64,000 nt of DNA from Blautia sp. OF03-15BH (GTDB taxonomy: Bacteria > Bacillota > Clostridia > Lachnospirales > Lachnospiraceae). The notes beneath the pieces were generated by a model. The model worked only from the letters and a program-made list of their open reading frames with translations. It did not search any database and had not been told where the DNA came from. Shown here piece by piece: positions 1 to 64,000 of this stretch (positions are counted from its first letter, which is position 1; each line of letters opens with the position of its first letter). Made by a program: the position numbers and the translations under genes. Where the stretch lies: NCBI RefSeq assembly GCF_003463065.1, contig NZ_QSCM01000012.1:3954-67953 (forward strand), in the 5' to 3' direction.

Positions 1-36
1 CCCGAGAATCACGATATCCTTTTTTTCTTTCACTTT

Positions 37-948
37 TTAATCCTCCTCAAACGTAAGGTCTACAGATTTTCCGTCTTTTCCGGGCCAGGCGTTCGGAAAT
101 ATGTTCCGCACGCTGTCCATAAATTCTTCCGGTCTTGTCAGAGAGGGACTGTAATGTGTCAGCCAGAGCTCCTTCACCTGAGCTTCTTTTGCCAGACGTG
201 CCGCTTCTTTGAATGTCATATGTTTGTATTCAACGGCTTTCTGCTCCTTATCCGGCTCTCCATACATGCCTTCACAGATAAAAAGATCCGATCCGGCCGC
301 ATTTTCCGCAATGGATTTGGTCGGTCTGGTATCTGTCGTATAGGTAAGCTTCAGTCCTTTTCTGGATGGACCAAGCACCATGTCCGGAGTATACACTTTC
401 CCTTCAAACTCTATCGTCTGTCCTTTCTGAAGCGGATTCCACAATCTTAAAGGAATGCCCTGTTCTTTTGCTCTGACCGCATCAAACCGTCCGTTCCGGT
501 CGATCTCAAAGGTATAACCATAGCAAAGCACATTATGATTGACACGGAAAGCTTTCAGACGATAACCATCCATCTCAAAGGTTTCTTCCGGTCCGTGTAT
601 CTCTTTATAACGGATTTCAAAGGGCAGTTCCGGTGCAATGACTCTGAGCGCCGATACCACACGTTCCAGTCCTTTGGGTCCGATGAGAGTCAGCGGTTCC
701 TGACGGTCTGCATTTCCCATGGTCAGAAGAAGCCCCGGGAGACCGCTGATATGATCGCCGTGATAATGAGTAAAACAGATCACATCGATCGGTTTAAAAC
801 TCCAGCCTTTTTCCTTGATGGCGATCTGTGTGCCTTCACCACAATCGATGAGCACACTGCTGCCATTATATCTCATCATCAGGGCTGTCAGCCACCGATA
901 GGGAAGAGGCATCATTCCGCCGCTTCCCAATAAACATACATCAAGCAT
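37..948 (-). CDS. rnz: Ribonuclease Z (MBL-fold tRNA 3-prime processing endonuclease)
   Basis: 303 aa; HxHxDH motif (HYHGDHISG) and RNase Z-like N-terminus; ATG at 948 with GAGGAG RBS. Confidence 0.8.
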   Translation of the reverse strand: MLDVCLLGSGGMMPLPYRWLTALMMRYNGSSVLIDCGEGTQIAIKEKGWSFKPIDVICFTHYHGDHISGLPGLLLTMGNADRQEPLTLIGPKGLERVVSALRVIAPELPFEIRYKEIHGPEETFEMDGYRLKAFRVNHNVLCYGYTFEIDRNGRFDAVRAKEQGIPLRLWNPLQKGQTIEFEGKVYTPDMVLGPSRKGLKLTYTTDTRPTKSIAENAAGSDLFICEGMYGEPDKEQKAVEYKHMTFKEAARLAKEAQVKELWLTHYSPSLTRPEEFMDSVRNIFPNAWPGKDGKSVDLTFEED

Positions 949-1109
949 TTATACTCTCCTCATCTGCAGGCAGAATCTCTTATTTCCACCTGTTTTCCTC
1001 GTTTTTTCGTAATCACAGCCCGTTTCCTCTTTTTCCCGGACCGTCAGCATCCCCCGCCCCACCGCTTAGTACTCCGCTCACCTGAAGCAGGAGATTGCTT
1101 ATTCTGCGT

Positions 1110-1334
1110 TCAGATCAAAATTTTCTGTTCTTTTTTCTCCGGTGGGATCTGAAAATCCTGCACCAAAAGATCGTAACAGGACTCACAGAGATCAAAACTA
1201 TGGATCTCTCCGTCTTTTCCCGAAAAATATCCCCAGCTTTTTTCTACATGAAGCCCTTCCTCCACAGGGGTACCGTCTGTCCCTTTCAGTTGTCTCCCAC
1301 AACGGTTACAGTAAATCACATGTTCTTTTCTCAT
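1110..1334 (-). CDS. Small zinc-ribbon protein (CxxC x2), hypothetical
   Basis: ORF track 1110..1424; internal ATG at 1334 has a GGGAGG RBS 7 nt upstream (the ORF-track start is TTG-type); CNRCG...CESC motifs. Confidence 0.45.
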   Translation of the reverse strand: MRKEHVIYCNRCGRQLKGTDGTPVEEGLHVEKSWGYFSGKDGEIHSFDLCESCYDLLVQDFQIPPEKKEQKILI

Positions 1335-1371
1335 CGGTATCCTCCCTTTTGCATTCCGTTCTACTGCTCCA

Positions 1372-1854
1372 TTATAAACAGTCAGACCGGCTGCGTACAG
1401 TGGGAATTCCATCCAGTGCTTCATGACGCCACATGATCATTGCATCCTCTTTCGGACAATCATAAAAATTTTTGCGTACACCTGCAGAAGCAAAGCCCAG
1501 TCCTTCGTAAAGATGGATCGCACCTGCATTGCTTACCCGGACTTCCAGCGTAAAATGTGCAATACCGCGCATTTTTCCCTGCTCCAGAAGTTCCGTCAGC
1601 ATGGCACGGGCCACACCTTTTCCCCTCTCTGTTTCCATTACCGCCACATTGGTGATATCCGCCTCTTCAAAGGATTGATAAAGACCGCAATAGCCCAGGA
1701 TCTTCTCCTCTTCCGCTGCCACCAGATAAAGGCAGTCCTTCTGCATGAGGGCATCGCAAAACCCCTGCTCACTCCAGGGCTGCGAAAAAACAGAAGCCTC
1801 AATGGCTGCCACCTGTGGAAGATCTTTTTCTTCCATCTGTCGAAGGATCAGCAT
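1372..1854 (-). CDS. rimI: Ribosomal-protein-alanine N-acetyltransferase (GNAT)
   Basis: 160 aa GNAT fold; start ATG overlaps tsaB stop (ATGCTGA); conserved tsaE-tsaB-rimI order. Confidence 0.8.
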   Translation of the reverse strand: MLILRQMEEKDLPQVAAIEASVFSQPWSEQGFCDALMQKDCLYLVAAEEEKILGYCGLYQSFEEADITNVAVMETERGKGVARAMLTELLEQGKMRGIAHFTLEVRVSNAGAIHLYEGLGFASAGVRKNFYDCPKEDAMIMWRHEALDGIPTVRSRSDCL

Positions 1855-2558
1855 GAGCCGTTCTCCGCTGCCGCCCGTTCGCGTTCTGCCTGGGAAAGCC
1901 TGAGATAATCCGGCTGGTGATCTCTGGCATGTTCTGTTTTTCCTTCCCGGAAATAAATCTCTGCCAGAGCTGCCACTGCTGCCGCTCTTTGCTTATTCAA
2001 GTGTGCCGGGACGTAATGAAAGGGTACTTTCATTCTTTCATCGATAAGCTTCTGATAAACCGGGACACCATCTCCGAGGAAAAGGACCTCCTGTCCCATT
2101 TCATTCAGCATTTCTGTCAGTTCTTCCACAGAAACTGCCATCTGAGGTTTCAAAACCTTCAATGTCCTGTCATCAAAAGCATAAACACCCGTATAAACCT
2201 GGTTCCGTCTGGCATCCATGATCGGGCAGACCAGCTTGTCCGTACCATAAAGGTTATAAGCCAGTGCATCAACGGTCGGCACTGCGATGAGTGGTTTATC
2301 CAGAGCAAGTCCCAGACCTTTTGCCGTAGCGGAACCGATCCGAAGACCGGTAAAGGATCCCGGGCCTGCGGCCACAGCAATCGCATCTATGGCAGAAAGA
2401 TCCAGATCAATCATTTTCCCGATCTCATCCAGCATAGGGAGCAGGGTCTGAGAATGCGTTTTCTTGTAATTTACCGTATATTCTGCAAGCAGTTTTTCAT
2501 CTTCCACCACTGCTACAGAGGCCACAAGACCAGAACTGTCAAGAGCTAATATTTTCAT
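1848..2558 (-). CDS. tsaB: tRNA threonylcarbamoyladenosine biosynthesis protein TsaB
   Basis: 236 aa; MKILALDSSG N-terminus typical of the YeaZ/TsaB family. Confidence 0.85.
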   Translation of the reverse strand: MKILALDSSGLVASVAVVEDEKLLAEYTVNYKKTHSQTLLPMLDEIGKMIDLDLSAIDAIAVAAGPGSFTGLRIGSATAKGLGLALDKPLIAVPTVDALAYNLYGTDKLVCPIMDARRNQVYTGVYAFDDRTLKVLKPQMAVSVEELTEMLNEMGQEVLFLGDGVPVYQKLIDERMKVPFHYVPAHLNKQRAAAVAALAEIYFREGKTEHARDHQPDYLRLSQAERERAAAENGSC

Positions 2559-2636
2559 AAAAAGTTACCTCTAATCTTAAAAGTCAGATGAATTATACTA
2601 CATCGTGAAAAGTGATGCAAGCAAAGTCCCGTTCTC

Positions 2637-3065
2637 TCAGTCAAGACCGGTAAGTGTGATTTTTCTGTAATCAAATCCCTGTTCCAGGTCTTTTTCGATG
2701 GTCACTGCAATGACATGCTCCGGCAGGATCTCCTCAATCAGTTCTGCCCACTCAATGAGGCAGACGCCTTCTCCATAAAAGCAGTCTTCATAGCCGACCT
2801 CATCCATCTCTTCCACATCCCCGATGCGGTATACATCAAAATGATAAAAGGGCATGCGTCCTTCTTCGTAAATCTGTACGATCGTAAAAGTCGGGCTGTT
2901 TACCGGCTCTGTAATGCCAAGCCCTGCTGCAAAGCCCTGCGTGAAAACAGTCTTTCCTGTACCAAGATCGCCGTTCAATGTATAAATCTGCCCCGGTTTC
3001 GCCTCACGGCCCAGCTTTTCGCCAAACTGAAACGTTTCCTCAGGGCTTCTTGTCTCGATTACCAT
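2637..3065 (-). CDS. tsaE: tRNA threonylcarbamoyladenosine biosynthesis ATPase TsaE
   Basis: 142 aa; P-loop GDLGTGKT; AAAGGTGA RBS; TTGACA-N18-TATTCT promoter upstream. Confidence 0.85.
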   Translation of the reverse strand: MVIETRSPEETFQFGEKLGREAKPGQIYTLNGDLGTGKTVFTQGFAAGLGITEPVNSPTFTIVQIYEEGRMPFYHFDVYRIGDVEEMDEVGYEDCFYGEGVCLIEWAELIEEILPEHVIAVTIEKDLEQGFDYRKITLTGLD

Positions 3066-3138
3066 ATATTTTCACCTTTCTGCGGTTTTTTACTGATTGA
3101 TACGAGTAAAGAATACCCCATCTGAAGATTCTTTGTCA

Positions 3139-3178
3139 ACCGCGCCACAAAAAAAGTACCGTGAAAGACGGGCTTTCA
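3139..3178. terminator. Bidirectional intrinsic terminator (A6-hairpin-T5)
   Basis: AGTACCGTGAAAG-ACGGG-CTTTCACGGTACT 12-bp stem flanked by A-run and T-run between nudix and tsaE. Confidence 0.6.
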
Positions 3179-3188
3179 CGGTACTTTT

Positions 3189-3794
3189 TCATTTTTCCAG
3201 AAATGCAAAGGGATCGTCATCTGCCACAAAATGCATGAGCATATAGGCATCCATGATAGCCACCCGTTCCTCTTTGAGGATCCTTTTCGCTTCTTCCCGG
3301 TCAACAAGAAGAGCTTCGATGTCTTCTGTATCCTCCTCGCCTTCGCTGCTTAAAATTCCGCTGACATAACCAAAGACAGTGGAACAGCACTCATCTGTCA
3401 TTCCCACAGTGGTAAAATAAGGACGCTCATAACCATTTTCCAGCTGGAGCGGCTCCAGTGTCAGGCCGGTCTCCTCTTTTACCTCACGGACAGCTGCCTG
3501 ACGGAAATCCTCTCCGGGATCTACAAGCCCAGCCGGAAATTCATAAATGTATTCGTCCAGACTGTAGCGGTACTGACGGACCAAAAGAACCTTGTCTTTT
3601 TCTCTGGAAAGTCCGTAGATGATCACACCGTCAGGCTTTTCATTATGTGTGGAAAGCTTCAGATCCGCAACGGTCTTTGCACGGGAAGCCACATAATACT
3701 TTTTGTCATGGCCGACACGGTCTTTTGTCTCCAGCTCATAGAGATTCACATATGGATTTTCTGTTTTTCTTGTTACATTTTTAATTTCCGGCAT
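3189..3794 (-). CDS. NUDIX hydrolase (ADP-ribose pyrophosphatase-like)
   Basis: 201 aa; Nudix box GLVDPGEDFRQAAVREVKEETG; 20 nt downstream of ribU. Confidence 0.8.
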   Translation of the reverse strand: MPEIKNVTRKTENPYVNLYELETKDRVGHDKKYYVASRAKTVADLKLSTHNEKPDGVIIYGLSREKDKVLLVRQYRYSLDEYIYEFPAGLVDPGEDFRQAAVREVKEETGLTLEPLQLENGYERPYFTTVGMTDECCSTVFGYVSGILSSEGEEDTEDIEALLVDREEAKRILKEERVAIMDAYMLMHFVADDDPFAFLEK

Positions 3795-3814
3795 AGCTTC
3801 CGTTTCTCCTTTAT

Positions 3815-4441
3815 TTACGCCTGATGGATCAGAACCCGGCTCACATGTTTGTAAAGAAGGAAGGTCACGAGAGAGACGACCACACCTTTTACAAGGTTAA
3901 AAGGTACCACGGACAGAAGCACAAAGCTCTGAAGTCCGGTGATATTTTTATTGACAGCCGTTCCCATTCCGATAATGGCATCCATGCCTCCGAAAAGTGC
4001 TGCATAAGCAGGCAGAAGAACAAATGCATTCAAAAGTCCTCCAATGACTGCCATGGATACGGTTCCTGTTGCCATTCCGATGATCGCCTGTTTTCTGGTC
4101 TTGTGATAACGGTAGATCAGACCTGCCGGCAGTACCATGGAACAGCCGATGGCAAAGTTTGCCACTTCACCAACACCTGCTGTTATCGTACCGCTGATGA
4201 TGAAGTTCAGAAGGATCTTTAATGCTTCGATTGCAACTCCTGCTGCCGGTCCCATGGCAAAACAGCCGATGAGAATGGGCACCTCACTGAGATCGATCTT
4301 ATAAAAAGAAGGTGCAAAGGGAAGCGGGATATCGAAAAGCATCAGGATTACCGATATCGCGGAAAGCATGGCGATCTGAACCATCATCCTTGTTTTTGTG
4401 ATACTGTTTGCAGATGTTTTTGCTGCTGTGTTGGAACTCAT
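3815..4441 (-). CDS. ribU: ECF transporter S component, riboflavin (RibU-type)
   Basis: ORF-track 3815..4633 trimmed to ATG at 4441 (GGAG RBS); 209 aa polytopic membrane protein directly downstream of an FMN riboswitch. Confidence 0.7.
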   Translation of the reverse strand: MSSNTAAKTSANSITKTRMMVQIAMLSAISVILMLFDIPLPFAPSFYKIDLSEVPILIGCFAMGPAAGVAIEALKILLNFIISGTITAGVGEVANFAIGCSMVLPAGLIYRYHKTRKQAIIGMATGTVSMAVIGGLLNAFVLLPAYAALFGGMDAIIGMGTAVNKNITGLQSFVLLSVVPFNLVKGVVVSLVTFLLYKHVSRVLIHQA

Positions 4442-4514
4442 TTTTTGTCTCCTTTTCTCTTTCGGGCAAACCCGTATTTCAGAAAAGAGAGTCTCCGCTA
4501 TGACTGCATAACCG

Positions 4515-4700
4515 CTGAAAAAAAGAAACCGGGTATCGGAAAGATACCCGGGACTCATACACATACAGCAGCTTCTGCAGCATTCTTCTCTCATCCAGAC
4601 TATACTGTCGGTTTTGGAATTGCACCAAATCAACCGCTAATCGCGGGTCGCGGACTTTACCGCCGGTGAGGAATCACACCTCGCCCCGAAGAATCTTTTT
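4515..4700 (-). ncRNA. FMN riboswitch (RFN element) with transcription terminator expression platform
   Basis: Minus-strand sequence reads CTTCGGGGCGAGGTGTGATTCCTCACCGGCGGTAAAGTCCGCGACCCG...GGTGCAATTCCAAAACCGACAGTATAGTCTGGATGAGAGAAG, matching the FMN aptamer consensus; followed by CCGGGTATC-TTTCC-GATACCCGG hairpin + U-run (4515-4553); TTGCAA-N17-TATAAT promoter at about 4702-4730. Confidence 0.85.
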
Positions 4701-4730
4701 TCTGTTCGCGCTTATTATATACCTGTTTTT

Positions 4731-7004
4731 TTAAGATTGCAAGACTCTTTCCAGGACATCTGTAACTTTTCCCACCGGAAGGATCGTAAGTTTTTCTTTG
4801 ACTTCTTTTGCCACCTCTTCCAGATCTTCTTCGTTTTCCTCAGGGATGAAGACTGTCTTTACTCCGGCGCGCTCCGCTGCCATCAGTTTTTCCGGAAGAC
4901 CTCCGATGGGCATGATACGGCCTGTCAGTGAGACTTCTCCAGTCATGGCAAACTCCGGACTTACCGGCTTTCCTGTCAGAAGAGAAACCAGAGCCGTAGT
5001 CAGGGTGATACCGGCAGAGGGACCGTCTTTTGGAACGGCACCGGCAGGAACATGAATGTGAAGATCGTGATCTTCGAGCAGGGCCGCCTCTTTCGGATAC
5101 ATGTGTTTGACCAGACTTAAGGCAATCCGGGCAGATTCCTTCATCACATCCCCCAGCTGACCGGTAAGAATGAGATTGCCTTTTCCCGGAGACAGAGAGG
5201 TTTCGATGAAAAGGATCTCACCTCCTGCTGCTGTCCAGGCCAGACCTGTCACAACACCCGGCTCCTTATTTGCAAGTACATGCTCATGCCGGATCTCGTG
5301 ACGCCCCAGGAAAGCCGGCAGCCGTTTTTCACTGACGGTAATGCTCTTCTGTTCTCCCTTTACCAGTTTTACTGCCGCACTCCGGCAAAGAACATCCAGC
5401 TGCTTTTTCAGTCCGCGTACTCCTGCTTCCGCCGTGTAACCGCTGATCAGCCGCTTGATGGCACCGTCTGTAACTTTGAGATTCTGCGTTTTGATCCCGG
5501 CTTTTTTCATGGCCTTCGGAAGAAGATGTCTTCTGGCGATCTGAAATTTCTCCACTGCCGTATAGCCAGGAAACTGGATCACTTCCATACGGTTCAAAAG
5601 CGGTTCCGGAATCGTATCTGCCGAGTTCGCTGTGCAGACAAAGAACACGTTTGAAAGGTCATAGGGCACATTCATATAGTGATCTGCGAAGGTATTGTTC
5701 TGTTCCGGATCCAGCACTTCCAGAAGGGCACTGGCCGGATCTCCGGAATAATCTTTGGAAAGCTTATCCACTTCATCCAGGACCATCACCGGATTCATGA
5801 CTCCGGCCCTCTGCATGCCCTGCATGATCCGGCCCGGCATCGCTCCCACATAGGTTCTTCTGTGACCACGGATCTCAGCCTCATCACGAACACCGCCCAG
5901 GCTGATCCGGACACATTTTCTCCCAAGAGCTCTGGCAATGCTCTGGCCGATGCTGGTTTTACCCGTACCGGGAGCTCCCACAAAAAGCAGGACGGAACCG
6001 GACTGCTTCTTATTCAACGCCATGACTGCAAGCTGCTGGATGATCCTTTCTTTCACCTTACGAAGCCCGTAGTGATCCTCATCCAGTATTTTTTCTGCCT
6101 CGTTCAGATCGATCTTGGCAGCAGGTTCCTGCTTCCAGGAAAGGGAAGTCATAAAGTCCAGATACTCATAATGGATCCCATACTCATGGCCCTCCTGTCC
6201 CTCCTGTTTCATTCGGTTCAGGATCTTTTCCGCTTCTTTTCTGGCTTCTCCGCTCATACCGGAAGCTTCGATCTTCTGTTCAAAGCGACGCACATCGGAA
6301 ATATTTTCCGGATGCATATCATCAAGCTCCTGCTGCAGAAGTTCGATCTGTTTTTTCAGAGCGGCCTCCCGATAAAGACGGTCATGGTCCTCTTTCTGGG
6401 CATTTTCCGCCTCCATGCCTACCCGGTTCACCTCAATTGCCTCCCGGATGGCTTTTTCGATGAGCTCGCAGCGTTCTTTTCTGGAATCCGTCTCCAGGAT
6501 ATGGTATTTATCCTCCCAGGGAATGTGGACATAACCGGAAACTGCACAAAGCATCTCTTCCAGATTTTTCCAGTGAAGAATGTAATTCTGAGCCAGCACG
6601 CCCCACTGGAACTGGCTGATATAATTTAAAAGGACATTTTTTACCCGTTCAAAAATTTCTTTTTCTTCCTCGGCGCTGATATCTTCCGTTTCCGGCCGGA
6701 TACTTGCATTGGCCAGGACTCCATCCTCTGTCATTTCCAGATCGGAAACATCCACTCTTGCCAATGTCCGTATCCTGATATTTCCCTCACTGTCTTGAGA
6801 ATCCAGTTTTCCAGAAATACCAATGGGATAAAAATCCTCTGCTGTCAGGTCTTTTCTGTCTTTATCCGATCTTTGCATCAGGAAAAGGACATCATCTCCG
6901 GTTTTGGCATCCTGACTGCCCATCTGCTGAAAAATATCATTTTTAAAATAGAACGTTACACCCGGAAGCAGCATCATATCATAGACCGGCATTGTAAACA
7001 TCAT
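4731..7004 (-). CDS. lon: ATP-dependent Lon protease (endopeptidase La)
   Basis: 757 aa; Walker A GAPGTGKTS; catalytic Ser motif DGPSAGIT; AAAGGAGGAG RBS. Confidence 0.95.
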   Translation of the reverse strand: MMFTMPVYDMMLLPGVTFYFKNDIFQQMGSQDAKTGDDVLFLMQRSDKDRKDLTAEDFYPIGISGKLDSQDSEGNIRIRTLARVDVSDLEMTEDGVLANASIRPETEDISAEEEKEIFERVKNVLLNYISQFQWGVLAQNYILHWKNLEEMLCAVSGYVHIPWEDKYHILETDSRKERCELIEKAIREAIEVNRVGMEAENAQKEDHDRLYREAALKKQIELLQQELDDMHPENISDVRRFEQKIEASGMSGEARKEAEKILNRMKQEGQEGHEYGIHYEYLDFMTSLSWKQEPAAKIDLNEAEKILDEDHYGLRKVKERIIQQLAVMALNKKQSGSVLLFVGAPGTGKTSIGQSIARALGRKCVRISLGGVRDEAEIRGHRRTYVGAMPGRIMQGMQRAGVMNPVMVLDEVDKLSKDYSGDPASALLEVLDPEQNNTFADHYMNVPYDLSNVFFVCTANSADTIPEPLLNRMEVIQFPGYTAVEKFQIARRHLLPKAMKKAGIKTQNLKVTDGAIKRLISGYTAEAGVRGLKKQLDVLCRSAAVKLVKGEQKSITVSEKRLPAFLGRHEIRHEHVLANKEPGVVTGLAWTAAGGEILFIETSLSPGKGNLILTGQLGDVMKESARIALSLVKHMYPKEAALLEDHDLHIHVPAGAVPKDGPSAGITLTTALVSLLTGKPVSPEFAMTGEVSLTGRIMPIGGLPEKLMAAERAGVKTVFIPEENEEDLEEVAKEVKEKLTILPVGKVTDVLERVLQS

Positions 7005-7023
7005 CTGTCACTCCTCCTTTTTG

Positions 7024-7050
7024 TTAGCACTCGTTTAAGTTGAGTGCTGA
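7024..7050. promoter_or_regulatory. CIRCE operator (HrcA binding site) upstream of lon
   Basis: TTAGCACTC-GTTTAAGTT-GAGTGCTGA = consensus TTAGCACTC-N9-GAGTGCTAA with one mismatch, 19 nt upstream of the lon start codon. Confidence 0.75.
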
Positions 7051-7094
7051 TATTTATTTGTTGTATTGTATACCTCTTTGACGAAAAATGCAAG

Positions 7095-7140
7095 CAAAAA
7101 AAGACAGGCTGGATTTTCTATCTCCAGTCTGTCTTTCTGT
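7095..7140. terminator. Intrinsic terminator downstream of the C-S lyase gene
   Basis: AGACAGGCTGGA...TCCAGTCTGTCT hairpin flanked by A7 and T-rich tracts. Confidence 0.6.
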
Positions 7141-7149
7141 TCGTTTTCT

Positions 7150-8355
7150 TTATGCGTTGATCACGTATTTATTCAGGCGGTCAAAAGCTTCTTTCACTCT
7201 GGAAAGAGGAAGTGCCAGATTGATACGGATGCAATATTCGCCATGGAAGGGTCTGCCATCCTGCCATGCTACACCAACATCCCAGCCGGCCTTGATCAGC
7301 TGATCCATGCTTTTTCCAGTCTTTTGGCACCAGCCTTCAAAATCCACGAAAAGCATGTAGGTTCCCTGGGGACGGCTCACACGGACGCCCTCAAAGTGTT
7401 CTCTGATATAATTGCAGGCGAACTCCATGTTTCCGTCAATGACCTGACAAAGTTCGTCCACCCACTCATAGCCTTCCGGCCGGTAAGCACCGATAAGGGC
7501 ATGCATGGAAAGAACGTTCATGGAATTATACTCTGTTTTCTCAGCCTTGGAGATCAGGCGGTCCCGGAGATATTTATTATAAACGATATGATAACTTCCC
7601 ACCAGTCCGGCCAGATTGAATGTCTTGGTCGGCGCATAAAAAGCAATCGTACGGTTGCTGGCATCCTCGCTGACGCTCTGAGTCGGCGTATGATGGTTTC
7701 CGGGAAGGATCAGGTCAGACCAGATCTCATCGGAAATCACCACGCAGTCATTCGCTCTGTAGACTTCCATGGCTTTCTCGATCTCCCATTTTTCCCAGAC
7801 ACGGCCGCAGGGATTGTGGGGGCTGCAGAAAACTGCCACATGGATCTTATTTGCCTTCAGTTTTGCATCCATATCCTCATAATCCATACGCCATACGCCG
7901 TTTTCGTCTTTTTTCAACGGGCTGTGTACGATATGGAAACCGCTGTCAGTGATGCAGCGTGTAAAACCAACATAAGTAGGACTGTGAAGCAGCACACTGT
8001 CTCCCGGAACTGCAAAAGCACCAAGCGCGGAAATCACTCCGCCGAGGACGCCGTTCTCATAACCGATATGCTCTCTGCTCAGACCATCAACACCATTCCG
8101 GATCTTCTGCCAGCGGATAATAGAATCAAAATATTCCTCTGATGCCGGAAAATAACCGAACAGCGGATGCTGGATCCTCTTGATCATTTCTTCCTGTACG
8201 GTAGGAACGGTAGCAAAATTCATATCGGCCACCCACATGGGAATGGCATCAAATCCCTCCTTCGGAAGATCCGGTGCATGACCGTCTCCCATCGCATCGA
8301 CTGCCAGGGCATCCATTCCGTGGCGGTCATAGATTGTCGTAAAATCATACTTCAT
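7150..8355 (-). CDS. PLP-dependent C-S lyase / aminotransferase (MalY/PatB family, cystathionine beta-lyase-like)
   Basis: ORF-track trimmed to MKYDFTTIYDRHG start (GGAGAAGGAG RBS); class I/II aminotransferase fold. Confidence 0.75.
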   Translation of the reverse strand: MKYDFTTIYDRHGMDALAVDAMGDGHAPDLPKEGFDAIPMWVADMNFATVPTVQEEMIKRIQHPLFGYFPASEEYFDSIIRWQKIRNGVDGLSREHIGYENGVLGGVISALGAFAVPGDSVLLHSPTYVGFTRCITDSGFHIVHSPLKKDENGVWRMDYEDMDAKLKANKIHVAVFCSPHNPCGRVWEKWEIEKAMEVYRANDCVVISDEIWSDLILPGNHHTPTQSVSEDASNRTIAFYAPTKTFNLAGLVGSYHIVYNKYLRDRLISKAEKTEYNSMNVLSMHALIGAYRPEGYEWVDELCQVIDGNMEFACNYIREHFEGVRVSRPQGTYMLFVDFEGWCQKTGKSMDQLIKAGWDVGVAWQDGRPFHGEYCIRINLALPLSRVKEAFDRLNKYVINA

Positions 8356-8384
8356 TTTCGTTTGTACTCCTTCTCCCAAAATAG

Positions 8385-9341
8385 TTATTGCCATTTCTCA
8401 GTATAAGCTTTTTTTCTGTTTCTGTAAAGCGGACGTTTTTCTCGTTTTCTGTGTTTGTCAGAAAGACATTTATCCAGACACTGCTGTTCCTCCCCCAACC
8501 GGACAGAGCCTGGAAAGATCACCGGAGGAACGATGCCGTCGCGTGCCGCATCCACCAGAAAACGATAAACCTGTAAGCGGTTTTTCTCATATTCCTCCTC
8601 TTCCAGCACATGTTTGTAAAAACTGTTGTAATACTCAAAGACCATACGTTTCATCTGGATCGTTTTGGAAAGACTCATTCCCTGACTGGCCAGAGAACCT
8701 TTGGTCTTCACATAATAATAGACCGGAGAACGGAGCACATAAAACCGCTCCGCCTGACGGATATATTCCAGATTAAACATAAAATCCTCACACCAGCTGA
8801 TTCCGGTATCCATATAAAGGTGATATTTTTCTACCAGTTCCCGGCGGAAAAGCTTGTTCCAGAGAACACCGTAATAAAAATCGGCCGGTTTTTCCATCAT
8901 AAACCCGGCAAATTCTTCGCGGTTCAGTTCCCTCTCTTCCTCAATGTCGCCTTTTCGGGAAACTTTTTTTCCGGAAACCCGATAAAAGTCGGCAATCACC
9001 AGATCGCTTTCATGCTCCATGGCAGCCTTCGTCATAAGCCCTGTGGCATCCACAGTAAGCCAGTCGTCACAGTCCACAAACTGGAGATACGTTCCTTTTG
9101 CATGGCGCATAGCCCGGTTTCTGGTATCGGAAACACCGGAATTTTCTTTATGGATCACCAGAACCCGTGGATCTGATGCCGCATATTCATCACAGATAGC
9201 GGCGGAACCGTCTGTACTTCCGTCATCTGCCAGGATCAGTTCAAAATCTTTATAATCCTGTTTCAAAATGCTGTCCACACAGCGTTTCAGAAAAAGTTCC
9301 CCGTTATACACAGGGACGATGATACTGACTGTCGGATTCAT
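8385..9341 (-). CDS. Glycosyltransferase family 2
   Basis: 318 aa; SIIVPVYNGE...LADDGSTDGS GT-A signature; basic C-terminal tail; stop 29 nt before the lyase start. Confidence 0.8.
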   Translation of the reverse strand: MNPTVSIIVPVYNGELFLKRCVDSILKQDYKDFELILADDGSTDGSAAICDEYAASDPRVLVIHKENSGVSDTRNRAMRHAKGTYLQFVDCDDWLTVDATGLMTKAAMEHESDLVIADFYRVSGKKVSRKGDIEEERELNREEFAGFMMEKPADFYYGVLWNKLFRRELVEKYHLYMDTGISWCEDFMFNLEYIRQAERFYVLRSPVYYYVKTKGSLASQGMSLSKTIQMKRMVFEYYNSFYKHVLEEEEYEKNRLQVYRFLVDAARDGIVPPVIFPGSVRLGEEQQCLDKCLSDKHRKREKRPLYRNRKKAYTEKWQ

Positions 9342-9425
9342 CTGATGCTTTTCCTCCTGTCTTTTTCTGCTTTTCCTTCAGTATAATCCGTTTGCAGGCG
9401 GCTTACAATGTTTTTAGGGAAATTT

Positions 9426-9452
9426 AAGGAAAGCGGCGGGCTTTTGGCCCGC
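9426..9452. terminator. Hairpin terminator (GGCGGGC-TTTTG-GCCCGCC)
   Basis: GC stem with T-rich flank downstream of the 9466..9834 gene; overlaps a spurious 93-aa ORF. Confidence 0.5.
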
Positions 9453-9465
9453 CGAAAACTTTTTC

Positions 9466-9834
9466 CTATTTTGATCTTTCCATCATGCAAAGCAATGAGA
9501 TCTGGTGTACCAGAAACATGACCACGATCCCGCAGAGAACCGTGAAACCGGTATGCGCTGTTCCCGTCAGATAATTGACGATCAGGGAGACCATGGAAAC
9601 GCCGCCTAAAATTATCCACAGCGAACCATGAACCCGGTTATAGATTTCCACATTTTTCACACGGCTTTCCTCCACTGCTGCTTCTTCCGACCAGAATCGC
9701 ACCGGTTCTTTCTGTTTCCACTGAAGGATCCCTTCCAGAAAAATGACTGCTGCAAAAACTTCCATAACGAAAAGACAACAGAGTTTCATAAAAATCAGCA
9801 TATTTTCACCCCCTTTTAAGGGTATTCGAATCAT
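9466..9834 (-). CDS. Small membrane protein, hypothetical (alternative start at 9801 with GGGGGTG RBS)
   Basis: 122 aa, hydrophobic segments; ATG at 9834 overlaps the stop of the upstream gene (ATGA). Confidence 0.4.
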   Translation of the reverse strand: MIRIPLKGGENMLIFMKLCCLFVMEVFAAVIFLEGILQWKQKEPVRFWSEEAAVEESRVKNVEIYNRVHGSLWIILGGVSMVSLIVNYLTGTAHTGFTVLCGIVVMFLVHQISLLCMMERSK

Positions 9835-10280
9835 TTTTCACACGCATCCGCGCCACTGGCAGCCACAAGTCTTTCCGTCAGTTCCCGGATTTTTTCCAGG
9901 CGGTCTTTCCGGCTTTCAGCAGATTCCTCTGTGAGGCCTTCCTCTGTCAAAGCTTTCAGTTCTTCCGCTGTTTTCCGGATCAGCTCCCTGTTTTCCTTCC
10001 GGTTTTTCCCGGCAACTTCCATGATCTCACTGTATTTTCCCGTCACATAGCCATAGTTTTTCCGCACATGGGGAAGGAGACAGTTGGTACAATCCTTAAT
10101 ACCTTTCTCTGTGAAACGGAAATTACCGCCGCAGGCATCCCCCAGCGCATACAGCGGACAGTAACAGAACAGACAGTTGAAATTGTCCGGATCGTTGGTT
10201 TTATGGCAGGGAAAATATTCACATTCTTTATGACAGACGAAGGAATACTCTTTTCCCTCCCAATAAGGCTTTTCGCTCAT
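9831..10280 (-). CDS. Cysteine-rich small domain protein (FPCH...CLFCYCPLY...DCGGNF motif) with coiled-coil C-terminus
   Basis: 149 aa; motif pattern recalled for the PF04071-like cysteine-rich small domain; ATGA-coupled to the tex stop. Confidence 0.5.
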   Translation of the reverse strand: MSEKPYWEGKEYSFVCHKECEYFPCHKTNDPDNFNCLFCYCPLYALGDACGGNFRFTEKGIKDCTNCLLPHVRKNYGYVTGKYSEIMEVAGKNRKENRELIRKTAEELKALTEEGLTEESAESRKDRLEKIRELTERLVAASGADACEK

Positions 10281-12442
10281 CGTTTTTCCTCTCCCAGCTT
10301 CATGGAAAGAGAGATCCGCTTCTTAGTCAGATCCACATCCAGTACTCTGACATCCACAATATCTCCAACACTCACTACATCCAGCGGATGCTTGACAAAT
10401 TTCTTGTCACTCATCTGAGAAATGTGCACCAGACCGTCCTGATGAACACCGATATCCACAAACGCACCAAAGTCGATAACATTGCGGACCGTTCCTTTTA
10501 AGATCATACCAGGTTTCAGATCCTTCATATCCATAACATCGCTTCGAAGGATGGGACGCGGCATCTCATCACGGGGATCACGTCCGGGCTTCTCCAGCTC
10601 TTTGACAATGTCACGGAGCGTCGGTTCACCGATGCCAAGAGTTTCTGCTGTCTTCTTATAGTCTCTGATCTTCCGGCCAAGATCTTTCAGATTTCCGCCC
10701 TTTACATCCTCTGCACTATAGCCAAGACTCTTCAGAAGTTTCTCTGCTGCCTCATAGGACTCCGGATGAACACCGGTGTTATCCAAAAGATTCTCCCCAC
10801 CGGGGATCCGAAGGAAACCGGCACACTGCTCGTAGGCTTTCGGACCCAGTTTGGCAACTTTGAGAAGCTCTTTTCTCGTTCCGAAGCGGCCGTTTTCCTC
10901 ACGGTATGCGACAATGTTCTTCGCAATGGCCTTGCTGATACCGGAAACATAGCCCAGAAGGGAAGCAGAAGCGGTATTTAAGTCCACGCCAACCTTATTT
11001 ACGCAGTCTTCCACCACACCGGTCAGGGTTTCGCCCAGCTTTTTCTGATTACAGTCGTGCTGATACTGACCTACACCGATGGATTTCGGATCGATTTTTA
11101 CAAGTTCTGCCAGCGGGTCCTGAAGACGGCGTGCGATAGAAGCGGCACTTCTCTGTCCCACATCAAAATTCGGGAACTCTTCCGTAGCCAGGGCACTGGC
11201 GGAATAAACAGACGCACCGGCTTCATTAACAATGACATACTGGACTTTTTCCGGAATCTCTTTTAAGAGCTCCACGATGATCTGCTCGGACTCACGGGAT
11301 GCGGTTCCGTTTCCTACGGAAAACAGGGTCACATGATATTTGGAGATGAGCTTTTTCAGTGTCTCCTTGGCATCATGGATCTTCTTTTCCGTCGTGGGGG
11401 CTGTTGGATAGATCACCGTGGTATCCAGCACTTTTCCGGTGGCATCCACAACGGCCAGTTTACAGCCGGTACGGAAAGCCGGATCCCAGCCCAGGACCAC
11501 CTGGCCTGCGATTGGCGGCTGCATCAGAAGCTGGGTCAGGTTTTTGCCGAAGACTGTGATAGCTCCATCCTCCGCCTTCTCCGTCAGAACGTTGCGGATC
11601 TCACGCTCGATGGCCGGGGCGATGAGACGACCGTAGCTGTCAGCAATGACCTCTTTTAACACAGGTGTAGTGTGGGGATTTCCATTGGAGATCACCATTT
11701 TTTCAAGATAACGAAGGATCCGCTCCTCAGGAGCGCCCACTTTTACGGTCAGGAATTTTTCCTTTTCACCACGGTTGATCGCCAGGATCCGGTGACCTGC
11801 CACTTTGGATACCGGCTCTTCGTAGCTGTAGTAATTCTCATAGACGGACTGGGCTTTCTCGTCCCGCGCCGTGGAAATGAGCGTTCCCTCTTTCATTGTG
11901 AGGTCACGGATATGGATCCGGTAATCCGCCTCGTCAGAAATGGCCTCTGCCAGAATGTCTCTGGCTCCGTTCAAGGCATCCTCCACCGTGAGGACTTCTT
12001 TTTTCTCAGAAAGGAAAGCTTTTGCATCTTCCTCCAATGGACGCTTTGTCAGCTGCAGGCGGATGAGATTTGCCAGAGGCTCCAGACCTTTTTCCTTTGC
12101 GATTGTAGCTCTGGTCCGCCGTTTCGGACGGTAGGGGCGGTAGAGATCATCCACCACCACGAGGGTCTCTGCTGCCAGGATCTGTTTTTTCAGCTCCGGT
12201 GTCAGTTTGCCCTGCTCTTCTATCACAGAAAGAACCTGCTGCTTTTTCTCTTCCAGATTTCGAAGATAGGTCAGCCGTTCAAAAAGTTTTCTTAAAATTT
12301 CGTCATTCAGGGAACCGGTGGCTTCTTTCCGGTAACGGGAAATGAAGGGGATCGTGTTTCCCTCATCGATGAGCTTCACGGCAGCGTCTACCTGCCACTC
12401 CTGAACCTCCAGTTCTTTTGCCAGTTGCTTATTGATTTCCAT
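10277..12442 (-). CDS. tex: Transcription accessory protein Tex (S1 RNA-binding domain protein)
   Basis: ORF trimmed to MEINKQLAKEL...DEGNTIPFISRYRKE (Tex N-terminus, GAGGTG RBS); YqgF/HhH/S1 architecture; 721 aa. Confidence 0.9.
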   Translation of the reverse strand: MEINKQLAKELEVQEWQVDAAVKLIDEGNTIPFISRYRKEATGSLNDEILRKLFERLTYLRNLEEKKQQVLSVIEEQGKLTPELKKQILAAETLVVVDDLYRPYRPKRRTRATIAKEKGLEPLANLIRLQLTKRPLEEDAKAFLSEKKEVLTVEDALNGARDILAEAISDEADYRIHIRDLTMKEGTLISTARDEKAQSVYENYYSYEEPVSKVAGHRILAINRGEKEKFLTVKVGAPEERILRYLEKMVISNGNPHTTPVLKEVIADSYGRLIAPAIEREIRNVLTEKAEDGAITVFGKNLTQLLMQPPIAGQVVLGWDPAFRTGCKLAVVDATGKVLDTTVIYPTAPTTEKKIHDAKETLKKLISKYHVTLFSVGNGTASRESEQIIVELLKEIPEKVQYVIVNEAGASVYSASALATEEFPNFDVGQRSAASIARRLQDPLAELVKIDPKSIGVGQYQHDCNQKKLGETLTGVVEDCVNKVGVDLNTASASLLGYVSGISKAIAKNIVAYREENGRFGTRKELLKVAKLGPKAYEQCAGFLRIPGGENLLDNTGVHPESYEAAEKLLKSLGYSAEDVKGGNLKDLGRKIRDYKKTAETLGIGEPTLRDIVKELEKPGRDPRDEMPRPILRSDVMDMKDLKPGMILKGTVRNVIDFGAFVDIGVHQDGLVHISQMSDKKFVKHPLDVVSVGDIVDVRVLDVDLTKKRISLSMKLGEEKR

Positions 12443-12624
12443 TGTTACACCTCGAAATAATTCCTTTTCTGTTTTTTGTCTGACTGATTCACGGCTCATT
12501 TTACCACGCAGGCTGTAGTATTGTAAAGTTCCTAAAGGGATTTTCCCCTTGAAGAGACGGAAGGGTTGCGGTATACTGGTCACAGGCATTACCCTTACTC
12601 TACAGAAAAATACGAGGTTTTTTT

Positions 12625-13200
12625 ATGAACGATCACGATTACAATCAGAACCCGGAGCCTGCTCACAGCGGTATGGAAACGGCTGCCATCATCTTAGGCA
12701 TCCTGGCCCTGATCGGAAGCACCTGCTTCTACCTTTCCATTCCCTGTGCCGCTATCGGCATCCTGCTGGCTCTCCTTTCCAGAGGCCGTAAGGAACATAT
12801 GTCCACCCGTGCAAAAACCGGTCTTTGCATCTCTGCTGCCGGTCTGGTGTTGACGGTCGGACTTACTTCCTACACGGTCTATCATTATAAGGATCTTTTC
12901 TCTTCTCCTGAATTTCAGCAGAGAATGAAGGATTATATGGAATATTATAATTCCGGAAGTGAAACGGAAGCGCAGGATAACGGCGAGAGCAATATCCTGA
13001 AAGATTTCTTCGGTGACGATGAAGATGGAAATTCTTCTGGCGGTGAACAGCAGACGCCGGAGACCGAGATTCCCTACATCGACGACACGCCCTATGTCAG
13101 CGATCCCTACAGCGGCAGCTCTCCCTACGAAACAAGCCCCTACGGCTCCAATCCCTATGGCGGCCAGAGTTCTTCTCCATCCCCGGGGCCGGCGATCTAA
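12625..13200 (+). CDS. DUF4190-like membrane protein with (S/T)PY-rich C-terminal tail
   Basis: 191 aa; AIILGILALIGSTCFYLSIPCAAIGILLALLS segment; TTGAAG-N17-TATACT promoter upstream. Confidence 0.55.
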   Translation: MNDHDYNQNPEPAHSGMETAAIILGILALIGSTCFYLSIPCAAIGILLALLSRGRKEHMSTRAKTGLCISAAGLVLTVGLTSYTVYHYKDLFSSPEFQQRMKDYMEYYNSGSETEAQDNGESNILKDFFGDDEDGNSSGGEQQTPETEIPYIDDTPYVSDPYSGSSPYETSPYGSNPYGGQSSSPSPGPAI

Positions 13201-13202
13201 CA

Positions 13203-13250
13203 TGAAAAAAATCCCCTGCTCCTTGTTTTTGCAAGGAAACAGGGGATTTT
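13203..13250. terminator. Bidirectional terminator between convergent DUF4190 and DUF2752 genes
   Basis: A7-ATCCCCTG...CAGGGGAT-T5 nested hairpin. Confidence 0.65.
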
Positions 13251-13577
13251 TCATATCTGTTCCAGAAGATCCAGGCCCCAAAAAGCCTTTAAGGCGTTGA
13301 TGAGCAGGAAATGGGCGATCGTAAGAAAAAGGATCCAGAAAATGTCATATTTTTTCAGCTTCTGGCTACAGGAAAAATGGCCGCTTCTTACAGTCTCCAG
13401 ACCGGAAACAACGAAAATTCGCAGAAAAAGCCCCGCCGCATAGAGGACAACCGGGTGATAGAGAAAGGAGTTAAGAATCTGACCGTGAAGAAGGGACGTT
13501 ATCGCCCTCGTGCCGCCGCAGCCGGGACAGTAATAGCCGGTAGCCAGATGGAAAAGGCAGGGCGGAAACCGGAACAT
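13251..13577 (-). CDS. DUF2752 family membrane protein (CPGCGGTRA motif)
   Basis: ORF-track TTG start rejected; ATG at 13577 overlaps the upstream stop as TAATG; YYCPGCGGTRA signature. Confidence 0.6.
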   Translation of the reverse strand: MFRFPPCLFHLATGYYCPGCGGTRAITSLLHGQILNSFLYHPVVLYAAGLFLRIFVVSGLETVRSGHFSCSQKLKKYDIFWILFLTIAHFLLINALKAFWGLDLLEQI

Positions 13578-15253
13578 TACTCTTTTCTCCTTACCAGACA
13601 GCGTTTCTTGAAAAAAGCAATTCCATAACAAAGGACGCTGTCGTACTCATCTTCCAACTCTTCCGCATATCTGCGGCTGTCTATCTGTTTCAGTGCTTCT
13701 TCACAGCCTGCTTCCATTTTTTCCAGCGTTTTCGCATATTTTGCTTCAAAAACTGCTGCTTTTCCATTTACGGAATCATAGACTACCACATCGCTTCTGC
13801 CCTCTCCGTGTTCCCGGTTGGACTCTACAGTATAGCCTGCTCCGGCAAAAATCCCAGCCAGAAAGGCATGGTAAAAGTCTTCCCGATAATCGTGATAACT
13901 GATCGTCTTCCGAAGAAGCAGATTCATCTCTCTGGTAAGCTTCTCACTGTCGCCCTTCCAGACAGCCTCAAAGAGTGCTTTCCTGTTCCAGTTTTTCGCA
14001 CTGTCTGAGAACCAGCGAACCACCGTTTTTTCAAAAATTTCCCGAATCTCGGCATTTGGAATTGTCAGTGCAAAGGTTTCATCCGGTAATTTTTGCGAAA
14101 GCTCGGATTCTCTCATTTTGGTCAGATATCCGGTAAGATATAAGACACTCCAGAGATTTTCTTCTGAAGAGTGAAGGTAATCATAGGTGAGATTTTCATC
14201 AATGCTCTGAATAATAAAGCCTCCTGCGAGAAGCGTCTCCAACTTCCGGGTAATGTTACTGCCGGCATAATCGATAAATGAACGGATAATCGCATTATCG
14301 CTGGTATTCTGCCAGTACCCACGAGGTTTCGCCTCGGGATTATATTGAAGATCCCGCAAATAATTCATCACATCCCAAGGACAGTAAACATCAAAGTCAC
14401 CAAAGTGATAACCGTCATACCACGCCTTTATATCCGCAGCGTACTCTCCTGCCTCCGCCTCATGCAGCATACGGTCCACATCTTCCTGTGTAAAACCAAA
14501 ATATTCGTTTAATCTGGAATCTGTGATCGTATCGGAGACCAAATTGTTCATTCCAGTAAAGATACTCTCCTTTGCAATTTTTAAACAACCGGTAATCACT
14601 GCAAACTTCAGGGAACGATTATCTTTTAAAGCCATTCCCATCATACTCCGAATGATTTCCAGCATCTCTTCATAATACCCGTTGCTGCTGGCTTTTGCCA
14701 ACGGAACATCATATTCATCTAGAAGAACGATCACTTCTTTCCCATAATGCTGTTGCATGACACGAATCAGAAGTTCCAGGCTTTTTCTGATGTCTGTCTT
14801 TGACGCCTCCTCTTTCGCGATCCGGCTGATGATCTCTTTGTCATACACACTGATTCTCTCACTCTCAAGAAGATAGAGATGCTCCTTATAAAGCTCCGTG
14901 ATCGTCACAGAGAGCATGTCATAAGCGCTGGAAAAAGTAAGACCATCCACATCTTTGAAAGAAAGGAAGATCGTAGGGTATTTATTTCTCCATTTCTCAC
15001 ACAGATACGTATCTTTCGCTATCTCCAGCCCGTCAAAAATCTCTCTGCTGTCCATCCTGATATCAAAAAAATCAGCCAGCATGCTCATTCCCAGGGTTTT
15101 TCCAAAACGCCGTGGCCGGGTGACCAGTGTCACCTTCGTCCCTGCCGTCTTCAAAAGCTCGCTGATCAGCGCGGTCTTATCCACATAATAATAATTGTTT
15201 TTCCGGATTTCCCAAAAATCTGAAATGCCTACAGGAATATTTAAGTTCAACAT
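13577..15253 (-). CDS. AAA-ATPase-like domain + PD-(D/E)XK nuclease domain protein (PF09820/PF08011-type architecture)
   Basis: 558 aa; N-terminal PRRFGKT P-loop-like region; C-terminal GEGRSDVVVY...EAKYAK PD-(D/E)XK motifs; family common and multi-copy in gut anaerobes. Confidence 0.65.
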   Translation of the reverse strand: MLNLNIPVGISDFWEIRKNNYYYVDKTALISELLKTAGTKVTLVTRPRRFGKTLGMSMLADFFDIRMDSREIFDGLEIAKDTYLCEKWRNKYPTIFLSFKDVDGLTFSSAYDMLSVTITELYKEHLYLLESERISVYDKEIISRIAKEEASKTDIRKSLELLIRVMQQHYGKEVIVLLDEYDVPLAKASSNGYYEEMLEIIRSMMGMALKDNRSLKFAVITGCLKIAKESIFTGMNNLVSDTITDSRLNEYFGFTQEDVDRMLHEAEAGEYAADIKAWYDGYHFGDFDVYCPWDVMNYLRDLQYNPEAKPRGYWQNTSDNAIIRSFIDYAGSNITRKLETLLAGGFIIQSIDENLTYDYLHSSEENLWSVLYLTGYLTKMRESELSQKLPDETFALTIPNAEIREIFEKTVVRWFSDSAKNWNRKALFEAVWKGDSEKLTREMNLLLRKTISYHDYREDFYHAFLAGIFAGAGYTVESNREHGEGRSDVVVYDSVNGKAAVFEAKYAKTLEKMEAGCEEALKQIDSRRYAEELEDEYDSVLCYGIAFFKKRCLVRRKE

Positions 15254-15315
15254 GACAACCGCGCTCCTTTCTTCTCATGTTCTGATGATAGCACAAAAAG
15301 GGGTGGGAGACAAGT

Positions 15316-16926
15316 TCAGTGAACTTCTTCCATACCCGTATAGGGATTCAGCCGGATGCGGATCACCTGTCCTTCCAGGACATACTGGGAGAAGTTGGTC
15401 TCGTCGCCGTTCCGGCAGCGGTCTCTCACCCAGATATCGCCTTCAAAATGTCCTTCTTCCACGGACAGAAAGTTCAGTTGCCCCGCATAGCGGGAGGTAA
15501 GCTGTGGATAGCTGTTTTCTGAAGACGGGTCCGGTCTTTTGATGAAATCCAGGGCGATTCCGGCTCCGGCCAAGAAAAACTCATGCTCCCCGGTCTGGAT
15601 CAAAAGTCCCCGACCTCTGACCTCCCGTTTCTTCTTCCCTTTCTCTGAACTTACATCCTCCATATATCCCAGATTCATCGGGTGGGAATGGAGATAATGA
15701 ACCACCACATGATAATTTTCCAGCTTCAGATAATGACTTGTCTCAAATTCATCCTCCGCAATGGCATGAATCTTTCCGGTCTTCCGGTATTTCATGAGCA
15801 GCGGAGTCACAGAGGCAAGTGTCCTCATCGTCAGTGCCATATCCCGGCAATCCTCATTCAGCTCTCCCATTTCATCCAGGGCACTCTCCGCTCCAAAACA
15901 GCAGATACCCACAGCATCCATCTCTCCCACTGCAAGAATGGCATTCATGGCGTTTGCCTGACCTCCGATCGGTGACTCCGGAATGAAAAGCGGATTGTCC
16001 GACCGGTTATAGCGCCCGCAGATCCTTAAGAATTCCCGGCGGTTCTCATTATAAATATCCGGGCAGATCAGATCCAGAGAGAGGGCTCCGGCTTTCCAGA
16101 TATCGAGGACACGACCCACGGCGGCTCCGGCATTGTAGCAGATTCCGGCTTCCTCAAAGCCGTTCTCGCCCACCATCACGTTGGTATACAGAGGAATGGG
16201 AAAAACGGCTTTTCCGGCTTTGGCCAGCTGTTCCACATAGACGGCATGATACCAGGCCAGAAAAGCTTCGTGCGCGTACCTTCCAAACTGCTTTTTCCAG
16301 GGAGAAATCCTTTCTTTCCCCTTCAGCAGTTCCCGTCCATCGTCCTCCAGATGCACATTTTTCAGTGCCTCTGGAAGTGGTTCCCAGTAGTCTCTCTCCG
16401 CTTCCTTCGAGTAGTCCCGGTCCGTTCCCGCACAGCCCATCTCATTTTCAATCTGTACTGCCAGAACGGTCCGTTCTTTTTCATCATAAACTTTCAGAAA
16501 TTCCATCAGTTTCTGAAATGCTTTTTTATCTCTCTCAAGAGTTTCTTCGCAGTGTGGGGAAAGAGCAGGCAGCGTCCCTCCGTCCGGCCCGATAACCAGC
16601 CGATAAGTTCCCGGATTCATTTTCACATACTCCGGTACATAGTTCGGATGACCGTTTTTGCTCATACCAAACCAGAGAATGATCAGTTTTAACCCCTCTG
16701 CCCTCGTCTCATCGACGAGTTCCTTCACCAGCTCCATCTCGTAGACATCCTTCTCCGGCTCCAGGCGGTACCAGTATACCGGCGCTTCCAGGCAGTTTCC
16801 ACCGTAGGCTTTCACCGCCTGAATGGCTTTTCCGATCAGCTCCGTTCCGGTAGAAGAATTATGCGCCTGCAGTCCCACTGGAAAAAAATCCTTTCCATTC
16901 TCATCCTGAAAAAATGTAAATCCCAT
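15316..16926 (-). CDS. Clan GH-A TIM-barrel glycoside hydrolase, GH35/GH42-like (beta-galactosidase-like)
   Basis: ORF trimmed to ATG 16926 (GAGGAGGA RBS); VQIENEMG acid/base-like motif resembling GH35 QVENEYG; no signal peptide. Confidence 0.5.
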   Translation of the reverse strand: MGFTFFQDENGKDFFPVGLQAHNSSTGTELIGKAIQAVKAYGGNCLEAPVYWYRLEPEKDVYEMELVKELVDETRAEGLKLIILWFGMSKNGHPNYVPEYVKMNPGTYRLVIGPDGGTLPALSPHCEETLERDKKAFQKLMEFLKVYDEKERTVLAVQIENEMGCAGTDRDYSKEAERDYWEPLPEALKNVHLEDDGRELLKGKERISPWKKQFGRYAHEAFLAWYHAVYVEQLAKAGKAVFPIPLYTNVMVGENGFEEAGICYNAGAAVGRVLDIWKAGALSLDLICPDIYNENRREFLRICGRYNRSDNPLFIPESPIGGQANAMNAILAVGEMDAVGICCFGAESALDEMGELNEDCRDMALTMRTLASVTPLLMKYRKTGKIHAIAEDEFETSHYLKLENYHVVVHYLHSHPMNLGYMEDVSSEKGKKKREVRGRGLLIQTGEHEFFLAGAGIALDFIKRPDPSSENSYPQLTSRYAGQLNFLSVEEGHFEGDIWVRDRCRNGDETNFSQYVLEGQVIRIRLNPYTGMEEVH

Positions 16927-17008
16927 ACTTATCCTCCTCATACAAAGACAGCGGTCAGAAGCCTTTTCCTGCCTCCGTCCGCTGTTGTTCTTCTCTGTCT
17001 TATTTTCT

Positions 17009-17839
17009 TTAGCCTTTTACACCCGAATATGCGATGCCTTCCACAATATATTTCTGGGCGATCACATAAACAATGACAATGGGGATCAGAGAAATTACGG
17101 TACCTGCCATGATGGCTCCGTAGTTGGTATCGAACTCTCTTTTAAAGGTTGCCAGTCCCAATTGGATCGTCCGGTTTTTATCACTGTCCAGATAGATCAT
17201 GGGGCCCATATAATCATTCCAGACATTATTAAATGTCAGGATGATCAACGTAGCCAGTCCACTCTTAGTTAACGGAAGCACGATTTTGGTGAAAATTCCA
17301 AAAGGGCCACAGCCGTCGATTTTGGCTGCTTCGCATAAACTGTCCGGAATACTCAGCATATTCTGTCGCAGGATGAAAACACCAAACACATTGAAAGCTC
17401 CTGTCAGGATCAGCGAAAGGTGATTATCATAAAGCCCCAGTTTCTGGATCACGATAAACTGCGGGATCATAATGGCATGCCAGGGAACCATCATGGTTCC
17501 AAGATAAGCCAGGAACAGCTTGTCTCTTCCCGGAAAATGTAATTTGGAAAATGCAAAGGCCGCCATGGAACAGGTGATCACCTGAAGAGCCGTAATGCTC
17601 ACGGTCAGCTTAAACGTGTTAAAAAAATAGCGCGGGAATGGGATCTTCTGCATGATTGTTTCATAGTTATCCATATGAAACGTCTCCGGAATCCAGCGGA
17701 TCGGCACACTGAAAATTTCTTTTTTCAGCTTGAAGGATGCGCTGACCATCCAGACAAAGGGAACGATCATGATAAAGGCGACAAACAAAGCCAGCAGAAA
17801 CATCACGATGCCCGTCACTCTCGTTTTCGTATTTTTCAT
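17009..17839 (-). CDS. Sugar ABC transporter permease (CUT1, MalG-like)
   Basis: 276 aa, 6 TM, EAA-like loop. Confidence 0.85.
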   Translation of the reverse strand: MKNTKTRVTGIVMFLLALFVAFIMIVPFVWMVSASFKLKKEIFSVPIRWIPETFHMDNYETIMQKIPFPRYFFNTFKLTVSITALQVITCSMAAFAFSKLHFPGRDKLFLAYLGTMMVPWHAIMIPQFIVIQKLGLYDNHLSLILTGAFNVFGVFILRQNMLSIPDSLCEAAKIDGCGPFGIFTKIVLPLTKSGLATLIILTFNNVWNDYMGPMIYLDSDKNRTIQLGLATFKREFDTNYGAIMAGTVISLIPIVIVYVIAQKYIVEGIAYSGVKG

Positions 17840-17855
17840 GGTTCTTCACCCCTTT

Positions 17856-18761
17856 CTACTCAACAACCCATTTCTTCTGTCCATGCCACTGGATCAGCGT
17901 GATAACGAAAATGATCAGAAACAGAAAATATCCGATGGCAGAACCGTATCCCATTCTGCCGTATTTGAAGGCCTCTTTATAGATACGCATGACCAGAACC
18001 TCCGTCGCCCGGCCCGGCCCTCCTTCCGTTGTGACATTGATGATATCAAATACCTGGAAGGATGCAATAAATGTCAGAATCGTAACCATAAACGTCGTCG
18101 GAGAAAGCATCGGCCAGGTCACATGCCAGAAAGCCTGCCAGGAGTTTGCTCCGTCAATCTTGGCCGCTTCGTAAAGATCGGGTGAAATATTCTTCAAACC
18201 TCCCATAAACATCACCATATAGTAACCTGCCTGTTTCCAGACAACCACAATAACCACAGTGATCAAAGCGGTTCCCACACCCCAGAACCATTTTGGCGGA
18301 TGCTCCATCCCAAGATTCATCAGGAACTGATTCACCGGTCCTTTTTTGCTGTCAAAAATCTGCAACCATACACAGCCTACCGCTACCATAGAAGTCAGAT
18401 TCGGGAAAAAATAAATCGTCTGAAAAGCGCTGCCGCCGTACATTTTCCGGTTCAGCATCAGTGCCAGCAAAAGTGCAAATAAAACAGTTAAAGGAACGCT
18501 GGTCAGAGAATAAAACAGGTTATTCTGCAACGCCACCTTAAAATCCGTGTCTGTAAACATCTTCGCATAATTGGCAAAGCCTATAAAATTTGGCTTTCCA
18601 AAGCCCGTATAATCCGTAAGACTGATAATAAAACCAATGATTACCGGAATGCCTGTAAAAGCCAGAAAGCCGATAAAGTTTGGTAAAAGAAACAGATAAC
18701 CTGCAATCCACTCTCTCCGGTTCATGCGGCTCGATTTTTTCTTTGTTTTCTGTGCTGCCAT
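17856..18761 (-). CDS. Sugar ABC transporter permease (CUT1, MalF/UgpA-like)
   Basis: ORF trimmed to ATG 18761 (GGGAGGTG RBS); polytopic. Confidence 0.85.
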   Translation of the reverse strand: MAAQKTKKKSSRMNRREWIAGYLFLLPNFIGFLAFTGIPVIIGFIISLTDYTGFGKPNFIGFANYAKMFTDTDFKVALQNNLFYSLTSVPLTVLFALLLALMLNRKMYGGSAFQTIYFFPNLTSMVAVGCVWLQIFDSKKGPVNQFLMNLGMEHPPKWFWGVGTALITVVIVVVWKQAGYYMVMFMGGLKNISPDLYEAAKIDGANSWQAFWHVTWPMLSPTTFMVTILTFIASFQVFDIINVTTEGGPGRATEVLVMRIYKEAFKYGRMGYGSAIGYFLFLIIFVITLIQWHGQKKWVVE

Positions 18762-18814
18762 GAATCCCACCTCCCAAGCCTCGCTGCGACAGCTTATAGA
18801 AAGCCCGGCATCTC

Positions 18815-18852
18815 AGCCGTCTGAAATGCCGGGCCAGAATCCCATTTCTTTT
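18815..18852. terminator. Intra-operon stem-loop/attenuating terminator after the binding-protein gene
   Basis: GCCCGGCAT...ATGCCGGGC 9-bp GC stem followed by T-rich tract on the minus strand. Confidence 0.5.
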
Positions 18853-18857
18853 TATAC

Positions 18858-20066
18858 TTACTTATTGATGATCTCGTCTCTTCTTACTTTATAATTATCA
18901 AAAGCTTCATCAATCGTGCAGTTACCGATCAGATACTCCGTGATCTCTGCTTTGTAAGCGTCTTTCAGCTCATTGTAATAATCTTCATTTCCATCTTCAC
19001 TGTTTACTTTTGCTGCAAATACATATTCCGTACCAGGAGTGGTCACATTCTCCTTATAAATCTCAAGTGCTTCATCACAAGGATATGCCGGAACCTGAGC
19101 ATTCTTTGCATAAATTTTTGCACCTTCGTCACTGTAACAGCAGAATTTAATGAAATCAAAAGCTGCCTGTGCATTTTTGCTGGAGGAGTTAATGCAGAAT
19201 GCGGAAGTGGAACCTACTGTGGAGTTTACTTCCAGATCTTCGAAATGCGGAAGGGGAGCTGCGCACCACTCGAAATCAGGGTCTGCATCCGGGAAGAGCA
19301 GGAAATTCCAGTCACCGTTCAGCATCATGTAGGTCTCACCCTCTGCGAAAACACTGTTTACATCAAAGGAACCGGACATTTCTTCGAGACTCAGGTTGGA
19401 ATTATCTTCATTATAAATTCGGTTCAGGAACTCTACATACTCTTTGGTTCTAGTCAGGTTCTCGTCCGTCAGGTACTCACCTGCTGCTGCGGAACCGGTA
19501 TTCATGATCCAGTTTACACAGAGACCGCCGTGGAGATCATCTTTGTTCAGTTTTGCACAGAGATCTGCGTACTCATCCCAGGTAAGATCCAGCGGATACT
19601 CCTCGCCTGCTGCATCAAAAAGATCCTTATTGTACCACAGGAGCCAACAGGATTTGGATGTGCAGAGACCATAAGTCTTTCCGCCTGTCTGATAAGCCTC
19701 TCCCATCTGTCCGTAGTCGGAGAAGTTCACGCCTGCCGCATCGATCATATCGTCCAGAGCCAGTACAGCGCCACCGTTGGCCATCTGCCTTAACTGATCA
19801 CCGCCTCTTACCCAGAAACAGTCGATATCAGCGCCGCCGGAAAGCATCACTTTGATCTTGTCATCATAATCATCATTGGCAATGATGGAAAGTTTTACTT
19901 CCACGTCATCCTGGCTTGCATTGTAAGCCTCCACAAGATCAGTTGCGATCTTCTCACTGTCGGAATGCTCATAAAAGTTGATCACCGTCTTTTCGCCATC
20001 CGCATGGACAGCCATTCCCATCATCATTGCTGCGCCCAGTGTCAATACCAAAAATCTCTTCTTCAT
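18858..20066 (-). CDS. ABC transporter substrate-binding protein (family 1 extracellular solute-binding)
   Basis: ORF trimmed to MKKRFLVLTLGAAMMMGMAVHA signal peptide (GGAGG RBS). Confidence 0.8.
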   Translation of the reverse strand: MKKRFLVLTLGAAMMMGMAVHADGEKTVINFYEHSDSEKIATDLVEAYNASQDDVEVKLSIIANDDYDDKIKVMLSGGADIDCFWVRGGDQLRQMANGGAVLALDDMIDAAGVNFSDYGQMGEAYQTGGKTYGLCTSKSCWLLWYNKDLFDAAGEEYPLDLTWDEYADLCAKLNKDDLHGGLCVNWIMNTGSAAAGEYLTDENLTRTKEYVEFLNRIYNEDNSNLSLEEMSGSFDVNSVFAEGETYMMLNGDWNFLLFPDADPDFEWCAAPLPHFEDLEVNSTVGSTSAFCINSSSKNAQAAFDFIKFCCYSDEGAKIYAKNAQVPAYPCDEALEIYKENVTTPGTEYVFAAKVNSEDGNEDYYNELKDAYKAEITEYLIGNCTIDEAFDNYKVRRDEIINK

Positions 20067-20209
20067 AAACCTTACCTCCCTGTTTTCTCTGCTAACCGAA
20101 GTTCTTCGTTCTCTTCGGTTCCTATCTGATATAAAAATCATAGCTCAGATCGCTTTCTTTTCATAGGAGTATTTTTTATCATCCTGCCTTGTTTTTTCTT
20201 GTATTTTCC

Positions 20210-21505
20210 TTATTCATTGTGCATCTTGCCAAACACTTCTTCTCTTTGCTCCTGAAATCGTTCCATAATTTCATCCAACTCACAATTTCCTTCCAGAAGT
20301 TCACAGGCATCCTCTTTAAAAAGCTCCGTCAACTGGTCATAACCTTCCCATACTGGCTGTTCTTGAATTCTTTTGGCATCAAAAAAGATCCTGGCATCTT
20401 CTGTTCCAACCGCATCCAGATAAATCGCCTGAATCTCTTCATTCGAGTATCCCGGAATGATCCCGTTTCTTGCGTAGATCTGTGCCCCCTGAGGTCCACA
20501 GAGAAATTGCAGAAACTCAAAAGCAGCTTCCGGATCACGGCAGACAGACGTAATCCCTGCGAATTGATACATGCCAATGGAAGTTCCTGCTTCCACACCA
20601 TCCGGCACCGGCAATGGTGCGATCCCCCACTCCGGAACCTCTATCCCCTCAGCCTGATCTTCCAGAAACATGTTAGCCAGCCATTCACCACAGACAAGCA
20701 TGGCAATATTTCCTTTTTCAAAATCCTCTCTGCAGAAATCTCCCCGATCCTTCACACGATCATACGGAAAATGGCTGCCTGAAGCATATATTTTCTGCAT
20801 CAGTTCTAAACTTTCCCACGTTGGTTCCAACTCGTCATCCAGAAGATAATAGCCTTGTTGGATCGCCGGAATATTATAGATCCACGGAGGATAATAACCT
20901 CCCCAGATTTCCGTACGCTTCTCTGTCATACGCTCTGCCAGTTCAATATATTCTTCCCAGGTCATCTGCTCCGGTTCAGGGACGCCACGTTCCTGAAAAA
21001 GCTTCCGATTATAGTAAAGCGCCCAGCAGGTGCTTCTTGTTGGAAGCGCATAATATTCTCCGTTACAGGTAATTTCATTTATCATTGTTCCATAATTTCG
21101 AATATCAAGATTACTTTCTTTAATAAACCGTGATAATCCCAGAAGTTTTTTCTGTTTCTGAAACTGTAAAAGCTGACCGTTCCCTCTGATCCCTATAATA
21201 TCTGTCGCATAAGCATCATTGTAATGATTCACCCAGTCTTCATGCTGACTGTTTGGGACCACTTCAAGAGAGATCGCCTCATACCCTTTTAAAGCATTGT
21301 ACGCCTCGATCACATCACGCACATAACTTTCCTCATCGCTCCAGATACTGAATTTTAACGATACTTCGTCTTCCCTCTGCACTTTCTCTTTTTCACTTTC
21401 TGCCATTTGTCCGGAATTTCCGCAGCCTGTACAAAGAAGAAGCAATACGATCAAAAGCCTCCCGACAGTCCTCATATTTTTCCTGATTTTCTCTCTCCGT
21501 ATCAT
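20210..21505 (-). CDS. Extracellular solute-binding lipoprotein (family 1), second binding protein or sensor partner
   Basis: Lipobox LLLLCTGC; start ambiguous (21505 or 21475); divergent from the histidine kinase gene. Confidence 0.65.
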   Translation of the reverse strand: MIRREKIRKNMRTVGRLLIVLLLLCTGCGNSGQMAESEKEKVQREDEVSLKFSIWSDEESYVRDVIEAYNALKGYEAISLEVVPNSQHEDWVNHYNDAYATDIIGIRGNGQLLQFQKQKKLLGLSRFIKESNLDIRNYGTMINEITCNGEYYALPTRSTCWALYYNRKLFQERGVPEPEQMTWEEYIELAERMTEKRTEIWGGYYPPWIYNIPAIQQGYYLLDDELEPTWESLELMQKIYASGSHFPYDRVKDRGDFCREDFEKGNIAMLVCGEWLANMFLEDQAEGIEVPEWGIAPLPVPDGVEAGTSIGMYQFAGITSVCRDPEAAFEFLQFLCGPQGAQIYARNGIIPGYSNEEIQAIYLDAVGTEDARIFFDAKRIQEQPVWEGYDQLTELFKEDACELLEGNCELDEIMERFQEQREEVFGKMHNE

Positions 21506-21603
21506 CTTTACCCTTCCCCGTTTCCATGATATACTGTAGCTGTTCAACAAGTCTGTACCTTTTATTTTAATTGATTCTGTCCGGAAATACAATGAGGTGC
21601 ATT

Positions 21604-23112
21604 ATGCTCTATTTTTTTACTGTTTTTATCATTTTTATCATGTTTCTCATTTTTCAGCGTGACCAGCACGCTTCCGCAAAATATCTGCTGGGCACGGTGC
21701 TTCTTTATGCCCTGGCCATCCTTTCCATGATTTTCTATCTGTCCAGAGATATCCGCTATTATAATATCATTGAGAACTATTTCCTGATGCCGAAGAGTAT
21801 CTGGCAGACCTTCATGTTCTTCCCTGTGTCCAAAGATACGATCATACGCTGCATGAACCTGTTCAGCCTTCTGACCATCCTCTTTGGCTGTCTTTTTTCT
21901 ATGAATTATATGAACACAGCCGCCAGCCCCTGCGTGAAAAAGCTCAGAAAAGCAGTCGTTCATTTTCTGATCCTGGAATATTTCATCTATGATCCTTTTC
22001 TCCAGAAAATGATCTATCTCTTCTTTTATCCTTATCTTATGAACAGTCAGCAGTTTTCGCTCTTTCTTCAGATTACTCACTTTTTTACGGCAGCACTGAA
22101 CGATTTCATTGTAGTGGCAAGCACACTGAATCTCTTCCGGGCCAACCGGCAGATTTATGCTTTCCCACATTTTAAATCCTTTGCCTACGGAGAGACCATC
22201 AGTTACACTCTGATCATGATCTCCTATCTGGCACTTTTCGGTCATCTTCCAAACTACATGATCCGTTTTTCCATCGTTTCCGGCTACACCACTTATAAAT
22301 CGCTCCCGCTGTATGAACACGCCCGTCTCTATACACTCATTCCCTATTATCTCTTCTTTGCTTCTGTTCTGATGTGCGTCTGCTCCATCGCCCTGGCCAA
22401 ACTCAATCGAAAGATGAATCAGGCAGATTTTACAATCTCAGGACAGATCGATGCAGTAAATACTTCCTCCAAAGCATTCTGTCATTACATGAAAAATGAG
22501 CTGCTTGCCATCGAAGCAGAAGCCCAACTTCTGGATGTGCCCGAGGAAAATCAGGAAGACCTAAACCATCTCATTGAGCGCTGCCAGAATCTCTACGGCC
22601 GCATTGACAAATTGCACCGAAGTACAAAGCTGGCCCAGCTCACCATGGAGCAGACGGATCTGGAGAAGCTGATCGCAAAAATGCTGGAACGCATGTCTCC
22701 GGAACTCAAAGAATACAAAGTCTCTGTAAAATCCTCAGGTTCCATACCAAAAGCATTGGTAGATCCAAACCATTTTGAACAGGCGGTACATAACATTGTA
22801 ATCAACGCCCTGGACGCCATGGCTCCCCTTCCGCCCGAGCGAAAAAATCTGAATTTCACGTTTCGCTCTATCGACAACTGGATCGCTCTTTCCGTTACTG
22901 ATACGGGTCCCGGAATCCCCGAAAAAAATCTTCCTCATATTTTCGAGCCCTTCTTCAGTTCTCAGCCCATTGCGGCCCATTGGGGCATCGGCATGACCAT
23001 GACCTACCAGATCATCAAGGCCCACAATGGGAAGATCACTGTGGAGAGCAAAGAAGGCAAGGGAACCACCTTCCGCATTCTTTTACCGAATTTGAAAAAA
23101 ATGCTGCCTTAA
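21604..23112 (+). CDS. Sensor histidine kinase with multi-TM N-terminal domain
   Basis: Start chosen at ATG 21604 (GAGGTG RBS); about 7 TM then H-box and HATPase_c (TDTGPGIP...GIGMTM). Confidence 0.8.
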   Translation: MLYFFTVFIIFIMFLIFQRDQHASAKYLLGTVLLYALAILSMIFYLSRDIRYYNIIENYFLMPKSIWQTFMFFPVSKDTIIRCMNLFSLLTILFGCLFSMNYMNTAASPCVKKLRKAVVHFLILEYFIYDPFLQKMIYLFFYPYLMNSQQFSLFLQITHFFTAALNDFIVVASTLNLFRANRQIYAFPHFKSFAYGETISYTLIMISYLALFGHLPNYMIRFSIVSGYTTYKSLPLYEHARLYTLIPYYLFFASVLMCVCSIALAKLNRKMNQADFTISGQIDAVNTSSKAFCHYMKNELLAIEAEAQLLDVPEENQEDLNHLIERCQNLYGRIDKLHRSTKLAQLTMEQTDLEKLIAKMLERMSPELKEYKVSVKSSGSIPKALVDPNHFEQAVHNIVINALDAMAPLPPERKNLNFTFRSIDNWIALSVTDTGPGIPEKNLPHIFEPFFSSQPIAAHWGIGMTMTYQIIKAHNGKITVESKEGKGTTFRILLPNLKKMLP

Positions 23113-24449
23113 GGCAGCACTTTTTCTTTCAGAAGCTTTGCATATTCCTCGTAATATCCGCAGTTAGAAAACAGGAAGGATTTCGGAAGTTCAAGAATCT
23201 CCTCCGATGTGTACTCTTTGATGAGCGGTTTCAGGATGCATTCGGTCTGGAAGCGGTAGAGAATGCCGCGCTGACGAAACTGCATGAAATAGCAGAGTTC
23301 GTCCGTCGCCTTCTCAAATTCCGGCCAGGCTTTAATCCGCTCCATAAGTTCATTTGCCTGCCCCATCTCCTTATAATGTGTCCAGTTCTGATGGATCTTC
23401 TCCACAAACTGCATCCAGGAAGACTCATCTTTTGGATAGACCATTCCCATAAACTGGGCATCCTTATAACACCAGAGAGTCCAGGAAATCTCCGCCTCGT
23501 TGAACATTGTGAGAGTCTCATCCAGAAGTTCCAGCGTGTGAGGCAGGTTATTTTTGTCAATATCATAGCCGGCCTCCCCACAGAGGATGGGACGATGAAA
23601 TTTTTCCCGGATTCCGGCGATCTGATCCAGAATCTTCTGAAATTTCCTGCAGCGGGCCGCCTTGTCATAAGTATCCTCAAAAAGCTTCGGCTCCCATACA
23701 GTCGGATAATAATGAAAAGTCAGCGCCGTATTTTCATCTTTTATCTCATGAATGCAGTCAAACTGCATGGCAAAATGATCTCCCTCCAGGAAAATGATGT
23801 GATTCGGGTCGCTTTTTCGGATGGACTCTGTCACTTCCAGATAAAACTCCGTCAGCACATCAGGAGCATCGATAAGATAGGGCTCATTCAACACATCGTA
23901 ACCCAGAAGATATTCCTTCCCCTTATAATGTTCTGCAATATAACCCCAGAGGGCCGCGATCTGATCCCGGAACACTTTGTAATGCCAAAACTCGGGGATT
24001 CCCGTATTGTTATCGGAATGCCAGTCCGGATTCTGTCCGCCCGGCGCCGTATGAAGGTCTAAAAGCAGATAGATCTGATAGTTTTCACAGAAATCCATCA
24101 AATAATCGAGATAGAGAAGCCCTTCTTTTTTATATTCCGAAGGGTTCTGATCGTCGATGAAGAGGCGATAATTAAAAGGCACCCGAAGAATATTGACGCC
24201 GCATTTTTTTAAAAATGCAAAGTCTGAATCGCTGATAAAGCTACGGATAAAACAGTCAAAAAAACCATCTGCCGTCTCTTTCCCAAAGACCTCTTTCACC
24301 GTCTTCCGGATCTGGTTATCCGGTGTCGGGATCCCCAGCATAAAATGCTCCATATTCAGCCAGCTTCCGATTCCCATTCCACGAAAAAGGATCGGTTTTC
24401 CAGCTTTTGTAAATTCCATACTGTTTACTTTTACAAATTCTTTCTTCAT
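23109..24449 (-). CDS. Glycoside hydrolase family 5 (intracellular; mannanase/glucanase-like)
   Basis: 446 aa; GH5 acid/base YDVLNEP and nucleophile-region ILCGEAGY; no signal peptide. Confidence 0.75.
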   Translation of the reverse strand: MKKEFVKVNSMEFTKAGKPILFRGMGIGSWLNMEHFMLGIPTPDNQIRKTVKEVFGKETADGFFDCFIRSFISDSDFAFLKKCGVNILRVPFNYRLFIDDQNPSEYKKEGLLYLDYLMDFCENYQIYLLLDLHTAPGGQNPDWHSDNNTGIPEFWHYKVFRDQIAALWGYIAEHYKGKEYLLGYDVLNEPYLIDAPDVLTEFYLEVTESIRKSDPNHIIFLEGDHFAMQFDCIHEIKDENTALTFHYYPTVWEPKLFEDTYDKAARCRKFQKILDQIAGIREKFHRPILCGEAGYDIDKNNLPHTLELLDETLTMFNEAEISWTLWCYKDAQFMGMVYPKDESSWMQFVEKIHQNWTHYKEMGQANELMERIKAWPEFEKATDELCYFMQFRQRGILYRFQTECILKPLIKEYTSEEILELPKSFLFSNCGYYEEYAKLLKEKVLP

Positions 24450-24466
24450 CTGATCTCTCCTCCGTT

Positions 24467-25174
24467 CTATTTCTTATCCAAGGGCATGTTTTTACTGATG
24501 TTACGGATATAATCAAAAATCTGCAGTTCGTTCATCTGCTGGATTACTTCCGCCGTCGTACTTTTGTTAAATTTTTTCAGGATGCTTTTGATCTGGGTCT
24601 TCACGGTGGAAAGCTCCACGCAGCGGATCTTGCAGATCTCGGTTCTCGTATAGCCCTGACTCAAAAGACTCAAAATATCAATTTCTGTCTGAGTCATCTC
24701 CGCTATGATGTGCAGGCAGTAAAGAAAGCTCTGCTCGCTGGTTTTCACCCGCTGAAATTCCCTTCGGATCTTCTCCGCGATGACAGGCCGGATCGGCGAG
24801 TTTCCGGCGTAAGCATCCTTGATGCAGGAAATGATCTCCTCTTTTCCCGAATTTTTGATAAGATAGTCTGTAACACCCAGCTGAAACGCCTGAAATACAA
24901 ACTCATCCTCCTCATAAACCGTAAGGATGATAATTTTCATCTCCGGATATATCTGTAAAATGTCTCTCGAAGCATCCAGACCGGAAGTCTTGGCCTCCAT
25001 CTCGATATCCATGAGCACTACGTTCGGCTCCAGAGTTCGCACCATTTCCAACGCTTCCGCCCCGGAAAAAGCCAGCCCCACCACTTCCATATCTTCTTCT
25101 TGATTGATCAGTTTTTCATATCTTCTGCAGATTGGCTGCATGTCATCTACTACTAAAACACGGATCATTTGCAT
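24467..25174 (-). CDS. Response regulator, REC + LuxR/FixJ-type HTH
   Basis: ORF trimmed to MQMIRVLVVDD (AGGGGA RBS); C-terminal LuxR HTH. Confidence 0.85.
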   Translation of the reverse strand: MQMIRVLVVDDMQPICRRYEKLINQEEDMEVVGLAFSGAEALEMVRTLEPNVVLMDIEMEAKTSGLDASRDILQIYPEMKIIILTVYEEDEFVFQAFQLGVTDYLIKNSGKEEIISCIKDAYAGNSPIRPVIAEKIRREFQRVKTSEQSFLYCLHIIAEMTQTEIDILSLLSQGYTRTEICKIRCVELSTVKTQIKSILKKFNKSTTAEVIQQMNELQIFDYIRNISKNMPLDKK

Positions 25175-25441
25175 TTCCCCTATCAAAATTTTACCTGCTC
25201 TCATTGTACCATTGGAACCCAAGAAAAGGGGGGATGAAAAAATATCCTACTCCTCAAAGCTCTCTCTTTTATCTTAGCACAAAATCCGTCTGCGAAAGAA
25301 AGCTTTCCAATACTCCATACATTGATTTTTTCCCCATATATGATATACTGTTACTATTCGGGGTTGCGCAAAGCAAACACCAGCCGGTCTTACAGCAATT
25401 CATTGCTGCCGGACACTTTAGAAAGAAATGGAGTCGTATTT

Positions 25442-26164
25442 ATGATAAAGGAAACCTCCAACCAGTTAAAAGCCAGAGCCCGCGGAACGCTTCTTGGACA
25501 TTACAGCCTGCCCATCGGTGCATCGATCCTGACCACTGCAGCCATCCTGGTGCTGGAAGGACTCATAAGCCTTGTTGTTCCAAAGAATACCACAGGAATC
25601 GTGATCTCCTATCTGACCATGCTCATTGCAGCTATCTTTTCCACGCTTCTGCAGACAGGTTATGAATATCTGTTGTTGAACATGGCCCGTGGAAAACAGG
25701 CACAGTTAAAGGATCTCATCTATCCTTTTCAGACGATGCCGGATCATGTGATCCTGCTTGCAGTAAGGCTGTTTCTGCTGACACTTGCCTGCATGCTCCC
25801 GTTCTTCGGAGGCAGCATCATCTTTGCCCTGTTTTACCAGCTTCTCGTTTCACGGATCATTATGGTACTGCTTCTGCTCGTAAGCCTTTTCCTGATCCTG
25901 AAACTGACGCTCGACTATTCTCAGATCTTCCTGCTTTATCTGGATAATCCCTATCTTTCCTGCAAGGAGATCATGCAGCAGAGCAAAGAGCTGATGAAAG
26001 GCAACCGGATCCGGTATTTTTATCTGCTGATCAGCTTCTTCGGAATCTCGCTTCTGGGCGTCGTAAGTCTGGGCATCGGTTTCCTCTGGATTGTTCCTTA
26101 TATGAGCATGACAGAGGTGGAATTTTACCGGGATCTTATCAACGAACACAGTCAGGAATTCTAA
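25442..26164 (+). CDS. DUF975 family membrane protein
   Basis: Start ATG 25442; N-terminus LKARARGTLLGHYSLPIG matches the DUF975 pattern; TTGATT/TATACT promoter upstream. Confidence 0.55.
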   Translation: MIKETSNQLKARARGTLLGHYSLPIGASILTTAAILVLEGLISLVVPKNTTGIVISYLTMLIAAIFSTLLQTGYEYLLLNMARGKQAQLKDLIYPFQTMPDHVILLAVRLFLLTLACMLPFFGGSIIFALFYQLLVSRIIMVLLLLVSLFLILKLTLDYSQIFLLYLDNPYLSCKEIMQQSKELMKGNRIRYFYLLISFFGISLLGVVSLGIGFLWIVPYMSMTEVEFYRDLINEHSQEF

Positions 26165-26169
26165 AAAGA

Positions 26170-26216
26170 AAAGCCGAAGTTTTTTCCCGTTTTCCAGGGA
26201 GTAAACTTCGGCTTCT
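26170..26216. terminator. Bidirectional terminator
   Basis: AGCCGAAGTT...AACTTCGGCT 10-bp stem flanked by A and T runs. Confidence 0.6.
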
Positions 26217-26220
26217 TTTA

Positions 26221-27432
26221 TCAGTCTACATTTCCAAAGAACGCGTCATGAATGGCATTCATCGCCTTCTCTCCGTCTTTCTTCTTCACCAGAACAGTGA
26301 TACGGATCTCAGAAGTGGAGATCATGTTGATGTTGATGCCCACGCTGTAAAGAGCCTCAAACATCTTTGCTGCCACACCGGGATTGCTGGTCATGCCGGC
26401 TCCCACAATGGAAATCTTGGCAACGTCCACATTACTGGTCACCTGCTGGAAGGTGATCCATTCTTTATTCTCCTCAATGAGGCGGATGGCAGTTTCCACA
26501 TCTTCTTCATTTACCGTAAAGGAAATATCCTTGGTTTTCTCACGACCGATAGACTGCAGGATAATATCCACATTCACATTGTTTTTTGCCAGGATATTAA
26601 ACAGTTTAAATGCAATACCCGGCTCATCTTTCAGACCCATAACAGAAATTCTGGCCGCATTCTCATCCAGCGCCACACCGCTGATCAACATTCTCTCCAC
26701 GTTTGTTACCTCCTTGACAATCGTTCCCTCGGAATTATTCAGACTGGATCGTACTACCAGGGGAACTCCATATTTCTTTGCCATCTCCACAGAGCGGTTG
26801 TGCAGAACGCCTGCTCCACAGGTCGCAAGATCCAGCATTTCATCATAAGTGATCTCACTGATCTTTCTGGCTCCCGGAACGATACGGGGATCTGCCGTAT
26901 ATACACCATCCACATCCGTATAGATCTCACAGGCATCCGCATGCAGTGCTGCCGCCAGTGCCACTGCTGTGGTATCCGAACCACCGCGTCCCAGTGTGGT
27001 ATAGTCTTCATAACGGTTCACACCCTGGAATCCGGTCACGATCACGATCTTACGGCTTGCAAGCTCATGACGGATCCTGTCCTTGTCGATCCGTTTCAGA
27101 CGGGCATTTCCGTACACAGAAGTGGTCTCCATCCGTACCTGAAAAGCATTCAGGGAAATGGCAGGGATTCCAAGTGAATCCAGTGCAATGGCCATAAGAG
27201 CAACGGAAGTCTGCTCTCCGGTAGTCATCAGCATATCCAGTTCTCTTTTTGGTGCTTTCGGGTTGATCTCCCGTGCAGTCTTCAGAAGGATATCTGTGGT
27301 TTTTCCCATAGCAGAAAGAACAAGCACCACATCATTTCCCCTGGAATATTCTTCGGCACAACGCCGGGCAACATTCATGATCCTTTCCTGGTCGCCGACG
27401 GAGGTACCGCCAAATTTTTTTACAATCAGCAT
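26221..27432 (-). CDS. lysC: Aspartate kinase
   Basis: ORF trimmed to MLIVKKFGGTSVG (AGGAGG RBS); C-terminal ACT domains; about 100-nt leader is too short for an L-box. Confidence 0.9.
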   Translation of the reverse strand: MLIVKKFGGTSVGDQERIMNVARRCAEEYSRGNDVVLVLSAMGKTTDILLKTAREINPKAPKRELDMLMTTGEQTSVALMAIALDSLGIPAISLNAFQVRMETTSVYGNARLKRIDKDRIRHELASRKIVIVTGFQGVNRYEDYTTLGRGGSDTTAVALAAALHADACEIYTDVDGVYTADPRIVPGARKISEITYDEMLDLATCGAGVLHNRSVEMAKKYGVPLVVRSSLNNSEGTIVKEVTNVERMLISGVALDENAARISVMGLKDEPGIAFKLFNILAKNNVNVDIILQSIGREKTKDISFTVNEEDVETAIRLIEENKEWITFQQVTSNVDVAKISIVGAGMTSNPGVAAKMFEALYSVGININMISTSEIRITVLVKKKDGEKAMNAIHDAFFGNVD

Positions 27433-27529
27433 ATTACGCCTCCTAATAAACAATGGACTGCGCCGCCATTTTGCCGCGGGCAGCTGATATACACTTTATT
27501 TTATCACACGTTTATGCATAATTACAACA

Positions 27530-27575
27530 AAAAAAGACTGTCCGAAATCACTTTTCTGACAGTCTTTTTTGTTGT
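27530..27575. terminator. Bidirectional terminator between hom and lysC
   Basis: A7-AGACTGTC...GACAGTCT-T7. Confidence 0.7.
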
Positions 27576-27577
27576 GA

Positions 27578-28804
27578 TCATGCATGCAGATGACGGACAC
27601 GGATCCTGGAGATCACGGTACCAAGCTTTTCTGCCTTTTCTTCGTATTCACCCTCGGAGATCACTCCGGTCACGAAAGCAAATTCTCCGGAAAGCTCAGG
27701 AACGTTGATCGGATCCACATGGCCAAACACGGCCTCCACAGAGGAAAGATCTTTATCCGGTTCCCCTTTTACACGTACCAGAAAACGGCGTCTGGAACCT
27801 TTGATGTCGTCAAGTGCCAGTTTTTCCTGTCCCCAGCAGACCGGGATATTTTTTCCCTCATGCTTCACTTCATCCACTACGTCAGCAACCACTGCGCTGG
27901 CCGTAGGAAGTTTTCCTGCTCCGCTTCCGTAAAACATCGCATCGCCCAGTACATTGCCATGGACAAAGATCGCATTGAACACGCCATTCACGCTGTAAAG
28001 AGGATCATTCGGTCCCAGAAGGAAAGGTGCTACCATTGCATAAAAATGGCCGTCCACCTTACGGCTGTAGGCCAGAAGCTTGATCGTCATCCCCAGTGCA
28101 TTGGCATAGCGGATATCCTCTGCTGTGATCCTGGTGATACCTTCTGTATAAATATCCTCATAATCCACATATCCGTCAAAGGCCAGGGAGGAAAGGATGG
28201 CGATCTTCCGGCAGGCATCATAGCCTTCCACATCCGCCTCCGGATTCCGCTCCGCATAGCCAAGTGCCTGTGCCTGCTTCAGCACATCATCAAAATCAGA
28301 GCCCTCCTGGATCATCTTTGTCAGGATATAGTTTGTCGTTCCATTTAAAATTCCGGTGATCTCATCGATCTGATCCGCAGTAAGAGAAGAATTCAACGGA
28401 CGGATGATGGGAATTCCACCGCCGCAGCTCGCTTCAAAAAGGTAATTCAGCTTTCTCTCTTTCGCCAGGGCAAGAAGCTCTGCACCGTGACGGGCTACCA
28501 GCTCTTTATTGGAGGTGCAGACACTCTTTCCTGCCAGAAGTGCCTTTTTGGTGAAAGTATAGGCCGGTTCCACACCTCCCATGACCTCCACAACGATCCG
28601 GACTTCCGGATCGTTTAAAATGATGTCGTAATCATGTACGATTTTTTTCTGAATGGGGTCTTCCGGAAAATCGCGAAGATCCAATACATATTTGATGTTG
28701 ATTTCCTGACCTGCTTTTCTGCAGATGCTCTCATGGTTGGTCTTTAAAACCTCCACAACTCCGCTTCCAACGGTACCGTAGCCTAAAACTGCTATCTGTG
28801 TCAT
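27578..28804 (-). CDS. hom: Homoserine dehydrogenase
   Basis: 408 aa; IAVLGYGTVGSGV NAD-binding N-terminus; C-terminal ACT domain. Confidence 0.9.
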   Translation of the reverse strand: MTQIAVLGYGTVGSGVVEVLKTNHESICRKAGQEINIKYVLDLRDFPEDPIQKKIVHDYDIILNDPEVRIVVEVMGGVEPAYTFTKKALLAGKSVCTSNKELVARHGAELLALAKERKLNYLFEASCGGGIPIIRPLNSSLTADQIDEITGILNGTTNYILTKMIQEGSDFDDVLKQAQALGYAERNPEADVEGYDACRKIAILSSLAFDGYVDYEDIYTEGITRITAEDIRYANALGMTIKLLAYSRKVDGHFYAMVAPFLLGPNDPLYSVNGVFNAIFVHGNVLGDAMFYGSGAGKLPTASAVVADVVDEVKHEGKNIPVCWGQEKLALDDIKGSRRRFLVRVKGEPDKDLSSVEAVFGHVDPINVPELSGEFAFVTGVISEGEYEEKAEKLGTVISRIRVRHLHA

Positions 28805-28811
28805 CTTTCCT

Positions 28812-29252
28812 TTACTCCCTTGCTAAAATTTTCAGATACTGAATACCATTCAGCTTCTCGATCGCCTCTACCATACTGGAAAGATCCCCCGTATTTGGCA
28901 GGATCTCCACACTCAGGGTAAGAGAGGCAATGCCATTAATGGGAATGCTCTGATGGATCGTCAGAATATTGGCATGGTAATCCGCCACAATATGAAGCAC
29001 ATCCGACAAAAGTCCAGGTTCATCATCCATCTGGATCATGAAGGTTATGGTCTTTCCCTTGGCATTGTCATGAAAGGGAAAAATGTCATCTTTATATTTA
29101 TAAAACGAACTCCTGCTGATCCCCACCTGGTCGGTAGCCTCCTGCACCGTGGAGACACGCTCTGATTCCAGCAGACGTTTGGCCTCTACCACCTTCAAAA
29201 GAACTTCCGGAACTGCTTTCTGTTTGACAACAAAATATTTGCTCTCTGACAT
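28812..29252 (-). CDS. ACT domain-containing regulatory protein (upstream partner of hom)
   Basis: ORF trimmed to MSESKYFVV (AGGAGG RBS); 146 aa ACT fold. Confidence 0.6.
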   Translation of the reverse strand: MSESKYFVVKQKAVPEVLLKVVEAKRLLESERVSTVQEATDQVGISRSSFYKYKDDIFPFHDNAKGKTITFMIQMDDEPGLLSDVLHIVADYHANILTIHQSIPINGIASLTLSVEILPNTGDLSSMVEAIEKLNGIQYLKILARE

Positions 29253-29331
29253 GGTTGTCCTCCTTGTACGTCCATTAAGTACATTTGTAGTCACAAGGAA
29301 GATGTTAACACAAATTCAAAGAGAACGCAAC

Positions 29332-30219
29332 CTAAAAATCCCGTCCGCCGCCACCAAAATTTCCGCCGCCGGAAGAATCATGCGTAGTCGTCATGCCGGA
29401 ATCGCTGCTGCTGCTCTCGCGCTCGATCCGCCGATGTGTCACATGGGAACCGATAAAGTCATCCCTACTGCGACGAACTTTTAAACCTGCTTTATCTTTG
29501 TAAGGATATTCGTACGTTCCCCATTTCAGGTGATAGGTACCGATCACCGTACTTACCGCCACACCACCTGCAGCAAGGGCGATCCCCAGGGCAATGAGGA
29601 ACTCTACAGGAGTGATCCGGCGGCTTTCTTCTTCCTCCGTATCAAAGTAAGTATATTCTCCGGTATCCTCATTGTAATTGAATTTTCCGCTGGCCACGCC
29701 GTCTTCAATGAAATCGGCTGTGGCATTCAGCATACCTTCGAAGGCCTCCGCATACGCTCCGTCTTTCACATTTTCGTATCCGGCATCAATGATCTCCTCC
29801 ACACGCGCATCCGTGATGTAAAGATCCTTCATGTCTCCCGCAGTCTCTACCTGAACCCGGCGGTTATCCATATCGATAAGATAGATGACTCCGCCATCTT
29901 TTCCATCATCATAGAAACCGTTGTCCATGTAGAAATCATCTGCATAGGCTTGTGCCTCTTTTCCCTCCGCATCATCTGTGGTGAGAATGACGAAGTTCAT
30001 ATGGAAGGTTCCTGCCAGATCATTGGCTTTCTCATTCAGCTCCTCTTCTTCCGCATCGGTAAGAAGATCCGCCTTGTCAAATACGAACTGTTCCGTTTCC
30101 ATCAGGGTCTCTGACTCACTTTCGGAGGCCATGGCCGGAAGCTTAAGCCCCGGTGCCGCAGTGAGAAGAAGACCGGAAAGCAGAAGCGGGGTCAGAAATA
30201 ATCGATCTTTTTTTCTCAT
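29332..30219 (-). CDS. TPM domain protein (YgcG/YdjH-like) with signal peptide, C-terminal TM and Gly-rich tail
   Basis: 295 aa; TPM-like core (DLLTDAEEEELNEKANDLAGTF...), C-terminal SSGGGNFGGGG tail; ATGA-coupled to the upstream gene. Confidence 0.65.
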   Translation of the reverse strand: MRKKDRLFLTPLLLSGLLLTAAPGLKLPAMASESESETLMETEQFVFDKADLLTDAEEEELNEKANDLAGTFHMNFVILTTDDAEGKEAQAYADDFYMDNGFYDDGKDGGVIYLIDMDNRRVQVETAGDMKDLYITDARVEEIIDAGYENVKDGAYAEAFEGMLNATADFIEDGVASGKFNYNEDTGEYTYFDTEEEESRRITPVEFLIALGIALAAGGVAVSTVIGTYHLKWGTYEYPYKDKAGLKVRRSRDDFIGSHVTHRRIERESSSSDSGMTTTHDSSGGGNFGGGGRDF

Positions 30220-31334
30220 ATGAAATACCCTCCCAGAAGTCCCAGAAGAAATACGGGGATCGTTACCGACAGGAAGAGTCTGAAAAGCTTTCCCCGATCC
30301 AGAGGCAGTTTTCCGACCACCTTGCCGGACTGTCCGTTCATCGTATAGTAATACATTTTTCCGTCTTTTCCTTTGTAAGTCACGGTCCAGACCGGAAGAA
30401 GAGCATAATGTTCCTCCGTCTCCCTGATCATGCAGTCACATTTCTTTGTAGTGACTGAATCGTAGCCCTTGACGCTCTCCCGGAGAAGCTTTTTCCCGTA
30501 TTTGTTCACATCATCCGTAAGCTCTCCCTGAAATTCAGAGGCCTCCATATCTCTTCGCTCTGCCTGGAAGCCGGAGAGATAGCCCATATGAAAAGGCTTT
30601 GCCTCGGCCAGTTTGTAGGGCCAGACGCCCTCCACCAGAGTCTTGTTAGCCTTTTTCAGAGCATTTTTGCTGAGCTCCTCGAAGGTCAGATCGCCCTCCC
30701 GCTCCACATGGTATTCCTCGGTCTCCGTGTACTCGTCGTCCCCGCTGGTCCAGGTATGGATGTTCTCACCCTTGGCCTCGTAAACGCCGTCCGCCTTCAC
30801 ATGGAAAAGCCATGACGGGAAGTAAACGCCGGAAAGCTTTTCGATCTGTTTTTTTTCAAAAAAAGCATTCGGTACAAATTTCTTGCTATGTACAAAATCC
30901 AGAAAGCTCTGTTCCGCTTTTTTCCGGTCGATGGCAAAGGGAACGACCAGATCCGGCAGAAATTCCCCGCTGACGCGGCCGGAAAGTACCACCGGATTGT
31001 GACAATAATAGCAGAAGGTCGCTGCTGTGGTAGGATCCGTCACGATCTCCGCTCCGCAGCTGGGACAGGTATACAGGACAGCTTCTCCCTCTGTTCCAGC
31101 TGCATCGGAAGTCTTCCGGCTTCTGTCACCGGCTGCATGCGGACTGTCTGCCGCCTGTTTTTCAGCCGTTGCACTTCCGGCATCCTCACCGGCGTTCTTT
31201 GTTTCCGGATTGGCTGCTTCCAGTTCTTCCTCGGTAAAATAAGAAAAACAGTACTCACATTTGTATTTCTGTGTCTGCGGATCAAAGGTCAGTTCTCCTC
31301 CGCAGTTTGGACATTTATAGCTGACTACAGACAT
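30216..31334 (-). CDS. Zinc-ribbon protein (two N-terminal CxxC...CxxC ribbons) with C-terminal TM anchor; YdjG-like
   Basis: Start ATG 31334 (AGGAGA RBS); KCPNCGGEL and TCPSCGAEI ribbons; C-terminal hydrophobic helix. Confidence 0.55.
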   Translation of the reverse strand: MSVVSYKCPNCGGELTFDPQTQKYKCEYCFSYFTEEELEAANPETKNAGEDAGSATAEKQAADSPHAAGDRSRKTSDAAGTEGEAVLYTCPSCGAEIVTDPTTAATFCYYCHNPVVLSGRVSGEFLPDLVVPFAIDRKKAEQSFLDFVHSKKFVPNAFFEKKQIEKLSGVYFPSWLFHVKADGVYEAKGENIHTWTSGDDEYTETEEYHVEREGDLTFEELSKNALKKANKTLVEGVWPYKLAEAKPFHMGYLSGFQAERRDMEASEFQGELTDDVNKYGKKLLRESVKGYDSVTTKKCDCMIRETEEHYALLPVWTVTYKGKDGKMYYYTMNGQSGKVVGKLPLDRGKLFRLFLSVTIPVFLLGLLGGYFI

Positions 31335-31346
31335 AAACACTCTCCT

Positions 31347-32654
31347 TTACGGACGGGGATTTCCACAGTTCGGGCAGAATTTTCCGGTGTTGACTGTACC
31401 GCAGGAGCAGGTCCAGGTGGCCGGAGCCGGACGGCGTCCTCCGCAGTTCGGACAGAAATTTCCGGTATTGACCGTACCACAGGAGCAGCTCCAGGCATCG
31501 CCGGAAGGCTGCTGCACGCCCTGAGGCTGACCATACTGCTGGTTCGGCTGCTGACCATACTGACCCTGAGGCGGCATCTGCTGCTGATACTGGGGCTGCT
31601 GACCATGCTGCTGATTATACTGGGGCTGTTGCTGGTTCATCTGCTGCTGATACTGTGCCTGCTGGTTCATCTGCTGCATATTGGTATTGCTGGCTGCACT
31701 CATGAAACCGCCGGCTCCCTGCATGCCCATGCCCATTCCCATATAGCCTGCCATCGCTCCGTTTGCATTGGAACCGGCTGCTTCCAGTCCTTTTGCGATG
31801 GAGCTCTGTACAAAGCCCTCACGGATGGTGGGATCTCCCATCATAGCGCCCTGGTTTCTCATATTGATAAGCTTCTGAGATTCCTCATCATAGGAAACAC
31901 TGGCAATGCCGACAGACTGGATCTCGATACCACGGGCTTTCTTCCAGTCTTCATCCAGAACCTGCGCCATATATTTGGAAAGCTCTCTTGTCTTACTGGT
32001 CACATGAGAAATACGGATGCCGTCTACGGACATCTGGCTGATGGCACTCTGAAGCGCCTCCAGAAACTCATCCAGGAACTGCTGATTGATATCTTCCACT
32101 TCCAGATGAGAAGCATTTCTCGGAACCACCTCCGTATAGAAACGGATGGGATCTGTGATCTTAATGGAATAGCTTCCGTGCGTTCTGAGGAAAAGCTCGG
32201 AATTGTAGAAATTATCGAAATAGTTTACCGGATTTCTCGTACCGAAACGGATGCCTCTGATCTCCTGAAGGTTCAGGAAATAGACTTTCATGGAAACCGG
32301 TTTTCCGCCTCCGAATTTAAAACGGTTAAAAGAATCCTTCAGAACATCTCCCACCAGATCTCCGTTAAAAAGTGAAGGAGCAGAAGCATTGTCTACCGTA
32401 TAGTAGCCAGGCTCTGCGGAATAATCGATGATCTTTCCACCGTCCGTCAGGATCATGAACTGATTGTCATAGACATGAATCACAGAACCGTTGGAGATCA
32501 CATCACTGTTTCCTCTCCGGTTGGAACCCTGTCTTACGATATTTCCCTCTGTAAAGAGCGTCTGCTCCCCCATATCACCGGCTTCTACAACGTCAAGCCA
32601 CTGATCTGACAATGTTCCCCTTGCAGTGTCCACTGCTGCTCTGATAATACCCAT
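31347..32654 (-). CDS. SPFH/band-7 domain protein (YdjI-like) with Q/N-rich low-complexity region and two C-terminal zinc ribbons
   Basis: 435 aa; N-terminal SPFH-like domain; QQMNQQAQYQQQ... tract; tandem WSCSCGTVNTGNFCPNCG units; AGGAGG RBS. Confidence 0.7.
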   Translation of the reverse strand: MGIIRAAVDTARGTLSDQWLDVVEAGDMGEQTLFTEGNIVRQGSNRRGNSDVISNGSVIHVYDNQFMILTDGGKIIDYSAEPGYYTVDNASAPSLFNGDLVGDVLKDSFNRFKFGGGKPVSMKVYFLNLQEIRGIRFGTRNPVNYFDNFYNSELFLRTHGSYSIKITDPIRFYTEVVPRNASHLEVEDINQQFLDEFLEALQSAISQMSVDGIRISHVTSKTRELSKYMAQVLDEDWKKARGIEIQSVGIASVSYDEESQKLINMRNQGAMMGDPTIREGFVQSSIAKGLEAAGSNANGAMAGYMGMGMGMQGAGGFMSAASNTNMQQMNQQAQYQQQMNQQQPQYNQQHGQQPQYQQQMPPQGQYGQQPNQQYGQPQGVQQPSGDAWSCSCGTVNTGNFCPNCGGRRPAPATWTCSCGTVNTGKFCPNCGNPRP

Positions 32655-32826
32655 AATCGCTTCCTCCTTTTAAATAAATCTCAGATGACGAAGGTCTTTT
32701 GCCCCCCAACTGATGCCTACGAATTGCTCCGCTGCAAAGCAACTCCCGCAATTCTATAAACATTCGAAATCCGCTGATTTACTACGTAAATCGCTACTTT
32801 CTCATGTTTGGCGGGTCCCAAGTTCA

Positions 32827-32859
32827 AAAGCCTTATCATGCAAGCATGAACGGCTTTTT
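32827..32859. terminator. A-run/hairpin/T-run element downstream of prfB containing 14-mer TCATGCAAGCATGA
   Basis: AAAAGCC-TTATCATGCAAGCATGAAC-GGCTTTTT. Confidence 0.45.
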
Positions 32860-32877
32860 GACCTTTTGACCCTGGCA

Positions 32878-34017
32878 TCATTCTATATCTGTACCGGTAT
32901 CTCCGGCGGACTCACCAAGCGTGATCCACTTCAGATATGCATTGATAAACAGATCGATATTTCCGTCCAGAACACTGTCCACATTTCCTGTCTCTGCACC
33001 TGTACGATGGTCTTTTACCATCGTATAAGGCTGAAGGACATAGGAACGGATCTGGTTGCCCCAGCCGATCTCCTTGACCTCACCGCGGATACCGGAAACC
33101 TTCTCTGCATTCTCCTGCTGTTTGAGAAGATACAGCTTTGCTTTCAGCATCTGCATGGCTTTGTCTTTATTCTGGAACTGGGAACGCTCATTCTGACACT
33201 GTACCACGATACCGGTCGGTATATGTGTGATACGGATCGCGGAAGACGTTTTATTGATGTGCTGTCCGCCGGCTCCGCTGGAACGGTAGGTATCCACACG
33301 GATATCCTCATCTCTGATCTCCACATCCAGATCTTCTTCAATATCCGGCATGACATCACAGGATACAAAGGAGGTCTGCCGCTTTCCTGCCGCATTGAAG
33401 GGAGAAATACGTACCAGACGATGCACTCCTTTTTCTGATTTCAGATAACCGAAGGCATTCTCACCGTTTACCTGGAAGGTGACGGATTTAACGCCTGCCT
33501 CATCGCCGTCCAGATAATCCAGGACTTCCATAGCAAAGCCCTTCTTATCCACCCAGCGGCTGTACATCCGGTAAAGCATACCGCACCAGTCGCAGGACTC
33601 GGTTCCGCCGGCTCCGGCGTGCAATGTGACAATGGCAGCGTTGTTGTCGTATTCTCCGGAAAGCAGCGTCTTCATACGGATATTTTCATATTCCGTGATG
33701 AATTCATCCATATTTGCCTGAATATCCGGCAGGACAGCCGGATCGTTTTCCTCATAACCCATCTCGATCAGAAGCTCGATCTCTTCAAAAAGCTCTGTCA
33801 GATGATGGTAGATCGCGATATCATCTTTCAGGCTTTTCAGCGTCTTCATGCTTTCCTGGGATTTCTCCGGATTATCCCAGAAGTCCGGCTCTTCCATTTT
33901 TCTCTCAAGCTCCTGGACTCTCTGCTCTTTGTTTACCAGATCCAGAGAATCCTTGATCTCCTCCAGGGGCTGTTTGTATGTGCCCAGAGTATATTTAAAC
34001 TGGTCTAATTCAACCAT
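32878..34017 (-). CDS. prfB: Peptide chain release factor 2
   Basis: SPF tripeptide motif and GGQ motif (GAGGQHINKTSSAIR); continuous ORF without the programmed +1 frameshift; ATG 34017 with AGAGGTGG RBS. Confidence 0.9.
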   Translation of the reverse strand: MVELDQFKYTLGTYKQPLEEIKDSLDLVNKEQRVQELERKMEEPDFWDNPEKSQESMKTLKSLKDDIAIYHHLTELFEEIELLIEMGYEENDPAVLPDIQANMDEFITEYENIRMKTLLSGEYDNNAAIVTLHAGAGGTESCDWCGMLYRMYSRWVDKKGFAMEVLDYLDGDEAGVKSVTFQVNGENAFGYLKSEKGVHRLVRISPFNAAGKRQTSFVSCDVMPDIEEDLDVEIRDEDIRVDTYRSSGAGGQHINKTSSAIRITHIPTGIVVQCQNERSQFQNKDKAMQMLKAKLYLLKQQENAEKVSGIRGEVKEIGWGNQIRSYVLQPYTMVKDHRTGAETGNVDSVLDGNIDLFINAYLKWITLGESAGDTGTDIE

Positions 34018-34130
34018 AGGTTCCACCTCTTTCTATTTTTAGCACCTTGAAACGATAACGTCCAAAATGCCCGGCGAATTCTATCATCCGCCGGGCAGAA
34101 TCTTACGCGGGCTGCCGCGTGATCATCTCC

Positions 34131-36692
34131 TTATGCGCGTCTGCCGCAGCACTGTTTATATTTTTTACCACTTCCGCAGGGGCAGGGATCGTTGGGATAT
34201 ACCTTCTCTTCCATGCGCTTCTTGGGCTCTCTCGGGCCGGATTCATCTTTGTTGGTTCCGGTCACCTTGGCAACCTCTTCACGTTCTGCCTTCTGCTCCA
34301 CACGAACGTGATAGAGAAGACGGAGGGTATCTTCCTGAATGGAAGCTGTCATGGCATTGAACATCTCGTAGGCACTCATCTTATACTCTACAAGGGGATC
34401 CTTCTGGCCATAAGCCTGAAGGCCGATGCCCTGACGCAGCTGCTCCATATCATCAATGTGATCCATCCACTTCCGGTCTACGACCTTCAGTACGATGACA
34501 CGCTCCAGCTCACGAAGCTGTTCCGCCTCCGGGAACTCTGCCTCTTTGGATTCATAAAGCTTGGTCGCCTGCTCTTTTAAGAGCTGTTTCAGCTGATTTT
34601 TCTTCAGGTGCTCCGGAAGCTCCACTTTCGGAAGGGGGATCACCGGAAGAAGCAGGGTGTCAAGCTCGGTAAGGTTCCAGTCCTCACGGTCCTGCTCATC
34701 GGAAATACACATATCTACGGTATTATCCACGAAATCAGCGATCATCTTGTAAACGGAATCACGCATGTTCTCTCCGTCCAGAACACGGCGGCGCTCTTTA
34801 TAGATAATCTCACGCTGCTCGTTATTGACCTGGTCATACTCGAGAAGGTTTTTACGGATACCGTAGTTGTTGCTCTCGATCTTCTTCTGCGCTTTCTCAA
34901 TGGCGCTGGAAAGCATCTTGTGCTCGATCTGCTCATTCTCTGCCACGCCCAGCTTCCGGAAAGTGTTCATCAGACTTTCGGAACCGAAGAGACGCATCAG
35001 ATCATCCTCCAGAGAAATATAGAAACGGGATTCTCCCGGGTCTCCCTGACGTCCGGAACGACCACGCAGCTGGTTATCGATACGGCGGGACTCATGACGC
35101 TCCGTACCGATGATCTTCAGACCGCCGGCCTCTTTTGCCTTGTCATCCAGCTTGATATCGGTACCACGGCCTGCCATGTTGGTGGCGATGGTAACGGCTC
35201 CGTGAATACCGGCATCTTTGACAATCTCAGCCTCCAGCTCATGGAACTTCGCATTCAGGACATTATGCTTGATGCCCTGTTTCTTCAGCATACTGCTTAA
35301 AAGCTCAGAGGTTTCGATGGTAATGGTGCCGACCAGGACCGGCTGCTCTTTCTCATGAGCGGCCTTGATCTCTTCAACCACTGCACGGAATTTCTCTTTT
35401 TTCGTCATGTAAACGGCATCGTCCAGATCTTTACGGATCACCGGACGGTTGGTGGGGATCTCCACAACGTCCATGCCGTAGATCTCACGGAACTCTTTTT
35501 CCTCGGTAAGAGCGGTACCGGTCATACCGGATTTCTTCGCATATTTATTGAAGAAGTTCTGGAAGGTGATGGTAGCCAGTGTCTTACTCTCTCTCTTAAC
35601 TTTTACATGCTCCTTTGCCTCGATGGCCTGATGGAGTCCGTCGGAGTAACGGCGCCCCGGCATGATACGGCCGGTAAACTCATCAACGATGAGAACCTCG
35701 TCGTCTTTTACCACATAGTCGCGGTCACGGAACATGAGGTTGTGTGCTCTTAAGGCAAGAATGATGTTGTGCTGGATCTCCAGATTCTCCGGATCTGCCA
35801 GGTTTTCAATATGGAAGAAATTCTCCACCTTGTGAACGCCCTGTTCCGTCAGGTTTACAACCTTGTCTTTTTCATTTACGATGAAATCGCCGGTCTCGGT
35901 GATCTCCTCACCCATGATAGCTGTCATCTTGGTCACTTCGCCGCTGGCCTCGCCTCGCTCCAGCTGTCTTGCGAGGATATCGCAGACCTCATAAAGCTTG
36001 GTGGATTTGCCGCTCTGACCGGAAATGATCAGCGGGGTCCGGGCTTCATCGATCAGGACAGAGTCCACCTCGTCGATGATGGCGTAGTGAAGCTCTCTCT
36101 GTACCAGCTGCTCTTTATAGATCACCATATTGTCACGAAGGTAGTCGAAACCGTCCTCGTTGTTGGTTACATAAGTGATATCACAGGCATACTGGGCACG
36201 ACGCTCGTCATTGTCCATGGAGTTCAGGATACAGCCGCAGGTCAGTCCCAGGAAGCGGTGGACCTGTCCCATCTCCTCGGCATCACGGTGTGCCAGGTAA
36301 TCGTTGACGGTGATGATATGAACACCTTTTCCCTCCAGGGCGTTTAAGTAAGCCGGAAGGGTCGCTACCAGAGTCTTACCTTCACCGGTCTTCATCTCGG
36401 CGATACGTCCCTGATGAAGGATGATACCTCCGATCAGCTGTACGCGGTAGGGCTCCATGCCAAGTACACGTTTATCTGCCTCACGGACAACGGCAAAGGC
36501 TTCCGGAAGCAGGTCATCCAGGGTCTCTCCTTTGGAAAGACGCTCTTTAAACTCTGTGGTTTTATTTCGCAGGTCTTCGTCAGAAAGTGCCTGCATCGTC
36601 GGTCTTAAAGCTTCGATCTGATCCACAAGCGGTTTGATTCTCTTCACCTCGCGCTCACTGTGGGTACCGAAGACCTTTTGAAACATACTCAT
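34131..36692 (-). CDS. secA: Preprotein translocase ATPase SecA
   Basis: 853 aa; C-terminal [14 protein letters not shown] zinc-binding tail. Confidence 0.95.
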
Positions 36693-36823
36693 GCTGATAA
36701 TCTCCTAAAATTTATATTTCGTCCTTTTCATAAACACTTCTATTTTAGCACTTTCTGTCAGGTTTCACAATAAATTTTTTCTGAACATCCTGTAAACGGG
36801 ATAAATGACTCTGTTCACAAATG

Positions 36824-36884
36824 AAAAACAGCTTTTTTCTCTGGATTCTCTTCCGAAAACCTGATGAAAAAAGCTGTCTTTTGT
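36824..36884. terminator. Terminator hairpin after feoA / before the secA promoter
   Basis: ACAGCTTTTTTC...GAAAAAAGCTGT 12-bp stem; TTGTGA-N17-TAAAAT promoter follows. Confidence 0.5.
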
Positions 36885-36888
36885 TTCT

Positions 36889-37101
36889 TCATACTTTGAT
36901 CCTTCTGGCTGCATCGTCACTGATAAGGATCCTTCTGTTTTTCACGCCGACGATAACGCCTCCGAAAATCCGGCTGATCACATGGACGTCTTCTCCTTCG
37001 CTGACCTTGCAGCTTCGGATATAGTCCATCGTCTCCGGCATACCGGTCATCCATTTAACGGTATAATCTTCTCCGGCCTTTGTTTCATTGAGGGATAACA
37101 T
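36889..37101 (-). CDS. feoA: FeoA domain protein (standalone)
   Basis: 70 aa SH3-like FeoA pattern; no feoB in the window. Confidence 0.7.
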   Translation of the reverse strand: MLSLNETKAGEDYTVKWMTGMPETMDYIRSCKVSEGEDVHVISRIFGGVIVGVKNRRILISDDAARRIKV

Positions 37102-37224
37102 GCTTGCATCTTTCCTTTCGTTGTTTTGTCTGAAAATTTAGTTAGTCTTATCTATTATACTGTTCTTTTCATTATTTTCTTCTTTTTGTTCTATTTTATT
37201 CCTGTTATCCCGCATTAGTCAATC

Positions 37225-37348
37225 GTAACAATTTTTCCATATTCAGCGGCAGGCAGGTTTAAAAAAAGTGCTCGTCATACTTGTATGAACGAACACTTTT
37301 TCATAAAAATCTATCTGTTAGCTACACCATACTGCTCTGAACAGTTAC
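37225..37348. repeat. Degenerate or partial copy of the 144-bp MITE (shares right TIR CTCTGAACAGTTAC and an internal block)
   Basis: TGAACGAACACTTTTTCATAAAAATCTAT...GCTCTGAACAGTTAC aligns to the MITE copies at 47410 and 53943. Confidence 0.45.
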
Positions 37349-37382
37349 TGTAAAGTTCCAGACTCCTGTGCAGTTCTGCTGA

Positions 37383-37910
37383 TCAGCACTCCGGCTCGAT
37401 CAGTCCGTAGGTATTGCCTTTTCTCTTATAAACCACGCAGACCTCATCGTTCTCTGCATTGCGGAATACGAAGAAGTTATGTCCAAGAAGCTCCATCTGT
37501 ACACAGGCATCTTCCGGATACATGGGTTTGATCCCGAAATGTTTGGTACGGATGATCTTGATCTCTTCGTCATCCTCTACTTCTTTCTCAATGAACTCCT
37601 TACGGAGGTTTCCGCCGTCCTGATGTCTCTCCACGATCTTGTTTTTATATTTGCGAAGCTGACGTTCGATGACTTCCTCTACCAGGTCGATGGATACATA
37701 CATGTCGTTGCTGACCTGTTCGGAACGGATGATGTTGCCCTTCACCGGGATCGTCACCTCGATCTTCTGTCTTTCCTTTTCTACACTCATGGTTACAATG
37801 ATTTCAGTCTCAGGAGTGAAATATCTTTCCAATTTTCCAAGCTTGTCTGTCACGGCACTGCGAAGACCGTCTGTTACCTCGATGTTTTTTCCACTAATTG
37901 TAAAACGCAT
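37383..37910 (-). CDS. hpf: Ribosome hibernation promoting factor (long HPF)
   Basis: ORF trimmed to MRFTISGKNIEVTDGLR (AAGGAG RBS); 175 aa. Confidence 0.85.
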   Translation of the reverse strand: MRFTISGKNIEVTDGLRSAVTDKLGKLERYFTPETEIIVTMSVEKERQKIEVTIPVKGNIIRSEQVSNDMYVSIDLVEEVIERQLRKYKNKIVERHQDGGNLRKEFIEKEVEDDEEIKIIRTKHFGIKPMYPEDACVQMELLGHNFFVFRNAENDEVCVVYKRKGNTYGLIEPEC

Positions 37911-38090
37911 AAGCTCAACTCCTTTGTCGATAAAATTCACATCCGGGAGTTTTGAAAAACGTCCCCGGCTGTATGAGCACATTATAGCATATGCGAATAC
38001 ACATTACAAGAAAATATACAAAAATTTTCTATTTTTTATAAAGTTTTCGTATCTTTGTCACAACAATTCAAAGATACCAGGGTGAAAAGT

Positions 38091-38882
38091 TCATGCTTGC
38101 ATCATTCCGTCCGCACAGACCTTCTGTACTTTTTCAAATCCCATGCTGCCGCCAAAGAGGTCCAGGGCACTTCCGATGGTCACATCCAGACGGTTCCGCC
38201 CCAGTTCTTTTAAACTCCGCAGATCTTCGAAGTTTCCCACACCACCGGCGTAAGTAACGGGAATTTTTCCCCAGTCTCCCAGCATTTTCGCCAGGTCCTT
38301 TTCAATACCGGAAGCTTTCCCTTCCACATCTACCGCATGGATCAGAAATTCTGCACAGCTTCCAGAAAGTTCATCCAATATCTCCGGCGTCAGCTTTACC
38401 TCTGTAAATTTCTGCCAGCGGTCCGTGACGATATAGTAAGCATCTTCTTTTTTCCTGCAGCTTAAATCCAGTACCAGGTGCTCTTTTCCTACTGCATGCA
38501 CCAGCCGCTCCAGATTTTCTTCCTTCAGACGGCCATCCTTGAATACAAAGCTGGTAACGATGACATGAGAAGCTCCGGCTTTTAAGAAAGCTTCCGCATT
38601 TTTGTCATGGATACCGCCGCCGATCTGAAGACCGCCCGGCCAGACTGCCAGTGCTTTCATGGCCTGTGCTTTCGTGGCTTTATAATAAGGAGAGGATTCG
38701 GGGTTTAAAAGGATCACATGACCTCCGGACAGCTTTTTCTCCTGATAAAGTGCCGCATACCAGGCTGCATCCTGCTCTGCCACAAAATTCTCTGCCGCCT
38801 GGTCTCCCTGATCCTTCAGAGAACCGCCGACGATCTGTTTGACTTTTCCGTTGTGTATATCAATGCATGGCCGAAATCTCAT
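38091..38882 (-). CDS. hisA: Eukaryotic-type HisA (His6-like 5-ProFAR isomerase)
   Basis: Start ATG 38882; MRFRPCIDIHNGKVKQIVGGSL...HVIVTSFVF...VLDLSCRKK...FLIHAVDVEG...VTYAGG closely parallels recalled yeast His6. Confidence 0.7.
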   Translation of the reverse strand: MRFRPCIDIHNGKVKQIVGGSLKDQGDQAAENFVAEQDAAWYAALYQEKKLSGGHVILLNPESSPYYKATKAQAMKALAVWPGGLQIGGGIHDKNAEAFLKAGASHVIVTSFVFKDGRLKEENLERLVHAVGKEHLVLDLSCRKKEDAYYIVTDRWQKFTEVKLTPEILDELSGSCAEFLIHAVDVEGKASGIEKDLAKMLGDWGKIPVTYAGGVGNFEDLRSLKELGRNRLDVTIGSALDLFGGSMGFEKVQKVCADGMMQA

Positions 38883-39034
38883 ATTCCTCTGCTCCTGTTC
38901 TTTTTTCGACAGTATACCGCAGTTTGATTTTATTGAAAAGAAGTTTTGAAAAACATTCATGGCAAGGTCTAAATGCGTGTCTGTCAAAATAGAATGCACT
39001 GAGAGAATCATTCCTGAAATAAGGAGGTTTCAAC

Positions 39035-39487
39035 TTGCAGTCCAAGCCAAAAATCCTGGTACTGAAAATGCGGGAGCTGATCTATACGGGTATTTTTCTG
39101 TTTCTGGCGATCGTTCTGATCGTTCTTCTGATCCTGATGTTCCGTTCCGAAAAAACGCCCGAAAAGCAGACTCCGATCTCTACGGAACGATACACCGCCG
39201 GTGTCTATTCTTCCCCTGTGACGCTGGGCGATACAGTGGTGGATGTGACGGTGACAGTTGATCCAAACCGCATCAAAGCCATCTCCCTGAACCATCTCAG
39301 TGAAACCACGTCCACCATGTATCCGCTAATCGGTCCGGCTGTGGAAGAGCTGGAAGCCCAGATCCTGGAAAAACAGTCTACCAAAGATATCACCTGGGAA
39401 GCCACCGGAAAATACACGGCCTCTATTCTTCTGCATGCGATTGAAAAAGCACTGGACCGGGCGGAGGGCAGCGTGTTTTCCGAATGA
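39035..39487 (+). CDS. Membrane-anchored small protein, possible FMN-binding-like domain
   Basis: TTG start 7 nt after AAGGAGG; N-terminal TM; weak FMN_bind-like pattern. Confidence 0.35.
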   Translation: MQSKPKILVLKMRELIYTGIFLFLAIVLIVLLILMFRSEKTPEKQTPISTERYTAGVYSSPVTLGDTVVDVTVTVDPNRIKAISLNHLSETTSTMYPLIGPAVEELEAQILEKQSTKDITWEATGKYTASILLHAIEKALDRAEGSVFSE

Positions 39488-39502
39488 ATCTCACCGGAAA
39501 AA

Positions 39503-39547
39503 GAAAAAAGCGTCCCGGCTTTCTGCCAAAACGCTTTTTTCTTTTTC
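39503..39547. terminator. Bidirectional terminator
   Basis: GAAAAAAGCGT...ACGCTTTTTTC 11-bp stem. Confidence 0.55.
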
Positions 39548-40408
39548 TTATCCTTCGTCGTCTTTGGGATTTTCACGGTAAAGCTTATAAAGAGTCTCCA
39601 CAGCAAGATCCAGATGCGTATCTTTCTGTCCGGAGAATTTTCCATCGTCTGCAAGAGAAGCCACAGCCGGATCGATGGGCATTTTTCCAAGAACCGTTGT
39701 ATCCAGGGAAGCAGCGATCTCATCGATATGGCTCTCACCGAAAACAGAAATCTTCTTTCCGCAGTCCGGACAGACAAGATAACTGTAGTTCTCCACGATG
39801 CCAAGTACCGGGATCTTCATGGCTTTTGCCATGTTGAAGGCTTTGGTCACGATCATACGTACCAGATCCTGCGGAGAAGAAACGATCACGATTCCTTCTA
39901 CCGGAAGAGACTGGAATACCGTCAGCGGCACATCACCGGTTCCTGGCGGCATATCGACAAACAGGAAGTCCAGTTCGCCCCAGATCACATCGCTCCAGAA
40001 CTGTTTTACCATATTGGCAATGACCGGACCTCTCCAGATCACCGGATCCTCTTCGTTGGGAACCAGAAGGTTCAGGGACATAACCTTGATCCCATTCTCT
40101 GTGACAACAGGGATGATCCCGTTGTCATCAGCCACTGCAGGTCCGTGAAGACCATACATTTTGGGAATGGAGGGACCTGTGATATCCGCATCCAGGATTC
40201 CCACGCGGAAGCCTTTTTCTGTCATACGGTTTGCTAAGGTGGCCGTTACCATGGATTTACCCACGCCGCCTTTTCCGCTGACCACACCGATGACGTGTCT
40301 TACATTCGAATAAATATTCTGTTCTACCAGAAAGCTGGTCTTCTTGGAGGGACATCCCTCACAGCTTTCCTTTGTGCAGCTCTGATTGCTGCAGCTTTTT
40401 TCTGCCAT
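39548..40408 (-). CDS. Mrp/NBP35 family Fe-S cluster carrier ATPase (ApbC-like)
   Basis: ORF trimmed to ATG 40408 (AGGAGG RBS); GKGGVGKS P-loop; CxxC motif. Confidence 0.85.
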   Translation of the reverse strand: MAEKSCSNQSCTKESCEGCPSKKTSFLVEQNIYSNVRHVIGVVSGKGGVGKSMVTATLANRMTEKGFRVGILDADITGPSIPKMYGLHGPAVADDNGIIPVVTENGIKVMSLNLLVPNEEDPVIWRGPVIANMVKQFWSDVIWGELDFLFVDMPPGTGDVPLTVFQSLPVEGIVIVSSPQDLVRMIVTKAFNMAKAMKIPVLGIVENYSYLVCPDCGKKISVFGESHIDEIAASLDTTVLGKMPIDPAVASLADDGKFSGQKDTHLDLAVETLYKLYRENPKDDEG

Positions 40409-40504
40409 TTTTATATCCTCCTGTGGCACTTTATATTCATAATGCAGAATTGCCTAAGCCGTCTTACAGCAAAGCAATCCATAAGCATCCGTTAGCACAT
40501 GCGC

Positions 40505-41476
40505 TTAGTCTTCTGCATAAGCATCTGCTTCTATACATCTATGGAAAAATCCCAGCACTTTTTGCTCGTATTCTTCTTTGTGGAGATAATAACTCTCCGC
40601 ATGGCCTGCGCCTTTGGTGATCCAGATCTCTTTTTCACCGGCTGCTGCCTGATAGATCTTTCTGCCCATAACCGTAGGCACGAAATCATCCTTTTCTCCG
40701 TGGATCACAAGCACCGGAAGCCGGCTCTCTGCGATACAGTCAGCGGAAGAAAGATCTGAAAAGCCATAGCCTGCACAAGCCCTGCAGAACAGGTTTGTCA
40801 GAAAGATCAGTGGACGGCTCAAAAAGCCTTTTCCGCTCTGTTTCAGCACATGACGGAACTCTTCCTCCGGGGAGGTAAAGCCGCAGTCTTCCACAATCCC
40901 CCGTACGGACATGGGAAGACAGAGATTGGAGGCCATAAGCACCGCGGCCGCCCCCATGGAGATTCCATGGAGAAAGATCTTCTGTTTTCCATGAAAGCGC
41001 TCATCCAGAAAGCGCACCCAACGATAACAGTCTTCTCTGTCCAGAATACCAAAACCAATGTAACGGCCATCACTTTCCCCGTGAGCTCTGTCATCTGCCA
41101 GAAGCACATTGTAACCCGCTTCCAGATAAAAGCGGGCAATGACCGCATATTCCCTCCGCCGGTTGCAACGGTAGCCGTGAACCAGGAATACGGTACTGTC
41201 CGGCTCCCCTTCTCCTTCGAAAAACTCACCTCTTAACGTCAGACCGTCAAACGACTGGATGGAAACCTTTTCGCTTCCTCGCTCGTTCAGCCAGCGGTTG
41301 CTCTCTGTCCAGAGCTTTTTCCTCTCCTCACCGTTCACGGTGTCCGGTGAAACGATCAGATCGGTCGGATCCGGTCTTTTCCTTACGATGATGTTGTGGA
41401 AAACCGCCCCCGCTCCGGTAAGAACTGCTGCTGTCCCGACAAGCAGGATGCCTGCTGCCAGGTTCTTTTTCTTCAT
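40505..41476 (-). CDS. Alpha/beta hydrolase with N-terminal membrane anchor
   Basis: 323 aa; GISMG nucleophile elbow; HG oxyanion motif. Confidence 0.7.
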   Translation of the reverse strand: MKKKNLAAGILLVGTAAVLTGAGAVFHNIIVRKRPDPTDLIVSPDTVNGEERKKLWTESNRWLNERGSEKVSIQSFDGLTLRGEFFEGEGEPDSTVFLVHGYRCNRRREYAVIARFYLEAGYNVLLADDRAHGESDGRYIGFGILDREDCYRWVRFLDERFHGKQKIFLHGISMGAAAVLMASNLCLPMSVRGIVEDCGFTSPEEEFRHVLKQSGKGFLSRPLIFLTNLFCRACAGYGFSDLSSADCIAESRLPVLVIHGEKDDFVPTVMGRKIYQAAAGEKEIWITKGAGHAESYYLHKEEYEQKVLGFFHRCIEADAYAED

Positions 41477-41496
41477 AGGATCACCTCACTCTTTCT

Positions 41497-41724
41497 TCAT
41501 ATCTCTGTAAACGTATAACGCTGATGAAGGCCGCTGACCATCAGATCAAATACGACAGAACCGTCCTTCGCCACCGTCTTTTCATACGTCATTTCCTGTC
41601 CGGCAAATTTTTTCTTCACAAATGCATCCAGATCATCCGTCTCGATCTCTTCAAAGAAGGTATCTCTGTCCCTGTTAAGCGGACACTGGTTGATGATCTC
41701 CAAGATTGCCTCATATTCTTTCAT
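41497..41724 (-). CDS. Small hypothetical protein downstream of coaBC
   Basis: Start ATG 41724 with GGAGGTG RBS that contains the coaBC stop codon. Confidence 0.4.
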   Translation of the reverse strand: MKEYEAILEIINQCPLNRDRDTFFEEIETDDLDAFVKKKFAGQEMTYEKTVAKDGSVVFDLMVSGLHQRYTFTEI

Positions 41725-41729
41725 AGCCG

Positions 41730-42923
41730 TCACCTCCGGAGCTTCAGAATTTCATCCAGAATCCTTCCTGCCGCCTCTTCTTTGGACATCAGTTCCAGTG
41801 AGATTTCCTCCTCCGGTGTGATCATCGTGATCACATTGGTATCTGTACCAAAGCCGGCGCCAGCCTGTTTGAGATTGTTTGCTACGATCAGGTCCAGATT
41901 TTTCTTTTTGAGCTTGGCCCTGGAATTTTCCAGCATGTGTTCCGTCTCCATGGAAAAGCCACAGAGGAACTGGCCTTCTTTTTTATGTTCACCCAGATAT
42001 TTCAGGATGTCATCTGTTTTCTCCAGTTCCAGTGTCAGATGGTCGCCGCCTTTTTTCACCTTCTCATCGCTGACCGTCTGGGGGCGGTAATCTGCTACGG
42101 CTGCCGCCTTGATGATGATATCCTGCTCTGCCGCACGGCCGGTCACTTCCTCAAACATCTCTCTGGCACTCTCAATGGGTACTACCGTTACAAACCGCGG
42201 TTTCTCGATGCTGGTCTGACCGGTCACCAGAGTGACTTCTGCTCCCCGAAGCATACAGTTTCTGGCTACTGCATAACCCATTTTTCCAGTGGAATGATTG
42301 GTGATGTAACGCACCGGATCCATCGCTTCCATTGTGGGACCTGCCGTCACCAGAACCTTGAGACCTTTCATATCTTTTTCAAAAGCGATCTCTTTTAAAA
42401 TATAATCCAGAAGCACTTCTTCTTTCGGAAGCTTTCCTGCGCCCTCATCCCGACAGGCCAGAAAGCCCACCGCCGGCTGGATCACCTGATAATCATTCAG
42501 TGTAAGCTTTTTCAGGTTGTCCTGAACGATGGAATTTTCAAACATCCGGGTATTCATAGCCGGTGCAATCAGCTTCGGACAGGTGCAGGCAAGCGCTGTG
42601 GTCGTCAGCATATCATCGGCGATACCGCCGGCAAGCTTTCCGATCACATTTGCAGTCGCCGGTGCGATCATCATGACATCGGCTTTTTTCGCCAGAGCCA
42701 CATGCTCCACACTGTACTGAAAATTCCGGTCAAAGGTATCCACCAGACATTTATTGTTGGTCAGAGTTTCAAACGTAATGGGATGGATAAAGTTTGTGGC
42801 ATTTTTCGTCATGATCACATGGACATCGGCATGAAGTTTTACCAGCATGCTTGCCAGATTAGCTGCCTTATAAGCCGCAATACTTCCTGTCACACCCAGA
42901 ACTACGGTTTTTCCTTTCAGCAT
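41730..42923 (-). CDS. coaBC: Bifunctional phosphopantothenoylcysteine decarboxylase / phosphopantothenate-cysteine ligase
   Basis: 397 aa; flavoprotein N-domain + CoaB C-domain. Confidence 0.9.
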   Translation of the reverse strand: MLKGKTVVLGVTGSIAAYKAANLASMLVKLHADVHVIMTKNATNFIHPITFETLTNNKCLVDTFDRNFQYSVEHVALAKKADVMMIAPATANVIGKLAGGIADDMLTTTALACTCPKLIAPAMNTRMFENSIVQDNLKKLTLNDYQVIQPAVGFLACRDEGAGKLPKEEVLLDYILKEIAFEKDMKGLKVLVTAGPTMEAMDPVRYITNHSTGKMGYAVARNCMLRGAEVTLVTGQTSIEKPRFVTVVPIESAREMFEEVTGRAAEQDIIIKAAAVADYRPQTVSDEKVKKGGDHLTLELEKTDDILKYLGEHKKEGQFLCGFSMETEHMLENSRAKLKKKNLDLIVANNLKQAGAGFGTDTNVITMITPEEEISLELMSKEEAAGRILDEILKLRR

Positions 42924-43197
42924 GTCGTCCTCCTTTTATAAACGGTTCCCTGTAACGGGATTGCTTTCTCTTGGATCTCGCTGTGTTCCCAGGGGCTGTG
43001 TCCGCATTGATACTGCTGCAAACGGGCATAGTTCTCCCTGCACGATATCCATAGTATAACATACCTCTCGAAATATGACATGTTTTTTTCAAAGTGCTTT
43101 CTATTTTCCTTCTTGCGAAGCTCTTTTTCCTGTGCTATACTTTCCCGGTAATTGTATTGTATCCCATAAGGGAATAATAACAAGGAGAAAATTGAAT

Positions 43198-43827
43198 ATG
43201 AAAACACAGACAAAAACAACGCAACTGACAATCCTCGGTCTTATGACTGCAGTGCTGCTTCTGATGGCGTACACGCCTCTGGGATATCTGAACATCGGTC
43301 CCCTGGCGATCACCTTCAATGTCATCCCGGTAGCGATCTGTGCCATCACGCTTGGTCCTGCAGGCGGAGCTGCGGCAGGTGCCGTTTTCGGCCTTACCAG
43401 CTTCCTTCAGTGTATCGGCGTAGGCGGAACCAGTGCCATGGGTGCGGTTCTCTTTGAGATCAATCCGGTTCTCGCTTTCATCCAGCGCTTCATTCCCCGT
43501 CTGCTCGATGGTCTGCTTCTGGGCTATATCTTCCGTGCAGTACGGAAAGCCGGCAATGTTTACGCAGCCTGCCTGGTGACCGGTTTTTGTTCCGCATTTC
43601 TGAACACCGCATTCTTCATGGGTGCTCTGGTTGTACTTTTTGGCAATACAGAATATGTTCAGGGACTGATGGGTGGAAAAAATGTGATTGTCTTCATCTG
43701 CACGTTCGTCGGAATCAATGCCGTATGCGAAATGATCTCTTCCACCATCCTCACCGGTGCGATCGGAGCTGCTCTTTCCAAGGCAAGACTGATTCCCGCA
43801 CCGCAGGATAAAAAAGCGTCAGTATAA
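43198..43827 (+). CDS. ECF transporter S component (pantothenate PanT-like by context)
   Basis: Start ATG 43198 (AAGGAG RBS); 209 aa polytopic; sits between coaBC and coaX. Confidence 0.55.
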   Translation: MKTQTKTTQLTILGLMTAVLLLMAYTPLGYLNIGPLAITFNVIPVAICAITLGPAGGAAAGAVFGLTSFLQCIGVGGTSAMGAVLFEINPVLAFIQRFIPRLLDGLLLGYIFRAVRKAGNVYAACLVTGFCSAFLNTAFFMGALVVLFGNTEYVQGLMGGKNVIVFICTFVGINAVCEMISSTILTGAIGAALSKARLIPAPQDKKASV

Positions 43828-43843
43828 TCAATAGAGGGGTCTT

Positions 43844-44620
43844 ATGATTTTAGCGATCGATATCGGAAACACAAACATCGTCATCGGCTGTATCAAAGAT
43901 GACAAAATTCTTTTTACGGAAAGAATGTCCACGGATTCCAACAAAACAGTTCTGGAATATGCCATCGGTTTTAAGACCGTTCTGGAGCTCTATCACATCC
44001 ATACAGAAGATCTGACAGGCTCCATTATTTCTTCTGTTGTGCCTCCTGTGACCAACACGGTCCGGAAGGCGCTTCATAAGATCACCCACCACCAGGCTAT
44101 GGTTGTGGGACCGGGCATCCGCACCGGCCTGAATATTCTTACGGATAACCCGGCAGTCACCGGTTCCGACCTGATCGTCGGTGCCGTGGCCGCCATCCAT
44201 GAATATCCGGTTCCGCTGATCATCTTTGATTTCGGCACCGCCACGACGGCTTCCGTTGTGGACCGTAAGAAAAATTACATCGGCGGTATGATCATTCCCG
44301 GTATCCGCGTTTCTCTGGACGGCCTGGCAAGCCATGCCTCCCAGTTAAGCCGCATCAGCCTGGATGCGCCGAAAAAGATCATCGGCACAAACACGGCCGA
44401 CTGCATGAAGAGTGGTCTTCTTTACGGAAATGCCGCCATGCTGGACGGTATCGTAGATCGCATGGAGGAAGAGCTTGGCGAACCGGCTACGGTACTTGCG
44501 ACCGGCGGTCTTGCCAGTCTCATCGTTCCCCTTTGCAAAAAGAACATCATCCTCGATGATGATCTGCTTCTTCGGGGACTGAACCTGATCTATAAGAAGA
44601 ATCAGGAACATAATCATTGA
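43844..44620 (+). CDS. coaX: Type III pantothenate kinase
   Basis: 258 aa; MILAIDIGNTN N-terminus. Confidence 0.9.
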   Translation: MILAIDIGNTNIVIGCIKDDKILFTERMSTDSNKTVLEYAIGFKTVLELYHIHTEDLTGSIISSVVPPVTNTVRKALHKITHHQAMVVGPGIRTGLNILTDNPAVTGSDLIVGAVAAIHEYPVPLIIFDFGTATTASVVDRKKNYIGGMIIPGIRVSLDGLASHASQLSRISLDAPKKIIGTNTADCMKSGLLYGNAAMLDGIVDRMEEELGEPATVLATGGLASLIVPLCKKNIILDDDLLLRGLNLIYKKNQEHNH

Positions 44621-44629
44621 ATGTAAAAC

Positions 44630-44675
44630 AAAGCGCCGCAGAATGGATCTGATCTCCGTTCTGCGGCTCTTTTGG
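44630..44675. repeat. Terminator hairpin copy 1 (coaX terminator); 33-bp core identical to the copy at 45294
   Basis: AAAGCGCCGCAGAA-TGGATCTGATCTCCG-TTCTGCGGCTCTTTT. Confidence 0.8.
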
Positions 44676-44812
44676 TATTGGAAAATGAAACAGGCGGGGT
44701 GACACTCCCGCATCTCCTAACAATGGGCGACGGCTGCCCGTTCCGTCCTCAGATTTCATTCCATATACTTTATGCTATTTGCAGTTTCATTATACAAAAA
44801 TCATGGAAAATG

Positions 44813-45190
44813 TCAAGGTTCTACTCTTTTCAATGTCCCCTTCTTGATAAAATTATGAACCCTGTTATGATTTAAAACATATAAGGATCGTGCATAGTAT
44901 TTTCCACTCGAAGCTACTCTTACAGCTACTTTCACGTATTCACTGTCAATCTTAAACTCTTTTACATATTCTATCGAGTCATCTGCCGGATTCCTTCCAA
45001 TGTAATCTGGAAGCCTGATAATCTCCGGTATACAAGAACCATATTTCTGATAATCCTCCCAGTGTCTCGCCTTCATATGTGCAATATTGCTTTGACCCAA
45101 ATAAATCTTTTCATCTCCAGGAATCGTACATCCCAGAAGTCTCTGTATTTTATCTGATATAATTCCCACAACATCCGCTATATAAATCAC
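44813..45190 (-). CDS. PBECR4-like predicted nuclease/toxin domain protein (standalone, 125 aa)
   Basis: Motifs HMKARH...IPEII..PDYI...VKVAVRV...KKGTLK match the phage-Barnase/EndoU/ColE5/RelE-like nuclease 4 family pattern; GTG start at 45190; own TTGATT-N17-TATGAT promoter; AT-richer than flanks. Confidence 0.55.
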   Translation of the reverse strand: MIYIADVVGIISDKIQRLLGCTIPGDEKIYLGQSNIAHMKARHWEDYQKYGSCIPEIIRLPDYIGRNPADDSIEYVKEFKIDSEYVKVAVRVASSGKYYARSLYVLNHNRVHNFIKKGTLKRVEP

Positions 45191-45288
45191 CTTCTGGAAT
45201 TTATCATAACATCAAATGCACTTTTAATCAAGTCTTTTATCTTGTTTTACTTTGCATTTATCTTATGAGCAAAGCGGACACTATTTAA

Positions 45289-45334
45289 AAAGAGCCGCAG
45301 AATGGATCTGATCTCCGTTCTGCGGCGCTTTTTC
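45289..45334. repeat. Terminator hairpin copy 2 (terminator for nahK on minus strand)
   Basis: AAAGAGCCGCAGAA-TGGATCTGATCTCCG-TTCTGCGGCGCTTTTT; 42/44 identical to copy 1. Confidence 0.8.
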
Positions 45335-45343
45335 TACCTTTTC

Positions 45344-46450
45344 TCAGCGGTATTTATTTACGATCTCTTTCATCTTCGGAAGCTTCTCTTCCATATCTTT
45401 TACCAGTTTGAACTGTGTGTGGGCACGGTCCAGATTCTGGTTGTCCCGTGTGGTCTTGAAATAATGGTCACCTTCCAGATAATCGGTGAGGAAACGCATA
45501 CCGCACTCAAAGGTCATCATCATGGCTCCGGTGGGCAGATTGTCCAGTTCGATATCGGTCAGTGCTCCGCCGCAGCCTTCAATAAAGCCTTTGACATAGA
45601 GCTCATAGAGGTCCAGATCGCACCAGATTTTGGAAAGATCCGGCTCGTCCTCGGCTCCTGTGCTGGCACCGAAACGGATGGAATCACCAAAATCATTCAC
45701 TGCCAGTCCCGGCATGACTGTGTCCAGGTCAATGACACAGATGCCTTTTCCGGTGGCATTGTCAATGAGGATGTTGTTGAGTTTGGTATCATTGTGGGTA
45801 ACACGGGTCGGGATCTTCCCGGCTGCCTCCAGGTCACAGAGGGTGTGAGCGAAAGCCTCATGATCCAGAACAAACTGGATCTCCTCTTTTACAGAAGCAG
45901 CTCTTCCGCAAGTATCGGCTGCCACAGCCTTCTGAAAGGTTTCAAAACGCTTTGCCGTGTTATGAAAATCCGGAATGGTCTCATGAAGGGATTTTGCCGG
46001 AAAATCTGCCAGCATACGCTGGAAATGACCGAAGGAAACAGCACTCTCGTAAAAGTCAGAAGGCTTCTCCACCTGATCGTAGCTGGTGGTTCCCTCTACG
46101 AAAAGATAGATCCTCCAATACTGTCCTTCGCTGTCCAGATAATAAGGCTTTCCATCTCTGGAACACACGACTGTCAGAGTCTCCCTTTCCGGATCACCGC
46201 CGTTTTCTTCGCTTTTCTTTTTGATCCACTCCGTTACATGAACAATGTTTTCCATCAGTTCCACGGGTTTTTCAAAAATATTCTTATTCATTCTCTGAAG
46301 GATATAACGACGCTGTCTTTTTTCTGTCTCATAAGTCACGCGGAAGGTATCATTGATATGACCGCTTCCATAGGGCGCCAGTTCCTTCAGCTGTCCTTCC
46401 GGCAACGCAAAAGCTGCCAGAACTTCTGCTGTGATCTGCTCCTTATTCAC
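45344..46450 (-). CDS. nahK: N-acetylhexosamine 1-kinase (NahK/LnpB-like anomeric kinase, APH fold)
   Basis: YILQRMN..IF, RVTHNDTKLNNIL, DFGDSIRFGAST, ECGMRFLTDYLEGD motifs closely parallel recalled B. longum NahK; GTG start at 46450 directly after the upstream stop (TAAGGTG) with GGGAGGAAG RBS. Confidence 0.75.
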   Translation of the reverse strand: MNKEQITAEVLAAFALPEGQLKELAPYGSGHINDTFRVTYETEKRQRRYILQRMNKNIFEKPVELMENIVHVTEWIKKKSEENGGDPERETLTVVCSRDGKPYYLDSEGQYWRIYLFVEGTTSYDQVEKPSDFYESAVSFGHFQRMLADFPAKSLHETIPDFHNTAKRFETFQKAVAADTCGRAASVKEEIQFVLDHEAFAHTLCDLEAAGKIPTRVTHNDTKLNNILIDNATGKGICVIDLDTVMPGLAVNDFGDSIRFGASTGAEDEPDLSKIWCDLDLYELYVKGFIEGCGGALTDIELDNLPTGAMMMTFECGMRFLTDYLEGDHYFKTTRDNQNLDRAHTQFKLVKDMEEKLPKMKEIVNKYR

Positions 46451-46451
46451 C

Positions 46452-47381
46452 TTATGCTTCCTCCCAAAGTTTCTGAGGATATCTTCCCTCATCCTTTAAT
46501 TTCTGAATCGCTGCCACAACCACCGGCTTGTCTTCCTTATAAGTAACGCCGTACCATTTATCTTCGGATTTCAGTACCTCTACCGTAGCTTTCTCCTCTG
46601 CCAGAAGCTCTCCTACCACACTGGGAAGGAAAAATTCACATTTCAAAGGATTCTTCGGAAGGTTTTCCTCCAGGAATTTCGGGAAACGGCTGCCGATCTC
46701 TTTCATGATGCTGTTGGTAAAGCCCCACATATTCATAGACACAATGCTGCCTTCCGGAATGGTGGTCCAGGTAGCTCCGTCATCCTCGGTATAAGCAGTC
46801 ACATCGCCTCTTTTTTCGATATGGGTACGCTCGCAGATGCCTACCAGCTGATGGTTCTCATCGGTGGTGCAGACACCTCTTGCCACATGACCGTTCTCTG
46901 TCAGGGTATTCTCCAGAATATAGCCTACCATGGTGTAACGGTATTTGTCGTCATCCTCATGGGTGGAAAGATAGTCGTAGATTTCCTGGAATGCATGAGG
47001 TCCGTAATAGTCATCTGCATTGATCACGGCAAAGGGACCATCGATCTTATCCCGGCAGCTTAAAATCGCATGCGCGGTTCCAAATGGTTTTACACGACCT
47101 TCTGGAACGGTAAAGCCTTCCGGCAGATCCTCCAGCTCCTGGAACGCATATTCCACGTTCATGATCTTTGCCATACGCTCGCCAATGGACTCTTTGAAAT
47201 CCTTCTCATTTGCTTTCTTGATGATAAAGATTACTTTCTCAAAGCCGGCTCTTTTCGCATCATAAATGGAAAAATCCATAATGATATGACCCTCTTTATC
47301 CACCGGATCGATCTGTTTGAGACCGCCGTAACGGCTTCCCATTCCAGCTGCCATGATTACCAGTACAGGTTTCTTACTCAT
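46452..47381 (-). CDS. Sugar-1-phosphate nucleotidyltransferase (putative UDP-N-acetylhexosamine pyrophosphorylase; GlmU-N/MurU-like)
   Basis: 309 aa; MAAGMGSRYG, FGTAHAI and VINADDYYG motifs resembling GlmU NTase-domain motifs. Confidence 0.65.
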   Translation of the reverse strand: MSKKPVLVIMAAGMGSRYGGLKQIDPVDKEGHIIMDFSIYDAKRAGFEKVIFIIKKANEKDFKESIGERMAKIMNVEYAFQELEDLPEGFTVPEGRVKPFGTAHAILSCRDKIDGPFAVINADDYYGPHAFQEIYDYLSTHEDDDKYRYTMVGYILENTLTENGHVARGVCTTDENHQLVGICERTHIEKRGDVTAYTEDDGATWTTIPEGSIVSMNMWGFTNSIMKEIGSRFPKFLEENLPKNPLKCEFFLPSVVGELLAEEKATVEVLKSEDKWYGVTYKEDKPVVVAAIQKLKDEGRYPQKLWEEA

Positions 47382-47409
47382 CTTTATCCTCTTCTTTCTA
47401 TATTTTTTT

Positions 47410-47553
47410 GTAACTGTTCAGAACCACCTCCAAAATGCTGCGCATTTCGTCGGTGTGGCGTATCCGCCAAATAGATTTCCACGTAAAAGTGTTCATTCAT
47501 GCAAGCATGATTCACACTTTTGCATGAAAATCTGCTTGGCTCTGAACAGTTAC
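47410..47553. mobile_element. MITE copy A (144 bp, 16-bp TIRs GTAACTGTTCAGARCC, 8-bp TSD ATTTTTTT)
   Basis: Near-identical inverted copy at 53943..54086; non-coding; embedded A-run/hairpin/T-run; provides the last 13 codons and stop of the araC-type gene. Confidence 0.75.
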
Positions 47554-48438
47554 ATTTTTTTGAGATTCCGAGCGGGCCATGATGGATGCCGTATACTCGG
47601 AAGGTGTCATTCCCGTAATTTTCTTGAACTGACGGGAAAAATAATGAATGGAGGAATAGCCCAGGAACTCGGAAATCTGGGTGAAATTCTGATTTTTCTC
47701 CCGGATCAGTTCCTTGGCATATTCCACTTTCATCTTGGTGAAAAAGTCGATCACTCCGCAGTTATGCTGCTCCCGGAAAATCTTCTGCAGCTGGGAACGC
47801 CCGATCAGGTTTTCCCGGCAGATATCTTCGATGGTCACATAACCGCAGATATGTGCTTTCAGGTAATCCATGATCTGGATATAAGCTGCGGATCCGCCTC
47901 CGCCCGGAGCCCAGATCTCTTCCGCCGGTTTTACCGGATTGGGAAGGTTTCTCCGTATCATACTGAGGAGCAGAAGCTCCAGATACAGCCGGATCAGCTG
48001 CTCTGAGCCAAAGGGAGCAGCTTTCTTTTTCTCCATCTTTTTCAGATAGGGATCATCCAGAGGAGATTCGATACAGCGCCGTGCTTCCGAGATCATCTGA
48101 CCTAAAAGTCCTCTTTCGTACTCGCTGACTTCCAGGATACGACCTTCGAAAAACTTCATTGCCTGAGAGGAGCAGGCAAAGGAAACCACCACCACATTGG
48201 GGGCACAGGTTCCTGTTGCCGCCAGGTTGTGAAATTCATTAGGCTTATGGAAGATCACCTGGCCTGCCTTCAGCACATGATCCAGAACCTTGATCTCTCC
48301 CTTGTCCACACACTGGAGTTCCCAGAAATCATGGGTTTCTCCCGGAAACTCAAAGTTTTTCATATATTCAAAATAGTGTATCGTATAAATTTTTCTGACT
48401 GTGATCTCGTCTTTCAGAACGATGCTTTCGTATTCCAT
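47512..48438 (-). CDS. AraC family transcriptional regulator (cupin + HTH) with MITE-derived C-terminus
   Basis: 308 aa; C-terminal AraC HTH; TTGACA-N18-TATGAT promoter upstream; last 13 aa (VTVQSQADFHAKV) encoded by MITE copy A. Confidence 0.8.
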   Translation of the reverse strand: MEYESIVLKDEITVRKIYTIHYFEYMKNFEFPGETHDFWELQCVDKGEIKVLDHVLKAGQVIFHKPNEFHNLAATGTCAPNVVVVSFACSSQAMKFFEGRILEVSEYERGLLGQMISEARRCIESPLDDPYLKKMEKKKAAPFGSEQLIRLYLELLLLSMIRRNLPNPVKPAEEIWAPGGGGSAAYIQIMDYLKAHICGYVTIEDICRENLIGRSQLQKIFREQHNCGVIDFFTKMKVEYAKELIREKNQNFTQISEFLGYSSIHYFSRQFKKITGMTPSEYTASIMARSESQKNVTVQSQADFHAKV

Positions 48439-48564
48439 ATCTTCATGCCTGCCTTTACTTTCTTAGAACGGTATTCTTCGTCTTCTCCACTTATCATACC
48501 TGTTTTTTTTTCGGTCTGTCAAGTGGGGATTCCTTTCCGCCGTCCGGTCAGACAAAAGAAAGCA

Positions 48565-56137: not shown

Positions 56138-57990
56138 AGCTTTTCCTCCTGTTTTTTCACTTTGTATTTTCCTTCTTCCAGAAGCTGCTGGTTTTCCTCT
56201 GTATAAGGGATCGCCGGGATATGGATCGTGACTTTCATTCCCTCATCCGGATGGCTCTCAATGATCAGACCATACTCTTTTCCAAAACGAAGGCGGATAC
56301 GGCTGTCCACATTGATCAGTCCCACACCGGAGCCCCGTTTTCTTTCACGCGGTTTTTCCGTCAGAAGTCTGGCAGCTTCTTCCTCCGGCATGCCAAGACC
56401 GTTATCCTCTACCTCCAGATAGATATCTCCGTCTTTTTTATATCCTTTTACCAGGATCTCACCTTCTCCATCCATGTATTCCATACCGTAATAGATGGCA
56501 TTTTCCAGAAGCGGCTGAAGCACCAGTTTTACCGTACAGCACTGTTCCACCTCCGGTTCCACCTGAAAGATCACCTGGAACGCATTTTTATAACGGATCT
56601 TCTGGATCCCCATATAGTTCTTTGCATGGCGGATCTCATCTTCGATGCTGATGATCGTTTTTCCCCGGCTTAAGCTTACCCGGAAAAGACTGCCCAGCTG
56701 AGTGGTCATAAAGACAGCCTCTTTGTAGCGTTCCCCTGTGATCATCCAGACGATGGAATCCAGCGTATTGTAAAGAAAATGAGGGTTGATCTGAGACTGG
56801 AGGGCATCCAGCTCGCTTTTCCTCTTTTCTTCCTGCTCCGTGACAATGTCCTTCATCAGCTGATGGATCTGGGACACGGTAGATTGCAGTGTTTTTCCAA
56901 GATGTACCACCTCAAGAGAACCTCCTACATAAATATCCGGATTCAGATTTCCGCTCTCCCATTCTTTCACAGAATCATTCAGTTTTTTCAGCGGCTTCGC
57001 GATCCGTGCGGAAACCAGCTGGTTTAAAACCACCGTTGCCAAAAGAGCCAGCGTCACCAGAAGGATCACCAGATATCGTGTCTCTTCCATTCCCATGGAG
57101 AAGGTTTCCATCGGGACGATACTTACCAGCTTCCAGCCGGTATAGCTGATGGTCTTCACCGTCACCATCCGTTTTTCTCCCATAAAGCGTTCCCGGATCG
57201 TATCATCTTCATAACCGGATGCCTCCCGGTTATCCTCTGAGAGAAGACCGGTTCGAATCAGATTCTGCTTGGGATGGTAAATGATCTCCCCGTTCCGATC
57301 CATGAGGTAGATATACTCTTTGGAAATATCCTGATTGGCTTTTTCCAGAAGCTGCTTGATGCTGCTGTAATTCATATCTACCAGAAGGACGCCCTGCATG
57401 GTATCTCCGTTATTTGTCAGTTCCACACTCCGGCTCAGAGAAACGACCCAGTGATAACGGTAGGAGGGATCGTCAAAGAGATTCTGTACATGGGGGATGG
57501 AAAAATGAAAGTTTTCCAGCTGGCTTACCGCATCCTGAAACCACTCCTGCCCGAGCACGGAAACGCCCGCCTTGACATTGGCAATAGGCGCTGCTGCCAC
57601 CAGCTTTCCGTCACCGGCATAGCAGGCAATGCTGATAAGATTGTCCTTATTGGCCTCGTAAAGAAGATCCATCTCCTCATCCAGTCCATCGATAGCCAGA
57701 TCCTTATCCTTAATGACACTGTAATACATGGCATCGGAGATCCGCCGCATGTTTCTTAAATAATCCTCCAGGCTGATGGCTGTCTGATTTAAGAGCTGCT
57801 CGGAATTTTCTGCATAAAGAGTCTCCGTTTTTCTCGCAAACTGCTGATAGAGCAGAACACCCAGAAAACACATGATACAGACAGATGTGATGGTAAAGGA
57901 TACCGAAATGGTGAGCTGGATACTTTTGGGATCGGTATGCTGCAAAATCCGTTTCCCGATTTTTGCAAAGTATTGTTTTATCTTATCCAC
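56134..57990 (-). CDS. Sensor histidine kinase, YesM-like (HAMP + His_kinase PF06580 + HATPase_c)
   Basis: NPHFLYNTLDSIVWM signature; GTG start overlapping the upstream stop. Confidence 0.85.
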   Translation of the reverse strand: MDKIKQYFAKIGKRILQHTDPKSIQLTISVSFTITSVCIMCFLGVLLYQQFARKTETLYAENSEQLLNQTAISLEDYLRNMRRISDAMYYSVIKDKDLAIDGLDEEMDLLYEANKDNLISIACYAGDGKLVAAAPIANVKAGVSVLGQEWFQDAVSQLENFHFSIPHVQNLFDDPSYRYHWVVSLSRSVELTNNGDTMQGVLLVDMNYSSIKQLLEKANQDISKEYIYLMDRNGEIIYHPKQNLIRTGLLSEDNREASGYEDDTIRERFMGEKRMVTVKTISYTGWKLVSIVPMETFSMGMEETRYLVILLVTLALLATVVLNQLVSARIAKPLKKLNDSVKEWESGNLNPDIYVGGSLEVVHLGKTLQSTVSQIHQLMKDIVTEQEEKRKSELDALQSQINPHFLYNTLDSIVWMITGERYKEAVFMTTQLGSLFRVSLSRGKTIISIEDEIRHAKNYMGIQKIRYKNAFQVIFQVEPEVEQCCTVKLVLQPLLENAIYYGMEYMDGEGEILVKGYKKDGDIYLEVEDNGLGMPEEEAARLLTEKPRERKRGSGVGLINVDSRIRLRFGKEYGLIIESHPDEGMKVTIHIPAIPYTEENQQLLEEGKYKVKKQEEKL

Positions 57991-59593
57991 TGACTTTCAT
58001 TTTCTCCACTCGATATTTGGACGGCGAAATCCCGTATTTTTTCTTGAATGCATAACTGAAATAGTTGGGATCGCCATAGCCTACTTTTCCTGCGATCATA
58101 TACGTCTTGTCATTCGTCGTAAGAAGCAGTTCCTCCGCCGCCTCCATGCGGTAATCCGTGAGATATCCGATGAAGGTTTTCCCCGTCTCCTTTTTAAAAA
58201 CGGTGGAGAAATATGCAGAACTGACTCCCAGGGTCTTGCAGATCGTTTCAATGGAAATGCTCTGATCCGCATAATTTTCCCGGACATACTCGATGGCTCT
58301 CGTCACAAAGGATTTGCTGTTATTCAACCGTTCACTGTTCAGCATCTCCTGAACCTTTTCACCGACATCAATGAGCCAGCTGCAGAGTTCCTCTGAGGAA
58401 TCCGGCTGAAAGACCATCTGGTAGATATCACTTTCTTTCGGAAAGAGTGTTTCCATCTTCAGCTGGTTTTTGTTGCCGAAACGGATGATCTCCGCGATCA
58501 GCTCCATAACAAAAAGCCGGTATTTCTGCAGAGAACTGCCGTTTTCTGTAAAACGTCTCATACAGCCCTGGATTTCTGCCTCCAGCGGTTCTTTGCCGCC
58601 CAGACGGATCTGTTTCATGATCCTCCGTAAGGCTTCCTCCTCCCAGGTCTCTTCTGACTGCTCCTTCGGTTCGATCTCCGCGATGTTAATCGCACGGCTG
58701 CTTCCATAAAGTGCCCGGTAAGAAACGGCATTTCTGGCACCCTGATAGGAAAGCCTTAATTCCTCCAGAGATGCACAGAGCTGTCCGACACCTGCTGTCA
58801 CCCGCACGCCGCAGACTCTTTTCGCCTGCCGGCAGAAATCATCCATCAGATCGGTATAGGCAACGACCTGATCCGCTGAGGAAAGCTGTGAGATCAGAAT
58901 CACGTCACCTAAATAGATCAGTGTCCGGGAACTGTATTTCGGCACCAGCTGTTCTTCTGCCAGCTTTTTCACTGAGACGGTCATAAGAAACGGATTGCTG
59001 TAATCTTTCACATCTGCGGAGCTTAAATGAAGGATCGTCACCAGATAAAGTGGTCCTTCCAGCCGGATCTGATAGTTTTTCAGATAATTACCGATCTCTT
59101 CTGCAGGCACCCGGCCTTCAAACAACGAGGTAAAAAAGTTTTCCTGAAGAAGCGGCAGACTTTCCATATAGTATTCCTGCAGCTTATCAATGTTTCTCTT
59201 TTCATCGATCTCTTTATCCAGAGATTTCCGGATCCTGCCGAAAAGCTCCTGAAGTTCCCCTGCATCGATCGGCTTTAAGATGTATTCCTCCACCTCAATC
59301 CGGATGGCTTCCTTTGCATATTCAAATTCGTCAAAACCAGAAAAAATGATGATCCGGATCGAAGGGTAGCGTTCCTTCAGCCTCCTGCTCAGTTCCAGTC
59401 CGTCCATATATGGCATTTTGATATCGGTCATCACCACATCCGGCTGACACTCTTCTGCCAGTTCCAAAGCTTCTGCCCCGTTATGCGCATAGCCAGCAAT
59501 CCGGAAGCCCATGCTCGCCCAGTCCAGTTTTTTCATAATGATCTGAATGACTTCTTCCTCATCATCCACCAGCATCACGGAATAAAGATTCAT
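57983..59593 (-). CDS. Response regulator, REC + AraC-type HTH (YesN-like)
   Basis: 536 aa; N-terminal receiver (VMLVDDEE...MTDIKMPYMDG); C-terminal AraC HTH. Confidence 0.85.
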   Translation of the reverse strand: MNLYSVMLVDDEEEVIQIIMKKLDWASMGFRIAGYAHNGAEALELAEECQPDVVMTDIKMPYMDGLELSRRLKERYPSIRIIIFSGFDEFEYAKEAIRIEVEEYILKPIDAGELQELFGRIRKSLDKEIDEKRNIDKLQEYYMESLPLLQENFFTSLFEGRVPAEEIGNYLKNYQIRLEGPLYLVTILHLSSADVKDYSNPFLMTVSVKKLAEEQLVPKYSSRTLIYLGDVILISQLSSADQVVAYTDLMDDFCRQAKRVCGVRVTAGVGQLCASLEELRLSYQGARNAVSYRALYGSSRAINIAEIEPKEQSEETWEEEALRRIMKQIRLGGKEPLEAEIQGCMRRFTENGSSLQKYRLFVMELIAEIIRFGNKNQLKMETLFPKESDIYQMVFQPDSSEELCSWLIDVGEKVQEMLNSERLNNSKSFVTRAIEYVRENYADQSISIETICKTLGVSSAYFSTVFKKETGKTFIGYLTDYRMEAAEELLLTTNDKTYMIAGKVGYGDPNYFSYAFKKKYGISPSKYRVEKMKVSG

Positions 59594-59624
59594 CCTGCAG
59601 TCTCCCCTTTATTTTTTGTCGTTA

Positions 59625-59936
59625 TCATTCCCCGTATTTTTTATTCATCTTTTTCCAGAGGATCCCGAAGATCACAAAGGCTATACAGATCTCCACAAGA
59701 GCGATCTCAACACTCCAGTACATGATCACTGCCATTCCAAGAGAAGCAGCCGCCAGGAACACCATGAGCTTTCCAGCCGCTTTTGCAAAGCCTTCCTTAT
59801 CCTTCGGTTTCTTTTTATTCTTTCCATAAATCGAATCCACATCCTGTAAAAACAGAAGGCGGAAGCTGTAATAGATCAGAACGACCGTCATAAGAAGCGG
59901 AATCAGTGCCGTTGATAAATAACTTTCACCTGTCAT
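59625..59936 (-). CDS. Small two-TM membrane protein, hypothetical
   Basis: 103 aa; GGGAGG RBS. Confidence 0.4.
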   Translation of the reverse strand: MTGESYLSTALIPLLMTVVLIYYSFRLLFLQDVDSIYGKNKKKPKDKEGFAKAAGKLMVFLAAASLGMAVIMYWSVEIALVEICIAFVIFGILWKKMNKKYGE

Positions 59937-60018
59937 ATTGATTTCCTCCCATAGTTACTTATAGTAAAAAGGCCGCCGCTTCAGGTCTTGCGACGGCCTT
60001 TTCATTATAATATATTTT

Positions 60019-61005
60019 CTATTTTCTTGCCACGTATTTTCTGATATCCAGAGAAATTGCAACGAAGATAATGATACCAAGAGCGATCCACTGTGCATTG
60101 GAGTTTACTCCCAGGAACTGCAGAGCCGCTTTCAGGATCTCAAATACTGCTACACCGATGATAGCAGAAGAAACTTTACCACGGCCTCCGGAAACGGATA
60201 CACCGCCGATGGTACAAGCCGCGATGGCTTCCATCTCATAACCATAACCAAGCTGTACGGAAGCACCGCCTGCTTTTGCGCCCAGCATGAAACCTGCCAG
60301 ACCATACATAGCAGCTGCTTTTGCGTAGATGATGATCAGAGTTTTCTTTACCGGTACACCGGCAACCTCTGCTGCCTGGGGGTTACCACCGATTGCATAC
60401 ATATATTTGCCGTGACGGGTCATGTTAAAGATAAACCAGGTGATCACTGCCACAAGAAGTGCGATCCAAATCAGGTAGCTGATTCCAAGGAATCTGCCGG
60501 AAGCAATACCGGTATAAGAGGATACATAACCTCCCAGCGGAGTTGCATTGGTGTAGATCATGTTGATACCGTAAACGATCTCCATCATTGCCATGGTGGA
60601 AATGAAGGGCGGTACATTCAGGTAAGCGATGAAGAAACCGGTTACCGCACCAAACAGTGCACATACCAGCATAACGATCAGAAGAGCCAGGAAAATATTC
60701 ATGGGCTTCATGTTCGGGAAAAACTTCTGGGAATAATCCATTTTCTGAAGCAGGGTACCTGCGATACAGCCGCCAAGACCGATCATACGTCCGGCTGACA
60801 GGTCACATCCTGCGGTGATGATACACCCCGCAATACCAAGGGCAATGACCAGACGGGAACTCATATTCATGAGGATGTTGGTCAGGTTATTAACACTTAA
60901 GAAGTTCTTTGAAGTAATACCGGTATAAATTACCAGCAGCACTACGATGATGATTACACCGTAGTTGATCATGATATCTTTAAAACTCAGTTTTTTCTTA
61001 TCCAT
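60019..61005 (-). CDS. Sugar ABC transporter permease (CUT2, RbsC/MglC-like)
   Basis: 328 aa polytopic; GGGAGGAG RBS. Confidence 0.85.
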   Translation of the reverse strand: MDKKKLSFKDIMINYGVIIIVVLLVIYTGITSKNFLSVNNLTNILMNMSSRLVIALGIAGCIITAGCDLSAGRMIGLGGCIAGTLLQKMDYSQKFFPNMKPMNIFLALLIVMLVCALFGAVTGFFIAYLNVPPFISTMAMMEIVYGINMIYTNATPLGGYVSSYTGIASGRFLGISYLIWIALLVAVITWFIFNMTRHGKYMYAIGGNPQAAEVAGVPVKKTLIIIYAKAAAMYGLAGFMLGAKAGGASVQLGYGYEMEAIAACTIGGVSVSGGRGKVSSAIIGVAVFEILKAALQFLGVNSNAQWIALGIIIFVAISLDIRKYVARK

Positions 61006-61023
61006 TATTGGCTCCTCCCATCA

Positions 61024-62532
61024 TCAGAACTGTGTCGCATAGCTCATTACCTTAGCCTGCGTCATATCCTCTTTGTCTTTGATCTCTCCACGCATCTTAC
61101 CGTCGCACATAACATAGACACGGTCGGACATTCCTAAAAGCTCCGCCATCTCAGAGGAAACCATGATGATGGATTTTCCCTGAGCAGCCAGGTCGTTCAT
61201 GATCTCGTAGATCTCATGTTTGGCTCCTACGTCGATACCACGAGTCGGCTCATCCATGATCAGGATATCCGGATCGTTCGCCAGCCATCTGGCAATGATT
61301 ACCTTCTGCTGGTTTCCACCTGACAGATTGGCAATGTGTTCTTTCATGTTCGGAGTCTTGATGCGAAGCTTTTTGATGCTTTCATCCACAACATTTCCGA
61401 TGCTCTTATGATCCAGAACAAAACCACCCTTCAGATATTTATTGTACGTGGAAACACCGACATTATCCTTGATGGAAAGACAGCCGAAGATACCATTTCC
61501 ACGACGGTCCTCTGTGATCAGACCGATACCTGCTTTCATGGCATCTGCCGGATGTTTGATCGTTACTTTCTTTCCTTTGACGTAAACTTCACCGCTCTTT
61601 AAAGCACGGATACCGAAGACACCTTCCAGTACCTCTGTTCTCTGTGCACCGACCAAGCCACCGAAACCAAGGATCTCACCTTTTCTCAGGTTAAAGGAAA
61701 CATCCTGGAAGGACTTGTCGGAAATGGAGGTCATATGTTTGACTTCCATGACAACTTCTCCAGGTTTGTTCTTTCTCTCCGGATAAACGTTCGTCAGGGT
61801 ACGGCCTACCATCTTGGCAATGATGTCATCGGTGGAAAGCTCGTCCGCAGACCAGGTACCTACATAAGTACCATCACGCATGATCGTAATGTCATCTGCG
61901 ATCCGTTTGATCTCGTCCATCTTATGGGAAATATATACCATGGCAACGCCCTTGTCACGAAGGTCGTTCATGATGCGGAAAAGAGCTTCTACCTCATTAT
62001 CGGAAAGAGATGAGGTCGGCTCATCGAAGATCACGACTTTTGCCTGGTGGGAAACTGCTTTTGCAATTTCTACGGACTGCATCTGTCCGATGGAAAGATC
62101 GCCCAGCATTGCCTTGGGGTCAAAGTCCATTTTTACTTCTTTCAGCCAGTAAGCGGTGTCCTCATACATTTTTTTATGGTCTACCACTTTGATCGGACCG
62201 AAGCTTTTCAGCGGGAAACGTCCTTCATAAAGGTTCTCCGCCACGCTTCTTGCAGGAATGGGCTGCAGCTCCTGATGCACCATGGCAATACCATATTTCA
62301 TGGCCTCATCCGGATTACTGATAGTTACTTTCTGTCCATCGAGATAAATTTCTCCGGCATCCATCTTATAGATACCGAACAGGCATTTCATTAAAGTGGA
62401 TTTTCCTGCACCGTTCTCGCCCATCAGCGCATGTACGGTTCCCGGGCGAAGTGCCAGCTGTACGTTATCCAGAGCTTTTACACCTGGGAAGGATTTACAA
62501 ACTCCCTTCATCTCCAGCTTAAATTCTGCCAT
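61024..62532 (-). CDS. Sugar ABC transporter ATP-binding protein (CUT2, tandem NBD, MglA/RbsA-like)
   Basis: 502 aa; two Walker A/B + LSGGQ sets. Confidence 0.9.
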   Translation of the reverse strand: MAEFKLEMKGVCKSFPGVKALDNVQLALRPGTVHALMGENGAGKSTLMKCLFGIYKMDAGEIYLDGQKVTISNPDEAMKYGIAMVHQELQPIPARSVAENLYEGRFPLKSFGPIKVVDHKKMYEDTAYWLKEVKMDFDPKAMLGDLSIGQMQSVEIAKAVSHQAKVVIFDEPTSSLSDNEVEALFRIMNDLRDKGVAMVYISHKMDEIKRIADDITIMRDGTYVGTWSADELSTDDIIAKMVGRTLTNVYPERKNKPGEVVMEVKHMTSISDKSFQDVSFNLRKGEILGFGGLVGAQRTEVLEGVFGIRALKSGEVYVKGKKVTIKHPADAMKAGIGLITEDRRGNGIFGCLSIKDNVGVSTYNKYLKGGFVLDHKSIGNVVDESIKKLRIKTPNMKEHIANLSGGNQQKVIIARWLANDPDILIMDEPTRGIDVGAKHEIYEIMNDLAAQGKSIIMVSSEMAELLGMSDRVYVMCDGKMRGEIKDKEDMTQAKVMSYATQF

Positions 62533-62559
62533 ATTCTCCCTCCTTCTTTCTTAACAGGG

Positions 62560-62690
62560 AGCACTGCAAAATACAAAGCTTCTGCTTGGTGTATTTTGCA
62601 GCGTTCCCTGCACACTCCGTATTAATTTCGCATGGAAAGAGGTGTGGGCGCATTTTTCATCACCCGCACCTCTTTGACTTTTTACTGTCC
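62560..62690. other. Intergenic stem-loops (CTGCAAAATACA...TGTATTTTGCAG 12-bp perfect stem; AGAGGTGCGGGTG...CGCCCACACCTCT) between binding-protein and ATPase genes
   Basis: Perfect inverted repeats without U-tract; likely mRNA stabilizer or attenuator. Confidence 0.4.
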
Positions 62691-62701
62691 TGTGTGTCTG
62701 A

Positions 62702-63799
62702 TTATTTCAGTTTCTCCTGAATGTCAGCTACGTTGTCGCCGGTAACTTTTACATAGTCACAGCCGATGTAGTGCTCATTCTCGGTTTCTGTCAGATAGTT
62801 AGCTGCTGCGTCTGCTGCTGCATGAGACTGAGAGAAATGATCGTTGAATACGGTACCGGTCATTTTTCCGGATGCTACATTATCCAGAGCCTCGGTCAGA
62901 GCGTCAACGCCTACCAGATAGATATCCTCGCCAACGGTACGGCCAGCTGCCTCGATGGACTGCAGAGCGCCAAGTGCCATTGCGTCGTTGTTACAGAATA
63001 CAACTTCTACATCATCACCATACTGGCTTAAGGAGTTAGCAACCAGCTGCTGAGCGGTAGCCTGATCCCAGTTACCAACCTGATCATCCAGGCAGTTTAC
63101 TTCAAGACCAGCATCCTCAAGTGCTTTGATGGAGAACTCGGTACGATATTTCGCATCTACGTTCTCCGGGTCACCCTCGATCATAACGTAGTCGATTTTG
63201 CCGTTTCCGTTTTTGTCAATCGCATCCAGACCCAGATCTGCAATGATCTCGCCCTGGAAGGTACCGGACTGTCTAGCATCACAACCTACATAAGTTACGT
63301 TCCAGTTGTTCTCTGCCCATCTTGCTTCCTCGTCCTCACTCGGCTCACGGTTGATGTATACCAGCGGGATTCCAGCATCTACAACTTTATCGGTAATGGT
63401 CTCTGCGGAAGAGGTGTTTACCGGGTTAATAATCAGAACATCTACGCCGTCAGCGATGAAAGCATCGATCTGGTTGGACTGGGTAGCCTGGTCATTCTGG
63501 CCATCCTGAATGGTGATATTCTCTTTGCTGAATCCAAGTTTTACCAGGTAATCCTCAAGCTCTGTACGGAACAGGGTCATGAAGTTATCGGAGAACTGAT
63601 AGATACAAACGCCAACTTTTTTATCAGCCAGATCCGGATTTGCTACCGGCTCAGCATTCTCTTCTGCTGCAGCTTCTGTAGCAGCTTCTGTGGTAACCTC
63701 GGTAGCTGCCTCAGTCTCTTCATCTGCCATTACCGGAACTACAACCATGGATGCTACCATTGCTGTTGCAAGCAGTGCGCTGATTAATTTTCTTTTCAT
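62702..63799 (-). CDS. Sugar ABC transporter substrate-binding protein (PBP type 1, MglB-like) with Glu/Ala/Thr-rich linker
   Basis: 365 aa; signal peptide; AGGAGGG RBS. Confidence 0.8.
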   Translation of the reverse strand: MKRKLISALLATAMVASMVVVPVMADEETEAATEVTTEAATEAAAEENAEPVANPDLADKKVGVCIYQFSDNFMTLFRTELEDYLVKLGFSKENITIQDGQNDQATQSNQIDAFIADGVDVLIINPVNTSSAETITDKVVDAGIPLVYINREPSEDEEARWAENNWNVTYVGCDARQSGTFQGEIIADLGLDAIDKNGNGKIDYVMIEGDPENVDAKYRTEFSIKALEDAGLEVNCLDDQVGNWDQATAQQLVANSLSQYGDDVEVVFCNNDAMALGALQSIEAAGRTVGEDIYLVGVDALTEALDNVASGKMTGTVFNDHFSQSHAAADAAANYLTETENEHYIGCDYVKVTGDNVADIQEKLK

Positions 63800-64000
63800 T
63801 TTAAAACCCTCCTGTTTTTACTTTGTTTTGTTTGGTTTTCTTTTCGTTTCTGGTGCTATTATAGCAGTTTTATACTTGAAAAAACCATATAAAATCCTTC
63901 TTTTTTTCTCGAAAATTCTTCTTTCTTTTAGGGATGTTGATTGTTTTTAAGAAATATTTTCGTTATTTTGTTGTCAGGTTGTATATGACATAGGAGGAGA

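Follow-up and report, generated by a model that had tools for sequence, protein, structure and literature searches.

What is a small RNase-like gene doing in the spacer between coaX and a convergent kinase operon of Blautia sp. OF03-15BH, between two copies of one terminator hairpin, and does it have a partner there? In the 64-kb window, that is, the whole stretch of 64,000 nucleotides that was analysed, the spacer contains a 659-bp cassette with the RNase ORF and a gene for a skipping-rope RNA (Table 1). The left hairpin copy follows the coaX stop codon after a gap of 9 nt, and the right copy ends 11 nt from the stop codon of the kinase ORF, in line with the earlier note on this DNA, which had placed one copy 3' of coaX and the other 3' of the NTP-transferase/kinase operon. 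The segment between the hairpins was also correctly described there as AT-richer, with a GC content of 0.33-0.40 vs. 0.45-0.57 in the flanks.

Table 1. Features of the coaX/kinase spacer and its flanking genes (positions within the window)
Feature	Position	Strand	Description
coaX (type III pantothenate kinase)	43844..44620	+	Pfam Pan_kinase, E 6e-61; exact protein so named in Blautia sp. OF03-15BH
Left hairpin copy (AAAGC-core-TCTTTT)	44630..44673	both	direct repeat; terminator-like site, 13-bp stem
Skipping-rope small RNA (Rfam RF02924)	44687..44757	-	outer stem P1 around two 5-bp hairpins
Skipping-rope RNA promoter, TTGACA-16-TATAAT	44789..44816 (44816->44789)	-	12/12 consensus match
PBECR3-family gene, predicted BECR-fold RNase	44813..45190	-	125 aa from a putative GTG start
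RNase gene promoter, TTGATT-17-TATGAT, TG-extended	45203..45231 (45231->45203)	-	9/12 match, weaker
Right hairpin copy (AAAGA-core-GCTTTT)	45289..45332	both	direct repeat; ends NTP-transferase/kinase operon (-)
APH-family kinase gene (putative nahK)	45344..46492	-	Pfam APH, E 2e-19; convergent with coaX
NTP-transferase gene	46452-47381		upstream of APH-family kinase gene; Pfam NTP_transferase, E 2e-8

The single 125-aa ORF of the cassette carries the motifs singled out by the earlier note; its RefSeq counterpart is 118 aa long. It had been taken for a PBECR4 nuclease, of which the PBECR family stands, but the subfamily does not: the protein matches Pfam PBECR3 (PF18812) with 84.4 bits and an E-value of 7.2e-24 over profile positions 3-114 of 115 (curated cut-off, 30 bits). 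PBECR2 is a second, weaker match, and PBECR4 (PF18813) is not among the Pfam matches at E <= 0.1, which led us to reject that assignment. PBECR domains are defined by an active-site pair, a His and a C-terminal Thr/Ser, and are predicted to be metal-independent RNases (PMC5512222). No variation at H37 or T118 occurs among 34 homologues, and H37 falls within helix 32-41 of a confident structure model, which shows the helix and subsequent 4-5-stranded sheet of the BECR fold and has the colicin D tRNase, CdiA-CT toxins, BrnT, and RelE as its closest structural neighbours. The protein is thus a predicted BECR-fold RNase, with the colicin D tRNase as the closest match to its model. An older GenBank record calls it a 'transposase', a label without support. 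No homologue was detected by tblastn among the sequenced phages of INPHARED or, as a solved structure, by sequence search of the PDB, and membership in a known defence system was dismissed as the PADLOC models gave 0 matches to the protein.

The earlier note considered this an orphan toxin gene. There is indeed no antitoxin ORF, but a conserved RNA gene adjoins it on the same strand, and the pair itself is conserved. The RNA scores 51 bits across the full-length skipping-rope model (positions 1-80; E-value 5e-11 locally, 3e-9 over the whole window), compared with a gathering score of 36.7 bits, and the left hairpin copy, beginning 13 nt 3' of it with a folding energy of -24 kcal/mol on the minus strand and the tail GCUUUGUUUU, provides the Rho-independent terminator that belongs to RF02924. 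Across 81 PBECR3-linked RNA copies, both partners vary in eight of the nine pairs of P1, and pairing in P2 and P4 is complete (100%); 88.8% of the cells are paired vs. 82.7% after shuffling (observed values reached in 0/500 shuffles), and slid controls gave 34-56%. The support for the structure is comparative, with single-sequence minimum free energy folding of the region yielding a z-score of about -0.5. Not one of 22 within-species SNPs falls within 44668-44845, which covers the RNA and its promoter. The -35 box of this promoter overlaps the stop codon of the RNase ORF, and a TTGACN-16..18-TANNNT promoter is found between the ORF end and the RNA in 80 of 92 homologous modules. The weaker TTGATT-N17-TATGAT promoter of the ORF, already recognized in the earlier note, was confirmed on the minus strand.

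For skipping-rope, Weinberg et al. 2017 describe no property beyond an association, and no self-cleavage, and take the complexity of the motif to suggest a 'sophisticated biochemical function' (PMC5737381); their main text leaves the associated protein unnamed and the RNA function unassigned (PMC5737381). Our analysis adds that the partner is the PBECR3/PBECR2 clade of BECR RNases and that the RNA has its own conserved promoter, and further that the linkage is asymmetric and that natural alleles exist with both genes, with none, or with the RNA only.

The RNA core is located 50-80 nt downstream of the protein gene on the same strand in 71 of 80 species-level homologue loci; beyond these, six loci pass the Rfam gathering score, two are cut by contig ends, and one is negative. 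Counted by evaluable homologous genes in other species, 77/78 have the RNA beside them. Locus L035 encodes the ORF and the RNA promoter, with the RNA absent within 2.2 kb. The RNA lies upstream of the protein gene and is separately terminated in L026, and the two genes are convergent on the Bacillus plasmid pTA1060; the partnership would therefore act in trans. Altogether, the pair occurs in three relative arrangements across Lachnospiraceae, Oscillospiraceae, Selenomonas, and Bacillus plasmids, and the homologous proteins are 50-65% identical while the RNA core is nearly invariant. Neighbours of the module elsewhere include prophage integrases and HigB-like toxin-antitoxin (TA) pairs, and modules are also found on mobilizable plasmids, contexts typical of TA or defence cargo. 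The linkage is asymmetric, the RNA often occurring without the protein and the protein almost never without the RNA: of 44 viral contigs that carry the RNA core, 26 do not encode the protein, and all those tested (14/14) exceed the gathering score. Three phage contigs carry a solo skipping-rope RNA inside same-strand tRNA arrays, and phages are known to counter tRNA-cleaving defences with tRNAs of their own (PMC11464382).

That skipping-rope RNA also adjoins numerous unrelated genes (integrase, Doc, MazF, Uma2, and HU) and resides in tRNA arrays might indicate that the two genes are independent, skipping-rope being a self-standing RNA of phages and mobile elements, e.g. tRNA-like or regulatory, PBECR3 a hitch-hiking phage-derived 'moron', and the cassette a decaying prophage remnant; no prophage encloses the cassette, and many strains are losing it. 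We regard this as distinctly improbable, as chance hitch-hiking fails to explain 77/78 linkage in three arrangements and several lineages. Moreover, because the ORF is intact, its within-species changes are mostly synonymous, and the RNA shows no within-species variation, the cassette is maintained rather than decaying where it is present, and it is under purifying selection.

Our best explanation for the whole, which we hold to be moderately probable, is a two-gene cassette in which an RNase toxin is held by an RNA partner and which is old and repeatedly lost. We infer RNase activity, toxicity, and neutralisation by the RNA as follows. The weak promoter would drive a small colicin-D-like endoribonuclease of the BECR-fold PBECR3 family, the perfect consensus promoter inside the ORF end would drive the skipping-rope RNA, and the left hairpin copy would end both transcripts. 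The RNase would act as a toxin, probably attacking tRNA or another translation RNA, and the abundant structured RNA may bind it or serve as a pseudo-substrate and thereby keep it inactive, so that the pair may function in the manner of a type III toxin-antitoxin, addiction, or abortive-infection module. The 12/12 promoter of the RNA vs. the 9/12 promoter of the ORF looks like the dosage logic of an antidote in excess, and RNA-only states together with the near absence of protein-only states would be the asymmetry expected of an antidote. Against this toxin/antidote reading, the RNA is not a tandem-repeat array, the protein has neither a PADLOC nor an INPHARED match, and L035 has the ORF but lacks the RNA within 2.2 kb; the very high conservation of the RNA and its separate life in phage tRNA arrays could also mean that the RNA has a function of its own, to which the RNase is accessory. 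More tentatively, skipping-rope could be the dedicated RNA antidote, as inhibitor or pseudo-substrate, of widespread solo colicin-D-like PBECR2/3 tRNase toxins in general, with the solo phage RNAs acting as anti-defence decoys.

Tight linkage and extreme conservation of the RNA core would fit any obligate partnership, and the RNA might be a positive partner of the RNase, i.e. a scaffold, specificity factor, or activator in a ribonucleoprotein, or a natural substrate made into a functional product as Cas6 processes crRNA. Each of the two similar hairpins could dock one protein, and the complexity of the motif, read by Weinberg et al. as a sign of 'sophisticated biochemical function' in their account of it (PMC5737381), would suit such a role. 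A cofactor is, however, not expected without its enzyme, yet the RNA stands alone in a sister species, in more than half of the viral contigs with the RNA core, and in tRNA arrays. Furthermore, the RNA promoter is much stronger than that of the protein, the classic antidote-in-excess arrangement, and the closest structural relatives of the protein are all toxins neutralised by a separate factor. We therefore consider a positive partner unlikely and retain the toxin/antidote reading.

The second question concerns the duplicated hairpin. The 33-nt exact direct repeat GCCGCAGAATGGATCTGATCTCCGTTCTGCGGC (44635-44667 and 45294-45326) is present as reported in the earlier note, and extends to 44 nt with 2 mismatches (44630-44673 and 45289-45332) at a spacing of 659. 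Two matches occurred in 0 of 100 shuffled controls, and no third copy with up to 3 mismatches is found in the 64-kb window. Read as plus-strand RNA, the hairpin consists of a 7-nt loop on a stem of 13 bp, one of them G.U, with flanking AAAG/CTTT extending the stem and an overall free energy of -27 to -29 kcal/mol (z about -6); on the minus strand, a C.A mismatch breaks the stem into 9 + 3 bp, so that a stem of 9-12 bp with a 15-nt loop, as initially described, applies to the minus-strand reading but not to the plus strand. The left copy folds with -27 (+) and -24 (-) kcal/mol (z about -6) and the right copy with -28.6 (+) and -26 (-) kcal/mol. From these features, the left copy is predicted to be a bidirectional terminator, serving coaX on the plus strand and, on the minus strand, the transcripts of skipping-rope and PBECR3. 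We infer that a local bidirectional terminator was duplicated, which would leave both host operons and the cassette with a terminator each. The two mismatches are directly outside the 33-nt core (C/A at the left, T/G at the right) and together close a quasi-palindrome, a pair for which C-G, A-T, and C.T variants exist in the population; in L001, a filled allele, the right copy is still in the C..G state. The apparently swapped arms, earlier thought incompatible with a simple duplication, thus need no exotic mechanism.

Several classes of element were considered for the cassette and rejected. A dispersed hairpin family or REP/MITE-like element would not be limited to two core copies in the window, one metagenome contig of the same locus, and 0 viral contigs. 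An integron gene cassette was discarded as the GTTRRRY core of attC sites is absent from the hairpin (GCCGCAGAATGGA/TCCGTTCTGCGGC) by inspection and neither an integrase nor an integron cassette array was found near the 659-bp cassette. An insertion sequence or MITE does not agree with an RNase as the sole ORF, one site per genome, and a duplication of 44 bp.

Comparing same-species contigs that encode an identical CoaX protein, we found a filled allele with a 723-nt intergenic region and two hairpins (L011, L013, and L018) and an empty allele with a 64-nt region and a single hairpin (L012, L014-L017, L019, and L020), which differ by exactly 659 bp. The coaX-single hairpin-nahK site that the earlier note anticipated in relatives is therefore real (seven contigs), whereas the further genomic copies of the insert that it suggested looking for are not: the cassette occurs once per genome, always at the coaX/kinase site. 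Other insertion sites within the species were likewise rejected, with all contigs encoding the exact protein showing the coaX/kinase context; L007, L008, and L010 seemed different solely through the strand of a gene call. Divergence of the module among strains (8/626 and 15/626) matches that of the flanks (64 and 144 per 6.8 kb), which excludes recent horizontal spread. A sister Blautia lineage (~12% diverged) has the hairpin and the RNA (49.5 bits) at the same site, with the ORF absent. Since divergence tracks the flanks and the sister species keeps the hairpin and RNA without the ORF, the cassette appears to be an old resident of the coaX/kinase spacer in the Blautia lineage, and the notion of a small cargo insertion is retained for a discrete presence/absence unit but not for a recent arrival. 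With an old cassette, the empty sites are probably precise secondary deletions between the repeats and not the pre-insertion state; the cassette would be repeatedly lost via recombination or slippage between the hairpin copies, leaving a single hairpin. Alternatively, recombination acting on an old balanced polymorphism could account for presence and absence instead of repeated deletion. Where an 'empty' site shows one hairpin, this can be the scar of an excision and not an untouched target, and presence/absence by itself therefore gives no order of events. In the sister species, the base of the same hairpin is also the exact insertion point of a different 377-nt segment, for which a rearranged or inverted cassette was rejected by blastn (no homology).

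Elsewhere, local direct repeats of 29-124 nt flank eight modules of other species (maximum score of shuffled controls, 12). Flanking repeats were seen in only 6/75 genome loci, L026, and 1/30 viral loci; they are absent in 67/75 genome loci and 29/30 viral loci. These repeats are heterogeneous, comprising promoters, ORF 3' ends, and dispersed repeats, and are often 86-97% identical. A long target duplication was consequently discarded as a general rule of the modules. For the prophage repeat of L026, a search of viral contigs for an empty site gave no match.

The cassette may have targeted a terminator for insertion; the hairpin is found nowhere besides the coaX/kinase locus. The cassette may be, or once have been, an actively mobile element that recognises terminator hairpins and makes a long target duplication with a recombinase supplied in trans, e.g. 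via a circular intermediate with one hairpin, in an integron- or Campbell-like manner. The left C-core-T and right A-core-G copies vs. the empty C-core-G site correspond to a single reciprocal crossover within the core, and recombination between the repeats would excise a 659-bp circle with promoter, gene, RNA, and terminator; the eight repeat-flanked modules and the 377-nt segment at the hairpin base would also be consistent with this. However, the cassette is single-copy at a single site, no recombinase was found near it, most modules lack flanking repeats and the existing ones are heterogeneous, inspection revealed no integron attC-like features in the hairpin, and module divergence tracks host divergence, so there was no recent spread. 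In addition, the data are explained equally well by a single illegitimate event, e.g. template switching, at a palindrome that stalls replication, with later loss through the repeats. We thus give such an element little credence, and favour an old two-gene cassette with repeated loss.

Several bacterial RNAs of high conservation, skipping-rope among them, were flagged in 2017, in the published description, for a likely sophisticated function (PMC5737381). The locus offers a concrete and cheap test of what skipping-rope does, as it names a partner (a colicin-D-like RNase) and its promoters look like those of an antidote in excess. To our knowledge, no function has so far been assigned to any of the RNAs flagged in 2017. 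Closely related strains provide informative natural alleles with both genes, neither, or the RNA only, and phages carry the solo RNA among tRNA genes. Should the RNase be neutralised by the RNA, the pair would represent a new class of toxin/RNA-antitoxin system with a BECR toxin on prophages, plasmids, and chromosomes, and possibly a new defence/counter-defence pair in gut Firmicutes. We found no functional study of PBECR3, RF02924, or a BECR type III TA in our literature searches.

Compared with known systems, the cassette shares with phage 'morons' an autonomous promoter-gene-terminator unit of lower GC than its surroundings, but is located between housekeeping genes and not in a prophage. 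Like the precise excision of transposons or the formation of solo LTRs, loss between its direct repeats leaves one copy, although the repeat is a 44-bp palindromic terminator and not a short target duplication or an LTR. Colicin D tRNase/ImmD and CdiA-CT/CdiI combine a toxin delivered between cells with an adjacent protein immunity factor; the cassette protein has no delivery domain, is not accompanied by an immunity ORF, and is 10-14% identical in sequence. The RNA conforms to the published skipping-rope motif (RF02924; PMC5737381), being above the gathering score and followed by a Rho-independent terminator. PBECR domains of polyvalent proteins share the Pfam PBECR3 assignment and the predicted metal-independent His + Thr/Ser site (PMC5512222). 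They usually occur as fusions with MuF, portal, or large polyvalent proteins and are thought to be injected against host RNAs, and Iyer et al. 2017 noted solo versions in phages without mentioning an RNA partner (PMC5512222). In contrast, the protein described here stands alone at 120 aa, and its cassettes, whether lysogeny-side, plasmid-borne, or chromosomal, include a dedicated RNA partner. The type III TA systems ToxIN, CptIN, and TenpIN combine a small endoribonuclease-type toxin with a structured RNA antitoxin in excess (PMC5086642, PMC3475682). The cassette family likewise pairs a small endoribonuclease-type protein with an RNA on plasmids, prophages, and chromosomes. Its protein falls outside the ToxN/CptN/TenpN families, with Pfam matches to PBECR3/PBECR2 only and none in PADLOC, and has a predicted BECR/colicin-D-like instead of a ToxN/Kid-like fold. 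The RNA is a single structured unit of 70-80 nt, unlike the tandem-repeat arrays that type III toxins cut (44600-45350 contains no tandem repeats), and it lies downstream with its own promoter; neutralisation would be by analogy. The order RNA-terminator-toxin in L026, though, is the toxIN order, and the RNA-only phage copies of skipping-rope recall pseudo-ToxI escape.

The cassette between coaX and the kinase gene pairs an RNase gene with a structured RNA, and we hold its anatomy and family assignments with high confidence. The flanking genes are those named in the earlier note, with coaX (Pan_kinase) on the plus strand and the APH-family kinase and NTP-transferase genes on the minus strand, and their products are identical to proteins of the human-gut Lachnospiraceae Blautia sp. 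OF03-15BH. The 125-aa open reading frame (ORF) and its promoter were likewise recovered. The ORF's assignment to PBECR4 gave way to PBECR3 (PF18812, 84 bits, E = 7e-24); PBECR2 matches less strongly, and PBECR4 does not match. Which start codon is used is uncertain, giving 125, 122 or 118 aa. RefSeq names the product 'PBECR3 domain-containing polyvalent protein' (WP_243005791.1, 118 aa), and an older GenBank record (RGX99496.1, 122 aa) calls the ORF a 'transposase', a label without support. Nor is the gene an orphan, as had been thought: directly downstream on the same strand lies an overlooked skipping-rope RNA, whose match remains significant when the whole window is scanned. The -35 box of the RNA promoter overlaps the ORF stop codon. 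Together, the promoters, the RNA and the left hairpin give the cassette the order weak promoter, RNase gene, strong promoter, structured RNA and terminator. The window also holds a Clostridiales-1 RNA (RF01699; 32711-32880, minus strand, 127 bits), another structured RNA without assigned function, and an FMN riboswitch (RF00050; 4579-4697, minus strand, 116 bits).

The bracketing 33-nt direct repeat, GCCGCAGAATGGATCTGATCTCCGTTCTGCGGC, is exact in both copies as claimed before, and no further copy occurs in the window at up to three mismatches; extended to 44 nt, the copies differ by two mismatches at a spacing of 659. On the plus strand each folds into a hairpin with a 13-bp stem (one G.U) and a 7-nt loop, the stem being lengthened by AAAG/CTTT flanks (-27 to -29 kcal/mol, z about -6); the 9-bp stem and 15-nt loop described previously are its minus-strand form, which results from a C.A mismatch. 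The interior is indeed AT-rich, with a GC content of 0.33-0.40 inside the repeats vs. 0.45-0.57 in the flanks.

Coordinates of features in the window and of comparison loci
Feature	Location	Strand	Remarks
33-nt repeat	44635-44667; 45294-45326		exact
Left hairpin copy	44630-44673		begins 13 nt past RNA; serves as its terminator
Right hairpin copy	45289-45332		second copy of 44-nt repeat
Skipping-rope RNA	44687-44757	-	full-length RF02924 match, 51 bits vs. gathering score 36.7
RNA promoter	44816->44789	-	perfect sigma-70 TTGACA-16-TATAAT
RNase ORF	44813-45190	-	PBECR3
RNase promoter	45231->45203	-	TTGATT-17-TATGAT
Sister-lineage spacer	L110 3278-3810 (also L109-L118)		RNA 49.5 bits; hairpin loop variant TTTTCGT
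Repeat-bracketed modules	L026 1984-2069 / 2713-2798; L101 2886-2959 / 3570-3643; L094 2891-2919 / 3558-3586; L054 2927-2982 / 3505-3560; L079; L090; L103		
D16-50 inverted repeat	L024 2815-2900 vs. L022 2905-2920; L024 3660-3715		
Locus without RNA	L035 3340-3700		
Plasmid pTA1060	L205, record 5763-6300		
Prophage-family modules	L158-L161 5001-8300		
RNA in tRNA arrays (viral contigs)	L174 5393-6127; L177 4914-6223; L192 3759-8425		

A protein search returned 374 homologues, nearly all stand-alone and about 120 aa long. The RNase protein has the His + Thr/Ser site that defines PBECR domains, and no match in PADLOC, INPHARED phages or PDB sequences. Among 80 homologue loci, each from the genome of a different species, the RNA core follows the gene at a distance of 50-80 nt, on the same strand, in 71, and six further loci reach Rfam's gathering score; with two loci left out as interrupted by contig ends, the RNA accompanies the protein gene in 77 of the 78 evaluable loci. 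The single exception (L035) has a PBECR3 homologue and an intact RNA promoter, past whose -10 box the sequence is unrelated, with no skipping-rope RNA within 2.2 kb; the locus may have been rearranged, or misassembled in the MAG. A TTGACN-16..18-TANNNT promoter lies between ORF end and RNA in 80/92 RNA-positive modules. Across 81 distinct copies the RNA core is nearly invariant and covariation backs all three helices; the proteins are only 50-65% identical. Arrangements vary: in a prophage (L026/L027) the RNA, with its own terminator, precedes the RNase gene, and on two small, mobilizable plasmids, pTA1060 of B. subtilis (L205) and one from Planococcus (L206), a skipping-rope RNA lies after, and convergent with, a gene of 125-132 aa annotated 'PBECR2 nuclease fold'; in pTA1060 the RNA is unannotated and on the opposite strand. 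In one prophage family (L158-L161) the module separates the repressor/ImmA region from an integrase (a tyrosine or serine recombinase, depending on the contig) and adjoins a Gp49(HigB-like)/HTH toxin-antitoxin pair. The pairing matches the account of Weinberg et al. [quoted passage not shown] Our literature search found no later functional study of skipping-rope/PBECR3.

Single-hairpin alleles, anticipated in the earlier note, do occur and are shorter than filled ones by exactly 659 bp. Among same-species contigs with identical CoaX, L011, L013 and L018 are filled and L012, L014-L017, L019 and L020 have a single hairpin; filled and empty alleles are interleaved among strains. Three diverged backgrounds have filled alleles, and in these the module has diverged in step with its flanks (module 8/626 and 15/626; flanks 64 and 144 per 6.8 kb). 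The ORF is intact in every filled allele, the most distant having 9 synonymous and 3 non-synonymous codon changes, and the stretch 44668-44845, which holds the RNA and its promoter, contains none of the 22 module SNPs; selection is thus visible in the cassette. A sister lineage (~12% flank divergence) has the order coaX, 377-nt segment, hairpin, skipping-rope RNA and kinase stop codon, the RNA starting ~10 nt past that codon. Hairpin and RNA together share 92% identity with the window, and RNase gene, RNA promoter and second hairpin are all absent from the spacer. The ~377-nt segment, whose insertion point is precisely the left base of the hairpin (between AAAGCG and GCCGCAG), is unrelated to the cassette, strain-variable and equipped with its own terminator. 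As hairpin and RNA occupy the same site in the sister lineage, the cassette is older than the split. RNA-only is a viable state, and precise deletion between the hairpin copies is the best explanation of the empty sites.

The two repeat mismatches are the stem-closing bases just outside the 33-nt core. The 'swapped arms' call for no special mechanism: both differences sit at one closing pair, which is polymorphic in the population, being C-G, A-T or C.T at empty sites. A third polymorphism replaces a G.T wobble with A-T, and filled alleles show several combinations; the right copy of L001, a filled allele, is still C..G, as is the sister-species hairpin. All population variants (window copies, L001-L020, L108) fall where the quasi-palindrome is imperfect, as would be expected if one arm templated mutation of the other (template switching) or if gene conversion acted between the copies. 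The four empty-site haplotypes are those that recombination of observed or inferable filled haplotypes would yield. These data fit a history in which a C..G hairpin was duplicated, the copies then changed by substitution, gene conversion or template switching, and repeat-mediated loss followed. The hairpin arrangement of the window would equally result from one reciprocal crossover with a circular copy. The hairpin is unique to the coaX-kinase locus, the cassette is single-copy and no recombinase is present at the locus. Modules of several other species are likewise bracketed by local direct repeats (29-124 nt, 86-100% identical; shuffled controls never scored >12) of differing kinds, namely ORF 3' end plus terminator, promoter, or coding sequence; most modules in other species lack flanking repeats. 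In the mouse-gut 'bacterium D16-50' lineage, one assembly (L024) has ~100 nt upstream of the RNase gene that the others lack, forming a ~50-nt imperfect inverted repeat with sequence downstream of the RNA.

Viral contigs yielded 44 loci with the RNA core, only 18 of them with the protein, always upstream on the same strand (18/18). All 14 protein-less copies tested contain full-length RNA, and neighbours of such RNAs include phage integrases, Doc and MazF, among others. In three IMG/VR contigs (L174, L177, L192) the RNA lies within a same-strand tRNA gene array without a PBECR3 gene; in L192 it directly abuts tRNA-Leu(caa) in an array that also contains a drum RNA (RF02958), and L177 also has a tmRNA. 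Taken with the genome loci, the protein is nearly always accompanied by the RNA, and the RNA often occurs without the protein.

We propose that the RNase may be toxin-like, possibly a tRNase, that the abundant dedicated RNA would keep it in check, and that the pair might work like a type III toxin-antitoxin or abortive-infection module. Several observations point this way: a toxin-type fold without a protein immunity gene, an RNA promoter stronger than that of the RNase, arrangements compatible with action in trans, and constraint on the RNA exceeding that on the protein. Further pointers are the occurrence of both, neither or the RNA only, with protein-only almost never seen, and sites typical of toxin-antitoxin systems, namely mobilizable plasmids and the neighbourhood of integrases and HigB-like pairs. 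We give this antidote mechanism roughly even chances. The gene-RNA pair has been noticed before and never explained, and the window locus adds one case; its main value is that an RNA long left an orphan becomes directly testable with natural alleles to hand, the hairpin duplication being a minor curiosity.

Although likened to type III toxin-antitoxin systems in its working, the cassette falls outside that family, as the toxin fold differs and, unlike there, the RNA has no tandem repeats. More tentatively, and with the odds somewhat against it, skipping-rope may be the RNA antitoxin of a new class of BECR toxins that also serves phages as a decoy. The solo RNA copies in phage tRNA arrays resemble two counter-defences: pseudo-ToxI escape, a known strategy (PMC3475682), and phage tRNAs, which neutralise tRNA-cleaving defences (PMC11464382).
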